A stretch of 64,000 bases of DNA from Solirubrobacterales bacterium. GTDB lineage: Bacteria > Actinomycetota > Thermoleophilia > Solirubrobacterales > 70-9. The DNA is taken from contig DATIOC010000043.1 of the NCBI GenBank assembly GCA_035473555.1, positions 73-64,072 on the forward strand, read 5' to 3'. The notes beneath the pieces are model-generated. The model was not told where the DNA came from. It ran no database searches and worked only from the letters and a program-made list of their open reading frames with translations. The position numbers and the translations under genes were made by a program. Each line of letters begins with the position of its first letter. Position 1 is the stretch's first letter. Shown piece after piece: positions 1 through 64,000 of the stretch.

Positions 1-728
1 AGGGCGTCGCGCACCTGCGCGTTCTCCTCGTCGGTCAGCGGCCGCGCGTAGCCGCCCTCGCCCTCGGCGTCGGGGATGAAGTCCAGTTCCAGCGGCCGGC
101 CGCCGAGCGAGGCGATCTGCTCCCAGGCGGCGCGGCGGATGTCGAAGCCGGTGACGATCGCGCCGAGGCGCTTGGCGGTGGCGACCGCCTGCAGGCCGGC
201 GACGCCGGCGCCGAGGACGAGGACCTTGGCCGGCGGCACGGTGCCGGCGGCGGTGGTCATCATCCCGAAGAAGCGACCCGACTCGCGGGCGCCGATCAGG
301 GTCGCCGCGTAGCCGGCGGCGGCGGCCTGCGAGGAGAGCGCGTCCATCGCCTGGGCGCGGGTCGTCCGCGGGATCGCCTCCATCGCGAAGGCGGTGACGC
401 CGGCGCTGGCCAAAGCTTTGTTGGTGTCGGCCGCGACCCACGGGTTGAGGTGGGAGATCAGCAGCTGGTTGCCGTTCAGGCGCCCGATCGCGTCGACGCT
501 CGGGACCGCGACGTGGAGGACGACATCGGCTCCCCAGGCGGCGTCGGCGGCGCCGATCTCGGCCCCGGCCTCTTTGTAGGCCTCATCGGTGTGCCCGGCG
601 GCCGCACCGGCGCCCGACTCGACGACGACGTCGACCTTCTCGTTCTTCTTCAGCGATTTGACCACGTCGGGGATCAGCGCGACCCGGCGCTCCCCATCAG
701 CAGTCTCTTTTGGCACTCCGATCTTCAT
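1..728 (-). CDS. pntA: NAD(P) transhydrogenase alpha subunit (N-terminal ~242 aa; the 3' end lies outside the window)
   Basis: Absent from the ORF track because the stop is off-window. My minus-strand translation from the ATG (726-728) reads MKIGVPKETADGERRVALIPDVVKSLKK...AMEAIPRTTRAQAMDALSSQA...VLVLGAGVAGLQAVATAKRLGA. This is the AlaDH/PNT family, and the PRxxRAQxMDALSS motif is typical of PntA. Confidence 0.8.
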   Translation of the reverse strand, partial: MKIGVPKETADGERRVALIPDVVKSLKKNEKVDVVVESGAGAAAGHTDEAYKEAGAEIGAADAAWGADVVLHVAVPSVDAIGRLNGNQLLISHLNPWVAADTNKALASAGVTAFAMEAIPRTTRAQAMDALSSQAAAAGYAATLIGARESGRFFGMMTTAAGTVPPAKVLVLGAGVAGLQAVATAKRLGAIVTGFDIRRAAWEQIASLGGRPLELDFIPDAEGEGGYARPLTDEENAQVRDA

Positions 729-783
729 GAGCGGCGCGGAAGGTTATGCGATCCGGCCGGGAACGCGTCCCGACCCCCGCCTC

Positions 784-1839
784 TCAGGCAGATACCCCCG
801 CCAGGGCCGCCAATCGCTCCAGCGTGTGGAGCTGCTCGGAGCGCTCGACGTGGACGGGCGAGCAGATCAGGCGGTCGATGCCGGCGCCGCGGAAGCGCTC
901 GACCCGCTCCGCCACCTCGGCCTCGGTCCCGACCAGCGAGGTCGCCTCGACGATCTCGTCGGGCATCGCCTCGAAGGCGCCGGCGCGGTCGCCGTCCTGG
1001 AAGCGCTTCTGCACCTCGTCGGCGACGTCGCCGAACCCGAAGCGATGCGCGAGGTCGACGTAGAAGTTGGTTTTGCGGCTGCCCATGCCGCCGAAGTAGA
1101 GGACGAGGCCAGCCTTGACGACGTTCTTCGCCGCCTCGAGGTCGCCGTCGATCGCCACCTGCAGCGAGGGGCTGACCTCGAGGTCGGAGCGCTGCCGGCC
1201 GCCCTTGGCGAAGCCGGCCTCCAGGTGCTCTCCCCAGGTTTCCTCGAAGGCATCGACGCTGAAGAAGATCGGGATCCAGCCGTCGCAGATCTCGGCCGCC
1301 ATCTCGACCGATTTGCGGCCGATCGCGCCGACGAAGACCGGGATCTCGTTGCGCAGCGGGTGGAAGTTCAGCTTCAGCGGCTTCCCCTCTCCCCCGGGCA
1401 GCGGCAGCGTGTAGTGCTCGCCCTGGTGGTTGACCGGGCCCTCGCGGGCGATGATCTCCCGCACCACTTCGATGTACTCGCGGGTGCGGCCCCACGGCTT
1501 CGCGTAGGGGACGCCGTACCAGCCCTCGGAGACCTGCGGTCCCGACGGCCCGAAGCCGAAGAGGAAGCGGCCGCCCGAGAGTTTGTCGATCGTCGCCCCG
1601 GCCATCGCTGCGGCCGCGGGCGGGCGCGCCGGCACCTGCATGATCGCCGCGCCGAGGTTGATCTTCTCGGTCTGCGCCGCCAGCCAGGCGAGGACGCTGA
1701 CCACGTCGGAGCCGTAGGACTCCGCCGCCCAGACCGACTCGTAGCCGAGCCCCTCGGCCGCGCGCACGACTTCGGCCGCCTCCTCACCGGCGGGGCCGAT
1801 TCCCCAGTAACCCAGGTTGAGTCCAAGCTTCAAGCCCAT
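784..1839 (-). CDS. LLM-class (luciferase-like) flavin/F420-dependent oxidoreductase
   Basis: 351-aa ORF starting MGLKLGLNLGYWG, with ...ESVWAAESYGSD... and ...LYFGGMGSRKTNFY.... This is the typical luciferase-like monooxygenase TIM-barrel pattern, with strong GC3 coding bias. Confidence 0.85.
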   Translation of the reverse strand: MGLKLGLNLGYWGIGPAGEEAAEVVRAAEGLGYESVWAAESYGSDVVSVLAWLAAQTEKINLGAAIMQVPARPPAAAAMAGATIDKLSGGRFLFGFGPSGPQVSEGWYGVPYAKPWGRTREYIEVVREIIAREGPVNHQGEHYTLPLPGGEGKPLKLNFHPLRNEIPVFVGAIGRKSVEMAAEICDGWIPIFFSVDAFEETWGEHLEAGFAKGGRQRSDLEVSPSLQVAIDGDLEAAKNVVKAGLVLYFGGMGSRKTNFYVDLAHRFGFGDVADEVQKRFQDGDRAGAFEAMPDEIVEATSLVGTEAEVAERVERFRGAGIDRLICSPVHVERSEQLHTLERLAALAGVSA

Positions 1840-1849
1840 CGCCCCCGCA

Positions 1850-1864
1850 CCCTATTGAATAGGG
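1850..1864. promoter_or_regulatory. Candidate operator: palindrome CCCTATT-G-AATAGGG in a divergent promoter region
   Basis: Perfect 7-bp arms in an AT-richer patch, between the minus-strand LLM gene start (1839) and the plus-strand ATPase start (1891). Confidence 0.3.
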
Positions 1865-1890
1865 GCGGAATGGGTAACGGCCGTCCCAGC

Positions 1891-4272
1891 ATGGAGCAAG
1901 GGCTTTCCAACAAGGAGGCGGCAGCGCGGCTGCGCAAGCTCGGGCCGCCGGCCGAGACCTCCTCGCGCTCGCTGGCGAGCATCGTCGCCGGCAACGTCTT
2001 CACGCTCTTCAACGCGATCATCGGTGCCTTCTTCCTGCTCGACATCGGCCTCGGGCTCTACGCCGACGCGATCTTCGGCCTGATCGCCGTCGTCAACTCC
2101 AGCATCGGCATCTACCAGGAGAAGAAGGCGAAGGAAACGCTCGACGAAATCGCCGTCCTCGTCGCCCCCCAGGCCAAGGTCGTGCGCGAGGGCGAAGTGG
2201 TCGAGCTGCTGGCGAGCGAGGTCGTCCCCGGCGACGTCGTCCAGGTCGGGCCCGGCGACCAGCTGATCGCCGACGGCGAGGTGATCGCCTCGCGGGGGAT
2301 GACGATGGACGAGTCGCTGCTGACCGGCGAGGCAGACGGGATCCGCAAGGGCGAGGGCGACCGCGTCCTCTCCGGCTCCTTCTGCGTCTCGGGCTCGGGC
2401 CACTACCTGGTCGACGCGGTCCGTGAGGAGAGCTACGCGGGGCGCTTGGCGGGCGAGGCGAAGACCTTCCGCCACCCGCCCTCACCGCTGCAGGAGGAGG
2501 TCAACCGGGTGATCATCGCTTCGACCTACGTGATGGTGCCGCTGGCGATCGCCCTGCTGATCAGCTTCAAGGTCCGCGGCACCGACCTCACCGAGGCGGC
2601 GCAGACGGCGACCGCCGGCCTCGTGACCCTGATCCCCGAGGGCTTGGTGCTGCTGATGAGCGTCACCTTCGCGGTCGCGGCGATGCGGCTGGCGAAGCGC
2701 AACACGCTCGTCCAGCAGATGAGCGCGACCGAGAGCCTCGCCTCGGTCGACACGATCTGCGTCGACAAGACCGGGACGCTGACCGCGGGCGAGCTGCGGC
2801 TCTCCGGGGTCGAGTACGCCGAGGGGGTCGACCCCAAGTCGGGGGCGGCGGCGCTGGGGCGCTTCGCCGCCAGCGCCGGCAACCGCAACCAGACGCTGGA
2901 GACGATCGCCGCCGAGTTCCCCGGGAAAGCCGGCACGGTGCGCAGCGAGGTGCCGTTCTCTTCCGAGTGGAAGTGGAGCGGGGTCTCGCTCGACGGCACC
3001 GGCGAGGGCGCGACCTACGTCCTCGGGGCGCCGGACATCCTCGCCGAGGCCGGGGCGCTCTCGCTGCCGGCGGGGCTCGCCGCGAAGCTCGAGGAGGAGA
3101 CCGCGGCCGGCCGCCGGGTCGTCGCCTTCGGCCAGACGAGCGAGGCGCTGCCCGACGACCCCAGCGCCGCTGCGGCGCCGAAGATGCAGCCGCTGGCGCT
3201 GGTCGTGCTGGAGGAGACGCTGCGGCCCGACGCGGCGGAAACGATCGCCTACATGCGCGACCAGGAAGTCGACCTGAAGCTGATCTCCGGCGACGCGGCG
3301 GCGACGGTGACCGCGGTCGCCTACGCGGTCGGAGTGCCGCGGGACGCCGGGGTCGTCGAGGGACCGGACCTGCCGGAGGACGAGGAGCAGCTGGCGAAGG
3401 TCGCGATGGAGAACACGATCTTCTGCCGGATCAAGCCCGAGCAGAAGAAAGCCCTGGTCGGGGCGCTGGTCGCCGCCGGGCGCTACGTGGCGATGATCGG
3501 CGACGGGGTCAACGACGTGCCGGCGCTGAAGCGGGCACGGATGGCGGTGGCGATGGGCTCCGGCGCGCAGGTGACCAAAGGGGTCGCCGACGTCGTCCTG
3601 CTCAAAGACCAGTTCGCGCGGCTGCCCGAGGCGGTCGGCGAGGGCCGCCGGATCGCCCGCAACATCCACCGCCTCGGCCGCCTTTACCTGACCAAGACCG
3701 TCTACGCGGCGACCCTGATCCTGCTGGTCGCGGTCCCCGGCTTCGCCTTCCCGTTCCTGCCCCGCCACCTCACCCTGGCGGCGTTCCTGACGATCGGGAT
3801 CCCCTCCTTTGTCCTCGCCCTGCTGCCCTCCGACGGGCCGCTCTACCGCGGCCGGCTGCTGCGGGCGCTGGCGGCGTTCGCGGTCCCAGCCGGGCTGGCG
3901 ACGGCAATCGGCTCGATCGTCTCCTTCTTCCTCGTCGACACCCTCGCCGGGGCCAGCCTCGAAGCGGGTCGCACCGCGGCGACGACGACCCTGATCGTCC
4001 TCGGCCTCGCCTTCATCCTCCTGCTCGAGCGCGGCCCCGGCCGCGAGCACATCGCGATCCAGAGCAACATGCTGGCGATGGTCGCCGCCCTCGGCGCCGC
4101 CTTCGCCGGCATCCTCGCGATCCCCTTCCTGCGCGACTTCTTCGACATGGTCCTGCTCAGCGCGCCGGAATGGTTCCTGGCGCTGTTCTCGGCCGCGATG
4201 GGCCTGATCATCGCCAGCGGCCTATGGAAACTCCCTCAAATAGAACGATGGGAAGTTCCAGCGGGTGAATGA
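1891..4272 (+). CDS. Cation-transporting P-type ATPase (HAD superfamily, type II-like)
   Basis: In-frame part of ORF 589..4272. Motifs present: LTGEADG (TGE), PEGL in TM4 (LIPEGLVLL), the phosphorylation site CVDKTGTLT, and the hinge MIGDGVNDVPALK. Start taken at MEQGLSNKEAAARL (ATG 1891); ATG 1870 is an alternative. The part upstream of 1870 overlaps the LLM gene and is spurious. Confidence 0.9.
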   Translation: MEQGLSNKEAAARLRKLGPPAETSSRSLASIVAGNVFTLFNAIIGAFFLLDIGLGLYADAIFGLIAVVNSSIGIYQEKKAKETLDEIAVLVAPQAKVVREGEVVELLASEVVPGDVVQVGPGDQLIADGEVIASRGMTMDESLLTGEADGIRKGEGDRVLSGSFCVSGSGHYLVDAVREESYAGRLAGEAKTFRHPPSPLQEEVNRVIIASTYVMVPLAIALLISFKVRGTDLTEAAQTATAGLVTLIPEGLVLLMSVTFAVAAMRLAKRNTLVQQMSATESLASVDTICVDKTGTLTAGELRLSGVEYAEGVDPKSGAAALGRFAASAGNRNQTLETIAAEFPGKAGTVRSEVPFSSEWKWSGVSLDGTGEGATYVLGAPDILAEAGALSLPAGLAAKLEEETAAGRRVVAFGQTSEALPDDPSAAAAPKMQPLALVVLEETLRPDAAETIAYMRDQEVDLKLISGDAAATVTAVAYAVGVPRDAGVVEGPDLPEDEEQLAKVAMENTIFCRIKPEQKKALVGALVAAGRYVAMIGDGVNDVPALKRARMAVAMGSGAQVTKGVADVVLLKDQFARLPEAVGEGRRIARNIHRLGRLYLTKTVYAATLILLVAVPGFAFPFLPRHLTLAAFLTIGIPSFVLALLPSDGPLYRGRLLRALAAFAVPAGLATAIGSIVSFFLVDTLAGASLEAGRTAATTTLIVLGLAFILLLERGPGREHIAIQSNMLAMVAALGAAFAGILAIPFLRDFFDMVLLSAPEWFLALFSAAMGLIIASGLWKLPQIERWEVPAGE

Positions 4273-4448
4273 CCAAGCAGTTCAAGGACGCAGGGAGCGT
4301 GGCGTGCTCTGCACGCGAGCGACCGAGGACGCCGAAATGCGCCGGTCATTCGCCCGCTGGGCCGATCCGCCAGCAGGGCCAGCCTAAAAGGCGAATCTTT
4401 CGACTAAGGGCCATGGGGGCGCGGGTAGCTGCTGCCTACCGTGCTCCT

Positions 4449-5879
4449 ATGGCGACGACCTTGAGACCGGCCCGCCCCTTCCGCGGCGCCGGCGAGTACC
4501 CGCTCGAAGCGGGGAACTTCGACGAGGCGTTCGCCGCGACCGGGGCTCCGCGCCATCCCTACACGGAGCTGCTCGACGCGCTCGCGCGGCAGGGCCTGCA
4601 ACCGCTGCGCGAGCGCGTCCGGTCCAACGTCGCCGCCGCCGGGCTGCGGTTCGGCCCGGGGCGGGAGATCGCCGTCGACCCGGTGCCGCGGCTGATCGAG
4701 GCCGAGGAGTGGGAGCGGCTCGAGGCCGGGCTGCTGCAGCGGGCGCGGGCTCTGAACGAGTTCCTCCTCGACGCCTACGGACCGCAGCTGATCTTCGACG
4801 CCGGCGTCATCCCCCGGCGCCTGCTCGAGACCTCGGAGGGGTTCGAGCCGGCGATGCGCGGCCTGCTCGACCCGGCGGTGCCGCCGGCGACGGTCGCGGG
4901 GCTCGACCTCGTCCGCGACGAGGAGGGCGAGCTGCGGGTCTTGGAGGACAACCTGCGGATGCCCTCGGGGGCCTGCTACGCGATAGGGGTGCGCGAAGTC
5001 GTGGCGCCGGAGATCGAGGCGCCGCTGGCACCGCGCGAGCTCGGCGATTACGCCGCGGAGCTGCGGGCCGCGATCCTCGCCGCCGCCGCCGGTCGCGAGG
5101 AACCCGCGGCGGCGATCCTCTCCGATGGGCCCGAGAACGGCGCCTGGTACGAGCACGAGCGCCTCGGCCGGGAGCTGGGGCTGCCGGTCGTCGGCGTCGA
5201 GGAGCTCGAGACCAGCCGCGGTCGCCTCTTCGCCCGCCGCGGCCGCGACCGCGAGCAGATCGACGTGATCTACCGCCGCCTCGACGAGGACCGGCTCTGC
5301 GAGGCCGACGGCACCCCCACTCCCCTCGGCGAGCTGCTGCTGCCGGGGCTGGAGTCCGGGCGGCTGCGCTGCGCCAACGCCTTCGGCACCGGCCTCGGCG
5401 ACGACAAGCTCGCCCATGCTTACGCCGAGCGGATGGTCGAGTTCTACCTCGGCGAGCAGCCGCTGCTGCGCTCGGTGCCGAGCTACGACCTCGGCGACGA
5501 GGACGGCCGCGCGGCGGCGATGGAGCGGCTGGAGGAGCTGGTGATCAAGCCGCGCGGCGGCTTCGGCGGCCACGGGGTGACGATCATGCCGCGGGCGACC
5601 GAGCCGCAGCGCCAGCGCGCGGTCGGCCTGCTGCGCCGCCGCCCGGAGCACTTCATCGCCCAGGAGACGATCGAGATCTCCAGCCACCCGACGGTCGTCG
5701 GCGAGGCGCTGGCGCCGCGGCGGGTCGACCTGCGCCCATTCGTGATCAGCGGCCGGGACGGTGCCAGCGCGATGACCGGCGGGCTGACGCGCTTCGCGCG
5801 CGAGGCCGGCGAGATGGTCGTCAACAGCTCCCAGGGCGGTGGCTGCAAGGACACCTGGGTCGTCGAGGCGCGGCGATGA
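4449..5879 (+). CDS. Circularly permuted type-2 ATP-grasp protein (DUF404/DUF407 family)
   Basis: ORF 4269..5879. Family pattern: ...VDPVPRLIEAEEWERLEAGLLQRARALNEFLLDAYG...LEDNLRMPSGACYA...VIKPRGGFGGHGV.... Start taken at MATTL (4449); ATG 4413 is also possible. Confidence 0.8.
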   Translation: MATTLRPARPFRGAGEYPLEAGNFDEAFAATGAPRHPYTELLDALARQGLQPLRERVRSNVAAAGLRFGPGREIAVDPVPRLIEAEEWERLEAGLLQRARALNEFLLDAYGPQLIFDAGVIPRRLLETSEGFEPAMRGLLDPAVPPATVAGLDLVRDEEGELRVLEDNLRMPSGACYAIGVREVVAPEIEAPLAPRELGDYAAELRAAILAAAAGREEPAAAILSDGPENGAWYEHERLGRELGLPVVGVEELETSRGRLFARRGRDREQIDVIYRRLDEDRLCEADGTPTPLGELLLPGLESGRLRCANAFGTGLGDDKLAHAYAERMVEFYLGEQPLLRSVPSYDLGDEDGRAAAMERLEELVIKPRGGFGGHGVTIMPRATEPQRQRAVGLLRRRPEHFIAQETIEISSHPTVVGEALAPRRVDLRPFVISGRDGASAMTGGLTRFAREAGEMVVNSSQGGGCKDTWVVEARR

Positions 5880-6700
5880 AGCGCCGTTCGTTAGCGTCGC
5901 TCCACATGCGCCCGCTGATCGGAGTCACGACCTCGGAGGTTCGCTCGGCCGAGCGGATCAAGCAGACGCCGGAGGGCGAGCCGAAGGCGCGCGAGATGGC
6001 GCTGGGGCTCACCTACCTGAAGGCGCTGGAGGCCGCCGGGGCGCTGCCGCTGGTGATCCCGCCGCTGCCCGAGGACGCGATCGAGCCGCTGCTCGACCGC
6101 CTCGACGGGCTCTGCCTCTCCGGCGGTCCCGACCTCGACCCCGACACCTACGGCGCCGAGCCGCACGCCGAGCTCGGCCCGACCGAGCCCGACCTCGACC
6201 GCTTCGAGCTCGCCGTCGCCCGCCGCGCCGACGCGCGCGAGCTGCCGATCCTGGCGATCTGCCGCGGCACCCAGGCGCTCAACGTGGTCCGCGGCGGCGC
6301 TCTGTACCAGCACCTGCCCGAGCTCTCCGAGGAGGTGCCGCACCGGCAGACGACGCCGGGGACCGAGCCCAGCCACCCGGTCGAGATCGAGCCCGGCAGC
6401 CGCCTCGCCGCGGCGCTCGGCTACGACGAGCTGCCGGTCGCCGACGAGCTCGACGTCAACTCCTTCCACCACCAGGCGATCGACCGCCTCGGCGAGGGCC
6501 TGAAGGTGAGTGCCCGCGCCCCCGACGGGACGATCGAGGGGGTCGAGGACCCGAGCCGCGAGTTCCTCGTCGGCGTCCAGTGGCACGCTGAGACGCTCGT
6601 CCACCGGCCCTACGAGGCGAGCCTGTTCGCCAACTTCGTCGCGGCCTGCCGGCGCGACGGCGCCGAGTTCCAGCAGCGCAGCGATCGCGAGGTCGCGTGA
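5876..6700 (+). CDS. Class-I glutamine amidotransferase-like hydrolase (gamma-glutamyl-gamma-aminobutyrate hydrolase / peptidase C26 family)
   Basis: In frame within ORF 4709..6700. Sequence includes MKRRSLASLHMRPLIGVTTS, LCLSGGPDLDP, the nucleophile elbow ILAICRGTQALN, and FHHQ...VQWHAE. Its ATG at 5876 overlaps the upstream TGA (ATGA). Confidence 0.85.
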   Translation: MKRRSLASLHMRPLIGVTTSEVRSAERIKQTPEGEPKAREMALGLTYLKALEAAGALPLVIPPLPEDAIEPLLDRLDGLCLSGGPDLDPDTYGAEPHAELGPTEPDLDRFELAVARRADARELPILAICRGTQALNVVRGGALYQHLPELSEEVPHRQTTPGTEPSHPVEIEPGSRLAAALGYDELPVADELDVNSFHHQAIDRLGEGLKVSARAPDGTIEGVEDPSREFLVGVQWHAETLVHRPYEASLFANFVAACRRDGAEFQQRSDREVA

Positions 6701-7839
6701 GCGAGGGGGCCGGCACGCTGCCGGCCTGGGCGGCCTGGGCCGAGCCGCACGAGCTCGGCCCCTACACGGTCGGGATCGAGGAGGAGGTGATGCTGCTCGA
6801 CGAGGTCAGCTGGGCGCTGGCGCACCGGATCGACTCCGTCCTTCCGCGCCTGACCGGACGGGACGCGAGCTTCACCGCCGAGACGCACGGCTCGGCGCTG
6901 GAGATCCAGACCGGCGTCCACGCCTCGATCGGCGGCGCGATCGAGGAGCTCGGCGAGCTGCGGGGCGAGCTGGCCGCGACGCTGGCGCCGCTCTCGATGC
7001 GGGCGGCGAGCGCGGGCACCCACCCCTTCGCGGTCTGGCAGGAGATCGTCGTCTCCGCCGGCGAGCGCTACCAGTTCGTCTACGGCTCGATGCGGGAGCT
7101 GGCGCGGCGCGAGCCGACCTTCGGCCTCCACGTCCACGTCGCCGTCCCCGACCCCGAAGAGGCGATCCACGTCGCCAATCGGCTGCGGACCCACATCCCG
7201 CTGCTGCTGGCGCTCTCGGTCAACTCACCCTTCTGGCAGGGCCGCGACACCGGCCTCGCCTCGGCGCGGACGCCGCTCTTCCAGGCCTTCCCCCGGGTCG
7301 GGATCCCGCGTGACTTCAGCGACTACGCCGACTACGCGGAGTCGGTCGACGTCCTGATCCGCAGCGGCGCCGTGCCGGAGCCGACCTTCCTCTGGTGGGA
7401 CGTGCGGCCGCAGCCGCGCTTCGGCACCGTCGAGGTGCGGATCATGGACGCGCAGACGAAGCTCGGCGACACCGCCGCGATCGCTGCCCTGGTCCAGTGC
7501 ATCGTCCGCGCCGAGGTCGAGGCGGGCACCCACCTGGAACGGTGGATGCCGCAGGAGGTCCTCTCCGAGAACCGCTTCCTCGCCGCCCGCGACGGGATGG
7601 ACGCCGAGCTGATCGAGCCGGAGCTGGAGCGGCGGGTGCCGGCGCGCGAGCTGCTCGCCGACCTGGTCGCAGTCTGCCGCCCCCACGCCCAGGACCTCGG
7701 CTGCGAGACGGAGCTGGAGCGGGTGCCGGAGCTGGGAGCGCAGACCGGCGCCCAGCGTCAGATCGAGCTGGCGCGCTCACTCGAATCGCTGCCGCGGGTC
7801 GTCGGCTTCCTCGCCAACGACTTCCTCGCGCGCAGCTAG
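6697..7839 (+). CDS. Carboxylate-amine ligase, YbdK / glutamate-cysteine ligase family 2 (GCS2)
   Basis: 380-aa ORF with TVGIEEEVMLLD, ...TAETHGSALEIQT..., ...GLHVHVAVPD.... Its GTG at 6697 overlaps the upstream TGA (GTGA). Confidence 0.85.
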   Translation: MSEGAGTLPAWAAWAEPHELGPYTVGIEEEVMLLDEVSWALAHRIDSVLPRLTGRDASFTAETHGSALEIQTGVHASIGGAIEELGELRGELAATLAPLSMRAASAGTHPFAVWQEIVVSAGERYQFVYGSMRELARREPTFGLHVHVAVPDPEEAIHVANRLRTHIPLLLALSVNSPFWQGRDTGLASARTPLFQAFPRVGIPRDFSDYADYAESVDVLIRSGAVPEPTFLWWDVRPQPRFGTVEVRIMDAQTKLGDTAAIAALVQCIVRAEVEAGTHLERWMPQEVLSENRFLAARDGMDAELIEPELERRVPARELLADLVAVCRPHAQDLGCETELERVPELGAQTGAQRQIELARSLESLPRVVGFLANDFLARS

Positions 7840-8285
7840 TCGCTCGGCGGCAGGACGAACTGCGAGACGATCAGGTTCGCGGCCAGGCGCGGCTCCTTGC
7901 CCTCGCGGCGGCGCTCGATCCGGACCTCGATCACGACCGTGCTCTTGCCGACGTGCAGGGGCTCCGCCTTGGCCTCGATCTCGTCGCCGAGGATGCCGGC
8001 GGCGAAGACGTTCAGCTTCAGCTCGATCGTCGTGAAGTTGTGTCCCGGCGGGATGCAGCGGAAGGTCGACCAGGCGGCGACGGTGTCGCCGAGCGCGGTC
8101 CAGACGCCGCCGTGGACGAAGCCGCCGGGGTGCAGGTGGCGCTGGTCGACGACGATCCTGCCCCGGGCGTGGGTCTCCTCGACCTCGAGCGGCTCGATCC
8201 CAAGATCGCCGGGAAAGCTGCCCGGGAGGAAGGCCCGGACCGACTCCGGGGTGATCATCGAGCTCGGATGGGGAGCGTCGCTCAT
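7836..8285 (-). CDS. PaaI-family hotdog-fold thioesterase
   Basis: ORF 7836..8378. Sequence ...HLHPGGFVHGGVWTALGDTVAAW...TIELKLNVF.... Start taken at MSDAPH (8285), which avoids the hairpin and the thiolase gene upstream. Confidence 0.75.
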   Translation of the reverse strand: MSDAPHPSSMITPESVRAFLPGSFPGDLGIEPLEVEETHARGRIVVDQRHLHPGGFVHGGVWTALGDTVAAWSTFRCIPPGHNFTTIELKLNVFAAGILGDEIEAKAEPLHVGKSTVVIEVRIERRREGKEPRLAANLIVSQFVLPPSD

Positions 8286-8291
8286 GGTGAT

Positions 8292-8329
8292 TGGCGAGTT
8301 GTGGCCGCTATAGGGGCCACAACTCGCCA
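8292..8329 (-). terminator. 15-bp perfect inverted repeat (TGGCGAGTTGTGGCC / GGCCACAACTCGCCA, 8-nt loop); a hairpin downstream of the thiolase gene or an operator
   Basis: Read directly from the sequence. It lies between the thiolase stop (8338) and the thioesterase ATG (8285). There is no U-tract. Confidence 0.35.
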
Positions 8330-8337
8330 GTCGCTGC

Positions 8338-9501
8338 TTAGTTGAGGCGTTCCACCAGCATGGCCTTGCCCTGGCCACCCGCTACGCACATCGTCTCCAG
8401 CCCGACCTGCTTGTCGTCGGTCTCGAGGACGTTGAGCAGGGTGCCCATGATCCGGGCGCCGGTCATCCCGAAGGGGTGGCCGAGGGCGATTGCGCCGCCG
8501 TGGGTGTTGAGCTTGTCTTCGTCGATCCCGCATTCGGCCATGATCGGGATCACCTGGGCCGCGAAGGCCTCGTTCAGCTCGACCCGGTCGACGTCGCCGA
8601 TCGTCATCCCGGCGCGGTCGAGGACCTTCTTGATCGCGCCGATCGGGGCGACGCCCATCAGCTCCGGCTCGTTGCCGTGGGTGGCGGCGGTGATGATCCG
8701 CGCCCGCGGGGTGAGGCCGAGCTCCTTGGCCTTGGTGTCGCTCATCAGCAGCACCGCGGCGGCGCCGTCGTTCAGCGGGCAGGAGTTGCCGGCGGTGACG
8801 CCGCCGCCGCCCTCGAAGGCCTCCGGCAGTTCGGAGAGCTTCTCCAGGGTCGAGGAGGCGCGGGGGCCGTCGTCCTTGCTGACCTCGGTGCCGTCCTCGA
8901 GCTTGACCGGGACGATCTCGCGGTCGAAGAAGCCGTCCTCCTGCGAGCGGACGGCCAGTTCCTGCGAGCGCTGCGCGAACTTGTCCATGTCGGCGCGGCT
9001 GACCTCGTACTTCTTGGCGACGTTGACCGCGGTGATGCCCATGTCGATGTAGGCGTTGGGCTGGCCGTTCTCGCCGATCAGGTTGGGGTTGCGGTCGGCG
9101 GCGCCGGCGGGCTCGGTGCGCTCGTTGAACCTGCTCACCCACTCGACCCCGACGGCGAGGTAGGCGTCCCCCTCGCCGGCCTTGATCGCGTTGCCCGCGT
9201 GGCGGATCGCGTCGAGGCTGGAGGAGCAGTAGCGGGAGACGGTGACCCCGTTGACCTCCTGCGGCAGCTTCTCGCTGAGCAGGGAGATGATCCGGCCGAT
9301 GTTGAAGGCCTCGAGGCCCTGCGGCATGCCGACGCCGCAGAAGACGTCTTCGATCAGGGCGGGGTCGACCTCGGGGTTGCGCTCGAGCAGCTGGTCGACC
9401 ACGTAGGCGCCCGTCTCCTCGGGCCGCAGCTGGGCCAGCGAGCCCTTGAAGGCACGGCCGATCGGCGTGCGGATGGTGTCGACGATGACTGCTTCAGGCA
9501 T
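8338..9501 (-). CDS. Acetyl-CoA C-acyltransferase (thiolase)
   Basis: 387-aa ORF with MPEAVIVDTIRTPIGRAFKGSL, ...VSRYCSSSLDA (active-site Cys), ...NEAFAAQ..., ...GGAIALGHPFGMTGAR..., CVAGGQG. Confidence 0.92.
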   Translation of the reverse strand: MPEAVIVDTIRTPIGRAFKGSLAQLRPEETGAYVVDQLLERNPEVDPALIEDVFCGVGMPQGLEAFNIGRIISLLSEKLPQEVNGVTVSRYCSSSLDAIRHAGNAIKAGEGDAYLAVGVEWVSRFNERTEPAGAADRNPNLIGENGQPNAYIDMGITAVNVAKKYEVSRADMDKFAQRSQELAVRSQEDGFFDREIVPVKLEDGTEVSKDDGPRASSTLEKLSELPEAFEGGGGVTAGNSCPLNDGAAAVLLMSDTKAKELGLTPRARIITAATHGNEPELMGVAPIGAIKKVLDRAGMTIGDVDRVELNEAFAAQVIPIMAECGIDEDKLNTHGGAIALGHPFGMTGARIMGTLLNVLETDDKQVGLETMCVAGGQGKAMLVERLN

Positions 9502-9695
9502 TCCTTTATCTCCTTGAAGGCTGGGAAGGGCTTGCGACTGCGGCAGCAGGGTAGTTGACGGGCGTCATGGACGTTTCGTGCGGATTCGCACAAAGATTGG
9601 CGGGAGCGTCTTGAACCTGCGTTACATTCGCCTCAATCCACCTCGCGCTGTGCGTGAGATTTGCCGCTCGGCGGCAAAGAAAGGAGGGCCCTTTC

Positions 9696-9842
9696 ATGCC
9701 TGAGGGTTACTGCGTCAAAGAGCGTAAGAAGGTCGAGATCAAAGACGCCAAACAGGTGACGATGAAGAACGGTCGCCCGGCGATCCAGGGTTTCTGCCCG
9801 GATTGCGGGACGAAAATCTTCAAGATCGGGAAACTCGAATAG
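9696..9842 (+). CDS. Small zinc-ribbon protein (DUF5679-like)
   Basis: MPEGYCVKERKKVEIKDAKQVTMKNGRPAIQGFCPDCGTKIFKIGKLE. The RBS AAGGAGGG lies 8 nt upstream of ATG 9696. Cys pairs C-x...CPDC are present. Confidence 0.75.
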   Translation: MPEGYCVKERKKVEIKDAKQVTMKNGRPAIQGFCPDCGTKIFKIGKLE

Positions 9843-9863
9843 GGCCCTCCCCGAGGGGAATTT

Positions 9864-9888
9864 GAACCCGGCAGTGCCGGGGAGCGTA
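9864..9888 (+). promoter_or_regulatory. Possible ECF-type promoter (GAAC - 17 nt - CGT)
   Basis: tGAAC at 9864-9867 and CGT at 9885-9887, directly abutting ATG 9888. If this promoter is real, the sigma gene may start at ATG 9900 on a near-leaderless mRNA. Pattern match only. Confidence 0.25.
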
Positions 9889-10427
9889 TGCCGGGTCGGA
9901 TGATCCAGTTGGGAACTTCGACCAGAGGCGCGCTCAGCCGCGAACGCGACGTCCGCGAGGCCTACGCCGCCCATTCGGGCGAGTTGTACGGCTTCGCGGT
10001 TCGTTCGCTCGGCGACAACGGCCTCGCCGAAGAGGCCGTCCAGGAGACCTTCGTCCGCGCCTGGCGGGCCGGGGACCGCTTCGACCCGAAGATCGGCTCG
10101 CTGCGGACCTGGCTGTTCGCGATCCTCCGCAACGTCGTCATCGACTTAGGGCGGGCGCGGGCGGTGCGGCCCGGCGTCGCCGAGGGCGGAGTCGAGCCTT
10201 CGGTCGAACCGCTCGACGAGGCGCTGCTCGCCTGGCAGGTCGAGGAGGCGATGCGGCGGCTCGGAGAGGACCACCGGCGGGTCCTGGTCGAGACCTACTA
10301 CCGCGGCCGGCCCTATGCCGAGGTGGCGGAGGAGCTGGGGGTGCCGGAGGGCACCGTCAAGAGCCGCGTCTACTACGGGCTGCGGGCGCTGCGGGTCGTG
10401 CTCGAGGAGATGGGCTATGAAGACTAG
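9888..10427 (+). CDS. ECF (group IV) RNA polymerase sigma factor
   Basis: Region 2 (AEEAVQETFVRAWRAGDRFDP...LRTWLFAILRNVVIDLGR) and region 4 (YYRGRPYAEVAEELGVPEGTVKSRVYYGLRAL). Confidence 0.9.
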   Translation: MPGRMIQLGTSTRGALSRERDVREAYAAHSGELYGFAVRSLGDNGLAEEAVQETFVRAWRAGDRFDPKIGSLRTWLFAILRNVVIDLGRARAVRPGVAEGGVEPSVEPLDEALLAWQVEEAMRRLGEDHRRVLVETYYRGRPYAEVAEELGVPEGTVKSRVYYGLRALRVVLEEMGYED

Positions 10428-11127
10428 GAACGAGTGCCGCGAATGGCGCGAGCTGCTCGGCGCCTACGCGCTCGGGCACCTGGAGGGCGACGAGCGCGCC
10501 GGCCTCGAGGCGCACCTCGAGGGCTGCCCCGGCTGCCGCGAGGAGCTCGCGGCGCTGGCGCCGGTGGCGCAGATGCTCCCCCACGCCGACCCGGCGCGGT
10601 TCGAGCTGGCGCCGCAGCCGCCGCCCGAGCTGGGGCGGCGGATCGCGGCGACGATCGAGGGCGAGAAGCAGCGGACCCAGCAGCGCCGGCGGCGGCGCCT
10701 CTTCGGCGGCCTCGCCTTCGGCGGGGTGACCGCGGCCGCGGTGGCGGCGGTCCTGCTCCTCTTCGTCTTCGGCGGCAGCGACGGCACGGACGCCGGCCAG
10801 CCGGTCCAGTTCACCGATCTTCCCGAGGGCATCAGCATTTCGGCCACGCTGGAGCCCCATGCCTACGGCACCGAGATCCACATGTACGTGCACGGGGTGC
10901 CCTCGGGAACCCTTTGCCGGGTCTGGCTGAAGGGGCCCGGTGGGGCCTCCTATCCCGCCGGCACCTTCCGCTACCGCTGGGGCGACGACTCCGACGCGGT
11001 GCTGAGCTCGGCGCTCGACATCTCGCGGACGCGGGAGGTCGTGGTCGACACGGGGAAGCGCACCTTCGTCGCACCGGTGAACCCGCCGGGCGCGACGGCA
11101 ACGATCGGACAGGAGGAATCGACGTGA
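10417..11127 (+). CDS. Anti-sigma factor (zf-HC2, single-pass membrane)
   Basis: MKTRNECREWRELLGAYALGHLEGDERAGLEAHLEGCPGCREEL carries the H-x3-C-x2-C motif. A central TM segment (FGGLAFGGVTAAAVAAVLLLFVF) is present. The gene overlaps the sigma gene's end. Confidence 0.8.
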   Translation: MKTRNECREWRELLGAYALGHLEGDERAGLEAHLEGCPGCREELAALAPVAQMLPHADPARFELAPQPPPELGRRIAATIEGEKQRTQQRRRRRLFGGLAFGGVTAAAVAAVLLLFVFGGSDGTDAGQPVQFTDLPEGISISATLEPHAYGTEIHMYVHGVPSGTLCRVWLKGPGGASYPAGTFRYRWGDDSDAVLSSALDISRTREVVVDTGKRTFVAPVNPPGATATIGQEEST

Positions 11128-11684
11128 AGAAGACCATCTACGGGCTCTGCCTGCTCGCCGTGCTGGCAGTGGCGGTCGCCGGTTGCGGCGGCGGCGACAG
11201 CACCAGCGGCGGAGGCGTCTACGGCAGCGGCGGGAGCGAAAGCACCACCGAAACGAGCTCGGGCGGCCGCTACGGCGGCGAAGGCGGCGAAAAGACGACC
11301 GCGAGTAGCGGCGGCGGCAGCGTCGGCGTGGTCAAAGCGGCCAAGGTCGGCGACCTCGGGACGATCATCGTCGACTCCAAAGGGCTCACCCTCTACGACT
11401 TCCACAAGGACAAGGGAGGGAAGTCCTCCTGCTACGGCGCCTGCGCCGGCGCCTGGCCCCCGCTCCTGACCGGAGGCGAACCGAAGGCCGAAGCCGGAGC
11501 GATGGCGAGCCAGCTGGGCACGACCAAGCGCAAAGACGGCACCGTCCAGGTCACCTACGCCGGCTGGCCGCTCTACACCTACGTGGGCGACAAGGGCCCG
11601 GGCGAAGCCAACGGCAACGACTTCTCCCAGTTCGGCGCCCAGTGGTACGCGCTGATGCCGAACGGCGAAGAGCCCGGCGACTGA
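11124..11684 (+). CDS. Secreted lipoprotein, COG4315-type repeat (Y-x-F/Y-x-x-D and C-Y-G-x-C motifs)
   Basis: GTG 11124 overlaps the upstream TGA, with an AGGAGG RBS. Lipobox LAVAVAGCGG. Also LTLYDFHKDKGGKSSCYGACAGAWPP and WPLYTYVGD. Confidence 0.75.
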   Translation: MKKTIYGLCLLAVLAVAVAGCGGGDSTSGGGVYGSGGSESTTETSSGGRYGGEGGEKTTASSGGGSVGVVKAAKVGDLGTIIVDSKGLTLYDFHKDKGGKSSCYGACAGAWPPLLTGGEPKAEAGAMASQLGTTKRKDGTVQVTYAGWPLYTYVGDKGPGEANGNDFSQFGAQWYALMPNGEEPGD

Positions 11685-11725
11685 GCGCCGGTCACTGCTA
11701 AAAGGTTCTCCACTGTTCGAGTAGA

Positions 11726-11751
11726 GTCCCTGCGGCTGTGGTCGCAGGGAC
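11726..11751 (+). other. 9-bp perfect hairpin (GTCCCTGCG-N8-CGCAGGGAC) between the two lipoprotein paralogues
   Basis: Read directly from the sequence. It may be a U-less terminator or a processing site. Confidence 0.3.
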
Positions 11752-11769
11752 CGAACAGGGGGAGTCACG

Positions 11770-12276
11770 GTGAGCCGAGCCGCGTACGCGCTCTGCCTGC
11801 TCGCGGCGCTTGCGGTTGCGGCCGCCGGCTGCGGTGAGAGCACCTCTGGCGTGGCCACCGGCGAAAACCCGACTCCGACCACCACCACGGCTCCCGAAAC
11901 CAGCGACCAGCCCAAAAAGGGCGCCTGGGGTGTCGTCTTCGCGGCCGAAGGCGAACCGCTCGGCCTGATCCTCTACGACCTCTCGGGTCACACCCTCTAC
12001 ACCTTCAGCAAGGACCAAGGGGGTGCTTCGTCCTGTTACGGCGCCTGCGCCAAGACCTGGCCCCCCGCCCTGACCGAAGGCAAGCCGAGAGCCGAGGGCG
12101 TACCTCCCAGCAAAGTCGGCACGACGAAGCGCGAGGACCGCACCGTCCAGCTCACCTACGCCGGCCATCCCCTCTACACCTACGCCCCCGACAAGTCGAG
12201 CGAGGTCAAAGGCAACGGCGCCCACGCCTTCGGAGGCGAGTGGTCCGCAATCCGCCCAAGCGGCGAAAAGCCCTGA
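11770..12276 (+). CDS. Secreted lipoprotein, COG4315-type (paralogue of 11124..11684)
   Basis: Lipobox LAVAAAGCGE, HTLYTFSKDQGGASSCYGACAKTWPP, HPLYTYAPD. The architecture matches the upstream gene. Confidence 0.75.
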   Translation: MSRAAYALCLLAALAVAAAGCGESTSGVATGENPTPTTTTAPETSDQPKKGAWGVVFAAEGEPLGLILYDLSGHTLYTFSKDQGGASSCYGACAKTWPPALTEGKPRAEGVPPSKVGTTKREDRTVQLTYAGHPLYTYAPDKSSEVKGNGAHAFGGEWSAIRPSGEKP

Positions 12277-12284
12277 GCCGGCGC

Positions 12285-12932
12285 TCAGTCTTCGGAGACG
12301 CCGCTTAGCTTGGCGCGCTTGCGGTAGCTGAGCTTTGGCGGGACCAGCTCGCGGATCTCGGAGAGGAGGCGGGCGGAGAGGGCGCCGGGGTCCTCGCCGG
12401 GGCGGGGCTGACCGCTGACCGGGTCGAAGAAGCGGAGGTGGAGGTGGGGACGGCGGGGGAAGCCGGTCAGCTCGGTCGTGCCGTCGATCGCGACCAGGGT
12501 GACGTGGGCCTCGGGCACCTCGAGCGCGAGGCGGCCGATGCCGCTGCGGGCGCGCAGGACCTTGCCCTTGGAGCGGGTGCCCTCGGGGAAGACGCCGATG
12601 CAGGCGCCGGCACGCAGGGTCTCGATCGCTTTCGCCAGCGCGTCCTTGTCCCCCTTGCCGCGCTGGATCGGGATCTGCCCCATGCCGTTGAGGATCGGCG
12701 CCAGGCCGCGGACGTCCCAGAGCTCGGATTTGGCCAGGGCGCGGATCTGGCGCCGCTTGCGGGCGGCGATGCCGACCATCACCGGGTCCCAGTGGCTGTC
12801 GTGGTTGCCGAGGATCAGCAGCGGCCCGGACTCGGGCAGCGCCTCGAGCCCCTCGACCTTCAGCCGGCCCCACCAGGCGACCGGCAGGTTGACGGCCATC
12901 GCCGCGGCGTAGGTACGGGTTCGCTCGCGCAT
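12285..12932 (-). CDS. 1-acyl-sn-glycerol-3-phosphate / lysophospholipid acyltransferase (PlsC family)
   Basis: HX4D motif (GNHDSHWDP) and the FPEGTRS motif. Confidence 0.85.
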   Translation of the reverse strand: MRERTRTYAAAMAVNLPVAWWGRLKVEGLEALPESGPLLILGNHDSHWDPVMVGIAARKRRQIRALAKSELWDVRGLAPILNGMGQIPIQRGKGDKDALAKAIETLRAGACIGVFPEGTRSKGKVLRARSGIGRLALEVPEAHVTLVAIDGTTELTGFPRRPHLHLRFFDPVSGQPRPGEDPGALSARLLSEIRELVPPKLSYRKRAKLSGVSED

Positions 12933-13021
12933 CCGGACGGAGTTCTACGCGTTCCGACGGCCGCGCGTCAGCCGGGGGCCCGGCCTCGGCAATATGGAGG
13001 GCTCAGCGACGAAAGGAATCG

Positions 13022-14035
13022 ATGGGCGGGGACAGCACTCAGCACGGCGGCGGCATCGAGGTCGAAGCGCTCGTCCGCGAGTTCAAGAACGGGCCGCGGG
13101 CGGTCGACGGGATCGACCTCGAGGTCGCCCAGGGCGAGATCTACGGCTTTCTCGGCCCCAACGGCGCCGGCAAGTCGACGACGGTGCTGATGCTCACCAC
13201 CCTCCTCCCTCCCACCTCCGGCAGCGCCCGGGTCGGCGGCTTCGACGTCGTCTCCGAAGGGCCGCAGGTCCGCTCGACGATCGGCGCCGCCCTGCAGGAG
13301 GCCGCCCTCGACCCGCTGCTGACCGGCCGCGAGCACATGCGCCTGCAGACCGCGATGCACGGTCTCGGCAAGGCCGAGCGCGCCGAGCGCGGCGGCGAAC
13401 TGCTGGAGCGGGTCGGGCTCTCCCACGCGGCCGACCGCAAGGTCGGCGGCTACTCGGGCGGGATGAAACGCCGACTCGACCTCGCCCTGGCGCTCGCCCA
13501 CCGGCCGCGCATCCTCTTCCTCGACGAGCCGACCACCGGGCTCGACATCCAGAGCCGAACCGCGCTCTGGGAAGAGGTCTCGCGGCTCGCCGGCGAGGAC
13601 GGGGTCACCGTCTTCCTCACCACCCAGTACCTCGAGGAGGCCGACGCGCTCGCCAACCGGGTCGGGATCATCGACCACGGCCACCTCGTCGCCGAGGGCA
13701 CGCCGGCCGAGCTGAAGGCGGAGATCGGCCGCCCGACGGTCGAGGCGATCCCCCGCTCCGAGGAGGACCGCGAGCGGATGGCCGCCGTCCTCGGCCGCTT
13801 CGGCGAGCAGACCGGCGGCTCGCCGCGGGCCGTCGCCGTCCGCCTCGAGGGCGGCGAGTCGCAGCTGGCCGAGGTGGTGCGGGCGCTCGACGCCGAGGGG
13901 ATCGCGATCGAGCACCTGCAACTGCACGCACCCTCGCTCGACGACGTCTTCCTCGCCAAGACCGGCCGCTCGCTGGAGGGCGCCGACGAGGAGGAGGCGG
14001 AGGGCGCCGAGGCCGAGGCAGGCGCGCCGGCGTGA
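13022..14035 (+). CDS. ABC transporter ATP-binding protein (DrrA-like, ABC-2 exporter)
   Basis: Walker A GPNGAGKST, signature YSGGMKRRL, Walker B ILFLDEPTTGLD. Confidence 0.9.
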   Translation: MGGDSTQHGGGIEVEALVREFKNGPRAVDGIDLEVAQGEIYGFLGPNGAGKSTTVLMLTTLLPPTSGSARVGGFDVVSEGPQVRSTIGAALQEAALDPLLTGREHMRLQTAMHGLGKAERAERGGELLERVGLSHAADRKVGGYSGGMKRRLDLALALAHRPRILFLDEPTTGLDIQSRTALWEEVSRLAGEDGVTVFLTTQYLEEADALANRVGIIDHGHLVAEGTPAELKAEIGRPTVEAIPRSEEDRERMAAVLGRFGEQTGGSPRAVAVRLEGGESQLAEVVRALDAEGIAIEHLQLHAPSLDDVFLAKTGRSLEGADEEEAEGAEAEAGAPA

Positions 14036-14811
14036 GCGTCAGCCTCCGCACCCAGGTCGGCCAGCTGGCGCACCGCTCGGTCCTGCGGACCGCGCGCCAG
14101 CCGGCGCAGATCGTCCCCGCGATCGTCTTCCCGCTGTTCCTCCTCGCGGTCAACTCCGGCGGCCTCAAAGACGCGACCAACCTGCCCGGCTTCCCGACCG
14201 ACTCTTACCTCACCTTCATCCTCGCCGTGCCCTTCATCCAGGGGGCGCTGTTCTCGGTGATGAACTCGGGCACCGACCTCGCCCGCGACATCGAGACCGG
14301 CTTCCTCAACCGCCTGGCGCTGACCCCGCTGCGCGGTGCGGCGCTGCTCAGCGGGCTGCTGGCGGGGGCCTTCGTGCTCGGCGTCGTCCAGGCGGTCGTC
14401 TACCTCACGGTCGGCCTCCTCGCCGGCGCCGAACTCGTCACCGGCCCGGCGGGCGGGCTGGTGCTGATCGCCCTCTCGGTCTCGATCACCGTCGCCTTCG
14501 GCACGATCGGCCTCTTCGCGGCGCTGCGCTTCGGCTCCGGCGAGGCGGTCCAGGGGCTGTTCCCGGTCTTCTTCGTCTTCCTCTTCCTCTCGGCGATGGC
14601 GCTGCCGCTCGACCTGCTGACCACCGACTGGTTCCACACGATCGCCAGCGTCAACCCGGTCACCTACCTGCTGGAGGCGATCCGCTCGCTGCTGTTCGAA
14701 GGCTGGAACCTCGGCGACCTGGCGCTCGGCTTCGGCATCGCCGCGGCGATCGGGGTGCTGGGGATGCTGGCGGCGAGCAGCGCCCTGAAGACGAGGCTGG
14801 TGCGGACGTGA
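14032..14811 (+). CDS. ABC-2 type transporter permease
   Basis: In frame within ORF 12994..14811. GTG 14032 overlaps the ATPase TGA. Six hydrophobic segments are present, plus the ...NPVTYLLEAIRSL... motif. Confidence 0.8.
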   Translation: MSVSLRTQVGQLAHRSVLRTARQPAQIVPAIVFPLFLLAVNSGGLKDATNLPGFPTDSYLTFILAVPFIQGALFSVMNSGTDLARDIETGFLNRLALTPLRGAALLSGLLAGAFVLGVVQAVVYLTVGLLAGAELVTGPAGGLVLIALSVSITVAFGTIGLFAALRFGSGEAVQGLFPVFFVFLFLSAMALPLDLLTTDWFHTIASVNPVTYLLEAIRSLLFEGWNLGDLALGFGIAAAIGVLGMLAASSALKTRLVRT

Positions 14812-15593
14812 ACGCGAACCGGCCCGTAGGTGCCTCCACCGTCGCCCGCGCGGTGGCCTGGCGCAGCATCCACAACTTCCTCACCAACCCGGCCTTCCTG
14901 GTCCCCTCGCTGCTCTTCCCGCTCTTCTTCTTCGTCTCTTTCGCCGGTGGTCTGGCGGCGATCGGCGAAGTCCCGGGCTTCGACTTCCCCAGCGGCTACA
15001 CCGCCTTCCAGTTCGTCTTCGTCCTCCTCCAGTCGGCGGCCTTCGGCGGCGTCTTCACCGGCTTCGCGATGGCGCGGGACTTCGAGACCGGCTTCGGCCG
15101 CCGCTACATGCTCGCCGCCAGCCGCCGCAGCGGCATCGTCGCCGGCTACGCCCTCGCCGCCCTCTTCCGCGCCTTCGTCACCTGGACGGTGCTGACCGCG
15201 GTGGCGCTGATCGCCCAGATGGACGTCGGCGGCAGCGCCGGCGAAATCGTCGCCCTCTACGCGCTGGCGATCCTGGTCAACGTGGCGGCGACGATGTGGG
15301 CCGCCGGGGTGGCCCTGCGAGTCCGCTCGATCCAGGGCGGCCCGCTGATGCAGTTCCCCGTCTTCCTAATCCTCTTCCTGGCCCCCGTCTACGTCCCCCT
15401 CGACCTCCTCAGCGGCTGGATCCACGCCATAGCCTCCATCAACCCAGTTACGGCCCTGCTGGAGGCCGGCCGAGGCTTCATCTCCGGCGACCCCGTCCTG
15501 GTAGGAGCAGCCTTCGCAATAGGCCTGGCCCTCACCGTCCTCTTCTCCCTCTGGGCTCGCACCGGCCTCCGCAACGCCGAAGCGGCGGGCTAA
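14808..15593 (+). CDS. ABC-2 type transporter permease (second subunit)
   Basis: 261-aa ORF. GTG 14808 overlaps the upstream TGA. Polytopic membrane protein with ...INPVTALLEAGR.... Confidence 0.8.
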   Translation: MNANRPVGASTVARAVAWRSIHNFLTNPAFLVPSLLFPLFFFVSFAGGLAAIGEVPGFDFPSGYTAFQFVFVLLQSAAFGGVFTGFAMARDFETGFGRRYMLAASRRSGIVAGYALAALFRAFVTWTVLTAVALIAQMDVGGSAGEIVALYALAILVNVAATMWAAGVALRVRSIQGGPLMQFPVFLILFLAPVYVPLDLLSGWIHAIASINPVTALLEAGRGFISGDPVLVGAAFAIGLALTVLFSLWARTGLRNAEAAG

Positions 15594-15718
15594 CCAGTTC
15601 GAGTCATCTAAGTGATGAAAGTCACGCCCCTGTAACAGCAACAAGGCGAACCTCCATGTTCTTGGCTCCCCAGGCAGAAACCCGGCACTGTTCTGCAGTT
15701 CACATTTGACGATCTAAA

Positions 15719-16141
15719 GTGTCTTTCGTGACGCAGAGACCGCTGGAGCTGATTCTTGCCCGGAACCTGATGTCGGCCCTCTCGACGCCGGCCTTCCTGG
15801 TCGACGAGGGCGGACTGCTCGTCTTCTACAACGAGGCGGCCGGGATGCTGCTCGGCAAACGCTTCGAGGAGCTCGGCGCCGTCGGCCCGCAGGAGTGGGG
15901 CTCGCTCTTCGGCCCCTTCGACGAGAGCGGCGAGCCGATCCCCTACGACGACCTGCCGATCGTCCGCGCCGTCCGCGCCGGCCGCCCCTCCCACGCCGAG
16001 ATGACCGTCCGCTCGACCGACGGCACCGAGCACCACGTCGAGGTCTCGGCCTTCCCGATCCTCACCGCCCACGGCTCGCAGGGCGCGATCGCCGTCTTCT
16101 GGCCCTCGCTGACGAACGGCAACGGAGCGGGGCCGGCGTGA
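15719..16141 (+). CDS. Stand-alone PAS domain protein
   Basis: 140 aa with ...PAFLVDEGGLLVFYNEAAGMLLGKRFEE...HVEVSAFPIL.... This is a PAS-fold pattern with no output domain. Confidence 0.65.
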   Translation: MSFVTQRPLELILARNLMSALSTPAFLVDEGGLLVFYNEAAGMLLGKRFEELGAVGPQEWGSLFGPFDESGEPIPYDDLPIVRAVRAGRPSHAEMTVRSTDGTEHHVEVSAFPILTAHGSQGAIAVFWPSLTNGNGAGPA

Positions 16142-17019
16142 AGGTCAAGCTCTGGGGGACGCGCGGCTCGATCCCGGCCCCAGGGCCGGAAACGATCCGC
16201 TACGGCGGCAACACCTCCTGCGTCGGCGTCACCCTCTCCGACGGCTCGATGCTGGCGCTCGACGCCGGCACCGGGATCCGCTGCCTCGGCCTCGCCCAGC
16301 CCGACGAGCCGGCCCGCCTCCACATCCTCCTCACCCACCTCCACCTCGACCACATCCAGGGCCTCGTCTTCTTCGCCCCCGCCTTCCGCCCCCAGACCGA
16401 GATCGTGATCTGGGGCCCGGCCTCCCCCGAGGCCTCGCTGCGCGACCGCATCGCCCGTTACATCTCCGCCCCGCTCTCGCCGGTGGAGGTGCGCGAGCTG
16501 CCCTGCGACGTCTCCTTCCGCCACTGCCCGGAGAGCGAGTGGGAGATCGGCTCCGCCCGGATCCGCGCCGCCTCGGTCTCCCACCGCGGCCCGACCCTCG
16601 GCTACCGGATCGACGACGGCGACTCCTCCCTCGCCTACATCCCCGACCACGAGCCGGCGCTCGGCGCCGACCTCGACGCGCTCGAGGAGGACTGGATCTC
16701 CGGCTTCGCCCTCGCCCAGGACGCCTCGCTGCTGATCCACGACGGCCAGTACACCGACGCCGAGTACCCCTGCCACGTCGGCTGGGGCCACTCGGCGACC
16801 TCGCACGCGCTCAGCTTCGCGCGGCGGACCGGCGCCGACCGCACCGTCCTCTTCCACCACGACCCGCTCCACTCCGACGACCAGCTCGACGAGCTCGGCC
16901 GCGAAGCGCGCGACCGCTGGATCGGGTTCGGCGGCGACCCGGCGCGGATCGAGCTGGGCGCCGAGCGGGCCGAGTACGAGCTCCCCGCCCGCGCGGCCAG
17001 CGCCGCGGCGACCGCCTGA
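16138..17019 (+). CDS. MBL-fold metallo-hydrolase
   Basis: GTG 16138 overlaps the PAS gene's TGA. Sequence KLWGTRGSIPAPGPETIRYGGNTSCV, with the HxHxDH motif (LTHLHLDHIQG). Confidence 0.8.
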   Translation: MKVKLWGTRGSIPAPGPETIRYGGNTSCVGVTLSDGSMLALDAGTGIRCLGLAQPDEPARLHILLTHLHLDHIQGLVFFAPAFRPQTEIVIWGPASPEASLRDRIARYISAPLSPVEVRELPCDVSFRHCPESEWEIGSARIRAASVSHRGPTLGYRIDDGDSSLAYIPDHEPALGADLDALEEDWISGFALAQDASLLIHDGQYTDAEYPCHVGWGHSATSHALSFARRTGADRTVLFHHDPLHSDDQLDELGREARDRWIGFGGDPARIELGAERAEYELPARAASAAATA

Positions 17020-17077
17020 GTCTCAGGCACCTCTTTAGATCGGCAAGCCGAGGCAAACGATCATCTAGGCTGGCTGC

Positions 17078-17689
17078 GTGTCCCCGGCCGAGAGGATCGA
17101 GGCAGCCGCAGAGCGCTCGCCGCTCGTGCGGGCGGCGCTGGAAAAGGCCCGCACCGCCCACGCCGGGCAGGTGCGCAACGGCAGCGGCGGAATGCCCTAC
17201 GTCGAGCACCCGATCGCGGTGGCGGCGCTGCTCGAGGAGCAGGACTACGGCGAGGAGGTCCTGGCCGCAGCGCTGCTCCACGACGTGATCGAGGACTCCG
17301 ACGCGACGCTCGACGAACTGCGCGAGCTGTTCGGCGGCGAGGTCGCCGGCATGGTCGGGGCGCTGACCGACGACGAATCGATCGAGTCCTACCGCGAGCG
17401 CAAGGCCGAGCACCGCGAACGGGTGGCGGCGGCCGCGGGCGGCGCCCACGCGATCTACGGCGCCGACAAGCTGACCAACGTCAGAACCCTGCGCACCGCC
17501 TACGAAGCCGAGGGCGACGCGGTCCGCGAGGAATTCAGGGTCCCGATCGAGCTGAAGACCGAGATCTGGGAAGCCGACCTGGAGCTGCTGCGCGAGAAGG
17601 CGCCGGAGGTTCCCTTCCTCGACGAGCTGGGCGAGGAACTCAGTCGCTTTCGGGCTCGCCTAGAGGCTCCTGCCCGGCCGCCAGCCTGA
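17078..17689 (+). CDS. HD-domain (RelA/SpoT-hydrolase-like) protein
   Basis: AHAGQVRNGSGGMPYVEHPIAVAALL...AALLHDVIEDSD.... This is an HD(p)ppGpp-hydrolase-type motif in a short single-domain protein. Confidence 0.75.
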   Translation: MSPAERIEAAAERSPLVRAALEKARTAHAGQVRNGSGGMPYVEHPIAVAALLEEQDYGEEVLAAALLHDVIEDSDATLDELRELFGGEVAGMVGALTDDESIESYRERKAEHRERVAAAAGGAHAIYGADKLTNVRTLRTAYEAEGDAVREEFRVPIELKTEIWEADLELLREKAPEVPFLDELGEELSRFRARLEAPARPPA

Positions 17690-18179
17690 AGCGGCGCTGC
17701 AGCGGCAGCGCGAACCAGAAGAAGCCGAAGACGAGAACCGAGGCCGCCGTCATCGCCGTCGTCGCGGTCGAGCCGAAGAGGACGTCGGTGATCAGCATGA
17801 TCGCCCCGGTCATCGCCAGCGCCAGGAAGACGAGGCCGACGATCGAGAAGCGGTTGGCGTAGAAGATCAGCCGGCGCTTCTGCTGGTAGCGGAAGGTGAG
17901 CCGGTGATAGGCCGAGGGCGAAATCAGCATCACCGCGGCGATCGCGGTGCAGACCAGGGTCCCGAAGTAGGCCCCCTTCTGGAACGGGGTGATCTTTTCG
18001 AAGCCCTGCTGGAACGGCACCGCCAGCAGGAAGGCGAAGAGCACCTGGACGCCGGGCAGGGCCACGCGCAGCTCCTGCAGCAGCTCGGAGAGATTGCGGT
18101 CGAGGCGTTCCTCTTCGGTCTCTTCCCGACCCGAATCGCGCCCGTGCTGATCCTTCTCGGAGGAGTTCCCGTTCTCCAT
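17640..18179 (-). CDS. DUF6328-family membrane protein
   Basis: MENGNSSEKDQHGRDSGREETEEERLDRNLSELLQELRVALPGVQVLFAFLL.... Start taken at M7 of ORF 17640..18197. The 3' end overlaps the convergent HD gene by 50 nt. Confidence 0.7.
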   Translation of the reverse strand: MENGNSSEKDQHGRDSGREETEEERLDRNLSELLQELRVALPGVQVLFAFLLAVPFQQGFEKITPFQKGAYFGTLVCTAIAAVMLISPSAYHRLTFRYQQKRRLIFYANRFSIVGLVFLALAMTGAIMLITDVLFGSTATTAMTAASVLVFGFFWFALPLQRRFRLAAGQEPLGEPESD

Positions 18180-18190
18180 TGCAGCACCAT

Positions 18191-19546
18191 ATGGCAATCG
18201 AGACGGCAGTCCTTCTCTTCAACCGGGACCTCCGGGTCCACGACCATCCGGCGTTGGCCGCCGCGGCGAGGGCCGAGCGGATCGTGCCCCTGTTCGTCTT
18301 CGACGAGCGGCTGCTGGGGTCGCGCTTCGCGGCGCCGAACCGGGTCGCGTTCATGCTCGAGGCGCTGCGCGACCTCGACGAGTCGCTGCGCAAGGCGGGC
18401 GGCCGGCTCTTCGTCCGGCGTGGCGACCCGGTCCGCGAGGCCATCGCGGTGGCGCGCGAGTGCGGCGCCGGCGCGCTTCACGTCAGCGCCGACTGGAGCG
18501 CCTACGCGCGGGCGCGGGAGGAGCGGCTGGCGCGGGCCTGCACCGAGGAGCGGATCGAGTTCACGGCGCACCCGGGGGTGACGGTGGTGCCGCCGGGCGC
18601 GGTGACGCCGACCGGCGGCGACCACTTCAAGGTCTTCACCCCCTACCACCGCGCCTGGAGCGAGCTGCCGTGGCGGGATGGGCAGCGGGTGCCGAGCCGG
18701 CTCGCGGTCCCCTCGAAGCTGAAGGCGGGACGGCTGCCGGCGCTCGACTCGCTGGTCGCCGGCCGGCCCTCGCCGCGGCGGATGGCCGGGGGCGAGAGCG
18801 AGGGCCGCAGGCTGATGCGCACCTGGCTGCGCGAGGGCCTCGCCTCCTACGAAGACGGCCACGACGACCTCCCTGGCGACCGCACCTCCCGCCTCAGCGC
18901 CCACCTGCGCTGGGGCTGCGTCTCACCGCTGGAGCTGGCCCGCGAAGCGACCGAGCGGCGCGGCGGGGCGGCCTACGCCCGGCAGCTCTGTTGGCGCGAT
19001 TTCCACCACCAGGTGCTGGCGGCGACGCCGTCCCTCCCCCACCGCGACTACCGGCCGCGCCGCGACCGCTGGTCGCGCTCCGAGCAGGCGCTGGAAGCCT
19101 GGCGCGAGGGCCGCACCGGCTACCCGCTGGTCGACGCGGCGATGCGCCAGCTCCGCGAGGAGGGCTTCATGCACAACCGGGCGCGGATGACCGTCGCCTC
19201 CTTCCTCTGCAAGGACCTCTACGTCGACTGGCGCGCCGGCGCCTGGCACTTCTGGGACCTGCTGAGCGACGGCGAGATCGCCAACAACGCCGGCAACTGG
19301 CAGTGGGTGGCCGGAACCGGCAACGACACCCGGCCCAACCGCGTCCTCAACCCCGTCCGCCAGGCCAAGCGCTTCGACCCCGATGGCCACTACGTGCGCC
19401 GCTACCTGCCCGAGCTGGAGGGGGTCCGCGGCAAGGCGATCTTCGAACCGTGGCGGATGGAAGGGTTCGACCGCCTCGACTACCCGCCGCCGCTGGTCGA
19501 CCACGACGAGGCCGCGGCCGCGTTCAAGGCCCACCGGGGCGCATAG
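18191..19546 (+). CDS. phr: Deoxyribodipyrimidine photolyase (cryptochrome/photolyase family)
   Basis: MAIETAVLLFNRDLRVHDHPAL, ...SRLSAHLRWGCVSP..., ...GYPLVDAAMRQL...GFMHNRARMTVASFL...NNAGNWQWVAG. Confidence 0.92.
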   Translation: MAIETAVLLFNRDLRVHDHPALAAAARAERIVPLFVFDERLLGSRFAAPNRVAFMLEALRDLDESLRKAGGRLFVRRGDPVREAIAVARECGAGALHVSADWSAYARAREERLARACTEERIEFTAHPGVTVVPPGAVTPTGGDHFKVFTPYHRAWSELPWRDGQRVPSRLAVPSKLKAGRLPALDSLVAGRPSPRRMAGGESEGRRLMRTWLREGLASYEDGHDDLPGDRTSRLSAHLRWGCVSPLELAREATERRGGAAYARQLCWRDFHHQVLAATPSLPHRDYRPRRDRWSRSEQALEAWREGRTGYPLVDAAMRQLREEGFMHNRARMTVASFLCKDLYVDWRAGAWHFWDLLSDGEIANNAGNWQWVAGTGNDTRPNRVLNPVRQAKRFDPDGHYVRRYLPELEGVRGKAIFEPWRMEGFDRLDYPPPLVDHDEAAAAFKAHRGA

Positions 19547-19555
19547 GATCGACCG

Positions 19556-20242
19556 ATGGGACGGCTTGCCGTCATCCTCGGCAGCAACGCGCTCGGTCCG
19601 GGCGGCGAGGAGATCGCGGCTGCGGCGGCCGAGCAGGGGGCGGCGATCGTGCAGCGCCACCGCGCCGCCGACGGGACCTTCGTCCTCCCCCACGCGATCG
19701 ACCACGAGGCGGCGCTGCGGCCGCTGACCGAGCAGGGATGCGACCGGGTCCTGGCGATCGGCTCGGTCGGCTCGCTGCGGCCCGAGGAGCTCGGCGTCGG
19801 CGCGCTGGTCTGCCCCGACGACTTCATCGCCCTCAACCTCGGCGACTCGGTCTTCGCCGACGCCCGCGCCCACTCTGCGCCCGGCTTCGCCCCCGCCTGG
19901 CGCGAGGAAGTGATCGCCGCCTGGAGCGACGGCGGCCAGGCTCCGCGCGACGGCGGCGTCTACTGGCAGGCCCGCGGACCGCGCTTCGAGACCCCGGCCG
20001 AGATCCGGCTGATGGCGGCCCACGCGCACGTGGTCGGGATGACGATCGCCAGCGAGTGCGTCGTCGCCGGCGAGCTCGGTCTCGAATACGCCGCCCTCTG
20101 CGTCGTCGACAACCTCGCCAACGGCCTCGACGAGGGGACGATCAGCGTCGAGGAGATGGCCGCCGACCGGGCGATCAACGCCGAGCGCCTGCGCGAGGGC
20201 CTGGCCGCGGTCCTGCCACGCCTCGGGGCGGTGGGCCGATGA
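19556..20242 (+). CDS. MTAP-family purine nucleoside phosphorylase (short form, 228 aa)
   Basis: ...GPRFETPAEIRLMAAHAHVVGMTIASECVVAGELGLEYAALCVVDNLANG... is the PNP/MTAP C-terminal signature. The N-terminal phosphate-binding GGSG is not canonical (ILGSNAL). Confidence 0.75.
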   Translation: MGRLAVILGSNALGPGGEEIAAAAAEQGAAIVQRHRAADGTFVLPHAIDHEAALRPLTEQGCDRVLAIGSVGSLRPEELGVGALVCPDDFIALNLGDSVFADARAHSAPGFAPAWREEVIAAWSDGGQAPRDGGVYWQARGPRFETPAEIRLMAAHAHVVGMTIASECVVAGELGLEYAALCVVDNLANGLDEGTISVEEMAADRAINAERLREGLAAVLPRLGAVGR

Positions 20243-20245
20243 CCT

Positions 20246-20290
20246 TCGTCTGTTCCTTCTCGGCCCTATGCACGGATAAGGAACAGGCGA
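20246..20290 (+). promoter_or_regulatory. 13-bp stem hairpin (one G-U pair, 19-nt loop) between the MTAP-like gene and mtaD
   Basis: TCGTCTGTTCCTT ... AAGGAACAGGCGA. It ends 1 nt before the purine-rich RBS tract AGAGGGGGGG that precedes GTG 20304. Confidence 0.3.
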
Positions 20291-20303
20291 AGAGGGGGGG
20301 CGC

Positions 20304-21545
20304 GTGAGCCTGGTGGTTGAGAATGCGCTGCGGGATGGGGAGCGGGTCGGGGTTCGCTGCGAGGACGGGGCGATCGCGGCGCTTGGGGAGGGCGTCGCGG
20401 CCCAGCCTGGCGACGAAACGAGCGACGCCGGCGGCGCCCACCTGGTGCCGCCGCTGGTAAACGGCCACACCCACGCGGCGATGACGCTCTTCCGCGGCTC
20501 CGGCGGCGATCTGCCGCTGATGCCGTGGCTGGAAGAGAAGATCTGGCCGGTCGAGGCGAAGCTGACCGACGAGGACGTCTACTGGGGCGCCCGCCTCGCC
20601 TGCGCCGAGATGCTGCGCAGCGGCACCACCCGCTTCTGGGACATGTACTGGCACCCGGCGGCGACCGCGCGCGCGGTGTCGGACGCCGGCATCAGGGCGA
20701 CGATCGGCGCGCCGCTCTTCGACCTCCACGGCAGCCCCGAGCAGCTGCGCGAGATGGCGCACCGCGGCCTCGAGGAGCTCGCCGGCTTCGGTCCCGAGAT
20801 CACCCCCGCCCTCGCCCCGCACGCGATCTACACCGTCAGCGAAGAGTCGCTGGCCTGGATCGCCGAGCTCAGCGCCGAGCGGGACCTGCCGGTCCAGATC
20901 CACCTCTCCGAGACCGAGGGCGAGGTCCAGGACTGCCTCGCCGAGCACGGGACCCGTCCCGCCTTCTACCTCGACCGCCTCGGACTGCTGAGCGAGCGCA
21001 CCGTCCTCGCCCACGGCGTCTGGCTCGACCCCGAGGAGCTGGCGCTGATCGCCGAGCGCGGCGCCACCGTCGTCGCCAACCCGGTCGCCAATATGAAGCT
21101 CGCCGTCGGCGGCGTCTTCCCCTACCCCGCCGCGCGGGCCGCCGGGGTCGCCGTCGGTCTCGGTACCGACGGCGCCGGCTCCAACGACTCGCTCGACCTG
21201 CTCGCCGACCTGAAGACCTTCGCCCTCGTCCAGAAGCACGCCGCCGCCGACCCGACCGCGATCGAGGCCGGCGAAGCCTGGGCCGTCGCCACCGGCGCCC
21301 TTGCCCCGCGGCTCGGGGCCACCAGGCTCGTGCCCGGCGCGCCCGCGGACTTCCTCCTCCTGCGCGCCGAGGCGCCGGAGCTGGCGATCGGCGACCTCAC
21401 CGCCGACCTCGTCTACGCCGCCACCGGTGCCGTCGTCGACACCGCCGTCGTCGCCGGCAAGGCGCTGATGCGCGGCGGCGAAATCGAGGATTTGGAGGAA
21501 ATCGTGGTTCGAGCCGCCGCCCAAGGGGAAAGACTGGGGCTATGA
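20304..21545 (+). CDS. mtaD: Amidohydrolase, 5-methylthioadenosine/S-adenosylhomocysteine deaminase-like
   Basis: ...PPLVNGHTHAAMTLFRGSGGDLPLMPWLEEKIWPVE..., ...HLSET..., ...LGTDGAGSNDSLDL.... These are the metal-binding HxH and the family-typical motifs. Confidence 0.8.
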   Translation: MSLVVENALRDGERVGVRCEDGAIAALGEGVAAQPGDETSDAGGAHLVPPLVNGHTHAAMTLFRGSGGDLPLMPWLEEKIWPVEAKLTDEDVYWGARLACAEMLRSGTTRFWDMYWHPAATARAVSDAGIRATIGAPLFDLHGSPEQLREMAHRGLEELAGFGPEITPALAPHAIYTVSEESLAWIAELSAERDLPVQIHLSETEGEVQDCLAEHGTRPAFYLDRLGLLSERTVLAHGVWLDPEELALIAERGATVVANPVANMKLAVGGVFPYPAARAAGVAVGLGTDGAGSNDSLDLLADLKTFALVQKHAAADPTAIEAGEAWAVATGALAPRLGATRLVPGAPADFLLLRAEAPELAIGDLTADLVYAATGAVVDTAVVAGKALMRGGEIEDLEEIVVRAAAQGERLGL

Positions 21546-22711
21546 ACGAGCACGCCACCTCTTCGGTCCGCTACGAGGAAACGACCAAGCGCTACGGCGA
21601 CGCCACCGCCCCGGCGGTCGACAAGCTGACCCTCGAGGTCCCGGCCGGCGAGATCTGCGTCCTCGTCGGCCCCTCCGGCTGCGGCAAGACGACGGCGATG
21701 CGGATGGTCAACCGTACGGTCGAGATCACCGAAGGAGACGTCCTCCTCGGCGACCGATCGGTCCGCGACTACGAGCCGGCGCAGCTGCGGCGGGAGATCG
21801 GTTACGTGATCCAGCAGATCGGCCTCTTCCCCCACCGCACGATCAGCGAGAACATCGGCGCGGTCCCGCAGCTGCTCGGCTGGAAGAAGGACCGGATCCG
21901 CGCCCGCAGCGCCGAGCTGCTGGAGCTGATCGGGCTCGACCCCGAGCTCGGCGACCGCTATCCCGCCCAGCTCTCCGGCGGCCAGCAGCAGCGCGTCGGC
22001 GTCGCCCGGGCGCTGGCCGCGGACCCGCTGGTGATGCTGATGGACGAGCCCTTCGGCGCGATCGACCCGATCAACCGCGAGCGCCTGCAGAACGAGTTCC
22101 TCCGCCTCCAGGCGGAGATCCGCAAGACCGTCCTCTTCGTCACCCACGACATCGACGAGGCGATCAAGATGGGCGACCGGATCGCGATCATGCGCGAGGG
22201 CGGCCGGGTCGAGCAGTACGCGACCCCGGCGGAGGTGCTGATGGCGCCGGCCAACGAGTTCGTCGAGGACTTCGTCGGGGCGGACCGGGCGCTGAAGCGG
22301 CTGGCGCTGATGCGGGTCCGCGACATCGACCTCTGGGAGGCGCCGCTGGCCCATGTCGGCCAGGCGACCGGCGAGGTGCGGGCGAAGCTCGACTCGCCCG
22401 ACGTCGAGGTGCCCTACCCGCTGCTGGTCGACGGCGAGCGCCGCCCGCTCGGCTGGCTCAGCGAGCGCGATCTCCGCGCCGAGACGGTGCCGAGCCGGCC
22501 CGACTCGCCGCTGGGCCCGGTGCTGGAGCTCGACGACGTGATGCGCGACGCCCTCGCCGACCTGCTCCAGCACGAGACCCAGTACGCGCCGGTGGTCGAC
22601 CACACCGGCCGCGTCGCCGGCGTCCTCTCGGTCGAGATCATCTCCGAGTTCCTCGCCTCGCCGAAGGCGAAGACCGACGAGCAGCCGGCGGTGGAGCGAC
22701 CGCATGGTTAA
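21542..22711 (+). CDS. Osmoprotectant (glycine betaine/choline-type) ABC transporter ATP-binding protein with a C-terminal CBS pair
   Basis: ATG 21542 overlaps the upstream TGA. Walker A GPSGCGKTT, signature LSGGQQQRV, Walker B LMDEPFGAIDP, followed by a CBS-like tail. Confidence 0.88.
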   Translation: MNEHATSSVRYEETTKRYGDATAPAVDKLTLEVPAGEICVLVGPSGCGKTTAMRMVNRTVEITEGDVLLGDRSVRDYEPAQLRREIGYVIQQIGLFPHRTISENIGAVPQLLGWKKDRIRARSAELLELIGLDPELGDRYPAQLSGGQQQRVGVARALAADPLVMLMDEPFGAIDPINRERLQNEFLRLQAEIRKTVLFVTHDIDEAIKMGDRIAIMREGGRVEQYATPAEVLMAPANEFVEDFVGADRALKRLALMRVRDIDLWEAPLAHVGQATGEVRAKLDSPDVEVPYPLLVDGERRPLGWLSERDLRAETVPSRPDSPLGPVLELDDVMRDALADLLQHETQYAPVVDHTGRVAGVLSVEIISEFLASPKAKTDEQPAVERPHG

Positions 22712-23444
22712 CCCGGTGGTCGTCGCGGCGGCGGGGCAGGTCGGCGAAGACTTCTTCAAAGAACGCACCTCCGGCACGCTCCCCTGTCAGGCCAACGAAG
22801 CCCACCTCTTCTGCTTCGACTGGGCGAAAGAAAACATCGACCGCTACCAGACGCCGGCCCAGCAGCACCTGGAACTGGTCGTCATCTCGGTAGTGATCGG
22901 GTTCGTGATCGCCTTCGCGCTGGCCCTGTTCTCCCATCGCACCCGCTGGCTGCAACCGCCCCTGCTCGCCGCCACCGGCATTCTCTACACGATCCCCAGC
23001 ATCGCCTTCTTCTTCCTCCTACTGCCGCTGACCGGCTTCGGCCGGGACACGGCGATCATCGTCCTCTCCGCCTACACCCTGCAGATCATCTACCGCAACA
23101 CGATGCTGGGCCTCGACAACGTCCCCGATTCGGTCAAGGACGCCGCCCGCGGGATGGGATTGACGAACCGTCAGATCCTCTGGAAAGTCGAACTGCCGCT
23201 GGCGACGCCCGAGATCATCGCCGGGCTGCGGATCGCTACCGCCAGCACGATCGCGATCACGACCCTGGTCGTCTTCATCAGCGCCGGCGGGCTGGGGACG
23301 GAGATGTACGGCTCGAACTTCAACTTTCCGACCGCGATCCTGATCGCCGTCGCGATCATCGCCGTGATGGTGATCGTCTTCGACCTCCTATTGCTGACTG
23401 CCCAGCGGCTGCTGACCCCGTGGCGGAAGGTAAGGCCGATATGA
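22704..23444 (+). CDS. ABC transporter permease (BPD/OpuC-type)
   Basis: 246 aa with the EAA-like loop ...DAARGMGLTNRQILWKVELPLATPEIIAGLR.... Confidence 0.85.
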   Translation: MVNPVVVAAAGQVGEDFFKERTSGTLPCQANEAHLFCFDWAKENIDRYQTPAQQHLELVVISVVIGFVIAFALALFSHRTRWLQPPLLAATGILYTIPSIAFFFLLLPLTGFGRDTAIIVLSAYTLQIIYRNTMLGLDNVPDSVKDAARGMGLTNRQILWKVELPLATPEIIAGLRIATASTIAITTLVVFISAGGLGTEMYGSNFNFPTAILIAVAIIAVMVIVFDLLLLTAQRLLTPWRKVRPI

Positions 23445-24148
23445 GCGCCCCTCCCCTCGCCTCCTTCATCGGTGCGGTCGAATTCATTTTCGCCCCCCAG
23501 GAATCGAACGTCACCGGCGGCAAGAAGGTCGGCGGATTCGAAAAGACGATGGAACTGCTGATCGGCCACCTCGAGGTGACGGTGCTGGCGCTGGCGCTGG
23601 CGCTCCTGATCGGCCTGCCGATCGGGCTCTATCTCGGCCATCGCGGCAAGGGCGAACTCATTGCCGTCGGCATCGGCAACGTCGGCCGTGCGGTCCCCGA
23701 GCTGGCGGTGATCGCCCTGGTCGCGACCCTGATCGGCATCGGGATGAGGAACGTGGCGCCGGCCTTGGCGCTGCTCGGCATCGCCCCGATCCTCGTCAAT
23801 GCCTACGTCGGCGTGCGCCAGGTGGACCCTGCCACCGTCGACGCCGCCCGCGGACTGGGCATGACCGAGCTCGCGATCATCGGCAAGGTCGAGCTGCCGC
23901 TGGCGATCCCCACGGTGATGGGCGGGATCCGCGGGGCGGCGATCGTCATCGTCGCGACCGCGACCATCGCGCCTCTGGCCGGGGTCGAAACGCTCGGCGA
24001 CTTCATCCTCAACCGCAACGTCTACGGCGAAAACGGCCTGCTCGCCGGCGCGATCCTCGTCGCCCTGCTGGCGATGACGATCGAGGGCTTGCTCGCCCTT
24101 CTCCAGCGCCGGCTGACTTCCGACGGGCTGAAGGTAAAGACTGCGTAA
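23441..24148 (+). CDS. ABC transporter permease (second subunit)
   Basis: ATG 23441 overlaps the upstream TGA. Sequence ...DAARGLGMTELAIIGKVELPLAIPTVMGGIR.... Confidence 0.85.
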   Translation: MSAPPLASFIGAVEFIFAPQESNVTGGKKVGGFEKTMELLIGHLEVTVLALALALLIGLPIGLYLGHRGKGELIAVGIGNVGRAVPELAVIALVATLIGIGMRNVAPALALLGIAPILVNAYVGVRQVDPATVDAARGLGMTELAIIGKVELPLAIPTVMGGIRGAAIVIVATATIAPLAGVETLGDFILNRNVYGENGLLAGAILVALLAMTIEGLLALLQRRLTSDGLKVKTA

Positions 24149-24186
24149 CCCAGACTCACCAATCCACCCCAATTAGGAGGCAACAA

Positions 24187-25176
24187 GTGAGGACCGACCA
24201 GACGAGAATGCGGGTGCTGCTTGCGGCACTGGCGGCGCTCGCGCTGACCCTGGCGCTCGCCGCCTGCGGCAGCAGCGGCGACAGCACCACTTCCGGCTCG
24301 ACCGAAGGTGGCGAAACGGGGGCGATCCAGTCCAACCCCGACAACGGCAAAGTCAACCTGACGATCGGCTCGAAGAACTTCCCCGAACAGGAAATCCTCG
24401 GCGAAATCTACGCCCAGGCCCTGGCCGCGGCCGGTTACAAGGTGAAGACCGCGCTCAACCTCGGCTCCGAAACCGTTGCCCTGAAAGCGGTGAAGACCGG
24501 GCAGATCTCCGGCTACCCGGAGTACGCCTCGACGGCGCTGACCTCGTTCTTCGGCCTCGAACCCGAAGAAGTCCCCGCCGACGCCACCGAAGCGTGGGAA
24601 AAGGCGAACGAAGAATTCGAAGCCGAAGGCCTGCAGGCGTTCGAACCGACGCCGTTCGCATCCGCCAACGCGGTCGGCACGACCACCGAGACGGCCGAAA
24701 AGTACGGCCTGAAGACGATCTCCGACCTCGAAGGCGTCTCGGAAAAACTCTCCCTCTACGGCTCCCCCGAGTGCCGCCAGCGGATCGACTGCCTGGCCGG
24801 GCTGGAAAAACTGTACGGGCTGAAGTTCAAGTCCTTCACCCCGGTCGACATCGGCCTCCGCTACACCGTGCTGGAAAAGGGTCAGGCGGATCTCTCGATC
24901 CTCTTCACCACCGATCCGCAGCTCTCGGCCGAGAGCGACAAGTTCGTCATCCTCGAAGACGACAAGGAAGTCTTCCCGGCCGGCAACGTGATCTTCGTGA
25001 CCGAGAAGAAGGTCGCCGAAGAAGCTGGGCCGGATTACGAAAAGACGATCCTGCAGGTTCAGGAAGGGCTCGACCTGGAAGTGATGCAGGAGCTTGATGC
25101 TCGGGTCGAACTTGAAAAGCAAACGCCGAAGGAGGCCGCTAAGGCTTACCTCGAATCGGCGGGGTACATCGGCTGA
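24187..25176 (+). CDS. Glycine betaine/osmoprotectant ABC substrate-binding lipoprotein (OpuAC family)
   Basis: AGGAGG RBS, lipobox LTLALAACGS, ...IGSKNFPEQEILGEIYAQAL..., ...LEDDKEVFPAGNV.... Confidence 0.85.
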   Translation: MRTDQTRMRVLLAALAALALTLALAACGSSGDSTTSGSTEGGETGAIQSNPDNGKVNLTIGSKNFPEQEILGEIYAQALAAAGYKVKTALNLGSETVALKAVKTGQISGYPEYASTALTSFFGLEPEEVPADATEAWEKANEEFEAEGLQAFEPTPFASANAVGTTTETAEKYGLKTISDLEGVSEKLSLYGSPECRQRIDCLAGLEKLYGLKFKSFTPVDIGLRYTVLEKGQADLSILFTTDPQLSAESDKFVILEDDKEVFPAGNVIFVTEKKVAEEAGPDYEKTILQVQEGLDLEVMQELDARVELEKQTPKEAAKAYLESAGYIG

Positions 25177-25189
25177 GCAGTAGGTATTT

Positions 25190-25311
25190 GGGCCTGTCGG
25201 TGGGGGTGTTCCCGGAGCACCTCCGCCGGCTGGCTGGTTTTACGGCTGCGCCCCAAACGCAATCGGGCCGGCTCCATGCTGAGTACCGGGAACACCCCCA
25301 CCGACAGGCCC
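25190..25311. repeat. 26-bp perfect inverted repeat with a 70-nt spacer (large palindromic element in a convergent intergenic gap)
   Basis: GGGCCTGTCGGTGGGGGTGTTCCCGG (25190-25215) and its exact reverse complement (25286-25311). It occupies most of the gap between the SBP gene stop (25176) and the MFS gene stop (25329). Confidence 0.85.
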
Positions 25312-25328
25312 TCCGACAGCTGGAGGAC

Positions 25329-32672: not shown

Positions 32673-32679
32673 AGGTCCC

Positions 32680-34647
<1,968 letters not shown>

Positions 34648-34677
34648 GGCCCCAAAGCTACCCGAGGCAGGCGCGGG

Positions 34678-35913
34678 TTAATACCCAGCAGGGTGTCTAG
34701 CTATGAAGCCTTCTGGCGAATCAACCCAGGGGTCGTGCCAGCGGGGGCCGGGGCCGCCGACCGTGTCGAAGGCGATGCCGGCGACGACCATCCAGGCGTG
34801 GCCGGAGTTGGCGTAGACGGTGATCCACTGGCCGGGCCCGGGTTCGCCCCAGGTCTCCAGGCCGGTCGAGTCGAGCGGGCTTTCGAGGAAGCCGCCGCCG
34901 TGCAGGGCGTAGCTGACCGCGCCGGAGCAGTCGTAGCCGGAGGATTCGAAGGAGCCGTGGCCGCCGCCCCAGATGTAGGGGGTGGTGGCGATCGCGTTGC
35001 CGGCGGAGATCACGTCCTGGACCGCCGCCGGAGCCGAGGCCGGAGCGCTCGCTTCGCTTTCGCTCAGCACCTGCGCTTCCTGGCCGGGGTTGAGCGGCGC
35101 CGGCAGCTGGCCTTCGGTCGCGTCGCCGCCTTCGGAGGCGACCTGTTCGGAGATCGCCGAGAGGTTGTCGCTGAGCGCCGATTCCCGGGACTGCAGCGCG
35201 TCGAGCGCTTCCTGGCGCTCGGCCTGTTCGGCCTTTAGTTCATGGAAGCGGGCCGAGGCGGCCTGGCTGGCGGCGGCGACTTCGCGCTCCTTGGTGGCGA
35301 CTTCGTCGCGCGCGGTTTCGATCTTCGCCCGCTGCGCGTCGAGCCGCTCGACCGCCGAGCGGACCTGGTCGCGCAGGCTCTTGACCCGGTTGACGACCGC
35401 GTCGTCGTATTCCTGGATCTGGCGCAGGTACTCGGTCTGCGCGGCCATCTCGTCCCAGTCTTCGGATTCGAGGATCGCGTTCAGCATGTCCGGCGAGCCC
35501 GACTCGTAGATCGCGACCAGCCGCTCGCTCAGCACCCCCATCGCCCGCTGCAGCTTCGCCCGCACCCGCTCGAGGTGTTCTTCTTCGGCTTCCAGCGCCG
35601 CGGTCGCCCGCTTCAGTTCGGCTTCTTTTTCGGCCAGTTCGGCCTCGACCGCTTCCTGTTCCTGGCGCAGGGCCGAGACTTCGCCCAGCTTCGCGTCGAT
35701 CGCCCGGTTCTGTTCGGCGATGCTGGCGGCCAGTTCGTCGCCCTGTTCGCGCACCCCTTCGAGCTTGTCGCGCGTCTGTTCCAGCTTCTGCTGGGGATCG
35801 GCCGGCGCGGTTTCCGTCCAGGCGAGGGCCAGCGCGCAGGTTGCGGCCAAAAGCAGCGCGGCGAAGATCAGAGCACGGCGCCGCGCTGCGCTCGTGGAGG
35901 AGCTGAACAGCAC
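34678..35913 (-). CDS. Secreted coiled-coil + NlpC/P60 (C40) peptidoglycan endopeptidase
   Basis: Signal peptide, ~250 aa of heptad-rich coiled coil, then a C-terminal ...YIWGGGHGSFESSGYDCSGAVSYAL... (catalytic Cys). Confidence 0.85.
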   Translation of the reverse strand: MLFSSSTSAARRRALIFAALLLAATCALALAWTETAPADPQQKLEQTRDKLEGVREQGDELAASIAEQNRAIDAKLGEVSALRQEQEAVEAELAEKEAELKRATAALEAEEEHLERVRAKLQRAMGVLSERLVAIYESGSPDMLNAILESEDWDEMAAQTEYLRQIQEYDDAVVNRVKSLRDQVRSAVERLDAQRAKIETARDEVATKEREVAAASQAASARFHELKAEQAERQEALDALQSRESALSDNLSAISEQVASEGGDATEGQLPAPLNPGQEAQVLSESEASAPASAPAAVQDVISAGNAIATTPYIWGGGHGSFESSGYDCSGAVSYALHGGGFLESPLDSTGLETWGEPGPGQWITVYANSGHAWMVVAGIAFDTVGGPGPRWHDPWVDSPEGFIARHPAGY

Positions 35914-36000
35914 GACGGCGCAGGCTAGCGAAGCCGCCTAAACGCCCTGGAAGTAGTCGATAACCCGCAACTTCCCTTGCAATTTGCGGGGATTGGAGGA

Positions 36001-36028
36001 GTCCGGGGGCCGCCGTCGACCCCCGGAC
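36001..36028 (-). terminator. 9-bp perfect GC hairpin (GTCCGGGGG-N10-CCCCCGGAC) downstream of the SHOCT gene
   Basis: Lies 12 nt past the stop at 36040. There is no U-tract. It shares the TCCGGGGG 8-mer with the MMPL palindromic elements. Confidence 0.35.
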
Positions 36029-36039
36029 CCGAAGCGCTT

Positions 36040-36438
36040 CTAGGCCAGCAGCTTGGCCTTCGCCTGGTCGAACTCCGCCTGGCTGAGGTCGCCTTTCGCC
36101 TTCAGCTCGGAGAGCTTGTGCAGCTCGTCGGCGGAAGAGCCGGCGTGCGCCTGCTGCTGGACGTATTCGTCGAAATGCTTTTTCGCGTCGGCCTGGGCTT
36201 GGATCGTGCGATCGCGCATGCCGCTGCCGCGGGCGATCAGGTAGATCAGGGACGCCAGGAAGGGGACGATGACGAGGAACAGGCACCACCCCGCCTTGCC
36301 CCAGCCGGACAACTCGTGGTCACGGAAGAGATCGGTGAGGATCGTGATCAGGATCCAGATCCAGATCACGAAGAAGAACACCTCGAGCGCGATGAGGAGG
36401 AGTTCCCCAAAGCTGACGTCGGCGATTGGGAGTGGCAC
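36040..36438 (-). CDS. Membrane protein with PLD-nuclease N-terminal (PLDc_N) TM domain and a C-terminal SHOCT domain
   Basis: ...GWGKAGWCLFLVIVPFLASLIYLIARG... followed by ...LHKLSELKAKGDLSQAEFDQAKAKLLA. Confidence 0.75.
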   Translation of the reverse strand: MPLPIADVSFGELLLIALEVFFFVIWIWILITILTDLFRDHELSGWGKAGWCLFLVIVPFLASLIYLIARGSGMRDRTIQAQADAKKHFDEYVQQQAHAGSSADELHKLSELKAKGDLSQAEFDQAKAKLLA

Positions 36439-36467
36439 TTTGCTTCCTTTCGGTGGTACTGGCGGGT

Positions 36468-37220
36468 CTAGTTAGTTTGGATTCTCATTGCAAAAAGCAC
36501 AATTGCAACCGAGGTGGCCAGGTTCAGACTGGATACACCTTCGCGCATCGGGATCGAGACGCGCGCCTCGGCCCGCTCGAAGACCTCGCTGCTGAGGCCG
36601 TGGCGCTCGGTGCCGAAGGCGAGGATCGCCCGCTCGGGGACCACTCCGGGCGCCAGCTCCTCCCCCTCGGGGTCGATCGCCAGCAGCGGCCTGTCGCTCG
36701 CCGGCAGGCTCTCGACCCGGGCGACGGGGAGTGCGAACTGCAGCCCGGCGGCGCCGCGCACCGCGTCGGGGTGCCAGGGGTCGTTCTCGCCCGTCGCGAT
36801 CAGCGCCGCCGCCCCGGCCGCGGCCGCGACCCGGATGCAGGCGCCGATGTTGCCCATGTTGCGCGGCTGCTCGAGCAGGACCGCCGGGGCCGGTGAGGGG
36901 TCGGCAAGCGCCGCGGCGAGGTCGACCCGCGGGCGGCGCGCGATCGCGGCGACGCCGGTGTGCGGGACCAGCGGGACCAGGTCGGCGAGGGTCGCCTTGT
37001 CGACCGCCTGAACGACGCCGGCGAGCTGCCCGGTCAGGTCGGGCGCCAGCTCCGCCGCCATCGCCTCCAGGGCCGGCGGGTCGACCGCGACCGCCTCGAC
37101 CAGCTCGGCGCCGAACCGCAGCGCGTGCTTCAGCGCGTGGAAGCCCTCGACGACGGTCAGCTCGGGGTCGCGGCGAGCGGTGCGGAAGCGCACGGCGCGG
37201 TCGTGCTCTTCGCGGCCCAT
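36468..37220 (-). CDS. TrmH/SpoU-family RNA 2'-O-methyltransferase
   Basis: ...LLEQPRNMGNIGACIRVAAAAGA..., ...ILAFGTERHGLS..., ...IPMREGVSSLNLATSVAIVLF. Confidence 0.85.
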   Translation of the reverse strand: MGREEHDRAVRFRTARRDPELTVVEGFHALKHALRFGAELVEAVAVDPPALEAMAAELAPDLTGQLAGVVQAVDKATLADLVPLVPHTGVAAIARRPRVDLAAALADPSPAPAVLLEQPRNMGNIGACIRVAAAAGAAALIATGENDPWHPDAVRGAAGLQFALPVARVESLPASDRPLLAIDPEGEELAPGVVPERAILAFGTERHGLSSEVFERAEARVSIPMREGVSSLNLATSVAIVLFAMRIQTN

Positions 37221-37238
37221 CCGCGAATCATTACCGGC

Positions 37239-38615
37239 TTAACCAGTGAGTTGCGCCTGCGCGAGCTGGTTGCGGCCGCTCGCCTTCGCCAGGTAGAGCG
37301 CCTCGTCGGCGCGCCGCAGCAGGTCGTCGATGCTCTCGGCGCGGTCCCAGAGGGCGAGGCCGGCCGAGCAGGTCTGCCCCATCGGTGTCGTCCCCCGCAG
37401 CCGTTCGACGATCTCCGCCGCATGTTCGGGCTCGGTGTCGGGCAGCAGGACGAGGAACTCCTCGCCGCCGAAGCGGACCAGGGTGTCTTCGCCTCGCAGG
37501 GCGCCATCCCATTCGCGGGCGCAGGCGCGCAGCACCTCGTCGCCGGCGAGGTGGCCGTGGCTGTCGTTGTAGGCCTTGAAGTGGTCGATGTCGACGATCG
37601 CCAGGCAGAGCGACAGCTCGTTGCGGCGGGCGCGGGCCATCTCCTTCGGCAGCAGCTCCTGCAGCACCCGCCGGTTGGGCAGCCCGGTCAGCGCGTCGTG
37701 GCGCGCAAGGTCCTGGACCTCGCCCAGCAGCCGCTCGCGCTCGCCCTCGATCAGCTTCAGCTGGGTGACGTCGGTCGAACGCGCGTAGACGACCCCTTCG
37801 TCCTTCGCCAGGGTCGAGCTGGTGCGCAGCCAGTGCCAGCTGCCGTCCTTGGCGCGGACCCGGGTCTCGAGGCTGGCCGAGGAGCCCGTCTTGAACAGGC
37901 TCAGCGCCTCGGCGAGCGCCCGCTCGTGGTCGTCGGGGTGGGTGAGTTCGAGCAGGTTCATCCCCCGCAGCTCCTCGGCGGAGTAGCCGAGGTGGTGGGT
38001 CCAGGCGCTGTTGACCTCGCGGCAGCGGCCTTCCTCGTCCATCGTGCAGAGCATGTCGTGGGAGAGCTCGAAGAAGCGGCGGGCGCGCTTGTCGGAGCGG
38101 GCCTGGGCGTTGACGATCTCGCTGACCAGCAGCATCACCACTCCGAGCGAGATGAAGGTGAAGAGCCAGCGGGTCAGCGGCGAGTAGCCGGCAGTGCTTT
38201 CGACCAGCAGTAGGGTCGCCGCATATACCGCCTGCAGCCAGGCAAAGTGGACGACCGCGATCCGCCGCGGGAAGAAGTAGGACGAGATCAGGGTCGCCCA
38301 GACGAAGACCGTCCCGTACTGGCCGACCGCGGCGCCGGACTCGTAGATCAGCAAGCCGGTCGCCCCGACCGAGCCGGCGATCAGCGCGTGCACGCCGAAC
38401 CGCGGCAGCCGCCCGGCGAAGGCAAAGCAGAGCAGGCCGACCAGGGCCATGGTCGCGGCGATCGCGACCAGCGCGGTCTGGTTGCCGCCGCTGGGGTGCG
38501 GCAGCGCCAGGGAAAGGGCGACGAGGGCGGCGCCGGCGATCGGAAGCGCCGCGGCGGCGCGGACTTCCCAGCCGCCGAGGCCTTTTTCCGTTACCCGATT
38601 TTGAGGACTCGCCAT
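37239..38615 (-). CDS. Membrane-anchored PAS-GGDEF diguanylate cyclase
   Basis: In-frame lower part of ORF 37239..39665, starting at MASPQNR (38615). It has ~6 TM segments, a PAS domain (...CTMDEEGRCREVNSAWTHHLGY...), and GGDEF (RFGGEEFLVLL, with DALTGLPNRR upstream). Confidence 0.88.
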   Translation of the reverse strand: MASPQNRVTEKGLGGWEVRAAAALPIAGAALVALSLALPHPSGGNQTALVAIAATMALVGLLCFAFAGRLPRFGVHALIAGSVGATGLLIYESGAAVGQYGTVFVWATLISSYFFPRRIAVVHFAWLQAVYAATLLLVESTAGYSPLTRWLFTFISLGVVMLLVSEIVNAQARSDKRARRFFELSHDMLCTMDEEGRCREVNSAWTHHLGYSAEELRGMNLLELTHPDDHERALAEALSLFKTGSSASLETRVRAKDGSWHWLRTSSTLAKDEGVVYARSTDVTQLKLIEGERERLLGEVQDLARHDALTGLPNRRVLQELLPKEMARARRNELSLCLAIVDIDHFKAYNDSHGHLAGDEVLRACAREWDGALRGEDTLVRFGGEEFLVLLPDTEPEHAAEIVERLRGTTPMGQTCSAGLALWDRAESIDDLLRRADEALYLAKASGRNQLAQAQLTG

Positions 38616-38647
38616 GCCTGCGGCATCGGCAAAACCCCATGTTTCCT

Positions 38648-40249
38648 TTAGCCGCGAACCACCTGGAACTGGGACATCAGTCCATGGTCCTCGTGGTCCA
38701 GCATGTGGCAGTGGACGACGAACTTCCCGGTGTAGTCGGAGAAGTGACCGGCAAGGAGAATTTTTTCGTTGGGGTAGACGAAGAACGTCTCCTTGAGGCA
38801 GTCTTCCCAGGGCGGCGGCGGCTTGCCGTTGCGCGCGAGCAGGTACCAGTCGGTGTGGTGCAGGTGCATCACGTGGGCGACGCTGGTCTTGTTGTGGATT
38901 TCCCAGGTCTCGGTCGTGTTCAGCTTCGGGAACGCCTCGACGTGGGCGGGGTTGAAGGTCCGCCCGTTGATCCGCCAGGTGGTCTTGAAGAAGCCGCCGA
39001 TCGTCACCTCCCAGACCTTGTCGGGAGGGCGCTTGGCCTGGCGGGTCCAGGCCGGCAACGGCCGCAGGTGGCGTGGCACCCGGCTGGGGTCGGGCACGCG
39101 GTCGGCGCCGACGCGGAACTGCATCAGGGCGCCGCCGTAGGTATTGGCGCCGTCGGGGTTGCGGCCGGGGTGGCGTTTCGTGCTGCGGAGCTCGACGCTC
39201 TGGCCGCGGGCGGCGGCGAAGTCGACGATCACCTCGACCCGCTCCGCCGGCCCGAGCATGATCTCGCGACGGCGGATCGGCTTCGGCATCAGCCCGCTTT
39301 CGGTCGCGATCTGGACCATCGACAGCCCGCCGGTGAGCTGCAGGTTGTAGCTGCGAAAGGAGGAGACGTTGAGCAGCCGCAGCCGGTAGCGGCGGGCTTC
39401 GACCCGGTGGTGGGGCATGTAGGCGCCGTTGACGAGGACGGTCTCGGCGAGGATCCCGTCGGCCGGCGGGCGGCGGTCGTCGCTGAAGGGGTCGGTGAGC
39501 TGGTTGCGGGGGTCGAAGGTGCGGTCGCAGATCATCAGCGGCAGGTCGCGATCGCCCTCCGGCAGCGGCAGCGAGTCCTCGAAGTCGTCGTCGACGATCC
39601 ACATCCCCGCCAGGCCCTTCCAGACGTGGGGAGCGGTGCGGTCGAGGCGGTGGTCGTGGTACCACTGGAACGAGGCGCGTTCGGGATCGCCGCCCTCGCG
39701 GAGGTCGTAGACGTAGGTTTTGCGGGCGCCGGGCTCGAGCAGGGTGTCGTTGCCCGACTCGCGGGCCGAGAGGTCGCGGGGGATGCGGCAGTACAGGGAG
39801 CTCGGCTGGGCCTTGGTCAGGCCGCCGGGCTGGCCGTCGAACTGGGTGCGGTTGTGGCCGCCGTGGAGGTGGACCGAGAGCTCACCGACCTTCTCCGGCA
39901 GCTGGTGGTGGAAGGTGACGCGGGTGCGCTCCCCGGCGCGGCGGCGGATCGTCGGCCCGGGGAAGCTGCCGCCGTAGGTCCAGAGCTTGGTCTTGCGGCC
40001 GGGGAGGATCTGCTGCTCGGCCTCGCGGATCGGAATCCGGATGTGGTCGTCGCGCAGGACCGGCGGGATCGGCAGCCGGGCGCGGAACGGGGTCGCGGCG
40101 AGCGCCGCGGAGGGCTCGGCGCTCAGCGGCAGAAGGCCGCCGCTCCTGCCCCGCAGGGGCAGGAGGGCGGCAATGGCGCCGCCGCCGAGGGCGCCGAGGA
40201 AAGCTCGGCGCCCGAAGCGGCGACGCGGTGTTGAGGGCTGCCCAGCCGT
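38648..40249 (-). CDS. Tat-exported three-domain multicopper oxidase (the 5' end is unresolved because there is no canonical start codon)
   Basis: The ORF track begins at M 39604, but the same frame stays open up to 40297. That extension encodes RRRFGRRAFLGALGGGAIAALL (a Tat motif) and cupredoxin domain 1 with VHLHGG and WYHDH. C-terminal copper ligands are MHLHH and HCHMLDHEDHGLM. Confidence 0.85.
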   Translation of the reverse strand, partial: TAGQPSTPRRRFGRRAFLGALGGGAIAALLPLRGRSGGLLPLSAEPSAALAATPFRARLPIPPVLRDDHIRIPIREAEQQILPGRKTKLWTYGGSFPGPTIRRRAGERTRVTFHHQLPEKVGELSVHLHGGHNRTQFDGQPGGLTKAQPSSLYCRIPRDLSARESGNDTLLEPGARKTYVYDLREGGDPERASFQWYHDHRLDRTAPHVWKGLAGMWIVDDDFEDSLPLPEGDRDLPLMICDRTFDPRNQLTDPFSDDRRPPADGILAETVLVNGAYMPHHRVEARRYRLRLLNVSSFRSYNLQLTGGLSMVQIATESGLMPKPIRRREIMLGPAERVEVIVDFAAARGQSVELRSTKRHPGRNPDGANTYGGALMQFRVGADRVPDPSRVPRHLRPLPAWTRQAKRPPDKVWEVTIGGFFKTTWRINGRTFNPAHVEAFPKLNTTETWEIHNKTSVAHVMHLHHTDWYLLARNGKPPPPWEDCLKETFFVYPNEKILLAGHFSDYTGKFVVHCHMLDHEDHGLMSQFQVVRG

Positions 40250-40253
40250 GCCG

Positions 40254-40856
40254 CTAGCTGGTCGGCGCCGGCAGCGGGACCACCGGCGCGACGACGTTCA
40301 CTTTGCCCTGCATCCAGGGGTGAACGGCGCACATGTAATAGAGCGTGGTGCCCGGCGCGGCGGTGACTTCCTGGCTGAAGGTCTCGCCCTTCTTTTCGGT
40401 GAACCAGGAGTCGCCCTTCTTGCCGGTGGCGTTGCCGGCAGTGCTCCAGCCGGCGGGTCCGGCCTTGGCCGGGTTCTTGGTGATCTCTTCGGTTTTCGGG
40501 TTGAAGCCGTGCCAGATCGCGACCGCGAGGCAGATGTGCTTCGGCGTGAAGCAGTTCTTCCGCGCTTTCGGGGTCTTCGGCTGCGAGCTCTGGGTGACCA
40601 GCGAGAAGGTGTGCGGGCCGACCTGTTTCGGGTTCGTGTCGTTGACGATTTCCAGCTGGTCGCCGGCGGTGACCGATTCCGGGCCGACGAATTTCAGCTT
40701 GCCTTTGGTCAACTCGATGTCGACCTTCTGGGTGACGCCGGTGGGCGTCGCGGCGCTGGCGATGCCGGCTCCGCCGACGGCGAGGACGAAGGCGGCGCTG
40801 GAAGCCGCGAGAGCCACTGCCCGCAGACGGGCGCGGCGTGAAAGCTTGCTGTGCAA
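40254..40856 (-). CDS. Secreted type-1 copper (cupredoxin, plastocyanin/azurin-like) protein
   Basis: Signal peptide LRAVALAASSAAFVLAVGGAGIASA, with the copper site ...HTF... and ...YYMCAVHPWMQGKVNV (C-x2-H-x2-M). Start taken at TTG 40856, which has a GAAAGG RBS; the ORF track start at 40946 is possible. Confidence 0.75.
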   Translation of the reverse strand: MHSKLSRRARLRAVALAASSAAFVLAVGGAGIASAATPTGVTQKVDIELTKGKLKFVGPESVTAGDQLEIVNDTNPKQVGPHTFSLVTQSSQPKTPKARKNCFTPKHICLAVAIWHGFNPKTEEITKNPAKAGPAGWSTAGNATGKKGDSWFTEKKGETFSQEVTAAPGTTLYYMCAVHPWMQGKVNVVAPVVPLPAPTS

Positions 40857-41010
40857 GACGTGCCTTTCTCTATGTGAATACCGAACGGTCGGGGGGAATC
40901 CCCCGCGGCCGCCGAGCACCGTATTACGCCGGTCGGGCGACCGCAACGGCCACGCCCGCGCCTACCTGCTTTTCGGCCCATTCCGACCCCGGTAACCTTG
41001 AGTCCCTCCA

Positions 41011-41388
41011 GTGCCAACTTTTCTCCACACCTGCTACCGGATCGGCGAGATCGACCGCTCGGTCGAGTTCTACGAGAAGCTCGGCTTCGAGGAGGTGCGG
41101 CGGATGCCGATCGGCGACGAGGCGGTCAACGTCTTCATGGCGATGCCCGGCGAGGACCCCCGACTCGAGCTGACCTACAACCACGGCGTCACCGAGTACG
41201 ACCACGGCACCGGCTACAACCACATCGCCCTCGGCGTCGAGGGCCTCGACGCCACCCTGGCGCGCCTCGCGACCCTCGGGATCGAGCCCGAAAAGCCCCC
41301 CTACCGCCCCGGCGGCCGCACCGAGGGCCACCGCATCTGCTTCGTCAGAGATCCCGACGGCTACCGGATCGAGCTGATCGGGCTTTGA
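41011..41388 (+). CDS. gloA: Lactoylglutathione lyase (glyoxalase I, VOC family)
   Basis: FLHTCYRIGEIDRSVEFYEKLGFEE...ELTYNHG...GYNHIALGVE...ICFVRDPDGYRIELI. Confidence 0.85.
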   Translation: MPTFLHTCYRIGEIDRSVEFYEKLGFEEVRRMPIGDEAVNVFMAMPGEDPRLELTYNHGVTEYDHGTGYNHIALGVEGLDATLARLATLGIEPEKPPYRPGGRTEGHRICFVRDPDGYRIELIGL

Positions 41389-41945
41389 CCAGGCGCGCAG
41401 CGGCGCTGGCGATCGCCCTCGCCTTGGTTCTCCCGGCGGCTGCGGGCGCCGACGGACCGCACACTCCCTTCGTCGTTGCCAGCGGCAAGAGTCTCTACGG
41501 GGTGCCATGGCGCATCCGCATGGGCGAAGAAACCAGCAGGCTGGTGAAGCCGGATGGCACCTACGGCGGGAAGGTTCAGTGGGCGACGCTCTGGTTCTCG
41601 ATCGGCGATCCGGCGGAGAACGACGCGGGCTACTTCTCTTCCTTCCCGCTGCCGATCCCACAAACCTTCGTCTTCCACGCCAATGAGGGCGGTGAAGTCG
41701 ACGAATTCCCGGAGTCGGATACGAGCGGGATGGCGAACCGGCGGGTCGCCAAGCTGGTGGCGACGATGAGCGACGGCACCACGCTCGAGTTCGCAACCCA
41801 ACTGCCGCCGAAGCGCCTCAGCGACCGCCACCACTGGCTGCGGCGAGTGCGCTTCTTCGACCAGTTCTACCCGGCCGGAATCGAGCCGACCTCGATCGCC
41901 GCCTACGACCGCACCGGCAAGCTCCTCGAACGCCAGCCGTTCTAG
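41385..41945 (+). CDS. Hypothetical secreted protein
   Basis: TTG 41385 overlaps the gloA TGA (TTGA). Signal peptide LTRRAAALAIALALVLPAAAGADG. Strong GC3 bias. I did not recognise a domain. Confidence 0.55.
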   Translation: MTRRAAALAIALALVLPAAAGADGPHTPFVVASGKSLYGVPWRIRMGEETSRLVKPDGTYGGKVQWATLWFSIGDPAENDAGYFSSFPLPIPQTFVFHANEGGEVDEFPESDTSGMANRRVAKLVATMSDGTTLEFATQLPPKRLSDRHHWLRRVRFFDQFYPAGIEPTSIAAYDRTGKLLERQPF

Positions 41946-41985
41946 CCGCGCGCGAACGCGAGCTCATCAGCGAATAAGGCAGCAA

Positions 41986-42025
41986 CTCCGAGATTGTCCT
42001 CGCCAGAGCGAGGAGAACCTCGGAG
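41986..42025. terminator. Interrupted 13-bp hairpin between convergent genes
   Basis: CTCCGAG..CCTCGC-CAGA-GCGAGG..CTCGGAG. No U-tract. Confidence 0.3.
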
Positions 42026-42090
42026 TCGGCGATCAGCCACCCCTTCCGAGATTTGGGGGGCTATGGACCCCCGAAGTTCGGAATCGGTTA

Positions 42091-44229
42091 TCAGCCGGGG
42101 CTGATGCCGCCGCCGGCTGGCGGGGCGGGCGTTGGGTTCGGCGCGGGGGCTGGAGTTGGTTCGGGGGTCGGTTCGGGCTCGGGGGTGTTTTCTTCGCCGC
42201 CTTCTTCGCCGCCCTTGTCTTTGCCCTTGCCTTCGTCTTCGGATTCTTCTTCGCCTTCGAAGGTTTCTTCTTCGTCGTAGCCGCTGTAGCCGCCCGAGGA
42301 GGTGTGTTCGCTGTCGAGGCCGTCGAGTTCGGGGAGCGAGCTGGGGGTTTCGAATTCAGGGCAGTCGCCTTCGACCGCTTCCGACATGTAGTTCGCCCAG
42401 ATCGGGCCGGCGGTGGGACCGCCGAAACCGGTGTATTCGCGCGTGGTCGGGTGGCCGACCCAGACCGCGGTCGAGAAGAGCGGCGTGAAGCCGACGAACC
42501 AGGCGTCGGAGAGTTCCTCCGAGGTGCCGGTCTTGCCCGCCGCGCTGGAGCAGCCCATCGAGGTGTAGCCGGCGCCGGTGCCCTGGGTGATCACGCCCTC
42601 GAGGATGCGGGTGACTTCGTAGGCCTGGCCCTCGGTGAGGACGCGTTCGCCCGAGTCTTTCTCGAAGTTGTCGACCTTGCCGTCGGGGAACTCGACCTTG
42701 CTCACCGCAGTCGGATCGTGGTGGATGCCGCCGCTGGCGAGGGTCGCGTAGGCGTCTGCCATTTCCAGCGGCGTGACCCCGCTCCCGAGACCGCCGATTC
42801 CCTCCGCCGGGACCGACTGCAGCGGCGATTCAATCCCCATCTGCTTCGCGGTTTCGGTCACCGATTCCGGCCCGACGTCGAGGTCGAGCTGGGCGTAGAC
42901 GACGTTGACCGAGTCCCAGGTCGCGCTTTCCAGGTTGTAGCTGCCGCCCCCCTCGCCCTCGGAGTTGTTGACCGTCCAGGTGCCGCCGCCGGGAATCTCC
43001 AGCGTCTTCGGCGAAGTGCCGTCGTAGTAGGTGCTGCCCGGGTCGATCCCCTCCTTCACCGCGGTGGTGAGGACGAAGGTCTTGAATGACGACCCGGGCT
43101 GCCGGCGCGCCTGCCAGGCGTAGTTGAACTGGCTTTCGTCGGCGAAGCCTTCGGTGTTGGCGAGGGCGACGATCGCGCCGTTCTTCGGGTTGACCGAGGC
43201 GAGGCCGGCGACCGGGCCGCCTTCGGAGTAGCAGACGGAGCAGTAGTTTTCGACCGCGTATTCGGCCTTCGCCTGCAGGTCGGGGTCGATCGTCGTGTAC
43301 GCCTTCAGCCCGCCTTTGCGGACGGTGTTGATCCCGTACTCCTCGATCAGTTCGTTCTGGACGAGGTCGAAGAGGAAGGGGTCCTTGATCACCTGGTACT
43401 TGTCGCCGGGGTTGAGCCCAAGGCCGCGGGTTTTCGCCTCGCGGTATTCGTCGCCGGTGATGTAGCCCTGTTCGTTCATCACCAGCAGGACCTCGTTGCG
43501 CCGCTTCAGCGCCGCTTTCGGGTCGAGGAAGGGGTTGTATTCGGAGGGCGCCTGCGGCAGGCCGGCGAGCAGCGCCGCCTCGGTCAGGTTGAGGTCCTTG
43601 GCCGGCTTCGAGAAGTACGTCTGCGAGGCGGCCTCGGCGCCGACCGCGGTCTGGCCTTCGACCGTCCCGTATGGCGCGCTGTTGAGGTACTGGGTGAGGA
43701 TCCAGTTCTTGTCGTGCGCTTCCTCGAGCTCGACCGCCAGCGAGGCTTCGATCAGCTTTCGCTTGATCGTGTTTTCCGGGTTGTGGATGTAGAGGTTGCG
43801 GACCAGCTGCTGGGTGATCGTCGAAGCGCCCTGCACCGCGGCGCCGGCCTCGAGGTCCTTCCAGGCGGCGCGGGCGATGCCTTCGTAGTCGAGGGCGCCG
43901 TGGTGGAAGAAGTTCTTGTCCTCGATCGCGATCGTCGCGTCGCGCAGGACCTGCGGCTGGGACTTTTCCGGCAGCGGCTGGCGCACGTTTTCGGAGCGGA
44001 TGAAGCCGATCAGGCTGCCGTCGGCCGCGTAGATCGCCGAGGAGCGGCCCTTCTGCACCGGCTTCAGGCTGGAGAGCGGCGGCGCCGAGTTGTAGATGTT
44101 GATCGCCCAGGCCGCTGCGATTCCACCAGCGATCATCACAAGTGCGGCGAGGATTCCCAGCGGGATCGCGACCTTGTGCCAGATGGGATGGTGCGGCTTC
44201 CGGCGCCGCCTGCGGACCCGCGTGGCCAT
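42091..44229 (-). CDS. Class A penicillin-binding protein (bifunctional transglycosylase/transpeptidase, PBP1A-type)
   Basis: Start at MATRVRRRRRKPHH (44229). GT51 motifs (...IAIEDKNFFHHGALD..., ...GASTITQQLVRN...). Transpeptidase SxxK (...PGSSFKTF...) and ...KTGTS.... The tail is acidic and Pro/Thr-rich and of low complexity. Confidence 0.92.
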   Translation of the reverse strand: MATRVRRRRRKPHHPIWHKVAIPLGILAALVMIAGGIAAAWAINIYNSAPPLSSLKPVQKGRSSAIYAADGSLIGFIRSENVRQPLPEKSQPQVLRDATIAIEDKNFFHHGALDYEGIARAAWKDLEAGAAVQGASTITQQLVRNLYIHNPENTIKRKLIEASLAVELEEAHDKNWILTQYLNSAPYGTVEGQTAVGAEAASQTYFSKPAKDLNLTEAALLAGLPQAPSEYNPFLDPKAALKRRNEVLLVMNEQGYITGDEYREAKTRGLGLNPGDKYQVIKDPFLFDLVQNELIEEYGINTVRKGGLKAYTTIDPDLQAKAEYAVENYCSVCYSEGGPVAGLASVNPKNGAIVALANTEGFADESQFNYAWQARRQPGSSFKTFVLTTAVKEGIDPGSTYYDGTSPKTLEIPGGGTWTVNNSEGEGGGSYNLESATWDSVNVVYAQLDLDVGPESVTETAKQMGIESPLQSVPAEGIGGLGSGVTPLEMADAYATLASGGIHHDPTAVSKVEFPDGKVDNFEKDSGERVLTEGQAYEVTRILEGVITQGTGAGYTSMGCSSAAGKTGTSEELSDAWFVGFTPLFSTAVWVGHPTTREYTGFGGPTAGPIWANYMSEAVEGDCPEFETPSSLPELDGLDSEHTSSGGYSGYDEEETFEGEEESEDEGKGKDKGGEEGGEENTPEPEPTPEPTPAPAPNPTPAPPAGGGISPG

Positions 44230-44354
44230 TCGACCTCGATTGTAGGGAGGCAGGGGCGCCGGCCGTGCCGTTTCGGGGTCCGCGCAATCCCGCTTGCCGT
44301 CCCGATAGGGTCGCCCGCGCAGGCTCTTTGTTGATTTGGGGAGAGGGAGGAAAA

Positions 44355-44704
44355 GTGAAACTCGTAATCGGGATCGTTCGCCCCGAGCAGGCGAACCAGG
44401 TCCTCGAGGCGCTCTACCGGGCCGAGGTCCGGGGCTTCTCGATGAGCCGCGTGCAAGGGCACGGCGGCGAGATGGACCGGGTCGAGACCTACCGCGGCAC
44501 GACCGTGCAGATGGGCCTCTCGGAGAAGATGCGCTTCGAGGTCGCCGTCTCCGACGACTTCGTCGACAAAACCGTAGGGGCGCTCTGCGAGGGCGGCCGC
44601 ACCGGCGAAGTCGGCGACGGCAAGATCTTCGTCGTGCCGCTCGACCACGCGGTGCGGATCCGCACCGGGGACAGCGACGAGGGCGCCGTGACGCCGGTGG
44701 ACAA

Positions 44705-44708
<4 letters not shown>
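44355..44708 (+). CDS. glnK: P-II family nitrogen regulatory protein
   Basis: GTG 44355 with a GGGAGG RBS. VKLVIGIVRPEQANQVLEAL..., a T-loop with ...ETYRG..., and ...TGEVGDGKIFVVPLDHAVRIRTG. Confidence 0.85.
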
Positions 44709-45991
<1,283 letters not shown>

Positions 45992-45999
45992 GCCAGCTT

Positions 46000-46079
46000 G
46001 GGGGCCGGGGGTACCTCCTCCAGACACTCAACATCGAGCCATTGGCGAGATGTGTCTGGGGGAGGTACCCCCGGCCCCC
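46000..46079. repeat. 28-bp (27/28) inverted repeat with a 24-nt loop; a G-rich palindromic element filling a convergent intergenic gap
   Basis: GGGGGCCGGGGGTACCTCCTCCAGACAC (46000-27) pairs with GTGTCTGGGGGAGGTACCCCCGGCCCCC (46052-79). It lies between the amt stop (45991) and the permease stop (46081). Confidence 0.85.
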
Positions 46080-46080
46080 C

Positions 46081-46844
46081 TTACGCCCTGAGCCTGTACC
46101 CCTTGCTGAACAGGCGGAGATTCACCAAGAAGATCGCCACAGTCGCCGCAGTCAGAGCGAGAAGCGAGAGCGGGATGCTGACTTCGGTGTAGCCGACGAA
46201 GCCGTAGCGGACGAGGTTGATCATGTAGTAGATCGGGTTGAAGTGGGTCAGCGTCTCGTAGGGCTGGGGCAGCAGCGCCGCCGAGTAGAAGACGCCGCCG
46301 AGGAAGATCAGCGGGGTCAGAACGAAGGTCTGGGCGAAGGCGACGTCGTCGAACTGCTCGGCGCGGACGCCGATCAGGACTCCGAGCTGGCTGAAGAAGA
46401 ACCCGACCAGGAAGAGCGACGGGATCAGGACCAGGACGTGGTCGACGGGCAGAGCGACCAGGATCACCGAGACGATGAAAGTCAGGACCGCGACGATCAG
46501 GCCGCGCACGAAGCCGCCGAGCGAGAAGGCGAGGAGCAGCTCGGCCGGCGATGCGGGCGAGGAGAGCTGGTCCTGGATCGCCCCCTGGAACTTCTGCTGG
46601 AGGATCGAGGAGGAGTTGTTGGAGAAGGCGTTGGTCGAGAAGGCCATCATGATCAGGCCGGGGATGACGAAGACGACGTAGTCGATCCCGTGCAGCTTGT
46701 CGATGCGGGAGCCCAGCGCCGCGCCAAAGACCGAGATGTAGAGGAAGGTTTCCAGCAGCGGCGCGCCGAGCGTCTGCTTCTTGATCTTCATGAAGCGGTT
46801 GATCTCGCGACGCCAGAGGGTCGCGAAGCGGATCTGGGCGGCGC

Positions 46845-46848
<4 letters not shown>
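46081..46848 (-). CDS. ABC-2 type transporter permease
   Basis: 255 aa, polytopic. Its GTG overlaps the ATPase TGA. ...HFNPIYYMINLVRYGF.... Confidence 0.85.
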
Positions 46849-47618
<770 letters not shown>

Positions 47619-47700
47619 GCGGCGACGACTCTAGCCAGCCGCGGCATCGAGCCAGGTGACTGGGTGCTCGCAGAGGGCGTGCGCCCTAGCACGATCGCGG

Positions 47701-48525
47701 CTATTCCAAGGCCCCTGCGAACGGTTCCACCAAACCGTCAATGACGCTTTCCAAGTCCTTTGAACGGACTTTGTCGCCGCTCCCGACTTCTTGAAGGGCG
47801 GTGGTATTCGCTCGCCAGCACGGCATTGCCGATCGCAGCAGGTAGCGGGCGTAGTCCGGCTCGCCGAGAACAAAGTTGTGAAGCACCTCGAGAGTCCCGT
47901 GGTCCCAGTAGTACTCACCTGGCGTTGGAAGCTCCGGAAGACCCGTCACCGCCATGCCAAGCGGGAGGTTGGGGCGGGGTCCGTCGGTCTGCAGGCTGAT
48001 CTTCGTTTCGAAGAGGTAGAGGGAGGTGGGGTCCCCGGCCGGCAGTTTCGTGCTCAATCCGACCCGGAAGCGGTCTGCTTCGTCCGCCCCGACCTGCTGG
48101 TGCAGAGCCGTTTCGAAGGTTTCCCCATCGCGGGCGCCCGCCGGTAACGTCAAGCCATAGACATGGGAGAGGAGGAGGTCGTCCTGAGATGCGCATCGGC
48201 GCAGCTTGTAGACATGACGAACCCGTACCTGGAGGCCGTCAATCACGACCAGCCGGTCGCCCATGTTGTGAAGGGTCACTTCCAGATAGGCGCGACCGTC
48301 CTCGAAGGGAGACACGTCGTGGACAGCGAAGTCAACGGCCGCGAGCTTCCCGGGGGTCGCCGCCTCGGCTGCCCGGGACTCATCGCCGCTGCCATCTGAC
48401 CCAGAGCTGACGAAGAGCGCGACGACCGCGACGACCAGACCGACCCCGGCAATGGCCAAGCCGACCTTTTCCACCCAGTTTGGACCTCCAGAAGATCCTC
48501 CCTTTGCTCGCCACCGGCGCCCCAT
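47701..48525 (-). CDS. Hypothetical membrane-anchored protein (orphan, less GC-rich)
   Basis: ORF 47701..48585. The start at MGRRWRAKGG (48525) avoids overlap with the divergent exonuclease gene. One N-terminal TM segment (VGLAIAGVGLVVAVVALFV). I did not recognise a domain. Confidence 0.5.
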   Translation of the reverse strand: MGRRWRAKGGSSGGPNWVEKVGLAIAGVGLVVAVVALFVSSGSDGSGDESRAAEAATPGKLAAVDFAVHDVSPFEDGRAYLEVTLHNMGDRLVVIDGLQVRVRHVYKLRRCASQDDLLLSHVYGLTLPAGARDGETFETALHQQVGADEADRFRVGLSTKLPAGDPTSLYLFETKISLQTDGPRPNLPLGMAVTGLPELPTPGEYYWDHGTLEVLHNFVLGEPDYARYLLRSAMPCWRANTTALQEVGSGDKVRSKDLESVIDGLVEPFAGALE

Positions 48526-48556
48526 CCGCGGAGATGACAGTACATAGTCTGTTCCG

Positions 48557-49423
48557 ATGCCCGCGCCGCTGCTCGCCGTCGACACCCCTTCGATGCTGTT
48601 CCGCGCCTTCTACGCGCTGCCGAGCAAGATCGTCGGGCCGGACGGGCGGCCCGTGAACGCGCTGCTGGGGACGGCGAACCTGATCCTGCGCGAGGTCGAA
48701 GTCCACCAGCCTCGCGCCGTCGTCCTCTGCTTCGGCCCCGACGCGGCCGCCTACCGGACCGAGCTCTATCCCGCCTACCACGCCGAGCGCGAGGAGGCGA
48801 TGCCCGACGAGCTGCCGCACCAGTTCGCCGACGCGCGCCCGTTCTTCGAGGCGTTCGGCTGGACGGTCGCGGTTGCCGGGGACCTCGAGGCCGACGACCT
48901 GCTCGGCACCTACGCGAAGCTCGAGGCCGAGGCCGGCGGCCGGGCGCTGCTGCTGACCGGGGACCGCGACATGTACCAGTGCGCGAGCGAGGAGGTGACC
49001 GTGCTCTACGTCAAAACCGGAGGCGGCAAAGGCGCCGAAGAGGTCGGGCCGGCAGAGGTGCGCGAGCGCTACGGGATCGGCCCCGAGCTGGTGCCCGACT
49101 TCATCGCCCTGCGCGGCGACCCATCCGACGGGCTGCCGGGCGCCAAGGGCGTCGGCCCGAAGACCGCGGCCGAGCTGCTGAAGGCGCACGGCTCGCTGGA
49201 GGCGATCCTCGACGGCGCGATCCGCGAGCGGCGCCCGGCGCTGCGCGCGGCCTTGATCGAAGGCAAGGAGGACCTGCTCAAGTTCAAGGACATCGCGACG
49301 CTGCGCGACGCCAAGGTGAAGCGGCCGAAGGACCGCGCCACGGACTGGAGCGGCGCGGCCGAGGCGGCGAGGGAGCGCGGGATGAAAAGGCTCGCAGAGC
49401 GGTTGGAGAGTCAGGTCCAGTAG
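48557..49423 (+). CDS. 5'-3' exonuclease (FEN / Pol I N-terminal-domain family)
   Basis: ...LLAVDTPSMLFRAFYAL..., ...YHAER..., ...GDLEADDLLG..., ...LLTGDRDMYQ..., ...DGLPGAKGVGPKTAAELL (H3TH). Confidence 0.88.
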   Translation: MPAPLLAVDTPSMLFRAFYALPSKIVGPDGRPVNALLGTANLILREVEVHQPRAVVLCFGPDAAAYRTELYPAYHAEREEAMPDELPHQFADARPFFEAFGWTVAVAGDLEADDLLGTYAKLEAEAGGRALLLTGDRDMYQCASEEVTVLYVKTGGGKGAEEVGPAEVRERYGIGPELVPDFIALRGDPSDGLPGAKGVGPKTAAELLKAHGSLEAILDGAIRERRPALRAALIEGKEDLLKFKDIATLRDAKVKRPKDRATDWSGAAEAARERGMKRLAERLESQVQ

Positions 49424-49518
49424 GGGGTTCTCTCAACTTTTTCGTGATCGCCTGGAGCCGTCCGAGATGGGGAACCGCGAAAAAGTACAAGCCGTTCACC
49501 CCCTACTGGACCTGACTC
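49408..49518. repeat. 21-bp perfect inverted repeat with a 69-nt spacer that contains the last codons and stop codons of both convergent genes
   Basis: GAGTCAGGTCCAGTAGGGGGT (49408-28) and its exact reverse complement (49498-518). There is a nested repeat CTTTTTCG / CGAAAAAG. Both genes therefore end in ...SQVQ-stop. Confidence 0.85.
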
Positions 49519-49745
49519 ACTCGAAGCGCTTGCAGCAGGCCCCAGGCGCTGACTATGGCCCAGACCGTCTCGAGGAGGACGAAACCCCATTGGGAGGCGG
49601 CGAGGGCCAGGACGGCGAGGATGAGCGAGCCGAGCAGGTTGAGTGCCAGGTAGAGGCGAGAGTCCGGGCGCATGCGGTCGAACTGAACTGCTGCGAAGGC
49701 AGCGAGGATCAGTAGGGCGCCGATGATTTGGATCACCTGGTCCAT
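49503..49745 (-). CDS. Small hydrophobic membrane protein (80 aa, 3 TM)
   Basis: MDQVIQIIGALLILAAFAAVQFDRMRPDSRLYLALNLLGSLILAVLALAASQWGFVLLETVWAIVSAWGLL.... Confidence 0.6.
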   Translation of the reverse strand: MDQVIQIIGALLILAAFAAVQFDRMRPDSRLYLALNLLGSLILAVLALAASQWGFVLLETVWAIVSAWGLLQALRVSQVQ

Positions 49746-50555
49746 GCGCCGAGCCTATTGAGCGGGTACCTTCGCCCGGTGGATACCGCCTCCCTCCCGC
49801 TCTTCGATCACGGGCAGCTGCGCAAGCGCTGGCGCTATGTCGGCCTCTTCGCAGAGGAGCTGATGCTTTGTGCGGCGCGGGCTGAGGTGGGGCCGTTGAC
49901 GCAATCGTTCTGGGTGCTGCTGGATCGGGAGTCGGGGCAGCAGTGGAACCACACCGCGCTGGTTCCCGGCAGCAGGGAGGTGACGCTGGACGGGCCGCGG
50001 CTGGAGATCGACGGGCCCGGGCTGCGCGCCAGCCTGCGGCTCGGCGAGTGCGAGGCGATCGAGGCGAACTGTCCCAGCGACCGCTCCCTCGCCTGGACCC
50101 GCAAGCGGGTCGGGATGCCGGTCGAGGGGACGGTCGAGGTACCGGGACGGCGCTGGGATGTCGAGGGCCGCGGGGTCGACGACGAGTCCGCCGGCCACCA
50201 CAAGCGCGAGACCAGCTGGCGCTGGTCGGCCGGTGTGGGCTCTGCCGCCGACGGCCGCGCCGTCGCCTGGAACCTGGTCGAAGGGATCAACGACCCGCCG
50301 AGCGGCAGCGAGCGCGCGATCTGGATCGACGGCGCCCCCGCCGAGCCGGCGCCGGTGCGCTTCGCCGGCGACGAGATCGCCCTCGACGGCGAGTCCCTCC
50401 ATTTCAGCGGCGAGTCCGAACACACCCACGACGACAATTACCTCTTGATCCGCTCCCGCTACCGCCACCGCTTCGGCACGTTCAGCGGCACGCTCGGGGG
50501 TGTCGAGCTGGCCCAGGGCCTGGGCGTGATGGAGGAGCACGATGCCCGCTGGTAA
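49728..50555 (+). CDS. DUF2804-like protein
   Basis: ...KRWRYVGLF..., and a C-terminal ...GVMEEHDARW, as in the DUF2804 family as I remember it. The annotated TTG start overlaps the divergent gene, so a downstream start is likely. Confidence 0.55.
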   Translation: MDHLVHAPSLLSGYLRPVDTASLPLFDHGQLRKRWRYVGLFAEELMLCAARAEVGPLTQSFWVLLDRESGQQWNHTALVPGSREVTLDGPRLEIDGPGLRASLRLGECEAIEANCPSDRSLAWTRKRVGMPVEGTVEVPGRRWDVEGRGVDDESAGHHKRETSWRWSAGVGSAADGRAVAWNLVEGINDPPSGSERAIWIDGAPAEPAPVRFAGDEIALDGESLHFSGESEHTHDDNYLLIRSRYRHRFGTFSGTLGGVELAQGLGVMEEHDARW

Positions 50556-51222
50556 CGGCAGGGGCCGCAAGCTCACCCGGGTGCAGCTCGCCCTGATGCG
50601 GCGGGTACCGCGCAAGCGGGAGCGCTTCATCTCCGAGTACGAGTTCCCCGCGCACATCTCGGCGCGCGTGCGCAAGCGGCTCCCCCAGGTCGGCGAAAGC
50701 GAGTGGCAGCTGGTCGAGCTGGGATTGCGGGAGTGGTTCGTCTGCTGCGCCTGGCGCGGCGGCGCCGTGCTCGGTATGCCCTCGCGCGCCGTCGACGAGG
50801 CCTGGCACGAGTTCATCCTCGACTCGATCGCCTACATCGGCTTCTGCGAGAAGGCCTTCGGCGAGTACCTCCACCACACGCCCGACGAGGCGATGGCGAC
50901 GCCGATGGGCAACGCCCTCGCCGAGACGGTGCGGGCCTGGGACCGCTCCGAGGCCGGCCGCGAGTGGGAGTCGGTGCTCTGGGACCTCGACGAGCGACTG
51001 GGGATCAAGGATCCGCTCGGAATCGCCGAGGAGCAGCTTGCCGGCGTCCGGGCGTACGTGGCCGGCCTCCCCTTCATCGCCACCCAATGCTTCGTCGGCG
51101 CCGGCGGTTGCGGGGCCGGAGGCGGCGAATCCGGTGGAGGCGGTTGCGGTGGCGGGGGTGGCTGTTCGGGTGGCGGTGGCTGCGGAGGCGGAGGGGGTTG
51201 CGGTGGAGGCGGAGGCAGCTAA
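50542..51222 (+). CDS. Hypothetical protein (GRDP/DUF1399-like core) with a C-terminal Gly/Cys repeat tail
   Basis: ...VDEAWHEFILDSIAYIGFCEKAFGEYLHHTP.... The tail is GAGGCGAGGGESGGGGCGGGGGCSGGGGCGGGGGCGGGGGS. Confidence 0.6.
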   Translation: MPAGNGRGRKLTRVQLALMRRVPRKRERFISEYEFPAHISARVRKRLPQVGESEWQLVELGLREWFVCCAWRGGAVLGMPSRAVDEAWHEFILDSIAYIGFCEKAFGEYLHHTPDEAMATPMGNALAETVRAWDRSEAGREWESVLWDLDERLGIKDPLGIAEEQLAGVRAYVAGLPFIATQCFVGAGGCGAGGGESGGGGCGGGGGCSGGGGCGGGGGCGGGGGS

Positions 51223-51223
51223 C

Positions 51224-51269
51224 CGCATCCGACTTTCACCCCACCCCGCTGTGGCGAAAGTCGGATGCG
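51224..51269. terminator. 14-bp perfect hairpin between convergent genes
   Basis: CGCATCCGACTTTC (51224-37) pairs with GAAAGTCGGATGCG (51256-69), with an 18-nt loop. Confidence 0.5.
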
Positions 51270-51273
51270 CCGC

Positions 51274-51981
51274 TCAGACCCTGTACTCCGGGTTCGGGAA
51301 GTCGAAATTGCAGCCGGCGTCCCACTCTTTCGGCTGGTTGCCGTGGGCGGGGATGCCGCCGGCGTCCTTGAGGATGCGGGCCATGTGCATCAGGTTCCAG
51401 GCGGCGAAGGTGGTGTTGCGATTGGTGAAGTCGTTCTGGGGGCCGCCGGAGCCCTCGTCGAGGTAGGAGGGGCCGGGGCCGGCCTCGCCGATCCAGCCCG
51501 CGTCGGCCTGGGGCGGGATCGTGTAGCCGATGTGCTGCAGCGAGTAGAGGACGTTCATCGCGCAGTGCTTGATCCCGTCCTCGTTGCCGGTGACGATGCA
51601 GCCGCCGACGCGGCCGTAGTAGGACCACTGGCCCTGGTCGTTGAGTTCGCTGGAGTTGCCGTAGAGGCGCTCGATCAGGTGGGTCGCGACGGAGGACTTC
51701 TCTCCCAGCCAGATCGGCATCCCGAGGACGAGGATGTTCGCCGCCATCACCTTCTCGTGGATCGCCGGCCACTCGTCGCGCTCCCAGCCGTGTTCGGTCA
51801 TGTCGGGCCAGACGCCGGTCGCGATCTCGTGGTCGATCGCGCGGATGCACTCGACCTCGACCCCCTGCTTGCGCATGATCTCCATCGAGACGTCGATCAG
51901 CCCTTGGGTGTTGGAGGTCTCGGGGCTGCGCTTCAGGGTGCAGTTGACGAAGAGTGCCTTGAGGTCGGAGTAGTCGGTCAC
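51274..51981 (-). CDS. Flavodoxin-fold NAD(P)H-dependent FMN reductase family protein
   Basis: MTDYSDLKALFVNCTLKRSPETSNT..., ...ANILVLGMPIWLGEKSS.... Confidence 0.75.
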   Translation of the reverse strand: MTDYSDLKALFVNCTLKRSPETSNTQGLIDVSMEIMRKQGVEVECIRAIDHEIATGVWPDMTEHGWERDEWPAIHEKVMAANILVLGMPIWLGEKSSVATHLIERLYGNSSELNDQGQWSYYGRVGGCIVTGNEDGIKHCAMNVLYSLQHIGYTIPPQADAGWIGEAGPGPSYLDEGSGGPQNDFTNRNTTFAAWNLMHMARILKDAGGIPAHGNQPKEWDAGCNFDFPNPEYRV

Positions 51982-52057
51982 GTCTCTCTCTCTTTCGTTC
52001 GGGTGGCCGGCGGCGCCGCGATCCTCTCACGCCACCCCTTACGAAAGGGTGAACTCG

Positions 52058-53620
52058 CTACCAGGTGTCGACGAAGCGGTGGGTGCCCGGCGGACGGGCG
52101 TCGCCCGCCGCGGTCAGGGTCGCGGCGATAAGGCCGCGGGTCTCGGCCGGGTCGACGACGTCGTCAAGCTCGAACAGCGCCGCCGCGTTCAGTGCCGCCG
52201 CGTTCTCTTCGGCCTGGGCGGTGAGGTCGCGGACCCGCTGCTCACGCTCGGCCTCGTCGGCGATCGCCTCCAGCTCCTTGCGCAGCGCCAGCCGCACCGC
52301 CCCCTCCAGCCCCATCGGCCCGAGGTGGGCGCTCGGCCAGGCGACCGTCAGCAGCGGCTCGTGCAGGCTGCCGCCGACCATCGCCTGGGCGCCAAGGCCG
52401 TAGCCGCGCCGCAGCACGACCGCGATCAGCGGCACCCGCAGCGCCGCCCCGGCGACCAGCAGGCGCGAAGCGTGGCGGACCAGGCCGGTCGCCTCTGCCT
52501 CGGTCCCGACCATGTAGCCGGGGGTGTCGACGAGGGAGACGACCGGCAGGCCGAAGGCGTCGCAGAGCTGCAGCAGCCGGGCCGCCTTGTCGGAGGCGTC
52601 GCTGGTCAGGGCGCCGGCGGTGTGGCGGGTGTCGTTGCAGACGATCCCCAGCGGCCGGCCCTCGATCCGCGCCAGCGCCGTAACCATCTCCGGCGCGAAG
52701 CGCTCGCGCAGGAAGGTGACGCTGTCCTCGTCGCAGAGGGTCTCGACGATCGGCCGCGGGTCGTAGGCGCGGCGCTTGCGCTCGGGGATGGCGTCGCGCA
52801 GCAGCGCCTGGTCGGGTTCGGGACCGGGCGCGGTCGGTCCCTGGAAGTAGGCGAGGAGCTTCTTCGTCACCGCGGTCGCCTCGGCCTCGTCGGCGACGGC
52901 GACGTCGACGACCCCGTTCGGCGCCTGCATCTCGATCGGCCCGACCGCGTCGGGGTGGATCTCGCCGAGGCCGCCGCCGGCGATCATCGCCGGTCCGCCC
53001 ATCCCCAGCGAGCTGCGCTCGGTGGCGACGATCAGGTCGGCGCAACCGGCGAGGACCGCGTTGCCGGCGAAGCAGCGACCGTGGACGATCGCGATCCGGG
53101 GCACCAGCCCGGAGAGCTTCGCCCAGAGCGCGAAGGCGCGGGTGTCAAGGGCGGAGACGACCGGGTAATCGGTGTCGCCGGGCCGCCCTCCCCCGCCCTC
53201 GGCGTAGAAGACGACGGGAAGGCGCATCCGCTCGATCAGCTCGAAGAGGCGGTCCTTCTTGCGGTGGCCGAGGGCGCCCTGGGTCCCGGCCAGCACCGTG
53301 TAGTCGTAGGAGAGGACCGCGCAGGCGGCGCGCTCGGGCGCGAAGAGCTCGCCGTTGACCCGGGCGGTGCCGCCGATCAGCCCGTCGGCGGGCGTGCGGG
53401 CGATCAGGTCGGCGACCTCGCGGCGGCCGCGCTGGGCGGCGATCGCGAAGCGGCCGTACTCGACGAAGGAGCCGGGGTCGACGAGGTCGGCGAGGTTCTC
53501 GCGGGCGGTGCGCCCGCCGGCGGCGTGCCGCTTCTCGACCGCGTCGCCGCGCGCCGCGTCCTCGGTCAGCGCCCGCCGCGCCAGCAGCTCCGATAGGTCG
53601 TCTCGCTCCCCCTCAGGCAC
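52058..53620 (-). CDS. Acyl-CoA carboxylase carboxyltransferase (beta) subunit
   Basis: 520 aa with two crotonase-like halves: ...YDYTVLAGTQG..., ...GGGRPGD..., ...GPAMIAGGGLGE..., ...DTPGYMVGTEAE.... Confidence 0.88.
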   Translation of the reverse strand: MPEGERDDLSELLARRALTEDAARGDAVEKRHAAGGRTARENLADLVDPGSFVEYGRFAIAAQRGRREVADLIARTPADGLIGGTARVNGELFAPERAACAVLSYDYTVLAGTQGALGHRKKDRLFELIERMRLPVVFYAEGGGGRPGDTDYPVVSALDTRAFALWAKLSGLVPRIAIVHGRCFAGNAVLAGCADLIVATERSSLGMGGPAMIAGGGLGEIHPDAVGPIEMQAPNGVVDVAVADEAEATAVTKKLLAYFQGPTAPGPEPDQALLRDAIPERKRRAYDPRPIVETLCDEDSVTFLRERFAPEMVTALARIEGRPLGIVCNDTRHTAGALTSDASDKAARLLQLCDAFGLPVVSLVDTPGYMVGTEAEATGLVRHASRLLVAGAALRVPLIAVVLRRGYGLGAQAMVGGSLHEPLLTVAWPSAHLGPMGLEGAVRLALRKELEAIADEAEREQRVRDLTAQAEENAAALNAAALFELDDVVDPAETRGLIAATLTAAGDARPPGTHRFVDTW

Positions 53621-53632
53621 GCGAGGATCCTC

Positions 53633-54073
53633 TCAGCCGTCGAGCTGCTTGGCGAGGCGGCGCATCGCCTTGGCGTTGACCCGCTTGGCAAAGGCGCGGG
53701 TCAGGAACGGGGCGATGCGCTCGGAGCGCGGCAGCTCGAGGAACCCGAGCTCGAATTCGATCCGGGTGCCGCCGCCGGCCTCGCTCAGCCGGTAGGTGCC
53801 GCGGGTCCTGCGCTTGCCGCCGGAGGAGACCGCGTCCTCGACGAGCAGCCGCGGCGCTTCGCACTCGACGACCTCGAACTCGAACCAGTCCTGCGAGCCG
53901 GGCGCTTTGGCGAGAGCCTCGGCTTTCGCGCCGACGCCGCTGGCCGGCCCGGAGAACTTCCACTTCTCCAGGTAGTGGTCGAGGAAGGCCTCGTGGTTGG
54001 CGAGGGTGTCGAGATGCTCGAAGACCTGCGCCGGAGGCGCGGCGACTTCGGTGGAGACGATGACCGGCTTCAT
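53633..54073 (-). CDS. SRPBCC (START/polyketide-cyclase-like) family protein
   Basis: 146 aa with MKPVIVSTEVAAPPAQVFEHLDTLANH.... Fold-family pattern only. Confidence 0.65.
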   Translation of the reverse strand: MKPVIVSTEVAAPPAQVFEHLDTLANHEAFLDHYLEKWKFSGPASGVGAKAEALAKAPGSQDWFEFEVVECEAPRLLVEDAVSSGGKRRTRGTYRLSEAGGGTRIEFELGFLELPRSERIAPFLTRAFAKRVNAKAMRRLAKQLDG

Positions 54074-54104
54074 CGAGCCGAGATCCTAGTCCCGGGCGGT
54101 TCGA

Positions 54105-54350
54105 TTAGCCGCGGATCGCTTTGCCGACGAGGTGCTTGAGGCGGGTGCGGTCGCGCTGCGCGAGGTTGTCCGGGCGGCCCTTCGACTTCTTCAGCAGGTT
54201 CCAGAACTCGGTCTGCTCGCGGCTGCTGAGGTTGCCCTCGATCCGGTCGCGGCCTTTCTTCAGCAGCCAGAGGGTGACGACCCAGACTTTCGCCCAGGGG
54301 ACTCGCTTCCAGACGTGGGGCGCCGCTTTGCGGGCGAACCAGAGGGGCAT
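54105..54350 (-). CDS. Hypothetical small basic protein (81 aa)
   Basis: GC3-biased ORF in an operon-like minus-strand array. I did not recognise a domain. Confidence 0.5.
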   Translation of the reverse strand: MPLWFARKAAPHVWKRVPWAKVWVVTLWLLKKGRDRIEGNLSSREQTEFWNLLKKSKGRPDNLAQRDRTRLKHLVGKAIRG

Positions 54351-54364
54351 CGGTGCAGTCTCGC

Positions 54365-54799
54365 CTATTCGACGACTTCGACGGTGCCGTGCATCGTCGG
54401 GTGGATTTCGCAGAAGTAGGTGAAGGTGCCCGCTTCCTTGAAGGTCTCCGAGCCGATCTTGCCTTTCTCGATCGTGCCGGTGTCGAAGCTGCCGTCGTCG
54501 GCGGTCGCGGTGTGGGGCGCGGTGTCCTGGTTCTGCCAGATCACCTTACCGCCGACCTGGACCACGACCGGGTCCGGCTGGTAGGTGAATTCGACGATGT
54601 CGACTTTTTCGGACTTCGAAGCCGCGCCGCTGGGGGCGGGTTCGCTCTCCGTCGATTCCGTTTCTTCCGTCGTCGTTTCGCTTGCCGGCGGCGCGGTTTC
54701 CGCTTCCGAAGAGGTGGAATCGGAGCCGCCGCCCCCGCAGGCAGCAAGGCCGAGGGAGAGTGCGACCAGGGCAGCGATGAGCAGCGGCTTCAATTCCAT
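54365..54799 (-). CDS. Cupredoxin (plastocyanin/azurin-family) copper-binding lipoprotein
   Basis: Lipobox LGLAACGG, a Ser/Thr/Glu-rich linker, then ...APHTATA...FTYFCEIHPTMHGTVEVV (H...C-x2-H-x2-M). Confidence 0.85.
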   Translation of the reverse strand: MELKPLLIAALVALSLGLAACGGGGSDSTSSEAETAPPASETTTEETESTESEPAPSGAASKSEKVDIVEFTYQPDPVVVQVGGKVIWQNQDTAPHTATADDGSFDTGTIEKGKIGSETFKEAGTFTYFCEIHPTMHGTVEVVE

Positions 54800-54863
54800 G
54801 GATTTCTCCCTACCCGTCCAGGCGTGAATCAGTCATTTGCTTGGGTCCTAATACGCTGGCGCG

Positions 54864-57068
54864 GTGGTCACCGGATCACGAGGACGATGGCTCGCGGTCG
54901 CGGTCTGGCTGCTGATCGGCGCCGCCGGGCTGTTCGCCCACGCCCGCATCGACGACGTCACCGCCGCCGGGCAGTCGAGCTTCCTCCCCGCCAACTCGGA
55001 ATCGACCCGGGCGCTCGACGCGCTGCAGCGGGTCTCCAACGGCGGCGAAGACGTGCCGGTGGTGATCGTCTTCGAACGCCACGGCGGCCTCAGCGACGCC
55101 GATCTGCGGGCGATCGGCCGGATCGGCGACGGTCTCGGCAAGCTCGAACTCGCCGGCGCAACGCCGATCGTCGACCCGTTCTCCGGCGAATACCGCAACG
55201 AACTGACCCAGGTGGCGCGGCTGGCAAAGGGGATCGGCCCGGTCTCGCAGGACGGCGAAGCGGCCCTGCTGGTGCTGGCGATCGACGCCCAGGACCGCGG
55301 CGCGGTCGTCAAAGGGGTCAGCCAGATCCGCCGCTACCTGCGGGCGCACGAACAACCGGGGGTCCACGCCTACGTCACCGGGCCGGGCGGGATCGCCGCC
55401 GACCTCGAGGCGATCGCCAGCGACGCCGCCCGCACCCTCCTCATCGCCACCTTAGGCCTCGTACTCCTCCTCCTGCTCCTCGTCTACCGAGCCCCGATCC
55501 TGGCTCTACTGCCGCTGCTGGTAGTCGGCCTCGCCTACCTGACCGCGATCGGCATCGCCTACCTCCTGATCAAGGCCGGCTGGATCACCGTCAACGCCGA
55601 GGGAACCATGCTCCTCCTGGTCCTCATCTTCGGAGCGGGGACGGATTACTCCCTTCTCCTGGTCCATAGATACCGGGAAGAGCTGGGCGCTGTAGGGGGT
55701 CCGGGGGGTCCCCTCCGTCACAAAGATGGGGAGGTTCCTCCGGGGACCCCCCGGACCCCCCTCGATCGCGCTGTTAGGGAGACGCGCCCAGCGCTGTTGG
55801 CGAGCGGTGGGACCGTGATCGCGGCGATGCTCGTCCTGCTCGTCGCGAATTTGCAGTCGACTCACTGGCTCGGGCCGGTGCTGGCAATCGGCATCGCAGT
55901 GATGCTGCTCGCTGCATTCACCCTGTTGCCAGCCCTGCTCTCCATCCTCGGAGACCGAGCTTTCTGGCCCGCAAGCCCCGCCTCTGGCGTGGGGCAGGGG
56001 GGTCCCCGGAGGAACCTCCCAAATCGTGACGGAGGGGACCCCCCTGCCCCGCGCCCAACCATCTGGGAACGAACCGCAGACCTGGTCCGCCGCCGCTCCG
56101 GCCGAATCATCATCGGCCTCCTAGCCCTGCTCCTCGTCCTCTCACTAGGCAACCTGACGAACCACGACACCCTCGGATTCGGCCAGGGAGTGACCCGGGC
56201 GACGAACTCCAGCCGCGGCACCGAAGCGCTGGAACGGCACTTTCCCGCCGGGTTGGGCGCACCGCTGACGGCGGTCGTCAAGGCCGAGGAGGCGCCGGCG
56301 GTGACGCGGGAGATGGAAAAGCTGGGCAACGTGCAGCTGACTCTGCCGGCGCCGGTCCCCGGCGACGCGGCCGAGGCGGTGATCCTCCTCGTCCTCCACG
56401 ACGACCCCTACGGCAACGAGGCCGAAGACGCGGTGGAAGAGATCCGCGAACGGCTGCACGCCGTGGCGCCCAGCGCCCTGCTCGGCGGCGTCCCGGTCGA
56501 GAACCTCGACGTCGAGGAAGCCAACGCGCGGGACACGAAGCTGATCGTGCCGCTGGTCCTGCTCGTCGTCGGCCTGATCCTGATCGCGGTGCTGCGGGCG
56601 CTGGTCGCGCCCGCCTACCTGATCGCGACCGTGGTCGCCTCCTTCGCCGCGACCCTTGGCCTCGCGACCTTCGCCTTCACCGAGGTCTTCCAGATGGCGG
56701 GCCTCGCCTTCAACCTCGAGCTGATGGCGTTCATCTTCCTCGTCGCCCTCGGGGTCGACTACAACATCTTCCTGATGACCCGGGCGCGCGAGGAGGCGGC
56801 CGTCCGCGGCACCCGCGAGGGCGTCCTCGCCGCCCTGGTCAGCACCGGCGGCGTCGTCACCGGCGCCGGCCTGATCCTCGCCGGCACCTTCGCCACCCTC
56901 ACCCTGCTGCCGCTCGAGGAGCTGGTCCAGGTCGGCGCCACCGTGGCCGTGGGCGTCCTCTTGGACACCTTCCTGGTCCGCGCCCTCCTGATCCCCGCAA
57001 TCACCTACCGCCTCGGCGACCGCGCCTGGTGGCCAGGGCGCCCCGGCTGGCGGAGCCGGCGTTTTTAG
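54864..57068 (+). CDS. MMPL-family (RND-like) transporter carrying two in-frame palindromic-element insertions
   Basis: 734 aa and 12 TM-type segments in two halves, with GTDYSLLLVHRYREEL and GVDYNIFLMTRAREE motifs. Confidence 0.88.
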   Translation: MVTGSRGRWLAVAVWLLIGAAGLFAHARIDDVTAAGQSSFLPANSESTRALDALQRVSNGGEDVPVVIVFERHGGLSDADLRAIGRIGDGLGKLELAGATPIVDPFSGEYRNELTQVARLAKGIGPVSQDGEAALLVLAIDAQDRGAVVKGVSQIRRYLRAHEQPGVHAYVTGPGGIAADLEAIASDAARTLLIATLGLVLLLLLLVYRAPILALLPLLVVGLAYLTAIGIAYLLIKAGWITVNAEGTMLLLVLIFGAGTDYSLLLVHRYREELGAVGGPGGPLRHKDGEVPPGTPRTPLDRAVRETRPALLASGGTVIAAMLVLLVANLQSTHWLGPVLAIGIAVMLLAAFTLLPALLSILGDRAFWPASPASGVGQGGPRRNLPNRDGGDPPAPRPTIWERTADLVRRRSGRIIIGLLALLLVLSLGNLTNHDTLGFGQGVTRATNSSRGTEALERHFPAGLGAPLTAVVKAEEAPAVTREMEKLGNVQLTLPAPVPGDAAEAVILLVLHDDPYGNEAEDAVEEIRERLHAVAPSALLGGVPVENLDVEEANARDTKLIVPLVLLVVGLILIAVLRALVAPAYLIATVVASFAATLGLATFAFTEVFQMAGLAFNLELMAFIFLVALGVDYNIFLMTRAREEAAVRGTREGVLAALVSTGGVVTGAGLILAGTFATLTLLPLEELVQVGATVAVGVLLDTFLVRALLIPAITYRLGDRAWWPGRPGWRSRRF
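55695..55760 (+). repeat. Palindromic element copy A (66 nt, 19-bp perfect arms) inside the MMPL coding sequence
   Basis: GGGGGTCCGGGGGGTCCCC (55695-713) pairs with GGGGACCCCCCGGACCCCC (55742-60). It starts on a codon boundary and encodes GGPGGPLRHKDGEVPPGTPRTP. Confidence 0.85.
55991..56050 (-). repeat. Palindromic element copy B (60 nt, 17-bp perfect arms), the inverted counterpart of copy A, inside the MMPL coding sequence
   Basis: GGGGCAGGGGGGTCCCC (55991-56007) pairs with GGGGACCCCCCTGCCCC (56034-50). The reverse complement of its interior (TCCGTCAC-GATTT-GGGAGGTTCCTCC) matches the interior of copy A. Confidence 0.85.
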
Positions 57069-58441
57069 AAGCCCGGGCTGCGCTTCATCTTTTTGCGCTC
57101 GTGGGGGTGGGCGCCGCCCTTCTTCTCGAGCGTCTCGCAGGCTTCGTGGATGTCGTCGGCGAGGCGGTCTACCTGGGCGCGGCTCAGCGTCTCCTTGACC
57201 AGCGCCCGCATGATCTTCACCTCTTCGGCGTCGGGCGGCATCGTGTAGGCGGGGAGCATCCAGCCGCGCTCGGCCGAGAGCTGCCAGGAGACGTCGAACT
57301 CGTCGTAGTCGTGCTCGCCGGCGAGCTTGAAGGCGACCAGCGGCAGCTGCTCTTTGTCGGCCCCGATCAGCTCGAAGTTGCCGTTTTCCTCCAGCTTCTG
57401 CGCCAGGGCTTTGGCGTTGGAGTTCATCGCCTCCATCACGTGGGTGTAGCCCTCGCGCCCGAGGCGGACGAAGTTGTAGTACTGGGCGAGCACCATCGAG
57501 GCGCCGGTGGAGAAGTTCAGCGTGAAGGTCGCGTCGGTCTTCCCCAGGTAGTTCTCGTAGAAGACGAGGTCCTCGGCCAGGTCGGCCTTCTCGCGGAAGA
57601 CGAGCCAGCCGATCCCCGGGTAGACGAGGCCGAACTTGTGGCCGGAGACGTTGATCGACCGCACCTGCTCGAGCCGGAAGTCCCACTCCGAGTGGGGGTA
57701 GAGGAAGGGCCAGACGAAGCCGCCGCTGGCCGCGTCAACGTGCAGCGGCACGTCGATCCCTTTCTCCTCCTTCAGCCGCAGCAGCAGGTCGTTGATCCCG
57801 GGGATGTCGTCGGCGTGGCCGGTGAAGGTGGTGCCGAGGACGGCGGCGACGCCGATCGTGTTCTCGTCGATGTGGGGCTCGACGTCCTCGGGGCCGATCA
57901 CGAACTTGTCCTCGCGCAGGCGGACGATCCGCGGTTCGACGTCGAAGTAGCGGCAGAACTTTTCCCAGACGACGTGGACGTCGCCGCCGAAGACGAGGTT
58001 CGGCTTGTCGACCGGCTTGCCCGCCGCTTCCTGGCGCTCCTTCCATTTCCACTTCAGCGAGAGCGCCCCGAGCATGATCGCCTCCGAGGAGCCCTGGGTG
58101 CGGCAGCCGGTCGTCTCCCCCGGCGCGTGGTAGAGGTCGGCGAGCATGCGGATGCAGCGCTGCTCGATCTCGGCCGAGATCGGGTACTCGGCGTGGTCGA
58201 TGAAGTTGCGGTGCAGGTTCTCGGAGACGATTCGCTGCGCCTCGGGCTCCATCCAGGTGGTGACGAAGGTGGCGAGGTTGCGCCACGGGTCCCCCTCCAG
58301 CACCAGTTCCTCGTCGACCAGCCGCATCGCGTCGAGCGCCGACATCCCGCTGGCCGGGAAATCCTTATCCGGCGCGTCTTCGGTGAGGAAGCGGCCGCCG
58401 TAGAGCATCGCGGCTTCCTCGGGGGTCTGAGGCTGGTTCAT
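57065..58441 (-). CDS. gad: Glutamate decarboxylase (PLP-dependent, group II)
   Basis: Start at MNQPQTPEE (58441) with a GAAGGAG RBS. ...FVTTWMEPEA..., ...INVSGHKFGLVYPGIGWLVFR (PLP-binding Lys), ...LNFS.... Confidence 0.92.
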   Translation of the reverse strand: MNQPQTPEEAAMLYGGRFLTEDAPDKDFPASGMSALDAMRLVDEELVLEGDPWRNLATFVTTWMEPEAQRIVSENLHRNFIDHAEYPISAEIEQRCIRMLADLYHAPGETTGCRTQGSSEAIMLGALSLKWKWKERQEAAGKPVDKPNLVFGGDVHVVWEKFCRYFDVEPRIVRLREDKFVIGPEDVEPHIDENTIGVAAVLGTTFTGHADDIPGINDLLLRLKEEKGIDVPLHVDAASGGFVWPFLYPHSEWDFRLEQVRSINVSGHKFGLVYPGIGWLVFREKADLAEDLVFYENYLGKTDATFTLNFSTGASMVLAQYYNFVRLGREGYTHVMEAMNSNAKALAQKLEENGNFELIGADKEQLPLVAFKLAGEHDYDEFDVSWQLSAERGWMLPAYTMPPDAEEVKIMRALVKETLSRAQVDRLADDIHEACETLEKKGGAHPHERKKMKRSPGF

Positions 58442-58515
58442 CTTCGGAGCTCCTTCTCGGGGTCCGCGCGAGCCTAACCGCCCCGGCCGGGGTCGTGTGC
58501 GCATAGGGTGAACGC

Positions 58516-59304
58516 GTGGAGGTCCGGCTCACCCACATCGGCGGTCCCACGGTGCTGATCGAGTTCGCCGGCTGGCGGCTGCTGACCGACCCGACCTTCG
58601 ACCCGGCCGGCGGCAAGTACCGCTTCGGCTGGGGCACCGGCTCGACCAAACTGAGCGAGCCTTCGCTCTCCCCCGAGGAGCTCGGCCCGATCGACGCGAT
58701 CCTGCTCAGCCACGACCACCACGACGACAACCTCGACGCCGCCGGCCGGGCGCTGCTGCCGCGGGTGGGAACGGTGCTCACCACCGAGGCCGGCGCCCGC
58801 CGGCTCGGCGGCAACGCCCGCGGCCTCGCCCCCTGGGCGACGACCGAGCTGAGCGCCGAGGGCAAACCGCGGATCGAGGTCACGGCCACCCCGTGCCGCC
58901 ACGGCCCGCCGCTGAGCCGGCCGCTGGTCGGCGACGTCGTCGGCTTCGCGCTCACCTGGGAGGGACAGGAGCACGGCGCGCTCTGGATCTCCGGCGACAC
59001 GGTCCTCTACGACGGCGTCCGCGAGGTCGCCGACCGCGTCGACGTCGGCACCGCGCTCGTCCACCTCGGCGGCGTCCGCTTCCCGGTCACCGGCCCCCTG
59101 CGCTACACGATGACCGCCGGCGAGGCGGTCGAGCTGCTCGGCGACCTGCGACCCCGGACCGCGATCCCGATCCACTACGAGGGCTGGCGCCACTTCCGCC
59201 AGGGCCGGGACGAGGTCGAGGCCGAGTTCGCCAGGGCGCCGGCGGAGGTGCGCGACCGGGTCCGCTGGCTGCCGCTCGGCGGCGGCGCCGAGATCGGCGT
59301 CTAG
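58516..59304 (+). CDS. MBL-fold metallo-hydrolase
   Basis: ...THIGGPTVLIEFAGWRLLTDPTFDP..., ...AILLSHDHHDDNLD.... Confidence 0.8.
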   Translation: MEVRLTHIGGPTVLIEFAGWRLLTDPTFDPAGGKYRFGWGTGSTKLSEPSLSPEELGPIDAILLSHDHHDDNLDAAGRALLPRVGTVLTTEAGARRLGGNARGLAPWATTELSAEGKPRIEVTATPCRHGPPLSRPLVGDVVGFALTWEGQEHGALWISGDTVLYDGVREVADRVDVGTALVHLGGVRFPVTGPLRYTMTAGEAVELLGDLRPRTAIPIHYEGWRHFRQGRDEVEAEFARAPAEVRDRVRWLPLGGGAEIGV

Positions 59305-59394
59305 CCGAGTGACTCGCAGCGCAAAACGAGGCCTCCCACCCGCTATGTTGCCCAGGCAGATCAGATTTCTTTCCCCAATGAGAGGTGACGGTCG

Positions 59395-59829
59395 ATGAAC
59401 GATGTGAGTGAGATGGGGCCGGTCGATTACATCCTGGTCGAGTGGCCCGGGCGCCAACCGAACGGTGAGGTCGCCCCCCACCTGGTCGACCTCGTCGACC
59501 GCGGCCTGATCAGGATCCTCGACCTCGCCTTCGTCACCAAGGACGAGGACGGCACGGTCGCGGGGATCGAGCTCGCCGACCTCGGCGACGGCGCCGGGGA
59601 GCTCGAGGTCTTCGAGGGTGCCTCCTCGGGCCTGCTCTCCGACGACGACCTGACCGAGGCCGCCGCCGCGCTGGAGCCCGGCACCTCGGCCGCGGTGCTC
59701 GTCTTCGAGAACACCTGGGCCGCGCCCTTCGCCGCCGCGGTGCGCCGCTCCGGCGGCCAGCTCGTCGCCAGCGGCCGCATCCCCGTCCAAGCCATCCTCG
59801 CCGCCCTCGACGCGGCCGAGTCGAACTAG
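59395..59829 (+). CDS. DUF6325-family protein
   Basis: MGPVDYILVEWPGRQPNGEVAPHLVDLVDRGLIRILDLAFVTKDEDG... is the family-typical N-terminus. Confidence 0.7.
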   Translation: MNDVSEMGPVDYILVEWPGRQPNGEVAPHLVDLVDRGLIRILDLAFVTKDEDGTVAGIELADLGDGAGELEVFEGASSGLLSDDDLTEAAAALEPGTSAAVLVFENTWAAPFAAAVRRSGGQLVASGRIPVQAILAALDAAESN

Positions 59830-59842
59830 ATAGGAGCAGCAG

Positions 59843-60121
59843 ATGCCAGGACTACTTCGAGGCGTTGCCCGCACCGCGGTCATCGCCGGCACCGCGACCT
59901 CGGTCAGCAACCGCGTCTCCAAACGCCAGGGCGAGCGCTGGGCCCAACAGGAAGAACAGCAGCAGCAGGCCGCCGCGCCGCCGCCGCCCGCCCCGGCAGC
60001 CCCCGCCGCGGCCGCGAGCTCCCCGATCGAGCAGCTGAAGGAACTCGGCGAGCTGAAAGCCCAGGGCATCCTCACCGAGGAGGAGTTCGCCGCGCAAAAG
60101 GCGAAGCTGCTCGGCTCTTAG
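59843..60121 (+). CDS. SHOCT-domain small protein
   Basis: C-terminal ...IEQLKELGELKAQGILTEEEFAAQKAKLLG, preceded by a Gln/Pro/Ala-rich linker. Confidence 0.75.
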   Translation: MPGLLRGVARTAVIAGTATSVSNRVSKRQGERWAQQEEQQQQAAAPPPPAPAAPAAAASSPIEQLKELGELKAQGILTEEEFAAQKAKLLGS

Positions 60122-60181
60122 CCCCAAGAAGGTGCCTCCGTTCGGGGGCACGCATCGACTTCCCCTCGGTACGCTGGCGGC

Positions 60182-64000: not shown

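Follow-up and report, generated by a model that had tools for sequence, protein, structure and literature searches.

Two oppositely oriented copies of a Solirubrobacterales hairpin element lie in frame within an MMPL-family transporter gene

The best-known in-frame palindromic elements are those of Rickettsia (PMC10969869), the Rickettsia palindromic elements (RPEs; Ogata et al. 2000, summarised in PMC10969869), which are about 150 bp in length, AT-rich and present in tens of copies, with a conserved peptide per family. The REPINs, which RAYT transposases mobilise, are extragenic and over-represented, occur at tens to hundreds per genome with family-conserved arms, and lie near a RAYT gene (Bertels & Rainey 2011, PMC3116915; PMC3337134). 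In addition, template switching at quasipalindromes is known to bring the two halves of an imperfect inverted repeat closer to full complementarity (Ripley 1982; Lovett laboratory, PMC7202029). Here we describe a hairpin element of Solirubrobacterales, two copies of which lie in an MMPL-family transporter gene of the window (the whole 64-kb stretch of DNA that was analysed); full-text literature searches returned no description of this element.

The host open reading frame matched Pfam MMPL (PF03176) with an E value of 9.8e-104 (about 1e-103), its closest solved relatives were MmpL4 and MmpL5, its orthologues carry the name Solirubrobacterales MMPL, and its neighbours encode a cupredoxin and a pyridoxal-dependent decarboxylase. 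The 120 closest orthologue proteins were all full-length MMPL proteins of 689-749 aa. Site A lies in the loop after the RYREE motif and site B is the linker joining the two transporter halves. We take both to be cytoplasmic loops by the established MmpL3 topology, with site A as the TM4-TM5 loop, and this assignment would agree with a sequence-only reading of the window, which had placed both copies in loops. The features of the locus are as follows.

54864 to 57068, + strand: MMPL-family (RND-type) transporter gene, 734 aa, open reading frame intact
55695 to 55760, + strand: copy A, sense (the TCCGTC strand is the mRNA strand), 66 nt, translated as GGPGGPLRHKDGEVPPGTPRTP
55695 to 55713, + strand: 5' arm of copy A, GGGGGTCCGGGGGGTCCCC, 19 nt, 100% complementary to 55742-55760
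55714 to 55741, + strand: apical module of copy A, with TCCGTCAC at 55714-55721, the spacer AAAGATGG at 55722-55729 and GGAGGTTCCTCC at 55730-55741
55742 to 55760, + strand: 3' arm of copy A, GGGGACCCCCCGGACCCCC, which pairs with the 5' arm and leaves an interior of 28 nt
55991 to 56050, - strand: copy B, antisense, 60 nt (70 nt with the extended arms, 55986-56055), translated as GQGGPRRNLPNRDGGDPPAP
55991 to 56007 and 56034 to 56050, - strand: arms of copy B, 17 nt, perfectly paired
56008 to 56033, - strand: apical module of copy B, reading TCCGTCAC-GATTTG-GGAGGTTCCTCC on the - strand

When the pairing was recomputed, the coordinates, sequences and perfect arms of 19 and 17 bp were all as the sequence-only reading had given them, and the peptides that it quoted were right, both copies (66 and 60 nt) being in frame and free of stops within the intact gene. 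The arms of copy B reach 22 nt with one mismatch (55986-56007 with 56034-56055), and on the + strand its module reads GGAGGAACCTCC (56008-56019), CAAATC (56020-56025) and GTGACGGA (56026-56033). That A and B are one element in opposite orientations, as had been claimed, was confirmed by two cross-copy inverted repeats, one of 30 nt (93% identity) and one of 25 nt (92%), and by the core pattern of the family, which matched copy A on the + strand and copy B on the - strand. A covariance model of the family scored copy A at 90.2 bits (55692-55763, + strand) and copy B at 79.1 bits (55986-56055, - strand). Copy A folds at -62.5 kcal/mol (z-score -5.7) and copy B at -60.8 kcal/mol (z-score -7.0); the sequence GGGGACCCCCC occurred four times in the window against 0.18 expected, a count reached in 0 of 100 shuffles; and only eight hairpins with a perfect stem of at least 13 bp were found in the 64 kb, so that by all three measures the two copies stand beyond chance. 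Seven of the 22 codons of copy A end in A or T, against a GC3 of 0.88 for the host gene. The boundary of copy A falls between GTA and GGGGG, and copy B is without a GTAG head. Three further ideas about the copies were rejected: a second small apical hairpin (CCGUC/GAUGG), predicted in copy A, is not conserved across spacers; an internal translation start at site B would have to use the sole GTG, which is out of frame; and the argument that a G-rich 5' arm shows loop and arms to be co-oriented was dropped, being trivially true of any perfect palindrome.

The family to which both copies belong is a hairpin of ~60-75 bp and about 74% GC, with arms of 18-20 bp, each of which holds its own short palindrome GGGG(A/T)CCCC. 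The arms enclose an asymmetric apical module, CCCC-TCCGTCRC-N6-9-GGAGGYTCCTCC-GGGG, with coupling of R to Y in 110 of 110 copies. A scan of 185,579 species genomes with the exact pattern returned 102 stretches, all from Solirubrobacterales, Thermoleophilia or 'uncultured Actinomycetes' assemblies; viral contigs held no copies, and about 330 kb from distant MMPL loci likewise held none. That the loop is invariant across loci L008-L109 is partly by construction, since these were found with the loop pattern; among copies found without it, CCTCC was changed to CCTAC or CCTGC, and one loop had decayed. A search of Rfam with 55500-56250 gave just generic miRNA-hairpin matches, all far below their gathering scores.

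Grouping the copies by flanking sequence gave 20 sites, and the element, far from being confined to this gene, occupies at least 20 loci, both in frame and intergenic. The identical architecture recurs in more than 100 independent assemblies, which disposes of the objection, raised in the sequence-only reading, that it might be an assembly artefact. Of 113 copies, 85 are intragenic and in frame, as are both copies of the window, and the in-frame sites number six in five host genes, namely MMPL (two sites), the linker of an HTH-TM protein, FO synthase, the linker of a NifU_N-MnmA fusion, and CysRS, where the copy sits between the catalytic and DALR domains; in all five, the element is at a linker or domain boundary. 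The single frame exception (L012) has a 1-nt imbalance in a G run, and read-through is implied by the intact frame and the absence of stops in nearly all the intragenic copies. Most of the intergenic copies examined adjoin a gene end, typically 0-25 nt past the stop codon. By the strict pattern there were 1-5 copies per assembly, with 1 in each of three roughly 2.6-Mb chromosomes, and the sensitive covariance model added just 1 more in 745 kb and another 3 in 482 kb. Such a low copy number counts against a proliferating repeat.

Two other places in the window had been put forward as related sequences, 46000-46079 and 36001-36028. The first corresponds to the following feature.

45997 to 46082, no strand assigned: intergenic palindrome between convergent genes, not a member of the family; G-rich arm style similar, interior unrelated

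This palindrome scored 39 and 37 bits on the two strands with the family covariance model, which equals the wrong-strand score of true family copies (38-42 bits), and we therefore place it outside the family: it shares the arm style and lacks the core. A palindrome of this type lies between ammonium-transporter and ABC-2 genes in L001, L002 and L007, and 86-nt matches to it were found in L002 (2910-2995), L001 (3043-3128), L004 (587-672) and L007 (3305-3390). The second was rejected as a family relative, 35995-36034 scoring a non-significant 13 bits (E about 1) with the same model.

Alignment with orthologues, proposed earlier as a check, showed the two segments to be lineage-specific additions. 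Both are absent from MMPL homologues at about 40% identity and from the solved MmpL4 (16 gap residues at site A), the best stems at the same sites of more distant MMPL genes were 6-9 bp with one mismatch allowed, and close orthologues differ, at both sites, in whether they have the segment. Among the 120 closest orthologues, site A showed a patchy mixture of sense, antisense, other-family and short forms, and many orthologues were hairpin-free there. The ancestral state of site A is a segment of ~13 aa, as in distant MMPLs, so that the 5-aa forms are secondary deletions. At site B, a palindrome-type segment was present in most of the 87 orthologues with a readable site, the families differing, and short forms, which resemble deletion remnants, were found just in P0113, P0102 and the partial P0084. 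The site-B alleles of L003 and P0102 were considered as 'empty' pre-insertion states and rejected as such, since the part that codes for the 3' arm (DPRP) is still present in both, which makes them deletion derivatives; for the same reason, we ceased to read the outer arms as inverted copies of the target flank. No target-site duplication was definable from the comparison of filled and empty sites.

These alleles also bear on the proposal of the sequence-only reading that recombination between inverted A and B flips the intervening 55761-55990 and so switches the transporter off and on. The two copies of the window lie in inverted orientation at a distance of 230 bp, with 25-30 nt in common at 92-93% identity, as such a switch would need; however, this shared homology is very short and the inverted arrangement is not conserved, A and B being in direct orientation in L002, L033, L064 and L066, reduced to a single copy in L005 and L007, and both missing in L003. 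Moreover, other palindrome families occupy one of the sites in many species, no inverted allele of the intervening segment was seen among the orthologues examined, and neither adjacent gene encodes a recombinase. We consider a switch of this kind extremely improbable.

Across the family, the arms vary freely in sequence while their pairing is kept: 97.5% of cells were paired, compared to 77% in shuffles and 43-65% when partners were slid, two-sided changes were found in 227 cells compared to 49 +/- 6 in shuffles, and double changes occurred at 15 of the 19 arm pairs. Silent sites were compared in five orthologue pairs that were retrieved by protein, independently of the element pattern. Third positions differed at 6 of 104 inside the element and at 133 of 350 in flanking codons (Fisher p = 7e-12); silent positions in the element change about six times more slowly than in neighbouring codons, which indicates that the element is not neutral filler. 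The dip in divergence was limited to the element, adjacent 10-codon windows differing at 5-10 of 30 nt, and with the flanks so divergent, recombination tracts were rejected as the source of the conservation.

If the copies were instead purely selfish, unconstrained insertions of the RPE or MITE type, their apparent conservation would reflect recent transfer or re-insertion at the same site. The patchy distribution on the orthologue tree is what such insertions would leave, and so are the unrelated palindrome families that occupy both MMPL loops in other species, the bimodal divergence of alleles, which are either near-identical or wholly different (for example, the window and L004 at site B, or three CysRS alleles), and the comparison of L057 with L096, in which orientation flips and coupled R/Y and spacer changes appear on identical arms. 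The sharp boundary of similarity at the immediate flanks, however, makes ordinary recombination tracts unlikely, and the arms are site-specific, so that no other locus of the same genome could have supplied a site-A copy. Very low copy number also speaks against this reading, as does the fact that no mobilising gene was seen: no open reading frame in the 0.96 Mb of retrieved DNA matched RAYT or IS200 TnpA in tblastn searches with approximate queries, a weak match in L042 having been set aside because its open reading frame was read by eye as an RpiR-type regulator. We therefore regard neutral selfish insertion as quite doubtful. Element-specific replacement or homing could mimic the bimodal conservation pattern.

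On the mRNA strand, the in-frame stems contained 14 G.U pairs, 18 A.C and 10 other mismatches against 1182 Watson-Crick pairs, and G.T was rarer than other mismatches overall; this absence of an mRNA-strand bias points to constraint at the DNA level. The same counts weigh on a role of the hairpin in cis on the mRNA, where it could slow the ribosome for folding or membrane insertion, serve as an RNase III target, or act as a translation-sensitive intragenic terminator, and where any strong hairpin would serve. In line with such a role, the RNA is predicted to fold at -59 to -62.5 kcal/mol whichever strand is taken, and the host genes all carry the element at linkers or domain boundaries. In addition, site B holds a palindrome-type segment in most readable orthologues, and CysRS has a hypervariable segment of 27-37 aa at one position in 120 of 120 orthologues, palindromic in all three DNAs that were read; the persistent occupancy of these two positions suggests that some hairpin is kept there. 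Nevertheless, G.U was not preferred over A.C, a U-tract is missing from the tails that follow the hairpins (CTCGATCG and GCGCCCAA), and a terminator and promoter scan found nothing, with 0 terminator-like sites in 55300-56400. Nor would the importance of a stem alone explain why the loop module recurs across sites. Site A is hairpin-free in many orthologues, and intergenic copies exist too. A cis-acting mRNA hairpin is in our view unlikely.

The inserted peptides themselves might be what selection keeps, as functional loops or linkers, with the palindromic DNA incidental. The peptide PSVAKDGEAPPG of the HTH-TM protein recurs in many species, the segments are in linkers, where length may matter, and the CysRS segment always stays within its narrow range of lengths. 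Against this, site B nucleotides are read in three different frames among orthologues and both orientations were found at site A and in FO synthase, so that the same DNA gives unrelated peptides at one site. Third positions are the most conserved, arm peptides vary freely with DNA pairing kept, and the segment is absent from site A in many orthologues and lost or truncated at site B in three. Selection on the peptides is thus very improbable.

On balance, we incline to the reading that A and B are opposite copies of a Solirubrobacterales hairpin element of mobile-like origin that is constrained as a DNA palindrome. An origin like that of a repeat or mobile element is suggested by its presence at many unrelated loci, its gain and loss among close relatives, its occurrence in either orientation at one site and its replacement by unrelated palindromes where it would otherwise sit. 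Inside genes, the element would survive only where the protein tolerates 20-22 extra residues, that is, in cytoplasmic loops and inter-domain linkers, and an in-frame copy is presumably translated into a Gly/Pro/Arg-rich loop. Purifying constraint would bear on the element DNA at all three codon positions and alike on both strands; because the constraint looks equal on both strands, we infer that it is the palindromic DNA, folded into a hairpin or cruciform, that acts. This fold would be recognised by a structure-specific protein, for instance the enzyme that mobilises the element, and the perfect arms would be kept by hairpin-templated (template-switch) correction. Template switching by itself would not account for the slow divergence between species, so a selective agent would be needed beside it. 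We do not think that the element acts as an mRNA signal or as an inversion switch.

A more tentative possibility, which we hold to be less than probable, is that the copies form a small, order-wide set of functional DNA (or RNA) hairpin modules in coding sequence, selected at silent sites and read by a dedicated factor. On this account, a sequence-free stem of 18-20 bp may carry the conserved asymmetric apical module, within which R and Y may be in contact: the RC of a 17-nt bulge would pair with the GY of a GYUC tetraloop. Such modules may be kept in the linkers of housekeeping genes (MMPL, CysRS, FO synthase and IscU-MnmA), and may be exchangeable with other hairpin families.

These observations extend the phenomenon of in-frame palindromic elements from Rickettsia to free-living, 70%-GC soil Actinomycetota. 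The very low copy number, co-varying arms, coupled loop module, reuse of the same loops by unrelated hairpins and silent-site conservation are not predicted by the view of such elements as selfish DNA that protein loops tolerate. Should the constraint be real, the coding sequences of these bacteria would hold a second, DNA-level signal inside protein linkers, which would be relevant to the evolution of overlapping codes and to gene annotation, and would bear on the origin of hypervariable linkers in essential enzymes such as CysRS.

Compared to the systems described so far, the element is most readily likened to the RPEs, as the sequence-only reading had done. This analogy holds as a description, given the lineage-specific additions, the polymorphic orthologues and the spread over at least 20 loci. 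In both cases short, lineage-specific palindromic repeats occur between genes and also in frame within unrelated protein genes, often ones with housekeeping roles, the added peptide falls at positions compatible with the fold, and presence or absence differs among orthologues. The analogy fails where it implies a simple selfish repeat, from which the low copy number, the recurrent apical module and the silent-site conservation set the element apart. In contrast to the RPEs, the present element is 60-75 bp in length and about 74% GC, with 1-5 copies per genome, and it is read in several frames and both orientations with no single conserved peptide. Its arms vary between sites while the apical module recurs, and it is more conserved than adjacent silent sites. 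The two share no sequence similarity, the present hosts belong to the phylum Actinomycetota, and no Rfam match reaches its gathering score.

With REPs and REPINs, the element shares two inverted GC-rich units, which give a long hairpin in single-stranded DNA or RNA, and long vertical persistence. REP sequences have a conserved 5' GTAG head, and several intergenic copies of the present element start with GTAGGG and end with CCCTAC, which is reminiscent of that head; in 11 of the 20 site clusters TAGG marked the boundary of the arm, but the TAG there frequently belongs to the stop codon that ends the upstream gene. The present copies differ from REPINs in being mostly intragenic and in frame, low in number, and unlike one another in their arms from site to site. 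This difference of arms between sites, together with the lack of a visible target-site duplication, also separates them from MITEs, the derivatives of DDE transposons. No T/U tract follows the hairpin as in an intrinsic terminator, and with an unconserved pair, no inverted allele seen and no recombinase among the neighbours, the locus does not resemble an invertible DNA switch. Template switching is similar in that a DNA-level process accounts for the two-sided arm changes, the few G.T intermediates and the absence of strand bias. It is, however, a mutational mechanism and no element family, and explains complementarity but neither the slow divergence nor the recurrent loop. Finally, a 2014 study by Lang and colleagues reportedly described yeast mitochondrial genes with mobile GC clusters and with 'byp' inserts, which are bypassed in translation. 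The byps, like the present element, are short, GC-rich, hairpin-forming mobile inserts within protein-coding genes; whereas the ribosome passes over byps, which are therefore under no need to preserve the frame, the intragenic copies described here are nearly all frame-keeping and stop-free.

Repeat analysis and translation of the open reading frame bore out what the sequence-only reading had said of two palindromic copies in the MMPL transporter gene, namely their coordinates, arms, opposite orientation, in-frame status and quoted peptides. The host protein, whose nearest solved relatives are MmpL4, MmpL5 and MmpL3, contains both copies, and neither adds a stop.

54864-57068, + strand: host gene, full-length MMPL transporter (734 aa, Pfam E ~1e-103)
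55695-55760, + strand: copy A, perfect 19-bp arms, 28-nt interior, 66 nt in total
55991-56050, - strand: copy B, perfect 17-bp arms (22 bp when one mismatch is allowed), 26-nt interior, 60 nt in total

Since inverted repeats join the copies (30 nt at 93% and 25 nt at 92%) and a core-pattern search matched copy A on the + strand and copy B on the - strand, copy B is copy A inverted. A chance origin is excluded by the excess of GGGGACCCCCC (4 occurrences, 0.18 expected), by fold z-scores of -5.7 and -7.0, by the rarity of hairpins with perfect stems of at least 13 bp (only eight in the 64-kb window) and by the short best stems (6-9 bp, one mismatch allowed) in the equivalent regions of more distant MMPL genes.

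All of the 120 closest proteins (77-100% identity) are MMPLs of Solirubrobacterales genome assemblies, and seven orthologous loci share the gene order cupredoxin gene, MMPL, pyridoxal-dependent decarboxylase gene. Orthologues with and without a segment were found both at site A, the loop after the RYREE motif, and at site B, the linker between the two transporter halves.

States of the two MMPL sites (L numbers are retrieved loci of related genomes)
Site A: element, sense (TCCGTC strand equals mRNA strand)
Site A: element, antisense (L002, L005)
Site A: other palindrome with 21-27 bp arms, GGGAGCCGGGGGTGGGGCTCG... (GSRGWGSPDPP..PPSPTPGSP family; L006, L114, L116)
Site A: segment of 11-13 aa
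Site A: segment of 5 aa
Site B: element, antisense, in three different reading frames depending on species
Site B: second unrelated palindrome, ATCGCGTGGTTCCTTT...AAAGGAACCACGCGAT, peptide RGSF..KEPRD (L046, L112, L114, L116, L123)
Site B: palindrome, decayed
Site B: deletion remnants, rare

Two other in-frame palindrome families thus share the same two loops with the element, and the RGSF..KEPRD family has arms conserved with compensatory changes and a free loop. On a neighbour-joining tree the site states are scattered patchily; the element has been gained, lost, flipped and replaced. Palindromes are missing from both sites in MMPL homologues at ~40% identity, where site A holds ~13 aa and site B ~12-16 aa, and the window protein has 16 residues more than MmpL4 at site A. 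Both segments are therefore lineage-specific additions. In L012 (2106-2178), the MMPL frame shifts by one base within the element, where the 5' arm has five G and the 3' arm six C; the shift may stem from misassembly, mark a pseudogene or reflect slippage in a G run, which could switch the gene off. The inverted arrangement of copies A and B had been read as a possible on/off inversion switch, which is not supported, as the inverted pair is not kept among orthologues, direct-orientation pairs occur, and no inverted allele was seen among the orthologues examined; nor does the element class as an invertible switch.

Searching one genome per species for the exact pattern of the apical module returned 102 stretches, all from Solirubrobacterales, Thermoleophilia or 'uncultured Actinomycetes' assemblies, and no copy was found in the viral contigs searched. 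The family sample of 111 copies (110 distinct) shows a common plan of 18-20 bp arms, in which four inner pairs are C-G and the remaining arm sequence is site-specific, enclosing an apical module of TCCGTCRC, a spacer of 6-9 nt and GGAGGYTCCTCC. Flanking-sequence clustering gave 20 sites, in-frame and intergenic, and the element is therefore not unique to the MMPL gene.

Distribution of the family by site
MMPL: 37 copies, the two window copies included
HTH-TM protein, Pro-rich linker: 25 copies, all sense
FO synthase (CofG/CofH fusion): 14 copies, both orientations
NifU_N-MnmA fusion, linker: 8 copies
CysRS, between the catalytic and DALR domains: 1 copy
15 small clusters: intergenic for the most part

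The hairpin element is thus lineage-specific and present at many loci, and its in-frame copies occupy permissive loops and linkers. Most intergenic copies start 0-25 nt past a stop codon, and often they separate two convergent genes. Those of L041, L071, L084, L107, L050, L103 and L018 have (G)TAGGG at one end and CCCTA(C) at the other, and the TAG often doubles as the stop codon of the upstream gene; the boundary represents a REP-like GTAG terminus or else an element inserted at the very 3' end of a coding sequence. A covariance model made from 48 copies scored copy A at 90.2 bits and copy B at 79.1 bits when each was read in its own orientation, against 38-42 bits for the opposite strand. 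Across 745 kb of flanking DNA it added only one copy; in 482 kb of protein-retrieved loci it added three (two upstream of cysS plus a decayed one in frame in CysRS), and it found none in the distant-taxon loci. Copy number is therefore low, ~1-5 per genome, and each of three complete chromosomes has one copy.

The arms co-vary, and the nucleotides of the element are constrained. Arm cells are paired in 97.5% of cases; column shuffling lowers this to 77% and sliding the partners to 43-65%. In all, 227 cells are changed on both sides (49 +/- 6 in shuffles), with double changes at 15 of the 19 arm pairs. As examples, CCGG/CCGG at site A in the window is CAAG/CTTG in L001, and GGGGTCCCC became GGGGACCCC in L004. 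Because loop invariance among pattern-retrieved loci arises by construction, the loop was compared in protein-retrieved loci instead, where the module head and tail differ at 0-3 of 20 positions and the gene's fourfold-degenerate sites at 0.20-0.40. Loop variants do appear in pattern-independent copies: in those upstream of cysS (L110, L111), CCTCC has become CCTAC or CCTGC, both missed by the exact pattern, and the CysRS copy of L111 has a decayed loop. Among five roughly independent orthologue pairs sharing the element, differences at third codon positions number 6/104 within it and 133/350 in flanks of 35 codons each side (Fisher p = 7e-12); over all codon positions the counts are 19/312 and 176/1050, respectively. 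The dip is limited to the element, with differences at up to 10/30 nt in the neighbouring windows of 10 codons. Codon preference is ruled out as the cause by the A/T-ending codons of copy A (7/22) in a gene with GC3 of 0.88, and protein-level selection by the reading of identical nucleotides in three frames and two orientations. Conservation is bimodal, alleles being near-identical or wholly different (window and L004 at site B; three CysRS alleles).

Within the apical module, TCCGTCAC was always accompanied by GGAGGT (30 copies) and TCCGTCGC by GGAGGC (80 copies), with zero exceptions and the same coupling in 48/48 covariance-model copies. Both states occur inside at least 6 site clusters, even on identical arms (L057 and L096). 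In the RNAalifold structure, R is located in a 17-nt bulge and Y belongs to the GYUC loop that caps an apical hairpin, GGAG/CUCC. The coupling may reflect a contact of two bases (RC with GY) or, alternatively, replacement of the loop as a whole.

That the hairpin serves as an mRNA signal is an attractive explanation, as a palindrome-type segment from one of three families occupies site B in most orthologues with a readable site, and a hypervariable segment of 27-37 aa lies between the catalytic and DALR domains of CysRS in 120/120 closest orthologues. This segment is palindromic in 3/3 DNAs read (L061 2080-2151; L110 and L111 ~3970-4060), each time as another allele or family: that of L110 has 27-bp arms and that of L111 is a decayed copy of the MMPL-element family. 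A selected mRNA hairpin is expected to accept G.U and reject A.C. However, stem mismatches of in-frame copies comprise 14 mRNA-strand G.U, 18 A.C and 10 others (1182 Watson-Crick pairs), the loop recurs, and terminator features are absent, which also rules out an intrinsic terminator. Since G.U is not favoured over A.C, the symmetry points to constraint at the level of DNA rather than mRNA.

Further palindromes were noted. In L110 (2900-2971) and L111 (2898-2969), a family copy lies right after the upstream gene's stop, ~30 nt ahead of the cysS start codon. An ORF of L076 (722-1360, - strand), CofE-like as read by eye, contains GVGVGGQQRGGSGDPHPRP, similar to the palindrome family in the L110 CysRS, and may represent one more hairpin inserted in frame, here into a gene of the F420 pathway. 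The window has these other palindromes:

25190-25311: perfect palindrome, 26-bp arms
49408-49518: perfect palindrome, 21-bp arms
51224-51269: perfect palindrome, 14-bp arms
36001-36028: perfect palindrome, 9-10 bp arms
45997-46082: 86-nt palindrome, matching L001 3043-3128, L002 2910-2995, L004 587-672 and L007 3305-3390

The first four are all intergenic, mostly between convergent genes, and lack the MMPL-element core. The 86-nt palindrome, which in L001, L002 and L007 lies between an ammonium-transporter gene and a convergent ABC-2 gene, scores ~35-40 bits with the family model on both of its strands, reflecting arm style only. Of the kinship proposed for 46000-46079 and 36001-36028, the shared arm style of the former stands, but neither has the core. 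The genome holds several unrelated hairpin families.

We propose that the inserted segment is translated and that the element functions or is preserved as a palindrome in DNA, its arms perhaps held perfect by hairpin-templated template switching (PMC7202029) and its apical module possibly bound by a structure-specific protein. Template switching accounts for arm complementarity but not for the slow between-species divergence, so selection or element-specific homing is required. Approximate RAYT/IS200 TnpA queries found no transposase in 0.96 Mb of retrieved DNA, and comparison of filled and empty MMPL sites found no target-site duplication; a MITE is ruled out, as conserved terminal repeats and target-site duplication are both absent.

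Full-text literature searches returned no account of elements of this kind from Solirubrobacterales or Actinobacteria. The earlier interpretation is partly supported: the switch falls, while the analogy with Rickettsia palindromic elements (RPE) holds, the orthologue alignment showing lineage-specific, polymorphic segments. RPE are in-frame selfish palindromes and come nearest to the Solirubrobacterales element by description (PMC10969869), but it differs from them in sequence, host and copy number and breaks the single-peptide rule, so it is not one of them. REPINs, inverted REP doublets forming a hairpin, are nearest by architecture (PMC3116915); it does not belong to these either, as REPINs are extragenic and over-represented, while most copies of the Solirubrobacterales element lie inside genes and copy number is low.
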